DNA of 63,986 bases, filler included, from Basidiobolus ranarum (lineage: Eukaryota), in assembly GCA_040143965.1 (NCBI GenBank). It is 3 parts of 3 records of this genome, joined end to end, with 100 filler letters (N's around TTAATTAATTAA, not from the genome) between each part and the next. Parts side by side here need not be neighbours in the genome. Positions count along the whole stretch, not along the records: positions 1 to 23,071 come from JASJQH010000174.1; 2 more parts are not named here. One strand, given 5' to 3'. A program made the position numbers and the translations under genes. Below the pieces are notes generated by a model. It did no database searches and was not told the origin of the DNA. It saw only the letters and a program-made list of their open reading frames with translations. Of the stretch, positions 1 to 63,986 are shown one piece after another. Each line of letters opens with the position of its first letter. The first letter of the stretch is position 1.

Positions 1-540
1 GGTAGTCGATTCTGAGGCACGAGAAGAGAATGGCAGTATTTCAGGGAGCCAAAGCTACGCCATCATGCCGAAGCTTGCTCGCAGTGATGAGGTGATTCGT
101 CCAAAAGAAACATGATTCTTGTGAACAATGTTTAATAGATGATATCTTGTAACCATTAGTTATCACCAGTAATCATGATCAAAACCGCGGTGACAGTTTC
201 GGAGGTAGATGATGAATTAAAAACTGAATTCTCGGAGGAATGTAGTAAATTCGGCTCAGTGGTGAAGGTGTTGGTACAGCCTGAAGATGAAACACCTTCT
301 GCAGATGTTCGAATTTTCGTCCAGTTTTCCGATGGTGCAGGTATGAGAATGAAATGCTATTTTGAGTTTGAAATGCATTAGTTGAATGTTCGAAAACTAA
401 CATGAGAGGGATTTCCTTTCTTTCGAATAGCTGCTGACCAAGCTAAGCTCGGTTTAAACGGTCGATGGTTTGGTGGTAAGCAGATTCAAGTGATATCTTA
501 CGAATTTCGTACTTTTCAGGCGGGAAACTATCTTATTTGA
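1..540 (+). CDS. PUF60: 3' end of a PUF60-like splicing factor (C-terminal UHM/RRM); exons <1-91, 160-340, 431-540
   Basis: Spliced translation ...SISGSQSYAIMPKLARSDE|LSPVIMIKTAV...DDELKTEFSEECSKFGSV...VRIFVQF...|...LNGRWFGGKQI...YLI*. It has the UHM RXF motif (GRWFGG), and the upstream SISGxxxxxxMxKLxR linker resembles PUF60 more than SPF45. GT-AG introns at 92-159 and 341-430 keep the frame. Confidence 0.75.
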
Positions 541-856
541 GTCGATATCAATATATGTAAAGATTCGATTCACCCTTTGTATCTTATTCAAATAAACGAA
601 TCATAACATGTCGAGATACCGTGCGAAGAAATGTGAGCAATGCATAGTGTAATAAAGCAAGATGATGTGCCGACGTACTACTGTGCCCTGTTACTCCATT
701 ATTACCGAAACGATTTAGAGTAAGTGGATATGGATTGTTTGAAAGAATCGCGAAAGCTTAGTATTCATTATTTATTGACTGTAATGTTTCTCTATGTATC
801 ATGGTAAGAGCAATAGAATAAATAAAGGATCAATGTACCAAAGGGGCCGTATCCGC

Positions 857-1971
857 TTATTCTCTAAAATGTAGCATCCGAGTGGTTTTCATTCGTTTAA
901 CACCTTCTTTTCCGCAAACACCGTTTCTCGAGTTTGCACTTAGATGTCTCTTGAGCGCATCTTTAGTAGTCGAATTATCGGCGATTGGTTTTGAGTATTA
1001 TATATATAAATAGTGGGGTCCAGTTTAAAGAATTAAATCATTAGTCAATGTTTCAAGATAAAAGCCGTAATTAATATAGATTTACCAAGTCTAGCGAAAG
1101 ATCGATTGCATATGTGGCAAAGATATGGTTTAATTCCAAGATGAAGCCTTGCATGACGTTTCATGTCGTGAAGACGACTAAAGGATTGCCCACAGGTTTG
1201 ACAAAGAAAGGGCTTCTCGTTTGTGTGGATACGAAGATGAGACTTCAGATTATAAGGCCTCGTGAAAGTCTTCTCACATCCCTCGTACGTGCACTGGTAT
1301 GAGGGCTTCTTGGTGGATCCGGAAATCTTTCTACAAATATTGATCTTTTGAGACAGGGACTCCAGGTCCATGTTCTGGCAAGAGTATGCGCTATTCGGAA
1401 AGTCATTAGGTGGAATGGATGATGGGAAGCCATAGGGATCATCAGAAGTTTTGTTAACAACCTCAGTGAAGTGGCCAAGAAATTGAGAGTAGTTTTGTTG
1501 GCCCACTTGCTGTGTATGAGAGGTACTCTCTGCACTTGCAGCATGCGATGCCTGAAGACACTCCTGCGTATAATCGGCTGGAAAAGAGGCATATCCGTTA
1601 CTCGAAGCATATAGTAAAGAGTCCATATAGTTTGATTGGTTGATATTTAGCCCATTTTGATTCAATTCTTGCATGAACTGTTCAAACTCTCCCGATAAAG
1701 AACTATATGGACTGCTATTTATAGATGGAACTTGATGATAGTCGAATGTTAACTCGGATGCAAGGACGTGAGGGTCAAGTTCATGGGCAGAAATGGACGA
1801 ATTGCTTGTGGAACCTGGGGTAATGACCTCTTCCACTGGCCGATACCCAGAATAGCTTGACCAACCGTTGTCTGCAGCGTTGTGATCATCATAGGAGAGG
1901 GTTTTTCTTGCCATGCCTCCATGATATTTGCGGCTACTCGTGCAAACAGCGTCTTCTGAATATAGCCCCAT
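857..1971 (-). CDS. C2H2 zinc-finger transcription factor, Crz1-like fingers; intron 961-1085
   Basis: CEKTFTRPYNLKSHLRIHTNEKPFLC..C..FSRLHDMKRH..LH..KPYLC..C..SFARL|DALKRH after splicing; Ser/Gln-rich N-terminus. The start ATG could be 1971 or 1914. Confidence 0.85.
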
Positions 1972-3243
1972 GAGAAGTATCAAGGAATATTCCACTAACC
2001 AAAATCAAAAAGAACCAAGCAACGATAATCAGAAGAATACGATTCGAAATGGCGCGCTATCTCTACTGATCAGCTCTTACACTCTTAATTCTTCTTAAAT
2101 ATCCAAGCAACCTGGTCAAAGATGCTTTGGTTTGGGGAGTGGTCAATAATCCTTCTACTAAAGGCCTGGGGTCGCAATGGGCAGGTCATACCACTGATCA
2201 TTATTTATAGCTTGTGAGGATCGGATAGCTTTTGTGTGAAGTTGTAACGGTTTCAATTTGTTTCCATTTGTCAGTATCTGGTACTTTTAACTTTCTGACA
2301 TTTAAACATGGAACGAGTTTCTTAACGCTCTTCTCTGAAGCAGTATAGATGCCTATCAAAGGCTACTGCTCATTACAAATACTACGCTTGTTTCGGATTG
2401 GTTTTGTTCCGGATCTTTGCAATGCATCATATTCTGTTACAATAAATGCCCACGGATCTGAAATGCCAGCAATCTGGTGATGATTCGCGTGTCTAGCCAA
2501 CACAAATCCATATTCAAACGGATACAAGTAAACCAGGCGTTAGAGGCATGTAGTCATAAGAATCGGTAGATAAATCTCCATCAACCTCTGGATGTTTCCC
2601 AACGGTCAGCAGGATAATTGATAATAGATCAGCTGGCAACGATTACTAGCTTCGGTACTGTATCGGTAACTGTAGAACAGGAAACCTATCCGTATCCACA
2701 TCAAAGATTCGAAATACGTCATCTTGATTGGTGGCTATACAGTACTGCATGCGTGCTGATCTATTCATAGATTTTTAAGTCTAAATAGCAACATTTGCCG
2801 ATCCGAAACCATCGTCCACCACGTTAGCAACCATCAAATACAAAAATCAGATGGTCATTGAAAAATGTCAGAGCATGTATCAGTAATCTTAGTGCAGGCA
2901 AAGAGCAATATTGCTAAGTAGCAGAAATGACATTTGGTTCAACCAGCTTCAGGAACAGAACTATCAAGTCAAACATGCAAGATACTTTGAGATATCTGCA
3001 TGCATTAGGGTTTGTAACTAACTTGGATATTTTATACTAGTGGACAGAGTATGGATTCAGACTTGAACTACAGGGTAACTTGGACCACTCTAAGACTAGA
3101 GGTAAGGCACCTTGCCAATAGTCCCCAACCAATACAGAATACAATAAATGTTGAAAGCGAGAGAAAGTACTTTAATTCATAATGCAACTATTACTTGCTT
3201 CCTATGTTAAGCTCCAAGGGCTTAGTCTTACATTGCATTCATA

Positions 3244-5688
3244 CTATGGAATATAGGTGTAATTGGTAAACCCAAGAGTGTCATCAGCACTGGTAGAGAA
3301 TATAGTATCCTGCTCTGGATGAAACAACGTAGAGAGTATCACTGAATCTATTAAGTATATTAGCGCAAGTCACCAATGCTAAGATGAAAATGTTAAATAC
3401 CATGGACAGGTACAGTCTGCGCACCCTTTGCCAGGTATCTTAGATCCCTAAAAAGAGTAAGTAATCTTACAACTTGAGAAAATTGAAGTTGAGAAAGAAT
3501 AACACACCAGATATGCATTGTCCCATCTTTATCTCCACACACCACCAAGTTCCCAGTGGAATCGAAAGAGGGCTTAACGGCTTTAGGCAGTAGCTGATGT
3601 TTTGCGAACCCAAAACGTTGTGCAGAAGGTTGCTTTGTCCGATAATCACATATATTGAGCTGATTGGATTTGGTTTCCAGACTAAAAATTCGACTAGGGT
3701 GAACACAAGTTCATTTGAATTGCTGAAATGACTGTTACCATGCAAGAAATAAGTTGCCATTTCGGGGGTTGGCTGTGACATCAATGACCTATGCCTCAAA
3801 ATTCTCAAGTCAGAAAAGAATGGAAAGATAGAACATACAGTCAATTATCACCTTTCCTGAGTATTGAAATTCGCTGACAACTGATACACCATTCATTGAA
3901 TAAGCTATAAGTTTTCCATCATCTGCACCTGATAAAAGAACACCTCGACCGGGGCTGTAATAAAGGCTATTTACAGAACCTACGTGATCGTGGTGAGCGA
4001 TAGTTAAAGACCGCAGCCTTGCATCTTCTGCATAGTCTTGAGGGCTCTCAAATCTCCACAGCCTCTATGTAAGAGAGAGCATCAGTGAGTGGGGCCTCTA
4101 CACTAAGAATATAAGCTGTACTTACGACGACACCGTCTCTGCCTCCCGAACCAAAGGTAAACTCCAATTGATTTTTTGCAACAGAAGCTATGGTCGAAAC
4201 CCCCTTAAGGTTATCCTCCGCATCAAAATGTTGAACTCTAATTAAAATCTAGGAAATAATTGAGCCTCATTCTCAAGGAAAAGGAGTAGTAAGGAATACC
4301 TTTTTCTTCTCAACAGAAACAAAATGAATGAAGGATAGATACGAGCGGCCTAAATCAAATTCTTCGTAGCCAACTGCAAGAATTGATGAGCTGACAAAAC
4401 ACAGATCCTGAGGCTTTTCTTGAAGTACATTTTGAGGAATGTGTGTTACCATTCTAACCACAAAACAACGGTATTAGTTTTTGATGAGGCAACCTTTTGC
4501 TCATGAGGTAGTCTTACTCTCTGGTAGCAGTGTTCCATAACTTGACTTCACTAGTCCATGCAAACGTCGTCTTATTATCATTGTAATGAAATATATAAAC
4601 GGAATCGTGCTTACCCATTTTCTGAGCTAAGTGTTGGTACATATGCAGTAAGTATAAATTAGGTATAAAAAAATCATAAAGTACTAACCAAACAGCAATA
4701 CAGCTCACTTCTCTGTGCTTATAGTCTGAAGCTCGTCCAAACGCTGTACTTCTCATTGGAGCTTCAAAAGAGTTGGATTCAAGCTGGATTTCGTCCACTT
4801 CGATGAACTGAAGGTCACTGGAAGATTATGATTTAATTCAAAATCCACTTGAGATTTAGCTCAAGATACTACCTTATATTTGTGATGGATGTATTGATTA
4901 GTGAGCTCTTATCTTCGCGTCCAGAATGTATGGCTCCGGAATCGGTTTCCTCTAACGAAAGTTTTGAGCTCGACGTCGATCTTTTTACGTTTTTTTGCGG
5001 GGTTTCGCTAGGTAAAGCTGAATTTCCAAGTTTGCAGTTATTCTTAGAAGTAGAGGTTACTGCATTTTGGACTTCTTTCTGAGTTGAACTTGAATTTAAG
5101 GCAGCTGACGTCAAAGCAATAGCGGGGGAATTTGTACCTTTTTTCAAATGATTACAAATAATATTCACCTTGTTCTCGAGATTTTGAGACATGCTATCTA
5201 GCTTCCTTATCTCTTTTTTCATCTGAAAGAGTAAATGCAAAACATTTTCAATATAAGTGTATAAAATAGTGACTTTCTCCTCTACAAAGAACCTATACCT
5301 CTGCAACTAATTGCTTCAGCTCCACTTGTAGTTGAATTGGGTCAGATTCTCCACCTCCATCCTCGATCTGAAGCTCTTCTTCTGGCCAGTAATCCGAAGA
5401 TTCAAGCTCAACCGCTTCTAAATTCGGTAACTCTCGTGAGGTTTTTGAAAATTTCGATTGTGGTTCCAAAGTTTCTTCTTCTTCTCCTTCGCTATCTGAA
5501 ACTATTACTGTTCCTTTACGTTTAGCTTTAGTCGTTGGTACTACTACTTCGGCATTAATCTGAGCTGTTTGATTGTTGATCGATCTTCCGAGAGGTGTCA
5601 ATGTTTGAGTAGCAGGCTTGTGCGTTTTAGATCTTGCCTCTGGCTCGGGTGGAATGAGATAAACCTTTTCTTTGGAACGACGTCGCAT
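3244..5688 (-). CDS. Multi-exon WD40-repeat protein with a low-complexity, charged N-terminus
   Basis: Minus-strand exon translations give WTSEVKLWNTAT, FTFGSGGRDGVV|RLWRF, HVGSVNSLYYSPGRGVLLSGADDGKLIAY, WDLRYL and LFHPEQDTIFSTSADDTLGFTNYTYIP* (stop 3244-3246). Exact exon boundaries were not fully resolved. Confidence 0.7.
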
Positions 5689-5866
5689 GAAGTTGAGTAA
5701 AATTGAAGAGTTGTGGTAGAATTTGTAAACGAGGCTTAGCCATCGTACACTAGATAATGGGATCAGGATTGAGTATACTAAATTACTTGAATCATCAATA
5801 ATATATTTAACAGTTCAGTGACCGAATCACCCAATCGCTGTCTGAAATTCATCACCTTTTTAGATA

Positions 5867-6853
5867 CAGGGTTTTAACCAAAAATTAGAAGATTGCAAAA
5901 AATAATTAGACAACCATAGAAAACCATTCTTTGCTTCTCGTCCATATTAAGTTTTGAAAAAGTATGTTTATCTTGAAGGACAGTGCGAACGCGATCAACA
6001 GATAGTTTGAAATTGCGCTTAGCTTGGGAAAGAGCAGTAGCGGGATCAGCATCAGCAAAGCTAACAGCAGCAACGCCTGCGACAACAACATCAGCAATAT
6101 TATCTTCATTAGTAACCGACTTTACTTCAGTAAGACCTTCCAGATGCTGAACTCCAGCATTTATTAACTCGAAAGGAATCGTATCTTCATTATTACAATA
6201 GTAGCTTTTTAGTGCCTTTTAAACACTGGCTTTCAGGAAGTGTCTTGCTTTCGTTTCAATTGCTTGCTGGTTTCTTGAGTATCGAAAAACAGACTTGTTT
6301 TGAGGAGTACTCGTTTCATGCATACAGTATAAAAGATCACCACGACCAGGATCGATAAGCACACACTTATCTGTAGTCTTAAGGATTTCATCTTTTGACA
6401 ACTTTTTAGCATAAGGAACACCATCATCAACAGCCTTCATTTTCTGGCGACCGCTTAAAGCACCTCTTCTGGTAGTGCTAAAGTTCTATTTGAGTATAGA
6501 CATACCGACTCCATCTATTTCAAGTCCCTTCAAACTTCATTGTCTTGGCATTTTGACTTTTAAGGGCTTTACAGTTTAGATTAACGACACTGCCCCAAAT
6601 ATCGACCTTGTTTCCAGTAAAATTGGATATGATCAATTGATTCAGAAACGAGATAGCTTAGTTAAAAAAGTTGGTTCTGTTTGATTCGCTTTATGACAAT
6701 ATAATGCATATTTCTACCAAACGTAAATTCCTCAATATATACGTCTAGTTTTACTGTTAACATTCGTCTGAATGCTTTTCTATGATTGTCTAATTTTAAT
6801 TTCAGCTTGTCTAATTATTTTTTGCAATCGTCTAATTTTAGATTCAAACCCTG
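5867..6853. mobile_element. Non-autonomous TIR DNA transposon (987 bp) carrying a Fanzor fragment
   Basis: The left end CAGGGTTTTAACCAAAAATTAGAAGATTGCAAAAAATAATTAGACAACCATAGAAAACCATTC (5867-5929) is the imperfect reverse complement of the right end (6770-6853, ending AAACCCTG). ATA lies immediately outside both ends (5864-5866, 6854-6856). Confidence 0.85.
5925..6630 (-). pseudogene. Degenerate Fanzor1 (TnpB-derived RNA-guided endonuclease) fragment including RuvC-I
   Basis: DIWGSVVNLNCKALK...KFEGT/[frameshift]LEIDGVGMSILK*...KLSKDEILKTTDKCVLIDPGRGDLLYCMHETST...FRYSRNQQAIETKARHF. It contains the DGVxxS and RuvC-I DPG motifs I recognise from zygomycete Fanzor1 proteins. One frameshift, two stops, and no RuvC-II, zinc finger or RuvC-III. 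Confidence 0.8.
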
Positions 6854-7052
6854 ATAAGCGCACCAGCCACTCATTCCACAGACGATGAGCTGATTTGGAA
6901 ATACCTCAGTATGGAAATAACCTATCAAATTAGGCCAAGATTTCATTCAAAAATATGCTTAGATGGGTGAATTTTACTTGCTTCATTGCTGACTAAAGTA
7001 TTCAAGATATTGTTGACCGAAAACAAACAAATACAAGGTAGCAACCACTACA

Positions 7053-8733
7053 CTAAGCTTGCTGTTGCAAATTATAGTAATGCTTCTCCGCCTGAGTTAT
7101 GGCAGTCATGTTGGACATCAACTTGGTCATTGTTTCTTCATGCTCCTTTTCTGGTACTGAGTCATAGACAATCCCTGCTCCTGCTTGCAAATAGGCTACA
7201 CCGTCCTTGAATACCATCGTACGAATGGAAATGCATGTATCTAGATCTCCAGAGTAACTGAAGTGGCCCACAGCACCCGCGTAAATACCACGTTTTTCTT
7301 TCTCTAACTCACCCACCAACTCGATAGCCCGAATTTTAGGTGCACCGGAAACAGTACCAGCTGGAAAAATGGATCGGAATGCGTCGAAGGGAGTTTGGTC
7401 CTCACGTAGTTCACCACTGACGTTGCTAACAATATGCATTACATGACTGTAACGCTCAATCTGCATTAAAGAATCCACTTTTACGGTCTCTGGGCGGCAT
7501 ACTCTATTGACATCATTGCGTCCAAGGTCAACTAACATAACATGCTCAGCAACCTCTTTTTCATCAGCTAATAGGTCAGCAGCCAAAGCATCATCTTCTT
7601 CTTGAGTCTTTCCACGTTTACGAGTACCAGCGATTGGATGAGTATAAACAATATTATTTTCAACTTTCACCAGCATTTCTGGGGAGGCACCCACTACATG
7701 GAAATCGTGGAAATCAAAGTAGAACATGTAAGGAGCTGGATTGACGGTACGAAGATGTCTATACGCGTTGAATGGGTGTAAAGTGGTAGGTCTGGCCAAT
7801 CTTTGTGAGGGAACCGCTTGGATAATATCCCCTTTAATGATATGCTCTTTCAGGTTTGTCACAAAATGCTCGTATCCTTCTTTGCCAACATTGGAGGTGT
7901 AACTTTGGTTCAACTTGATTGGGGGTTGCTCAGGTAATGGGATTGTGTCTTCATTCAATCGCTTCATTACCTCCGATATCTCGGCCCTAGCCTTACTATA
8001 ATGACCTTCTAATGAGTCAAGATTGTCGGCATCACACTTGATATGACTAACGATTTTAATTAAATGGTGAAGGTGATCGAAAATAACCATCGTGTCACAG
8101 AACAAAAAGATGCTTTCGGGAATTTCAAGTGTATCTTCCAAGTCTCTAGCTGTCCTAGGCTCGAAATATTTTATACAGTCATAAGAAATGTATCCGATTG
8201 CACCACCTAAAAGGAAACGAGTTAATACCTCAAGCACCAGAAGTGGATACTAGGAATAGAATTACCAGTGAAAGAAGGAAGTCCTGGAACCGAAATAAAC
8301 TTTGCGTTTTTAAGTTCATTCTCAACTGCAACTAAAGGATCTCCTTGAATCTTCTCTTTGTCACCGGTTTTAATGACCTTATGCGCATCTTTACAATGGA
8401 TAACGTTTAAACAAAGGCCGATATTTCGCAGGTAGAGTATATTACTTACCAAAACTAATGAAAGAATAACGTCCAATTTTCTCGCCACCAGTGACTGATT
8501 CTAACAAAAACGAATCAATACCGTCCCTTCTTAGCTTCAAGTAGGTGGATACTGGAGTAGACAAGTCAGCAGATAGAGCGTGGTAAACAGGGACGGTATT
8601 TCCTTTTCCTGAGGAAATCAGTTCCTTTACCTCCTCGTATGTAGGGGTGATATCAAGCTAAACATAGTCAATAGGAATGGTTAATATATCGGAGTTTCCT
8701 CAAAGTGAGAATGAAGTACGTTAATACCTGCAT
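7053..8733 (-). CDS. TRP2: Anthranilate synthase component I (multi-exon)
   Basis: [88 protein letters not shown]. The short 5' exons start with ATGCAG|GT at 8733. Confidence 0.95.
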
Positions 8734-8869
8734 ATTCTAAGTAAACAAAAATAAAGATTTAGAGAAACTACCAAGAATGAGAGGAAAATGTCGAGTTAAA
8801 GTACGAAGTCAAAATCGAGCAGGTAACTTAATTTTGGATAGATCGACAATGATGATGGAATGATATTCA

Positions 8870-8877
8870 ATGACTCA
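8870..8877. promoter_or_regulatory. Putative Gcn4/CpcA (cross-pathway control) site ATGACTCA
   Basis: ATGACTCA about 140 bp upstream of the TRP2 start; TRP2 is a classic Gcn4 target in yeast. Confidence 0.5.
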
Positions 8878-10737
8878 AGAAGCGCAGTGGGCTTCACTGC
8901 TTAATATGGTAAAGATGGATCGACGGCAGATTGCTAAATACTTCGATTGCCCAGGAACTCCATTATTCAAATCATAAATTGTGGATCACAGCATCCTAAT
9001 GTGGAGTATTTTTCCGAGGGCAGTTCTTGTTTTTAGACAACATACCTGCGATGAACTCAGCGGCGAAGAAAACCTGAAATAACTCCAGTTCTGCTGATTG
9101 TTTGAAAGCACGACTTGAACATGGTTTGGTCGCACCAAAACTGTCAAGCACAATATTAAAATCGTAGTTTTAATAATGAAAGTTGGCATTCGAATCAGTT
9201 AGCTATGATGTGGGCTCGTTCTATGGCAAATTACATAATGGAATAGAGCATTAGCCCCGTTGATAAGGGCACCAAGGTGTATTCAGTATTTTCAGAGATT
9301 CTTCAGCTCATCAAAAGGCTACAAACTGTGGTGCGCAAGCAAGTATGTATTCAACCTCAATATTGAGCAGTCTTGTTTGCTACCTGTTACGCTCGCATGG
9401 TTACACACCGCACTGAAATGGCGATCTTATAGCTAAAAGGTACTTGTACAAGCATCCACAGGTATAACGTAAAATATGTTGTCAATACGTGATTGCTGGC
9501 TCTCTAATTTTTAATAACAAACATTTCGTTTGCTCAATTCCTTCTACGTAATTGGCTGTTATCTAGATGAGAAATACAGTCATAAACGTGAGCAAATAAG
9601 CGAATGATTGAGGCAAGGTCAAATAAAATAACAGGACTCGGTCTCTACTAAGGTGAGATCTTGAACTCCGCCTTGTTCCTTACTTCTATTGAGTATGTTA
9701 CTACAGGATCAAGTGTAGTTCTACAGATGGCTTTGGTAGGGATCAACACACGTATAGTCTATGGAATAGATTCGACTAAGCAATACAAGATGTAGCGTGA
9801 GACGATTCTTCAGAGCTGTTGGAACCAATAGTAAAGCTAGTGTTAGCGCCCACTGCAATGGTAAAGGCCTGATATTACACATTACAGTTAATTATAAATG
9901 CAGTTACAGCATTGCCGGGATCGGTTTCACATGCCATTGGGCGCAGAAATCCAATGGTGGTTGGCCAATACCGCCTGGTCCTATTGCTATCTCAAAATAT
10001 ACTTCCGCATGCAATTTTACTAATAGTGAGATATCACTCTGGTGAAAATAGTGGAGTTTGGGTGGATGCCGTTATTAGCCAATCACCACCAATGCTAGTG
10101 ATCTCACGGGCAATTTGGTTAGCAGTGTTGTAGGTCAGTGGAAAGTGGAAAGTGCGTTCCTCTGGAAGAAGCATTCGATCACTGCCTTATCTAACAAACC
10201 TGAATGAGTTTCTCCTACATCACTGCTTCAAGCATCGATCTCCGGTACAACGTAGCCCTTGGGTTACATGCAACGTACTGTTACATTAAACGTTGGGGGT
10301 GCTATAGTTAAATATTTCTTACTCAGATTTGCTGTAGAATGTTGGCTGACGAATAGTAAATATTGAATGGCCATGTGGGATGTTGAAGAGCCATCACTAA
10401 CTTCGAATATCTGACTATCGTTTAGGGATATGTTATTGTTACATTCTATCCTTGAACCCGCGCAGCAATGACTGCTACGCCTGTCCAGACAACAGAGTAT
10501 TATCCCCTCCAACTCTGAACGGGCCTACACAACTAGGAAACGAAGGTTAATGATTAATCGCAATCAAGAAATTGATCTGAGCTGCGTATACAGGCGATTG
10601 AACAATCAATAAATAACACTATATAAGCAAAACTAGCAATTCACAACTCCAAGAGTAAGTTTATTTCCTTTTCAATAGTAGTCTACAAATATATATAAGA
10701 GATCTGAAGTGACTACCTGTAGAGAGGATCTCAAGTG

Positions 10738-11691
10738 TTAGACGCTGGAAGTACCTGAGATGTAAAACCATTTATCGATGGAGGAATCAATAAGAGCTGG
10801 TGGTTTACGCGAGTCTCCAGGGATATTTTTATATGCATCATGTTCAGTGGTCACTTTGTAAGGTGATCCTTCGACAGTGGTATTCTCAAGAGCCAGATCG
10901 TATAGCTCACCCTTGGGAGGGATTGAGCCAGTGATTAAGCGCTTCCAGGCTTCATGAGTCTCCAGCACAATTTCCGTGGCATACTTTTTATTCTTGGCTT
11001 CTCCAGAGAAGGCAAATTGGTTTTCAGGCTTGCCATCGGGGATTTTGTAAATACGGAACCATTCATTTGTGGCACGAATCAAGCCCGGTAGATGCTTCTC
11101 AACATCCTCGATATCATTGAGCTTGTTAGCAAGAGGATCATTGATATCTATGGCTATGATCTTCCAATCGGTTTCACCTTCATCAAGCAAAGCCATGACA
11201 CCAAGGATTTTAACTTGTTTTACCTGGCCAGTGTAGCCGACATGCTCTCCAATCTCAATAACGTCGATAGGATCATTGTCACCACGAGCCTTGGTCTCCG
11301 GATGAGATTGAGTAGGGTCTTCCCAGGTTTGAGGAAGTGCACCATAATTCCAGATGTAACCGTGATGAGGGAAACAGTTGCGGACATATCTTAACTTCCC
11401 TTTCTTGATATCTTGCTTGATGCCGTTGAAAGCTTCACCTGTAGCAATCTCAAGCTTAGCATTAGTCCAACGAGGAATCTCAACAATCATATTGTAAACA
11501 TTTTTAGTATCATTAGCGAAGAGAGGGATATCATGGAAAGGAGAGATGATTTTCCCATCCTTTTCTGTTAAAAGATAAAGTTAAACCCACAAGAACAAGT
11601 TGCACTATCTTCTCTTCGAAAACCTACCGAAATAGACACGGTGCTCAAGAGTATTAGGAGCCCCAACAATGCGGTTTTTGTATTCAGCCAT
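10738..11691 (-). CDS. IPP1: Family I inorganic pyrophosphatase; intron ~11566-11627
   Basis: [36 protein letters not shown]...[12 protein letters not shown]...[12 protein letters not shown]...DNDPIDV...DEGETDWK...YKIPDGKP. Confidence 0.97.
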
Positions 11692-12277
11692 GGCCAGTTT
11701 ATAGGAATCAAAGGAGAGCAGCGATCTCTTGAGTGAAGACTGGCTGGCATTTATAGCCACTCAGTGTTGGAACCCCAACCATTAGAAACACGTCCGGGGA
11801 CACTTTCGGGTATACATTTACAAACCAATATGCAATTTGAACCTCTCCAAGAGACGTAATCAAAAATGAACCAATCGAACCCTACTAAGAACTACTCTTT
11901 GAGTATATTACACAACAGCTAGCCCCTATTCCCATCACTGCAACTCGGGATTTGGAGGTAGGAAATCAACAAGACTGTTCACATTTAAATTGGTCTATCA
12001 ATATGACATTAACCCCTTTTCATCCAGCCCAATGACGTTCTAACAGTTTCAAATTGCAATCACAACTCTTTAGGGCAAACAAGCAATCACTGATCGAATG
12101 AAGTCAACTTTTTGCTTAATGCTTAGCTTTATTATATATTTTATTTCGTTCAATTATAGAAAGGTATGGATTCGTTTCATTGTGCTGTGATATTAAGATA
12201 ACTGGTACGATTTTTTATCAAATTTGAAATATATGTATAGTACACGCAAAAAAGTAAACATTGACCCAGCACTACAA

Positions 12278-13131
12278 CTAGTTCATCTTCTTAATTTTAT
12301 CCAGTAAGTGGTTTATCTGGCCTCGCATGACCGGTTGTCCGCGCGAGGTTTTCTCGGTGTATTTCTTTTTCAGATTATTACGTTGTCTATAGTATGCTTG
12401 GCGTTTCTTAAGTGCATCTTCGCGTTCCTTACGCTCAGCCTAAAAATTGATGTCGTTAGATATGCATTCAGGTCACACTGGAAATAAGTAACTGATATTT
12501 ACTTCAATCACAGCCAGACGCTCCTGCTCTTGACGCTCTACATCAGCCATTGCACGCTTGTATGGATTGGGTTTTGATGAACTGGGTATGCTAAGTGAGG
12601 ATGAATAAAGGAAAAAGAAGAATTCCGAATATTTGGTAATACCTTTTAGGCTTGCCTTGAGTTTTCTTTTCCTTTGAAGTACTTTGAGCATCGTCAGATT
12701 TTGTTTCTTCCTCCGAGTCACTTCTGGTTTTTTCGTACTTGGAAATATCGGAATCTTCAACTTCAGCCCCTCCCTCCTCGAAAATCTAAGGAATTCTTAT
12801 TTTAATAACCTTGATCCTGTTCCAGTTTCTTAAAAATCTAAACATACACTTTTGAGATGGTCTGGTGTCTCTAATACTCCTTCATTTTTTAGAGTCCGGT
12901 AAAATTCCTTTTTCACTTTAGCATTATGAATCAATTTTTGTTTGATCTTTGTGACTGAATTAATCAAGATAACGGTCAGTTTAATGAGAAATAACAAACA
13001 TCACTCGAATAACTCAAACCTTTATCAGTGTAGACAGCTCCACGATCTCTTCCACGACTTCCAATGGACTTAAAGCCACCTCTGGATCCTCTTCTGTTAT
13101 TAGGGCCACCACGTTGATTACCTGATTTCAT
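12278..13131 (-). CDS. FYV7: rRNA-processing protein Fyv7-like (multi-exon)
   Basis: RGG-rich start MKSGNQRGGPNNRRGSRGG, then KIKQKLIHNAKVKKEFY, a basic coiled region, and the C-terminal KTSRGQPVMRGQINHLLDKIKK signature. Confidence 0.75.
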
Positions 13132-14021
13132 GTTGATTTAACAAAGTAAAGTATATGTCAACTATCGAAGTTTCTCATGTTTAAACTAATAAAATATCAA
13201 CCTTCTAGGATTTGCTCAAAAAAAAGAAAAAAAAAGGAAATTTTCTGAAGGTTAGGATACTACGATTAAGGAATAGACTATTCTAATAAAAATAATTCCA
13301 GATTCTCCATAACACTACAAGATAACTTACGATTTAAGCAGCAAAATTTCAACGATATTCTTTGAATAGCGAAAGTGTTTAGGAGTGCTATTAGACGAAT
13401 TGATTGCTTATTAGAAATGGGTTTTCTCAACATGAATGTAAGTCTAGAATAGCTAAAGGGTGGTACTATTGATTAGAGTCTTGGATTTAATTATGCTCAA
13501 ATGTGAAAGTGATGAGGTGCGTCTAGTAAAGAGCTTGCTACAAATCTCCTTAAAAAGCACGTCAATGGTTTGATTAGACATACTAAGTAATTATCACATG
13601 AGATCAACTTGTCTTTTACTGTGGGTTAGGTTGACGGGGAATGGCAGAGGATTAAAAATATCGCGATTTAGCAATGTTCGTTTAATTTATCAAATAAGCG
13701 ATGAGATCTGTAGATATGTCTCCAATGCTATCGTGGCAAAATCAAATTAAAAATCCAACTACCCTACTCTAAATGTAACTCCTGATGGTGATAATTTTCA
13801 AACTAGTCCTGACTTTTTCTCTTTAACAATTGACTTGAGGTACGCGAATAACATCAAACACCACCATAAAACTAAATTCATATCAACTATAATCCTAGTC
13901 TACAACCTCCTTTATCTTCGGACTGGATTTATTTCTACTGTTGCTATCGTTCACAACCTTTTAATAATCTTAATAAAAGCTCGATACCAACCACGACCTA
14001 ATTGTTAACTGCCTAGCAATC

Positions 14022-17110
<3,089 letters not shown>

Positions 17111-18882
17111 ATATGTTTGGGCTTTGATCAAGGGTAAAGAATCTCTAGTGAGTTATATTTTCCTCTTTATAATAGCCTTTCTTTTACATTCACCATTCCG
17201 TGTTTTATGACATTCCCTTTCTCACTGTTTTAGAAGCTAAGAGGGAATATTTTTTTGATTGCTTATCTCTGCTTAATCGTACTATGTGCTGTCCTAACTT
17301 GATTGTCGTCTAATCTTTGGCTAAGCAATCATTCTACTTCTCTTTTGTTATTTTGACATCACAGATTGATGCCTTCATATTTTCACGGCTCCTTTACTAT
17401 TCATATTTGTTTACCTTTCTTTCTTATTGTACAAAACAAAAAAAACTTAAAAACTTCCACCACTCTTGTTTTAGCTAGCTTTCCTTCTTTCAATCACTAT
17501 TACTGTTCCACCATGCTATATGTGCATAGATAGAATCTCCTTTCAATGGTCATATTTAGTTCTAGTTTGTCCCTTTATACCGATACGACTTTTACACATC
17601 ATTTCAAGTAAGTAACAGGTATCGAGTTTAATTCTCGGTCTTTCTCCTTCTATTCCTTGGTACACACAACTAATAAAGATGAGCGCCGAAAGGAAAGATA
17701 TTTGTTACTTTTCAAATCAAACGTCTGAAAAATGATTAACTACATGATTACTCAAGTACAGCATTAGTTATCGCAATATATGTCGTTTACGAACCAACCT
17801 CAAGTGTACAGTAACGAACTAATATCCTTCTGAACTTACAATGTGAAGTGGTTTTATGTTTGCATATTATAGAATGCACCCTTTCCGAGAAAATGTAAAG
17901 CTCCTTACCGACTTTGCATACGACAACGCTTCATGTGCCTATGTATACTCTTCAAATTCAAGTAAAAACTCTGTATTGTGTTTTTACTTTTCATACTGAC
18001 TCTTAAAATCACGTTACTTGCAAGTTATCTTTTTGAAAGAAAACCTATTCTGAACCTTAATGTTTCTCTACTTCAGAAGGAGATTCATTTAATTAATTTC
18101 CAATACTTTTGTATTGACTGTAAGATACTACTTGAACTAGTACTAGACTAGGAATATGTTTGAAATACACTTCTCTTATTTTTAAAAGTAGCTACTTCGG
18201 TTCTTTAACTTCCTCTATACATTGTATACACTGTGCACCACTTTCTATAATCTATTCTAGAATTGATGCAATATCATGAAGTTGTTTAGAGATAAATTAA
18301 AATTCCTCATTATTTCGTTCAAGTTTTTAATACCAACTGATCAATTGAAAAAATTCCTATTAAAATTCCAAATTGCTAGTGAATCAAACACGTATATAAA
18401 TAATGATTGAATTCTATTCGTTGTTTTGGAAACTTTCTAACTGGTTAGATTATCAATTCATTGTTCATCCATTCACGTGATTTCTTATCAATAGCCAAAT
18501 TAACTGGTAATCAAGAAGAAAAAAAAATCCCCCCCTCAATATTAGATCAAATTGAGGGAGGGGAGAGATTTTATCTTTAGGAACCCATGCTCAATCCTAG
18601 TCGTTCTTTAACCGAATCCTCACCCCAAGTCTAAAGTTGAAAGTAAGAAGAGTACCTCCCCTGTATTCACTTAAGCAAGTACGTGGGGAAATTTGACTTT
18701 ATTTACCAACCGGGGTTCAACTCTAAACCAAAAAGAAGTACCCCTACAAACCCTAATACTAAGCTTAGCGACCGTTCCTAGTTTAGCAATACAAGGCCCC
18801 TAAAGAAACCCCTGTCGTTCTGTTTGTTCAGTTCGTAGCTGGTAAACTTAGTATCACTATATATTATCGAGGTGTGTCCAAG

Positions 18883-20223
18883 ATGGAGAGTCACTCGACT
18901 AACACTGCTCCAACTTATCCACCACCCATACCACCTATATCACTTGCTTCACTCATAGAGCCGGACTCAACTACCGAGCAGCTATTAGCAACTCTTTCTG
19001 GAGAACAATTATTAAGGATCGAAAAAACCGTGCAAAGAATAAAACGTAAGAAAGCGAACGAAAACAAAAGACGCGAAACGTACATAGCCAAACAACATAG
19101 TAATAACAATCTAAACCCATCTTCACCTATTATCGACACACTCCTTTCCCACGATGGTTCAAATATCGCTGATATCGCTAATATCGCGGCTTCTGTAAGT
19201 TCAAATGAACATGGCTCACCCACAAGTTCAACTCATAATCCTTGCGTACTTACAAACCCGGCACCAAACCATGCACTACCAGCGACTTCACCCATCACTC
19301 AAATGAAAGAAGGTGTAGAATGGGTCACATTTACGTACTCTGTGAAGGGTACCAACAAGGAATATCAAATTCGTACAGATATAGATCACATCTCTTTAGA
19401 TGATATCGATAGCCAATTCAAGCATGATAATTGTCTTTATCCTAGAGCCTTTTGCCCAGAGGACAAATATCAAGGGAACCGGTGGGCCTACGAAACTGAA
19501 TGTAATATGCTTGGCTGGAAGCTGTCATACCTTAACCCTGATGTAATTTGCGGAAAACGCGGACTATTACAGCGTGCCGTCGATTCTTATCGTAATCGCT
19601 ACCCAGAGTTACGTTCTAGACGTGTGGTCAGACAAGAGAAATTGATGAATGGCACCTTACGAAAAAGATCCTCACGGGATAGTGAAGAACTGCCCGATCC
19701 GAAACGAAGCCGGGCACCAAAGAATCTTACCTTAGATATCGTTTCAAAGGGAATTTCGATGAAAGTGAGAATACGTGTAGATATTGAGGAAGTAAATCTG
19801 AATCAAATCGACGAGCTGTTTAAAAAAGAGAATTGTGTATATCCAAGGGCGTTTGTGAAACAGGAAGAGTATGCTGGAAATAGGTGGGAATACGAGTCGG
19901 CTTGTAACCAGTTAGCTTGGAAATTAGCTTGGCTAAACCCTGTTCGTTTAGCTGGACGTAAATCATTACTGCAAAGAGCCGTAGACAACTACCGTTCTAA
20001 GTTTACTGATTTCAAGCCAAGAAGAGGAAAAGTCACATTATTTAACAAGCTTGTTCCCCAAGAAGAGCACTCAGCAGCCAGTAATACGCCAAATCTAGCC
20101 GATTTACTTATGCATCATCAAGGAGCCGAAGGACTAGTTTCAGTCAGTGCCGATGACACTGATTATAAAGCTGCTGGCCTCACAACTGCTGAGTTGATTG
20201 GTGCTTTGACGGGGGAAACGTGA
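18883..20223 (+). CDS. Uncharacterised protein with two tandem copies of a conserved fungal domain (CxYPRA...YxGNRWxYExxCNxLxWKLxxLNP...GxxxLLQRAVDxYR)
   Basis: Long intronless ORF with a clear internal duplication (about aa 148-250 and 285-382), plus basic NLS-like patches (RIKRKK, LRKR, KRSR). Confidence 0.85.
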   Translation: MESHSTNTAPTYPPPIPPISLASLIEPDSTTEQLLATLSGEQLLRIEKTVQRIKRKKANENKRRETYIAKQHSNNNLNPSSPIIDTLLSHDGSNIADIANIAASVSSNEHGSPTSSTHNPCVLTNPAPNHALPATSPITQMKEGVEWVTFTYSVKGTNKEYQIRTDIDHISLDDIDSQFKHDNCLYPRAFCPEDKYQGNRWAYETECNMLGWKLSYLNPDVICGKRGLLQRAVDSYRNRYPELRSRRVVRQEKLMNGTLRKRSSRDSEELPDPKRSRAPKNLTLDIVSKGISMKVRIRVDIEEVNLNQIDELFKKENCVYPRAFVKQEEYAGNRWEYESACNQLAWKLAWLNPVRLAGRKSLLQRAVDNYRSKFTDFKPRRGKVTLFNKLVPQEEHSAASNTPNLADLLMHHQGAEGLVSVSADDTDYKAAGLTTAELIGALTGET

Positions 20224-21441
20224 TCAGGTTCAATATAGCATTGTTTGTGGGGATTTTAAGCAGCATCCTTTAGGTATTTCCATTGCAACATATTGATTAT
20301 GTGATGGTTGAAGAAATATGATTGATTACCTCCCACAGTACTGATTCATATTTACTCTGTTGTTCATTCACCCCATTAGCGAACGTGCTCACTTGAATAC
20401 TCGATTTCTAGCCATTTTTGATCCCACTATCTCATATTTAATCCTTTCTTTTCCTGCCCTCACTTCACCATCAAACCTTGTATCTATCTACAAACCCATC
20501 AAGTTGTACTTTTCAACCATCCCCAATTATAGTGAATATGAAGTCGACATCTCGCTAAATTATTGCTCCTTTAACCGCATACGTAAATTGCATTCGTTCC
20601 ACCGTTCATTTTATATATTTTAGGCCGAAACTTTAACTATTGTTATAGAACAAGATGTAGATACGAAAACCCAAAAACTCCCCATTTAGCTAATTCCCTT
20701 TTCTATACGAATTGCTTAGCCCTCTAAATAAAACATATTGTGAGGTTTTAACATTCTACGCTTGAGTTTAAAAGATAGGGTTTCATCCAATTAAGGGGTT
20801 GAATTTACTGAGCTAGAGGCTTACATTTGTCGATGATCAAGAAAACTGGTCAAATTCGAATTATTGTTACTTTACATCGTTTAGGAAGTATATTCAGTGG
20901 AAGAAGTGACCGCAACCTTGGTAATTCAGGGAGGTTTGGATCTCTAGAAGCATGTTGCGTTTCTTTTTATGAAGTCTAGGAATGTAAGGGTCCTTGAATC
21001 ATCACTGGAGTTCATTGTCTCAAGAAGGGCATACTAGCCTCATATTGCATTGTTTAGTGGAAGTTCTTCATCAGGAAGAGAGTTGAGGAAGAGGCAGTGA
21101 TCCTCAGTGATTCACACGATAGAGCTATGACCACATGTGACGTAGCCAAACGAATATCTTGTTCACAAACACGTCTGGCCATAAGCTACGTATTAATGTA
21201 GAGGTGAGCTTTATTGATGTTACATCCAAAGGTAAACTGACGAACATGCTGGTTAATTAATAAAGTTAAATGATAGAGTAACTCCATAGAGAGATGGTAA
21301 GAGTATTCAAAGATAAATAAATATACTTGTATGTACAATAAAACGGTAACCAATTTTGAACATAAACTTGATAGGAAGAGTGTTCGACGATCAAGAAATT
21401 AATGGTGAATATTACTATTAATATAAAAATCAACAGAGAAC

Positions 21442-21714
21442 TCAGAGAATTGGCGAATACTTCTGTACAAAGTAGCTGAATCTCTGAGCAAGGGCACGAT
21501 GATAGCTGGCCTCCTCAGAGGTGATCAAGCGTCCGCGGAAGTTGACTTCCGGGTGTTTATGTTCAAAATAGGAGGAGCTGTCGAAGAGATTGATGCACTG
21601 GGATCCAGTGGTAGAGTTGCTACGAGGTGTTGGTAAATTCGAATCAGAGTAAAGTTCCTCAAAGCCAGGAGGAATGCGATAAATTGGACGACTGATGCCG
21701 ATAGGGGAGTTCAT
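21442..21714 (-). CDS. Small hypothetical protein (90 aa)
   Basis: ATG in an AAAAA-ATG context, TATAAAAA about 55-65 bp upstream, more GC-rich than its flanks, AT-rich 3' region; no recognisable family. Confidence 0.5.
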   Translation of the reverse strand: MNSPIGISRPIYRIPPGFEELYSDSNLPTPRSNSTTGSQCINLFDSSSYFEHKHPEVNFRGRLITSEEASYHRALAQRFSYFVQKYSPIL

Positions 21715-23071
21715 TTTTTGATCTTGAGGATATGGTGTTCACAATGATGGGTGAGGTGGTTGCTACATCTTTTTATATTTTTTAGAGCCAAATGGATGTA
21801 GCACCAGAGTTTAAGCTAATTCCTAATAAAGGTGGCATATGGAGTGTTGTTAATCTTTATACGCCAAGCGATAAAGTCTAAACACCTTTAAGGAATCCTT
21901 CGCCAAGTACAGAAATTCCTCTTCTAAGTTCTACACTGATAGTCCAATCCAATTGCACCATTCCTGCCATGCCATTGCTAACCAATTCTAGTCATTATGC
22001 AAGTGATTTCCCATCCAACATATAGATTGCCTATGCTGAATGACCGACAGTGAAACATCGTTCGATTGAGGCTGTTTATTCGTTAGGTTTGGCTAGTGAC
22101 TATTTGGCTAATTCGTACTCAACTTGGTGCGAGAAGGCGGTGTCTCGGTTTCCATATTCGTAATCCGTAGTAGAACTCAGGCCTTTTCTGTGAGTCATAT
22201 GCCGCTGACGAATCAATTGCTGATGATTGATCATATTGCTATGTTCTCGCTAATCTTTCTCTATTTGGTGATTTCGATCTGTGGTAGCAGTGCCAAGCTG
22301 ACTGGTAACAGAACTAACATTGTCCCGATTTCTCAGCATTGTTCACCAGTCATCATTCGTCTACTTGTGATTCTGTGCGACTTCTGGGAGAAATAAAGTG
22401 AATAGTGTCCACTAGCAGCAATTTCTAGGTCGGATTGCAACTGATGAGAAGATTTTTCAGAAACATGAGGTAACAGAATGTGGATTATGTTGCAAATGCT
22501 TTCTTGACGAAGAGGTATCTAATTAAGAGAATCAGCCATAGAAATAATCAATCTAAATAAGGCCAAATCTTGAATGGGATTTTCCGACTTGGGTCAAACC
22601 ATATATTGGAAATATAAGCCACACTCCTTATCATCTGCTAAACTAGCCTAGGTTGAAGGGCATCTGCCAATGTTAATACTGGTATTGATGAGGCAAATGT
22701 CTACCAGTACACTAGCAGCGTATCTACCCATAACGGGAAAGGTTGCACTAGAGTTGATGCATGGTGCGCTTTCTTCAAGCTACTTTATTAGATTGTGGTT
22801 GTACTATATCGCATACTTTTCACTATTCACTACGAATCTAGGAGAGCAAGAGTTTACAGTCACGGGCCACTAATTTTGTCAGAATAGACCTAGTCGTTCG
22901 AACCCTCATTTCTATTAACTGCTCTGGAAGCTGAGGTGTCCGTTGGAATCGCATCAGACAGAAATGGGTCTTGTTCATCGTTTGTCCAGCAACACTGACA
23001 CGTTCATCTGTAAGGTAATGGATTAGCAACCATTCCATTATCGGAAACATCTGTACTCACCAGTGATTTCT

Positions 23072-23171
23072 NNNNNNNNNNNNNNNNNNNNNNNNNNNNN
23101 NNNNNNNNNNNNNNNTTAATTAATTAANNNNNNNNNNNNNNNNNNNNNNNNNNNNNNNNNNNNNNNNNNNN
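23072..23171. other. Assembly gap/contig linker (N spacer with TTAATTAATTAA)
   Basis: 100-nt N run with a central six-frame-stop 12-mer. Confidence 0.98.
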
Positions 23172-24588
23172 TAATATGATGGCACTGTTTATCATCATCA
23201 TCATCAATTCTGTAAACGTACTACATCACCAGTATCAACCAGGTCCGAGCTTATGAAGGGCACCAAATATCCTCTATTTCATAACCATCTAATGCATCTC
23301 ACAAATGATCAAATTGTGGTGGATGAAGGATAGCATCGTTGACATAGCATGGGTAAAGCCTACAATTATACGCTCATCATGTAATAGCCATAAGATAATG
23401 AACTGTTATACTCTGCTATTGAATATGTACACTCTAGATGGAGATATGACACAGAAGCATGGAGACTTCAGTATTAGTCTCATTTAGAACGTTTAAAAAG
23501 CACTCACTGAAGGCACTATTCTTAACGCACACAATGACCCTAGGCTTACTTTATTGCAGCATGGCATTTACATCATCACTGTTGCGGAAACACCAAATAT
23601 TGAGTTTCCTATCAAGCAGTAAATTTCAACTCATTCTTGCACCTGACTGGGCAAATTTCGAGAAATATCTAAACCTGAACCATAGATTAATATCTCGTGG
23701 CAGAGAATGATTTTGTCAGTTTAGCAGTTAAAATATTAGAAAGCACTTCAACTGGTGCTCTCAATCCAATTACTTTTGCTTAGAATTTCTATTACCCAAT
23801 ATGATACTCAATTTAATATAGAGTACTCTAATATCACGTGAATGGTACTTCCCTCAAATTGTTCAAGTACCATGTTCATTTTGTATTAAGTAAATGATTG
23901 GTTATGAACTTAATAATTTTCATAAACTATTAACGCCCAACTCAGTTATTTATAGCACTTGTAGAGTGCTATTTCTAGTGTATAATAACCAAGCTAGCCT
24001 TTTATGGCAATCGCTGATCGCCCATTCAAAGAATAACGTGGATTTGCCACATTAAATTGAAGAGAATGCTGGTGAGTTTGAAGAGTAATGCTTATAGTAT
24101 AACGTATGTCTTTATCTCACACAATATCTACTGATGCCTAGGGATAATTTGTGCTACTATACTTCAAAGTAAGTAGCTTGTCCAGTACTTTTGAGTGTAT
24201 TCGCTTCATGATAAAATCACTGACGTGAGAATTCATTTATTTCAATCAATTAAAACTGGATCAGATTGGCCGATCATTGATTCTTCAAAATTATTAAGTG
24301 ATATTGGATTCACTTCTATAATGGCGTTGATGCTCTTGAGTGGCGCCAAACAAGAGGTGAGCGCCAATAAGAAGTTCAAAAAGGAAATTCCTGAGTGTGA
24401 ACAAACTCCATATTTTCAATCGAATGTTGTGTGGAGAGTAGAAGTTGGAGTGTATATATTGGTCAAGTAGTACCTGGGAATGACCATCTATATAAAGACC
24501 TAGTGCTTCTGAAAGACAGAAATCATCCATCAAGTACATAGAAGAAAACTCAGCTCCTTTCTTTTTATCCTACATCAAGAAACTCATT

Positions 24589-25656
24589 ATGAGAATCAGT
24601 ATCTATACACTTTTCCTTGCTGCCTGTGCTTCTACAGGCTTAGCTCAAGATAATGCCATCTCCGGTGATCTATATCCGGTCAATTCAAAGTGGACAAAGG
24701 AGTATGATCTCTCCAAGGTGCCAAATAAGCCATTGAGAGCTGTGGGTTCTGGAGTTTGTAATAACTCTAATTGTGGGCCTGATGATTGCGATAAATGTTT
24801 CGAATCTTGTGGTAATTGTCCTCTGAAAGAAGATGTCTATGGTTGCGAAGCTGGTAAATGGGCATTGACCTTTGACGATGGTCCTTCGGATTTTACCCCT
24901 CAACTTCTCGATATATTGGCTGCTGCCAAAGTCAAAGTAACCTTCTTGATGGTTGGATCCAACGTTGTCAAATACCCTGAGGTGGTCAAGAGAGCATTCG
25001 ACGAAGGACATCAAATCTCTCAACACACCTGGTCACACCCACACTTGATGAGTATCTCCAATGAACAGATCGTGGCTGAGCTTAGAGCTACTGAGGAGGC
25101 TATTTTTAATATCACCGGAGCTCGTACCGCTTTTGTTCGCCCACCTTATGGTGAGGCTGATGATCGTGTTAAAGGTGTCTTTAAGGCTATGGGATATCAC
25201 AATTTACTCTGGAATATGGACACGCTAGATTGGGATATTGTAGAAAAGAAGCAGAACCCTGATAAAATTCTTGACTCCTTTAAGAATGTTCTGGCTAAAG
25301 GTACAGATTTAAACCCTTTCAATAGCCCAGGTTTCATTTCTCTTCAACACGACCTTTACGTTGATACGGTAAAGCGTGTTCCTATGATTGAACAACTCTT
25401 GGCCCAAAACAACTTCCACTTTGTACTTGCCCATGATTGCATCAACACACAACCTTACCAAAATATCGTCGATAAGGAATCGTCATCCAAGACTTCAGCT
25501 TCCGTTGCACAAGAGTCAACCGCTAAAGCAGCCTCCAGTACTCCAAGCACTGGGGTAGCAGCGGCAGCCGCCGTATCTGGAGTATCAAATATCGAAAGGA
25601 CTACTGCGATCTTTGCGCTTGTATTGTTTGTCTCTACAGCCATACTTTCTTTTTAA
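24589..25656 (+). CDS. Chitin deacetylase (CE4/NodB), secreted, probable GPI anchor; copy 1
   Basis: Signal peptide, Cys-rich segment, TFDDGP, HTWSHPH, RPPYG, DTLDW, LQHD, Ser/Thr/Ala-rich tail and hydrophobic C-terminus. Confidence 0.95.
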   Translation: MRISIYTLFLAACASTGLAQDNAISGDLYPVNSKWTKEYDLSKVPNKPLRAVGSGVCNNSNCGPDDCDKCFESCGNCPLKEDVYGCEAGKWALTFDDGPSDFTPQLLDILAAAKVKVTFLMVGSNVVKYPEVVKRAFDEGHQISQHTWSHPHLMSISNEQIVAELRATEEAIFNITGARTAFVRPPYGEADDRVKGVFKAMGYHNLLWNMDTLDWDIVEKKQNPDKILDSFKNVLAKGTDLNPFNSPGFISLQHDLYVDTVKRVPMIEQLLAQNNFHFVLAHDCINTQPYQNIVDKESSSKTSASVAQESTAKAASSTPSTGVAAAAAVSGVSNIERTTAIFALVLFVSTAILSF

Positions 25657-26786
25657 ACGTTTCTTGAAAGAATTGATACCTAGTTTAAATCGCTATATCT
25701 ACTTAACTTTGGCTAATCTAGCTTGTATCTTATATATATCCGCGTTCTCATCCTTAATACAAAAACTTCCTTATATAGTTTTATCTAGAATCTAAACAGT
25801 ATCTTACTTTATATAATTAAGATACGCAATAAATCGACCAAAACTTGATGCTACTACGGCTTCTTATTCGACTAATATATAGGGATAAATAGAGAATCCC
25901 ACGCGTTCTTTCTATTACACCGATCTCATATTGAATCTTGAACTTTCATTGAGTGAAATGGAAAGTCTTTATTGTCACCACCAACAGGGTACATTTATAT
26001 CCAGGAGCATTCAACCTGGTGAATATGTTAGTTTTTCAAGATAAATTTCTTTCTAGAAGTGGCATTTCTCCCTTTCCCTCCAAGATGAATAACTATTGGT
26101 TGGCTGACTTAATGTTTTTGTGATAATCTTTGATCATATTTAGTCATCAACCTAAATATTTTTAGAAATTATGCTACCAATGCATGGCGCCTTTGAGTAA
26201 CCTCCCCATTAAGCAAATAAATGAAAATTTAAAGTAGTTCCTGTAATCAGAATTCAATCGCCGCTAAAGCTATAAATAATTCCCTTGTTCGGATAAATTT
26301 TAATGATTGTTGTAAATCTTTACTTGACCTAGATACACATTTACTTCTAGTACATTGGGCGTATATCTTTCCATCTAAAGGATTTACTTTTGGGAAAGAT
26401 CAGCCCAAACTGGGTGAAGAACTCTGAAAACTTGAGTGAATCTGACGATGCTTGGGAGTGCAGAACGTCACAATAACAGATGTCAATACAGGATTAACTG
26501 AGCATTACGCCTGTAATGGATATATCGGTGAAGATTATATATAAAAATTTTCCCAAATTATCTTGGAAGATCATAGCAAAAGTATAGGAAATATTTACTA
26601 TCGGTTTATATTTTCCTAAATAGATTTGGAACCAAAATATGGAGGTCTAGATGTTGATAGTCACATTCAAATAGTCTCTTGGAGATGACAAGAGAATGTA
26701 TATATAGACCAAAGGTAGAGTAGTGGAATCAGAGCTTCCTGAATCTACTGAACTTTGATAACTACCCTGTATTTTCTTGCCGAAAT

Positions 26787-27863
26787 ATGAAATTTACTCT
26801 GATTTTACTTGCAGTTGCTTGCGCTGCAAATAGCTTGGCTCAAGATGACTCCGATGGTTCACCCTACCCGGTTAACTCTGAATGGACGAAGCAATACGAC
26901 CTCTCTAAGGTTCCAAATAAGCCATTGAGAGCTGTTGGCTCCGGAGTTTGTAAAAATGCTGAATGTGGGCCTGAGGATTGTGATAAATGCTTTGAAAGTT
27001 GTGGTAACTGCCCTACGAAAGAAGACGTCTACGGTTGCGAAGCTGGTGAATGGGCATTGACCTTTGACGATGGTCCTTCAGAATTTACCACTCAGCTTCT
27101 CGATATCTTAGCTGCCGCCAAAGTCAAAGCCACCTTCTTGATGGTTGGATCCAACGTCGTCAAATACCCTGAGGTGGTCAAGAGAGCATTCGACGAAGGA
27201 CATCAAATCTCTCAACACACCTGGTCACACCCACACTTGATGAGTATCTCCAACGAACAGATCGTGGCTGAGCTACGAGCTACCGAAGAGGCTATTTTTA
27301 ATGTCACCGGAGCTCGTACCGCTTTCGTTCGCCCACCTTATGGTGAGGCTGATGATCGAGTCAAAGGTGTCTTTAAGGCTATGGGATATCACAATTTACT
27401 CTGGAATATGGACACGCTAGATTGGGATATTGTAGGAAAGAAGCAGAACCCAGACAAGATTCTTGATTCATTCAAGAATGCATTGACCAAAGATACCGGC
27501 TTGAACCCATTCAACAACCCTGGCTTCATCTCACTACAACATGATCTCTATGTAGAGACTGTGAAGCGTGTTCCTAAAATCGAAGAGCTTTTAGCCCAAC
27601 ATAACTTCCATTTTGTACTAGCTCATGACTGTATCAATGTATCACCCTATCAAAACGACCCTAACAGTAATTCAACTCAAACTTCGTCTTCCTCTAGCAC
27701 AAGTGTTGCCACTTCTACCCCTTCATCTATTAAGACACCTTCCACCTCACAGCCGGAACCCACATCCCATATTGCATCAAGCGCCTCTGGGATTAGTGAA
27801 TCCATTATACCTTTCTATCTATTTTTGGTTGCTATCCCCATTATGATCAATCTAACAATATAA
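26787..27863 (+). CDS. Chitin deacetylase (CE4/NodB); copy 2
   Basis: All five CE4 motifs intact; signal peptide; S/T-rich tail and hydrophobic end. Confidence 0.95.
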   Translation: MKFTLILLAVACAANSLAQDDSDGSPYPVNSEWTKQYDLSKVPNKPLRAVGSGVCKNAECGPEDCDKCFESCGNCPTKEDVYGCEAGEWALTFDDGPSEFTTQLLDILAAAKVKATFLMVGSNVVKYPEVVKRAFDEGHQISQHTWSHPHLMSISNEQIVAELRATEEAIFNVTGARTAFVRPPYGEADDRVKGVFKAMGYHNLLWNMDTLDWDIVGKKQNPDKILDSFKNALTKDTGLNPFNNPGFISLQHDLYVETVKRVPKIEELLAQHNFHFVLAHDCINVSPYQNDPNSNSTQTSSSSSTSVATSTPSSIKTPSTSQPEPTSHIASSASGISESIIPFYLFLVAIPIMINLTI

Positions 27864-28279
27864 ATGCTAGAATATATTATATTTCAATTTAATAAATAAA
27901 GTAGGGAGCATCTTGATATAGAATATTGGTGGGTAGATTGCATCTGGGAATGTATGTAACTCTAGATCTCATTTGTATTGAACACGTGGTAAAAAGTAAA
28001 TACGCACGCAGATGACGCGTATTATTGATGAAACTAGCATAGATATTGAACGAGCTCAATTATCGAATTATAGTGAATTGTTAAATATTTGTAATAAAGT
28101 TGAATGTGATTCATCAAAACTGGTTTTTAATATTCATTGTAAATCCGATCATTTACATTTAGGGTGGAACAATCAAGATTGTTTAATCGAATCTGGCATC
28201 ATGACATATATATCACAACACCACGCAAGATATAGCACAACATCGATCTAAATTAAAGTGACTGGCTTATTCTAATCTC

Positions 28280-29353
28280 ATGAAATTCTATCTTACTTCA
28301 CTTCTTTTAACCTCTTATGCTTCGAAGGTTCTGTCTCAAAGCAAGTCAAGTGAGGATTTGTTATACCCGGTAAACCCGGAATGGACTAGCCAGTATGATC
28401 TTTCTAATGTTCCAAATAAACCTTTACGACTCAGTGGCTCTGGATTATGTAAAAATGCTACTTGTGATGCCAGTGATTGTGATCGTTGCTACGAAAGTTG
28501 TGGTAATTGCCCTAGGAAAGAAGATATCTATGGTTGCGAAGCTGGTGAATGGGCCCTAACCTTTGATGACGGCCCATCTCCATATACCGTAGAGTTGCTA
28601 GATATCTTAGCTGCAGCTAATGTCAAAGTCACTTTTTTGATGGTTGGATCTAATGTTGTTAAATACCCTGAGATAGTCAAGAGAGCATTCGATGAAGGAC
28701 ATCAAATCTCTCAACACACCTGGTCACACCCACACTTGATGAGCATCTCTGATGAACAAATTGTGGCTGAACTTCGAGCCACAGAAGATGCTATATTCAA
28801 TATTACCGGAGCTCGTACCGCTTTTGTTCGTCCACCTTACGGTGAGGCTGACGATCGAGTCAAAGGGGTGTTTAAGGCTATGGGGTATTATAATTTACTT
28901 TGGAATATGGATACATTGGATTGGGATATCGTTGCCAAAAATCAAGATGCTGGAAAGATTATCGACTCCTTCGAGAATGCGTTAACTAAAGGCACAGGAT
29001 TAAATCCATTTAATGATCCTGGCTATATCTCTCTACAACATGATCTTTATGTTGAGACAGTGAAACGCGTTCCTAAAATCGAAGAGATTCTAGCCCAACA
29101 TAATTTTCACTTTGTCCTTGCCCATGATTGCATTAATGTTGCACCATATCAGAACACTCCTATCACAAATTCAATCCCATCAATTACCCCAATTAACCCT
29201 GAAATTGACACTCCTACTTCTGAACCCAATGAGGTGTCAGTAGCTCAAGGAAGTATACCTATTGAGGTTTCCTCCGATGCTGTCAGTGGAAGTACCATCT
29301 ACTTGAGCTTCTCTTTAGCCGCCACCGCCATTAGCATATTCTCATTACAATGA
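28280..29353 (+). CDS. Chitin deacetylase (CE4/NodB); copy 3
   Basis: All five CE4 motifs intact; Pro/Thr-rich tail and hydrophobic end. Confidence 0.95.
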   Translation: MKFYLTSLLLTSYASKVLSQSKSSEDLLYPVNPEWTSQYDLSNVPNKPLRLSGSGLCKNATCDASDCDRCYESCGNCPRKEDIYGCEAGEWALTFDDGPSPYTVELLDILAAANVKVTFLMVGSNVVKYPEIVKRAFDEGHQISQHTWSHPHLMSISDEQIVAELRATEDAIFNITGARTAFVRPPYGEADDRVKGVFKAMGYYNLLWNMDTLDWDIVAKNQDAGKIIDSFENALTKGTGLNPFNDPGYISLQHDLYVETVKRVPKIEEILAQHNFHFVLAHDCINVAPYQNTPITNSIPSITPINPEIDTPTSEPNEVSVAQGSIPIEVSSDAVSGSTIYLSFSLAATAISIFSLQ

Positions 29354-29814
29354 ATACTCCACACTTGATGCCATTCCAACGCTCTTTATAATAGATATCT
29401 TTTATGTTTCAATCAATGTAGAGACATTCCCATTCATACTGGCATCCAAGTTACAATCGTCATTTTCTTTCGGTTAAATTACCATTGGGGCGAAATAGAT
29501 GAACAATTTAAATCATAAAATCATTTTAAACGCCCATGATCGAATCCACCTTCAACCTGGAATATCTTTATCTCAAGTGATTATTAATTTGCGTTACAAA
29601 GTTAACCGTTAATTTGAAGTTCTTTCATTGGATGAAGTAGACAATACTCTTTTATATGGATAGGAAATTTCGGAAAACGTCAATCATATTTCTTAAAGAA
29701 GATACCTCGTGTGAATTGACTTGGTATGGTTCAAATTCAGTAAGTAGTGCTCCGATGTTCAGTATAAGTAGAAGTCAGTGAGTAACTTTGAAAAAAAATT
29801 ATTCATCTCTAAAC

Positions 29815-30897
29815 ATGAAGATTGTTCCATTTTTCTTAGCTGCTTGCATCTCCACAACTTTCGCTCAAGATGATGCCGTCTTGGGTAAACTTCACCCAGC
29901 TAAATCTGAATGGACGAAGCAATACGATCTCTCTAAGGTTCCAAATAAGCCATTGAGAGCTGTTGGCTCCGGAGTTTGTAAAGATACTAAATGTGGGCCT
30001 GAGGATTGTGATAAATGCTTTGAAAGTTGTGGTAACTGCCCTACGAAAGAAGACGTCTACGGTTGCGAAGCTGGTGAATGGGCATTGACCTTTGACGATG
30101 GTCCTTCAGAATTTACCACTCAGCTTCTCGATATCTTAGCTGCCGCCAAAGTCAAAGCCACCTTCTTGATGGTTGGATCCAACGTCGTCAAATACCCTGA
30201 GGTGGTCAAGAGAGCATTCGATGAAGGACATCAAATCTCTCAACACACCTGGTCACACCCACACTTGATGAGTATCTCTAACGAACAGATCGTGGCTGAG
30301 CTACGAGCTACCGAAGAGGCTATTTTTAATGTCACCGGAGCTCGTACCGCTTTCGTTCGCCCACCTTATGGTGAGGCTGATGATCGAGTCAAAGGTGTCT
30401 TTAAGGCTATGGGATATCACAATTTACTCTGGAATATGGACACGCTAGATTGGGATATTGTAGGAAAGAAGCAGAACCCAGACAAGATTCTTGATTCATT
30501 CAAGAATGCATTGACCAAAGATACCGGCTTGAACCCATTCAACAACCCTGGCTTCATCTCACTACAACATGATCTCTATGTAGAGACTGTGAAGCGTGTT
30601 CCTAAAATCGAAGAGCTTTTAGCCCAACATAACTTCCATTTTGTACTAGCTCATGACTGTATCAATGTATCACCCTATAAAAACGCCTCAAACAGCAGTA
30701 CGATCCAAACTGTATCATCTGCTGTCTCTCCAACATCTACTATCCAAGCATCTAGTAGCAGTCAAGCGGCAACTCCAAAGATTTCCACAGATACCCAAGG
30801 TACAGCTAATGTGGAGGCTGCATCTAGAGGATCAAGTATTCAATTCTCAAGTGGCTTATTCGCATTATGCTTAATCGCACTGACATCATCAGTGTAG
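29815..30897 (+). CDS. Chitin deacetylase (CE4/NodB); copy 4
   Basis: ATG 29815 (MKIVPFFLAAC); core almost identical to copy 2. Confidence 0.95.
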   Translation: MKIVPFFLAACISTTFAQDDAVLGKLHPAKSEWTKQYDLSKVPNKPLRAVGSGVCKDTKCGPEDCDKCFESCGNCPTKEDVYGCEAGEWALTFDDGPSEFTTQLLDILAAAKVKATFLMVGSNVVKYPEVVKRAFDEGHQISQHTWSHPHLMSISNEQIVAELRATEEAIFNVTGARTAFVRPPYGEADDRVKGVFKAMGYHNLLWNMDTLDWDIVGKKQNPDKILDSFKNALTKDTGLNPFNNPGFISLQHDLYVETVKRVPKIEELLAQHNFHFVLAHDCINVSPYKNASNSSTIQTVSSAVSPTSTIQASSSSQAATPKISTDTQGTANVEAASRGSSIQFSSGLFALCLIALTSSV

Positions 30898-31680
30898 AAA
30901 AGATCAGTTTATCTTTAGGATTAGACATTCGAAAGCTAAAGTATGTTAAGATGACGACAGTAATTTATTTTATATTCAATCACTCGATCAATGATTATTA
31001 AAAGATTAATGTTAAAACGAGGAAATCCCCTCTAGTCTCATTTGCTCTCACAGTTTCGTTTTAATACAGAAGATATACTTGGTGCAGGATTCTGTTTCTG
31101 CTATTTCGAATCACTGCTACTAGTTTAATTGCAAATAGGAGCTGATTTTCATATAGGTCTCCCCTTCGATCGGGTAAAATATTGTCGATCTTTGACATCT
31201 GGTATATTTTCCACATATGGCAATCAATAGAGGCGTACTTTCCGAATTATCTCCATTACCGAGATTAAATGATGGATGAACAAGCTGGTTTGCCTTGTCA
31301 AAGTAACTTGGAAAGCTCCGATTTGCATGAGCATTTAATCAAATTGAAAAAAGTGAAATGGACTCTCCCCCCTCCCTCAAAAAAGGAGTAGCAGTGCCTG
31401 ACATGATGTATGGTCAATAGTGTCCCTTTATTTACCTCTCTTCATATTGCATAAACCAATAATTCTCGGAGTACCCCTCCATTTGACTTTCATCTTTAGT
31501 TCGTGATAAAGTGAATCTATGTAAACCAAGCGTTAATATGAAATGCAAGTAATGAAAAAGTTTCTCTTGGTCCAAAATCCCCTTGATAGAACCACTGAGA
31601 ATAAAAGCAGTGAAATGTGGATGTAATTCAACATTGAATTTACATTTCTTTCTTTGCTTGTTCAAATCATTACTTTTAGA

Positions 31681-32739
31681 ATGAAATTCTTCACTATGAG
31701 ATGGACTTCTCTCTCCCTGGGATTCTCTTTGTTATCTGGAATGGTTCAAGCTCAAGAGGCCTCTTCTGGTGAACTGGCTAAAGTAAATCCAGAATGGATG
31801 AGGCAATACGATTTCTCTAAAGTTCCCAATACTGCACCCAAGAAAGTGGGTTCGGGAACTTGCGCCAATAGTCCTTGCGGTTCTGGTGACTGTGATAAAT
31901 GTTGGGAAAGTTGTGGTAATTGTGCATTACCCGATGACGTTTATGGTTGCTCAGCTGGTAAATGGGCTTTATCCTTTGATGATGGACCATCCAATTATAC
32001 AATGCAACTTCTAGATATTTTGGCAGCTGCTAAAGTCAAAGCTACTTTTCTCATGATCGGATCTCAAGTAATTCAATTTCCAGATGCTGTCAAAAGAGCT
32101 TTTAATGAAGGACATATGATCGCATCTCATTCTTGGTCCCATCCCCACTTGATGTCACTTACAAACGATCAGATTGTGGCCGAGGTAAAAACTACCGAAG
32201 ATGCGATCGTCAATATTACTGGCGTTAAACCAGCATTCATTCGACCACCGTATGGTGAAGCAGATGATCGGGTAAAGGCTATATTTAGAGCGATGGGTTA
32301 TCATAATCTTCTATGGAATATGGATACTTTGGATTGGGATATCGTGGCTAAAAAGGAGAGTCCAAGCTTGATATTAGATTCATTCCGGTCTGCTTTAGCC
32401 AATGGTACCTCATTGAACGCTCACAATGACTCCGGATTTATCTCATTACAACATGATATTTATATTGATACTGTAAAGGAAGTTCCTTCTATTGAGCAAC
32501 TGCTACTAGCACAGAACTTCAAATTCGTACTTGCTCATGAATGCATTAACGCTCCACCGTATCAGGGGAACATCACTATCACAAATACTACCTCGAATGT
32601 CAGCGCAAAAGCTACCTCCTCGGCTACAACATCAGCCACAGCCGCTGCACTACCGGTAACCTCCGAGTCTAATAGTAATGCTATTCATCGAGTTCAATTA
32701 GCCATTACTTCAATCATATTTTGTGCATTTTTATTATGA
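31681..32739 (+). CDS. Chitin deacetylase (CE4/NodB); copy 5 (more divergent)
   Basis: SFDDGP, HSWSHPH, RPPYG, DTLDW, LQHD; signal peptide and GPI-like tail; start at 31681 or 31696. Confidence 0.93.
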   Translation: MKFFTMRWTSLSLGFSLLSGMVQAQEASSGELAKVNPEWMRQYDFSKVPNTAPKKVGSGTCANSPCGSGDCDKCWESCGNCALPDDVYGCSAGKWALSFDDGPSNYTMQLLDILAAAKVKATFLMIGSQVIQFPDAVKRAFNEGHMIASHSWSHPHLMSLTNDQIVAEVKTTEDAIVNITGVKPAFIRPPYGEADDRVKAIFRAMGYHNLLWNMDTLDWDIVAKKESPSLILDSFRSALANGTSLNAHNDSGFISLQHDIYIDTVKEVPSIEQLLLAQNFKFVLAHECINAPPYQGNITITNTTSNVSAKATSSATTSATAAALPVTSESNSNAIHRVQLAITSIIFCAFLL

Positions 32740-33197
32740 GTGATTACTTGAGATTGAATCTTATTGTAACTTAATGCCATGACACCACATATCTAATAAA
32801 TTTCCATATTTCTTGGACCATCAATCACTAGTTACGTGAGAAGCAGTTAGTATGTTATCTTAGTTCAGAAGTCGCTTTAAATTTAGAATAGGAATAATGC
32901 ATAGATGATACATGGAGATGCTCTTCCATAAAGTATATCACAGATATCCCTATCTTTTGCTTGAAATATTACAAAAGAGGTAAGTAATGATTCCTATTTA
33001 TTCTCGATAATTATCGAAATTCTGAGATACAAAAGCGTTGAGATACGAAATCATTCTAGTAGTTTCGGTTTAGTGAAGTGATATTAATGAAGGGGAGAGT
33101 TTTTCTTGGATCATGGAGTGAATGGTAGATGATGTATGAGTAAAGAAAGTTCCTTATCTACGGTATCATGGTATAGTGAAATGGTGATATTGTAAAT

Positions 33198-33971
33198 TTA
33201 TGCATAAAGTCCACCATCTTGTAAACAACGTGGAACAGTCGCCACTCTGTATCCATTATCTCTAACCTTCTTGAGAATCCCTCTAACCGCTTTAACAGTG
33301 CTACCGTGGATATCATGTTGTAAGGATATGTAGTTATTACTACTGGGGGAGTTTTCACTCAAGACGTTATAGGAATCGATGGTTTTTTGAGTACTGAGGG
33401 TTTGCCAATCTAAAGTATCCAGATTCCAGTAGATCACTTTGTATCCGAGTCTTTTCAACACCGCAAGTACTCGATCATCACATTCTCCGTAAGGACAACG
33501 CATATATCTGGGTCGAACACCAATGGCCCTATGAATGGCATCAGCAGACTTTCTCATCTCTTGTTCGATACCTTCAGCACTTAATTGATTAAGATTCGCA
33601 TGGGTGTGAGTATGAGAGGCGATGTGATGTCCACGTTGGTACATATCACGTACAATGCCTGGATATCTGTCTACATCTAAAATTGAAAATTCATTAGTTG
33701 CTGAAAACTTTAACGTTATTCTCCGTATGGTGGGATAATTACTTTCTCCAATCAAAAAGAAGGTCACTCGTATGTTGCCGAGAATGTTGAGAAGTTCTTC
33801 GGTAAATTGTCCAGGTCCATCGTCGAATGTGACCGCTACCACCCCGTCAACAGAGCACTCGCTGATTTGAACACCAAGTGGAGCTGCACGTTTCCTAAGG
33901 CTGGTAGATGTAACTTGTGTAATAGCAAGGATTCCAAGAGCCAGAGTGGAGATGTTGGTAATAAAACGCAT
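33198..33971 (-). CDS. Secreted CE4 polysaccharide/chitin deacetylase without GPI tail; 66-nt intron 33677-33742
   Basis: Signal peptide plus Kex2-like RKR site, TFDDGP, HTHTH, RCPYG, DTLDW, LQHD; splicing restores GENVDRYP. Confidence 0.92.
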   Translation of the reverse strand: MRFITNISTLALGILAITQVTSTSLRKRAAPLGVQISECSVDGVVAVTFDDGPGQFTEELLNILGNIRVTFFLIGESNYPTIRRITLKFSATNEFSILDVDRYPGIVRDMYQRGHHIASHTHTHANLNQLSAEGIEQEMRKSADAIHRAIGVRPRYMRCPYGECDDRVLAVLKRLGYKVIYWNLDTLDWQTLSTQKTIDSYNVLSENSPSSNNYISLQHDIHGSTVKAVRGILKKVRDNGYRVATVPRCLQDGGLYA

Positions 33972-34649
33972 GGTAAAGGTGCTTACAACGAGAAAGAGTA
34001 ACCTGAGAAGATCAATAGAGGAACGATGACTCTGCTTATAAGATTTACAACTCTTCAGTCTATTTATACATACACTGGAAATGTACGCCAGTAAAGGTAA
34101 TTAAGGAGATTGGGTTAAGCATCACTCGCATGGACACGGGCTTGCATATTTAACAATAGCTTAAACTCTATATGCACATTTAATGTACGCTGCGATGGTT
34201 GTCCCTTAGTACACAAGCAAGTCATTTGAATACCGTCTGATTATGACTCTTCTTGGAATGATATTCATACCATATTGAAACTAGGGAAGTTTGACTACAG
34301 GTGGAAGAACAAACCTTAATCCCATTGTTACTTCATGGTATTAGCATAATATTGATTTTATTTACTCACAATAAGAACCACTAAATAGTTTTCATATCTT
34401 ACTATTGATTGTTGAATAAAGGGCACTCGGACTTCATCTTATGTGTTCATCAAATAGTCCTCACAATTGATTTCCTTCATAAATAACTGAGAAATAATGA
34501 CTGGTTCAGGCTGGAATTGACTTTGAAAAATATTCATTTATACACACGAAAAATTCGATGGCAGAAAAGCTACATGAGCCAGGAAACCATGCAGATGAAC
34601 TCACAGATATTGTCAACTACCCCCACCTCCTAGAGGAGAACTTCAGAAT

Positions 34650-37175
34650 TTAGCCATGTGAGGCCAGATCTTTTCTCCTGAAACTAGAAAACTAAAGTGG
34701 TTGATGTAAGGGTCTTCTCTACTGCTCATCATCACCATGATATGGCCTTTTAGATTGGTGTGCAGCGGCATGTACATCAACTACATCCAATGGGCGCTTA
34801 TGGTTTTTAATATACTTGTTTGGTAACGGATAATACTCCTCTGGATTGGGTTTTTCATGATATCGCGGATGTGGGAAGCCATCAAAGTTAGGAGGTGGGA
34901 CATTGTACCCATTGGGATTTCCATAAGGTGGATAGAATCTCATTAGCTGAGGTGGTGGTGGGCCTCTCCAAAGTGGTTGTGGGGGATGTCCTACATTCGG
35001 ATTCATAGATGGATAAAAAGGTGGTGGGCGGAAATGATTTGTTTGGAATCCCGGTGGACGATAGCCATAATTGGAGTAGCGTTGATTTCCAACGTCACGA
35101 TGATCGTGAGTATGAACCCTAATATGTCCACCACCATGTTCAATATTCCCGCTATGCCTCTATCAATATTACAAGATTGAGCAAGAATTCGTCGTCAAAC
35201 CATGAATTATGCAATTTGACATTTACCTGTCGAATGCCTTGATCCTCATCTCGTTTTGGATGAACACTTGACTCTTGAATAGAATTTTTAACTGTTGGAT
35301 TTGCCACGGACGAGGAGTTTGGTGAAGTTTGTTGGGTACCTTTCATAAGCTCTCTTCTGTTTCCCTCAACAGACGGTTCCGATTTTAAAGTTGCGTTCAA
35401 ATCCACTTTAGTGGCTCTCGATATAGCATAGTTCCTTACGTATGCTTCAACTTTATTTCTCAACTGTTGATTTGCGGAAAGCCCATCAGGGGTTTGATTT
35501 GGAGACTTACATGATGGACAAGTAAACTCTGAATTCAGCAACTCTTGCTGAATACCTTATGTCGAAAAAATACATGATTAATATTTTCGAAGGAATCAAT
35601 GAGAATTATGATTCACTTACAATCCTCACAGAAATCATGTTCACAACAAGGAATAGTAACCGCCTCTTTCAACAAGCCTTTACATAGGGAACAGCTTAGT
35701 TCCATTTTTACTGGAACCTGTTCATATATATCTCCAGTCGCCAAAGAATTCCGTGTTGAAGCCATAAGTTTATCCCAAGCTTGTCTACAAGCCGAAGTAA
35801 GAAATACGCATCATTGTTCTATTTTGGATTAAGAAAAAGACTTACGAATCAGGCTGGGCTACTACTAGACCACCATCTGGAGTAACCATCACACCTCCAT
35901 TAACGCTCTTGGGAGCGTCAATAGATTTAAGAAAACTTTTTGGGATTCCTGTGGTGCGCTTTATACGAGGTTTATCATACTCTTTGTCTCCATTAGTGGG
36001 ACAGTTATTTATATAGTGACCTAATAAACCGAATTCATTTAATGGAAGATATAAATCTCTTCTATGATTTCAGTATATGGATATATTTTGGTACCTTTCT
36101 GTCCGCAACGAAAGCATACATAATTGGGTGGAGGTATCTTGATTGGCATATTTGGATTATACTTGCGATTCATGGACATGACAGGAGTGGCACTAAGAGA
36201 CAAAATGGATTTAGAAATCATCTTTAAATATGCTATTAAAGCAAGTATCCTTACTCTGCCATTTTCTCTTGTTGCTGCTCCCAATGCTCGCTTGTTTGTC
36301 TAAACATAGCCTGGATTCTAGCTTCCTCAGAATCACCCTCACCGCTTGTCTCAAGCAACGGTTGTTGTGGATTGCCTGTCGCTTGCTAATTATAGGCAAA
36401 AAAAATGTAAGAAACAATGGCAAAACTCAATGGTTTATTTATACAAGACGGATTACTAATTAACTGAAATATTTCATAAAGATAACATACCGTTTTTGGT
36501 CCATAGGATAGAGCTCTAATAAAATACATAAAAAGAGCCATTAAGTTTATACCAAATGAACAGCTAGGAAGGACTAACAACTAACCCTCCACCCAGCTGA
36601 CGACCACGCCCCCGACCTTGGCCAGCATTATGACTGTGATTGCCATTTAATGGGCTTGAGCTGTTAACATAGTGCTGAGCAGTTCCCTTTCCTGGTTTAG
36701 AAGCCGGTAGCCTTCTAACTAGTACTGATGTAGCCCTAGGGATAAGGAAAGTATCGTCGGCATATTCTAGCGGGTCAACAAGCATGAGTTATTCATTTTA
36801 CTTTCAAAAACTTTAATAATCTCACGGAATATAACCAAAAAGTAAACAAAAAAGTGGCAGAAAATAGCGTAAGCAAACAACTAGACTCAGTAGTATCTTG
36901 AAAGTATACATTTAAACTAAGCCAGTAACAACATAAACCAGTCGAAAAATTCAAACGTATATTACAGAAAAAGTTCAAACTTGGAGGGATAGAAAGCTTT
37001 GTTTACCTTCGTTAGTTTGTGCGTTATAGATAGCAAGGTCAAAATCAGTTCCCTTTCCCAGTTTCTTGGCTTGAATGATTTCTTTCTTCAAATCGAATAC
37101 CGATATACCTGTTCCGTCAAAGGTGCAAACATCGTAATCTTTGGCAGATTTAAACTTATAGTATACTACAGACAT
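34650..37175 (-). CDS. MPE1: Cleavage/polyadenylation factor Mpe1/RBBP6 (DWNN ubiquitin-like, zinc knuckle, RING-like)
   Basis: MSVVYYKFKSAKDYD...FDGTGISVFDLKKEII, EYADDTFLIPRATSVLVRRLP, PPPNYVCFRCGQKG|HYINNCPT, RIKRTTGIPKSFL, CSLCKGL...PCC...C..CI...CPSC, Pro-rich tail. The stop is at 34719, or at 34650 if a last intron is used. Confidence 0.92.
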
Positions 37176-38134
37176 TGTTTAAAAAAGTGAAGGAAAAGGA
37201 AATAGTTAAGTTGGTCTATTTTAATGTTTCTTGGATATGTTTTTTTTCTTCCTTTTGTTAATTCTAAGTAACGTCTTCCCTCTCTCGAAAGTACTCTTAC
37301 TGTCTCGAAGGACAATAGAAATAGGTATAGGAGCCTTTTGCTTTTAATACAATGGAAAGTATAGAAGTGAGCAGTTTGGGAAGATAAATCGAAAAGAAAT
37401 ATTGAATGAGACGAATAAAATAAGGATTTGGTCTTAGGGATAAGAAGAGTATTGAATATTATGAAGGATGTAATAAATAAAGCAACCTCTCGGCTAGCAA
37501 TATACAACAAGCATACAAAGAGAACAAAGTTTGAGGGCACGACTGCGACTGCTGTGATAAAAATAGGATTCAGCAGTGCAAATCTTAATAAGGTAGTTAC
37601 TTTTGACCCCAAGATTGAACGTGACGTCAAGTTGATAGTAACTATGTGACTTGAGTTCTGCGTAACTCCTCAGTTTATTGGTCCATGTTATAGTTAATGC
37701 ACACAAACCAACATAAACAGCCCTATAGTCGGTTATAACCAGAAATTGTGCATCATTTCCACTTCCGTTATTCTTCGGCACCACTTGTCTATGCTCAACC
37801 ATCCGCCCAGATGTTCAAATTTACACCAGCAAATTAAATGAAGTGTAGCTTTGTATCACTGCATAGAACATCAACAGTGATCAAACAGGGTTTTAACGAA
37901 TTCATCAAGTTTCGCCAAGAACGATGAGCTTTCTTCGAAACAAGTCTAATACTTTATTACACAAATAAATATCTAACCTCTATATATTAAACTCAACAAA
38001 CATGCAGATGCACCAGATGATTAACTGTCCCTGAAAATAGGATGGTTTGAATGGAATATATACATATAAACAAACAAGGACAAAACTTTAGTAAAACCCA
38101 TGTCAAGGTTCAACAATTCAAATGAATTTTCTTA

Positions 38135-39437
38135 TTAAGCTGTGATAGGCGAGCGTAAAGGGCAGCCGCCTCCTGGGGCTCCAGATAATCGCCATTCCAG
38201 TAATTGTATTGCTACTTGATAATGCACTATTATCCCCAGTAAAATCAAAGTATGCCAGATCTGATGCGAGTGGAATAAGATATCACACTTTCCTGGAAAA
38301 AAACTGAATAATTATGAGTAAGGAGGCGCAGAAGAGTATTCCCCTTAATTATGTAACTTACCACTCAGGAAATCTCCAGGCATACACCACCACTGCAAAA
38401 ACCCAAACACAGCCCTCTATAGCAAGGAGGCCTCCCCAACTAATGCCAAGTACATTGTTAGAGGTTGCAGAGTTCATATTGGAGGGAAATCCATGCTTGA
38501 TAAGCCAATACACTACTGGCACCATGCTAACTACTCCACTACCGACATATATACCAGCACGGTACAAGCGAAACCATGGTTCAGACCAAACTGATGTTTG
38601 AGGACCTATGATTCCGGTTAAATTGACGGCAACGATGATACCAAGGAAAATGTCACGCAGAAGCGGTTGGCAATAGAAACACTATGATAAAGATTGTTAA
38701 TCAATAATTGATGGACAAGATAGAATGTAATGGGACTTTACATAGTATACGACAATACAATAGCATCCACAGATCAATGTACTAATTCCACTATAATCCC
38801 AACAACCCCATTTTATAAAGGCTCCTTTTGAGCACCCCAGGAATAAGTGAAATAGAGACGAACATATCAGACATTGAGCTGCAGTTAGCAACAGTAGAGA
38901 AAACATCCCTTTATCCACCACATCAGCTCCTCTTGGCAAGAAGACACTGAACTGGATAGGGAGAATCACTAGCATAATTATCAGAAAACCTCCAAAATGA
39001 GTCCATACATTTCCTGGAGAGAAAAGATATCAGTTACATGGATGAGATGGTCAATCAATAAACTACGAAACCAGCATACCAGTTTCATTATGGATTCGAA
39101 ACAAGCTTCCAAACGCCTCTCGATAACTGTAATATGTACGATATCTATAAAATAACCAGACATTAGAAGATCTTGATGTTAAAGCCTCTCCTGCAAAGAA
39201 TAGACCATTGAAAAATCCCTACCCAGTCCGGATGAACGGATTGTCTTGTAGATATTCAGGGATTTCTTCGAATCTATAGAGCTGGTATTTTTCGTGAGAA
39301 AGTATTTGCTTTTCTTCATGGCTAAGTCCACTACTTCCACTGGAGGATATAGCGGAATCTTCAGAGCTACTCTCCTCCATGATCCCCCTCTCTTTTCTGC
39401 GCAGCTCCTTCAACCGAACCTCACTAAGTTCTTCCAT
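38135..39437 (-). CDS. PAQR/IZH (HlyIII, adiponectin-receptor-like) membrane protein, multi-exon
   Basis: IPEYLQDNPFIRTGY, CSSLFHLF...WDYSGISTLI, YAWRFPE, FPGKCD..FHSHQIWHTLI motifs; multiple hydrophobic segments. Confidence 0.9.

Positions 39438-63986: not shown

Follow-up and report, generated by a model that had tools for sequence, protein, structure and literature searches.

The window analysed here is a 63,986-nucleotide stretch of DNA from the fungus Basidiobolus ranarum. Among its genes are those for an inorganic pyrophosphatase and cyclins, a thaumatin-family gene and six polysaccharide-deacetylase genes lying close together, and the window also holds a copia relic. A 987-bp unit at 5867-6853 has a host gene on either side, lying ~200 bp downstream of the stop codon of anthranilate synthase (7053-8237, minus strand) and ~180 bp upstream of the ATG of the next gene (5293-5688). 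The best protein match to this stretch is the NCBI gene model K7432_004811 (P0001 in our set), a B. ranarum protein of 163 aa with one intron. Since the P0001 sequence equals the window translation on both sides of the predicted intron, the window represents either the K7432_004811 locus or an identical copy of it.

The unit is framed by CAGGG...CCCTG inverted termini. Its two arms (5867-5913 and 6807-6853) are 47 nt each, 91% complementary, with 43 of 47 positions matching in an alignment without gaps, and spaced 893 nt apart; once the imperfect inner part is counted, the repeat reaches ~63/84 nt. The 23-nt inner core of the repeat has exactly two occurrences in the 63,986 bases of the window, one to each arm, and was absent from all of 100 shuffles, while a blastn comparison of the element with the whole 64-kb window returned the element itself and the pair of arms, and nothing else. 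A chance inverted repeat was rejected on the basis of this core and of a 28-nt transposon terminus described below, neither of which arose in 100 shuffles. The first-pass annotation of this DNA had placed inverted termini of this kind on a 987-bp element, and the length, complementarity and uniqueness in the window of the arms bear this out.

Ends are named here in the orientation of the Fanzor1 sequence carried by the element, which lies on the minus strand. Next to the 5'-end terminal inverted repeat (6807-6853, minus strand) lies a subterminal non-coding region (6655-6806, minus strand) in which no protein homology was found. It contains AGACRW motifs at 6741, 6764 and 6786. At this end of the element, 42 nt of repeat sequence are duplicated in tandem (6771-6804 and 6813-6846, 74% alike). 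The 5' end has five AGACRW motifs in its outermost 120 nt, and a count of at least five per 120 nt is reached in only 1 of 6,388 windows of that size. The 3'-end terminal inverted repeat (5867-5913, minus strand), which starts with CAGGG, has a single intact AGACRW, at 5908, compared with the five at the 5' end.

The flanks, GATA/CAGGG and CCCTG/ATAAG, form a perfect 3-bp direct repeat, ATA, read directly at 5864-5866 on the left and at 6854-6856 on the right. In the single copy examined, this candidate target-site duplication measures 3 bp and includes TA; it could be either TA plus a chance base or a true 3-bp duplication. In Fanzor orientation it reads TAT.

Identity and anatomy of the Fanzor1 remnant

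Comparison with proteins of known structure assigned the coding sequence inside the element to Fanzor1. The piece at 6222-6485 (minus strand) matched Parasitella parasitica Fanzor1 (PpFz1, 9cf0_P) with an E value of 4.3e-13 and Spizellomyces punctatus Fanzor1 (SpuFz1, 8gkh_P) with 2.4e-5, and the piece upstream of it matched the preceding 9cf0 residues colinearly (E 0.023). In tblastn, PpFz1 residues 399-521, spanning the end of the WED domain and RuvC-I, mapped to 6609-6237 at 44-57% identity, and residues 117-432 of a longer relative, P0005, mapped colinearly to 6654-5937, the alignment being spread over two frames and interrupted by two stops and a 37-aa gap. The Asp of the LIDPG motif (codon 6351-6353) is aligned with that of VIDPN in SpuFz1, which is D383 as counted in Table S3 of Xu et al.; the catalytic residues of SpuFz1 are given as D383, E541 and D606 (PMC11423790). 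The RuvC-I catalytic Asp is thus kept. The resemblance of the reconstructed peptide to Fanzor, put forward in the first-pass annotation, is confirmed by the PpFz1 and SpuFz1 matches, and its reading of DPG as the RuvC-I motif holds because the LIDPG Asp aligns with catalytic D383.

A search among 1.84 billion representative proteins found 224 relatives at E <= 1e-3, 39 at <= 1e-10 and one at <= 1e-30. Names were looked up for 20 of the top matches: five came from B. ranarum, six from Rhizopus, four from other Mucorales (Pilaira 2, Thamnidium 1, Helicostylum 1) and one from Coemansia, with no organism given for the remaining four. Profile searches were less informative. Pfam returned only two chance-level matches on the three remnant pieces, both on a 38-aa piece, and nothing meaningful on P0001-P0003; PF07282 (Cas12f1-like TNB) was matched in 7 of 19 long relatives, in every case under its 26.3-bit cut-off.

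The closest long relative, P0005, shares 60% identity with the remnant over 85 aa around RuvC-I. It is in turn 89% identical to P0159, a 761-aa hypothetical protein of Rhizopus microsporus (BCV72DRAFT_303884) that aligns with PpFz1 across the REC, WED, RuvC and TNB parts at E 1.4e-120. A search with P0005, which relies on shared short words, yielded 36 proteins at E <= 1e-10, between 325 and 1035 aa long; the named ones, query apart, were all from Mucorales except one from Coemansia, and no long Basidiobolus copy was among them. B. ranarum itself has three paralogues, K7432_013284, K7432_012670 and K7432_016025, which are 83-86% identical in protein and are decayed fragments; no intact Basidiobolus copy turned up in these protein searches.

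The remnant runs colinearly on the minus strand from 6654 to 5937, so that 718 of the 987 bp are covered and the coding homology continues beyond KSYYCNNE to ~5937, nearly reaching the inner edge of the repeat. It lies in two frames, 6523-6654 and 5937-6524, separated by a 1-nt frameshift near 6520-6526; the peptide NFTGNKVDIWGSVVNLN...KFEGT (6520-6636) is out of frame with ...EIDGVGMSILK. The first piece (6523-6654, minus strand; tblastn with P0005 117-163 and PpFz1 399-428) corresponds to WED beta-strands, carries ...NFTGNKVDIWGSVVNLNCKALKSQNAKTMKFEGT and has the frameshift at its 3' end. The second frame is broken by two stops. An in-frame TAG (6486-6488, minus strand) occupies a position held by Q or R in the paralogues and relatives, and beyond it the second piece (6222-6485, minus strand) comprises the end of WED, the linker and RuvC-I (CVLIDPGRGDLLYCMHETS). 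An in-frame TAA (6219-6221, minus strand) follows, adjoining a deletion of 37 residues. The third piece (5937-6218, minus strand; tblastn with P0005 164-432 and with P0159) starts with KALKSYYCNNE and represents a shortened RuvC-I/RuvC-II insertion at the FRI position of PpFz1. It breaks off at ...DEKQRMV, from where the frame runs straight into the terminal repeat.

Relative to P0159, 37 residues are missing through an in-frame deletion after ARHF, and a low-complexity stretch is also shortened. Two paralogous fragments, P0004 and P0136, end at ...FDKS, adjoining the deletion and stop of the window copy, and this internal deletion may be shared with them; the frameshift and the TAG stop, on the other hand, are private to the window copy.

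The tail of the remnant required separate treatment. As a piece at 5879-6218 it gave no PDB match at E <= 10 and none among 417 candidates in a word-indexed search. In BLASTP, the portion at 5937-6218 aligned with the RuvC-I/RuvC-II insertion of P0005 (E 6e-5) and P0159 (E 8e-4). Against the FRI domain of PpFz1 the tail scored E 0.48 at the colinear place, and we therefore speak of positional equivalence to the FRI domain, not of homology.

Both ends of the protein are truncated. Nothing N-terminal of ~PpFz1 residue 399 is present, a loss of ~240 residues by P0159 or ~400 in PpFz1 numbering, and in tblastn with full-length relatives the homology goes no further than P0005 residue 432, which corresponds to about residue 530 of the 761 in P0159. 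All 44 window matches of 37 long relatives fell inside 6000-6999, and the C-terminal parts of these proteins (RuvC-II, zinc-ribbon TNB and RuvC-III) had no match anywhere in the window. From this lack of C-terminal matches we conclude that the window copy has lost RuvC-II, the TNB zinc finger and RuvC-III. With the frameshift, the TAG, the TAA, the 37-aa internal deletion and the truncation of both ends, no intact open reading frame exists. On these sequence features, the remnant is part of the Fanzor1 family but not a functional member of it.

These results largely sustain the first-pass description of the coding region. That it fills most of the element is confirmed by the 718 bp covered, and the absence of RuvC-II, zinc finger and RuvC-III, with loss of function, by the stop of the homology at P0005 432 and the lack of C-terminal matches. 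Its account of one interrupted minus-strand frame stands in part: all the quoted peptides do lie on the minus strand, but they occupy two frames joined across the 1-nt frameshift.

Set beside its closest relatives, the whole remnant is colinear with P0005 and P0159, including the RuvC-I/RuvC-II insertion, whereas RuvC-II, the zinc-ribbon TNB and RuvC-III are kept in those proteins and absent in the window copy. Like PpFz1 (PDB 9cf0-9cf3), it has an insertion in RuvC, and the two insertions agree in position; that of PpFz1 is the FRI domain. PpFz1, in contrast, is an active 849-aa nuclease with a listed omega RNA of 71 nt and an ATN TAM (Xu et al., Cell 2024, PMC11423790), while the window copy is a fragment without a detectable guide RNA.

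Transposon family, history and rival readings

The termini connect the element with ROr-3, which was described from Rhizopus oryzae RA 99-880 as a Fanzor1 element (Bao & Jurka 2013, Mob DNA 4:12, PMC3627910). As described there, ROr-3 is 2,862 bp long, is present in 16 copies, has 133-bp inverted repeats and a TA target-site duplication, and is listed with a 720-aa Fanzor protein and no transposase. The first 28 nt of the published ROr-3 sequence match 6826-6853 on the minus strand, the outermost 28 nt of the 5'-end repeat, with three mismatches (25/28), a match seen in 0 of 100 shuffles. The alignment by tool was limited to this 28-nt motif; by eye, the repeat agrees with the printed ROr-3 ends in ~40 of 48 aligned columns.

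The likeness extends beyond these bases. Both elements have termini of the form CAG(T/G)GTTT..AATCTAAAAT.AGACGATT, at 25/28 bases, and long inverted repeats made of repeated AGAC(G/A) motifs. In both, as far as ROr-3 is described, Fanzor1 is the sole gene, its orientation to the ends is the same and TA is present in the target, and the protein motifs around RuvC-I look alike by eye. The two differ in size (987 bp in the window versus 2,862 bp for published ROr-3), in the repeat (47 nt versus 133 bp), in the flank (ATA versus TA) and in the host (Basidiobolus versus a Mucorales fungus), and the long insertion that follows RuvC-I in the remnant is missing in the ROr-3 protein as published. The protein and the ends point to different relatives, the former to the R. 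microsporus Fanzor1 with its long RuvC insertion and the latter to ROr-3 as described.

A CAG(T/G)G start and a TA-containing target are typical of Tc1/mariner-type ends, and the termini of the window element fit this type. With both ends kept, a Fanzor1 interior lost and ROr-3-like termini, the proposal in the first-pass annotation of a deletion derivative of a Fanzor-carrying transposon family is well supported. We consider that 5867-6853 is very probably a dead, non-autonomous deletion derivative of a Fanzor1-only cut-and-paste DNA transposon of the ROr-3 type.

Its parent would have been an ROr-3-like element of ~2.9 kb or more, whose inverted repeats were long and whose target duplications contained TA. 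Two blocks would have been lost from it, namely the 5' part of the Fanzor1 gene (~400 codons) and the portion from the middle of the RuvC insertion up to the inner border of the 3' repeat; RuvC-I would have stayed, together with the last part of WED and some of the insertion. Faulty gap repair, the usual way in which such deletions arise, may have been the route. The shortened element, with both ends kept, could then have been moved in trans, inserted at the present site and later decayed, the later damage comprising the frameshift, the two stop codons and the 37-codon deletion.

Any residual activity would be passive only: a Tc1/mariner-type transposase supplied from elsewhere could bind the repeats and the AGACRW sub-repeats and move the element. 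That the mobilising transposase is of this type appears likely from the ends, and no transposase gene was found in the 64-kb window. Judged from its sequence, the element itself cannot produce a nuclease. Nor does it seem to retain a guide. Fanzor guide RNAs are described as overlapping the right inverted repeat and extending downstream of the ORF (Jiang et al., PMC10530073); here ~70 nt are left 3' of the coding remnant. The ends of the element fold no better than shuffles (z = -0.46 for the 3' 70 nt and -0.71 for the other end), and Rfam searches of both ends gave only a chance-level match to SraB, at 23 bits against a gathering score of 130 bits. By position, the region of the guide (omega) RNA scaffold would have been lost.

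The existence of an NCBI hypothetical-protein model at this locus raises the alternative of a real host gene, K7432_004811, domesticated from Fanzor or unrelated to it. This we regard as scarcely credible. The predicted intron of the model removes VFRYSRNQQAIETKARHF... together with a TAA stop, yet in PpFz1, SpuFz1 and P0005 the Fanzor1 coding sequence aligns with VFRYSRNQQAIETKARHF... position by position. The C-terminus of the model (FYGCLIIFCNLLIFG) comes from reading on into the terminal repeat, the protein belongs to no Pfam family and only one of three catalytic residues is present. Because the 'intron' stretch aligns with Fanzor coding sequence, K7432_004811 is, as its sequence reads, an annotation artefact, a transposon relic with a false intron and no gene; K7432_013284, K7432_012670 and K7432_016025 are probably likewise transposon relics and not genes. 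More plausible, though still improbable, is that the ends derive from a superfamily with 3-bp duplications (CACTA/EnSpm-CMC or PIF/Harbinger) that had captured a Fanzor fragment. The flank is exactly 3 bp, ATA, and another published Fanzor1 family, PBl-1, is recorded with a 3-bp TAN duplication (PMC3627910), a pattern with which the TAT seen in Fanzor orientation agrees. Against this reading stand the terminal 28 nt, which equal those of published ROr-3 at 25/28, and the sub-repeat motif common to both elements; the reported ROr-3 duplications are TA, and the Fanzor orientation agrees with the published ROr-3 layout. A single insertion, moreover, fits TA plus a chance base as well as it fits a 3-bp duplication.

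A different question is whether the cut-down element belongs to a still-mobile, MITE-like family copied by a trans-supplied transposase, its insertion at this site being young. Similarity between the arms stands at 91%, and the direct repeat that flanks them has no mismatch. CpG decay, the mark of an old silenced repeat, was not seen in the element: its observed/expected CpG ratio is 0.85 compared with a window mean of 0.68, ranking 275 of 315 from the lowest, whereas the ratio drops to 0.0-0.3 at transposon relics of the same window, as at the copia relic at ~45.0-46.5 kb, and in a stretch at ~53.2-54.8 kb. The common end point of P0004 and P0136 at ...FDKS, in turn, hints at a shared deletion. 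The B. ranarum paralogues are nevertheless only 83-86% identical in protein, so that the copies are not recent, and the window copy has a frameshift and a TAG of its own and a 3' end with one intact AGACRW where the 5' end has five. We therefore think a mobile family of this kind rather unlikely and retain the dead deletion derivative as the preferred explanation.

Possible origin across phyla and significance

Basidiobolus may have acquired its family horizontally from a Mucorales fungus, or the two may have obtained it from a common donor; we put this forward tentatively, as a minority possibility. Several observations fit such a transfer. The ends are ~83% identical to those of R. oryzae ROr-3 in its published form, the nearest long protein relative is the R. 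microsporus Fanzor1 at 60% identity, and both the remnant and the R. microsporus relative have a long insertion where PpFz1 has its FRI domain. Xu et al. 2024 (PMC11423790) report that their searches located the FRI domain only in Parasitella and Rhizopus.

The phylogeny was built on an 88-column RuvC-I region, with 82 of 158 proteins kept, 81 of which entered the tree of 82-83 rows together with the window; P0001, which represents the same locus, and every match covering <65 query residues were left out. The window grouped with P0004 (B. ranarum) and P0005 (Rhizopus-like) with an SH-aLRT of 85. This group was nested in one of 34 rows (support 90) that contained Rhizopus, Pilaira, Thamnidium, Helicostylum and two other B. 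ranarum fragments, while Coemansia lay in the other half of the tree. Of 77 inner branches 46 were unresolved, and the window fell in no starred clade. In this weakly resolved tree, B. ranarum fragments thus occupy at least two places among Mucorales, with Coemansia elsewhere, which would also fit a transfer.

Taken by itself, the element is a dead member of an already known transposon family and a fairly ordinary relic. The ROr-3 family was described in 2013 (Bao & Jurka, PMC3627910), and the Fanzor nuclease of the family was characterised in 2023-2024. A full-text literature search found no paper joining Fanzor and Basidiobolus; the supplements of other Fanzor surveys may list the genus. As one more dead copy the element matters little alone, and all that sets it apart is its resemblance, across phyla, to elements of Mucorales. 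Its value lies in what it makes accessible: for the Basidiobolus version of ROr-3, the two ends and the target site are now available as handles for finding intact copies and their guide RNA. It also adds a data point on the movement of Fanzor1 transposons between distant fungal lineages and, should the proposed transfer prove true, FRI-bearing Fanzor1 transposons would cross fungal phyla.

A hypothetical protein model within the Fanzor element

NCBI model K7432_004811 (P0001), a 163-aa hypothetical protein at 5867-6440, is a relic of a transposon. Its predicted intron masks an in-frame stop within conserved Fanzor coding sequence, and its C-terminus is a translation of the terminal repeat. 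The B. ranarum paralogue models K7432_013284, K7432_012670 and K7432_016025 look like artefacts of the same kind.

At the 5' end of the element in Fanzor orientation (6770-6853), repeat sequence forms a 42-nt tandem duplication (6771-6804 and 6813-6846, 74% alike). Due to this duplication, three GTCTAATT motifs occur there, compared with two at the opposite end.

CpG content and neighbouring features of the window

The Fanzor element has retained its CpGs (observed/expected 0.85), in contrast to 45000-46600 and 53200-54800, where the ratio reaches the window minimum (0.0-0.3; window mean 0.68). The former interval includes a copia-type relic, with a plus-strand ORF at 45524-45988 matching the GAG-pre-integrase domain (PF13976, E 3e-10). 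Separately, six chitin-deacetylase-like polysaccharide deacetylase genes (PF01522, E 1e-32 to 1e-38 for each) are grouped closely at 24496-34100. Five of them are plus-strand genes, and the other lies on the minus strand.

A possible omega RNA-like scaffold in ROr-1

We compared the ROr-1 3' region (PMC3627910, supplement) with the guide (omega) RNA of the Parasitella parasitica Fanzor1, PpFz1 (PMC11423790, Table S3). By eye, the PpFz1 scaffold (CCACCAA.GTTATCGCTTTGGTCA.TTAAT.CAGGTA) is closely matched within the ROr-1 consensus, ~170 nt inward of the 3' terminus and upstream of the 90-bp repeat. With the match positioned this far inside, the guide portion in Mariner-type ROr-1 would be internal sequence, not flanking DNA.
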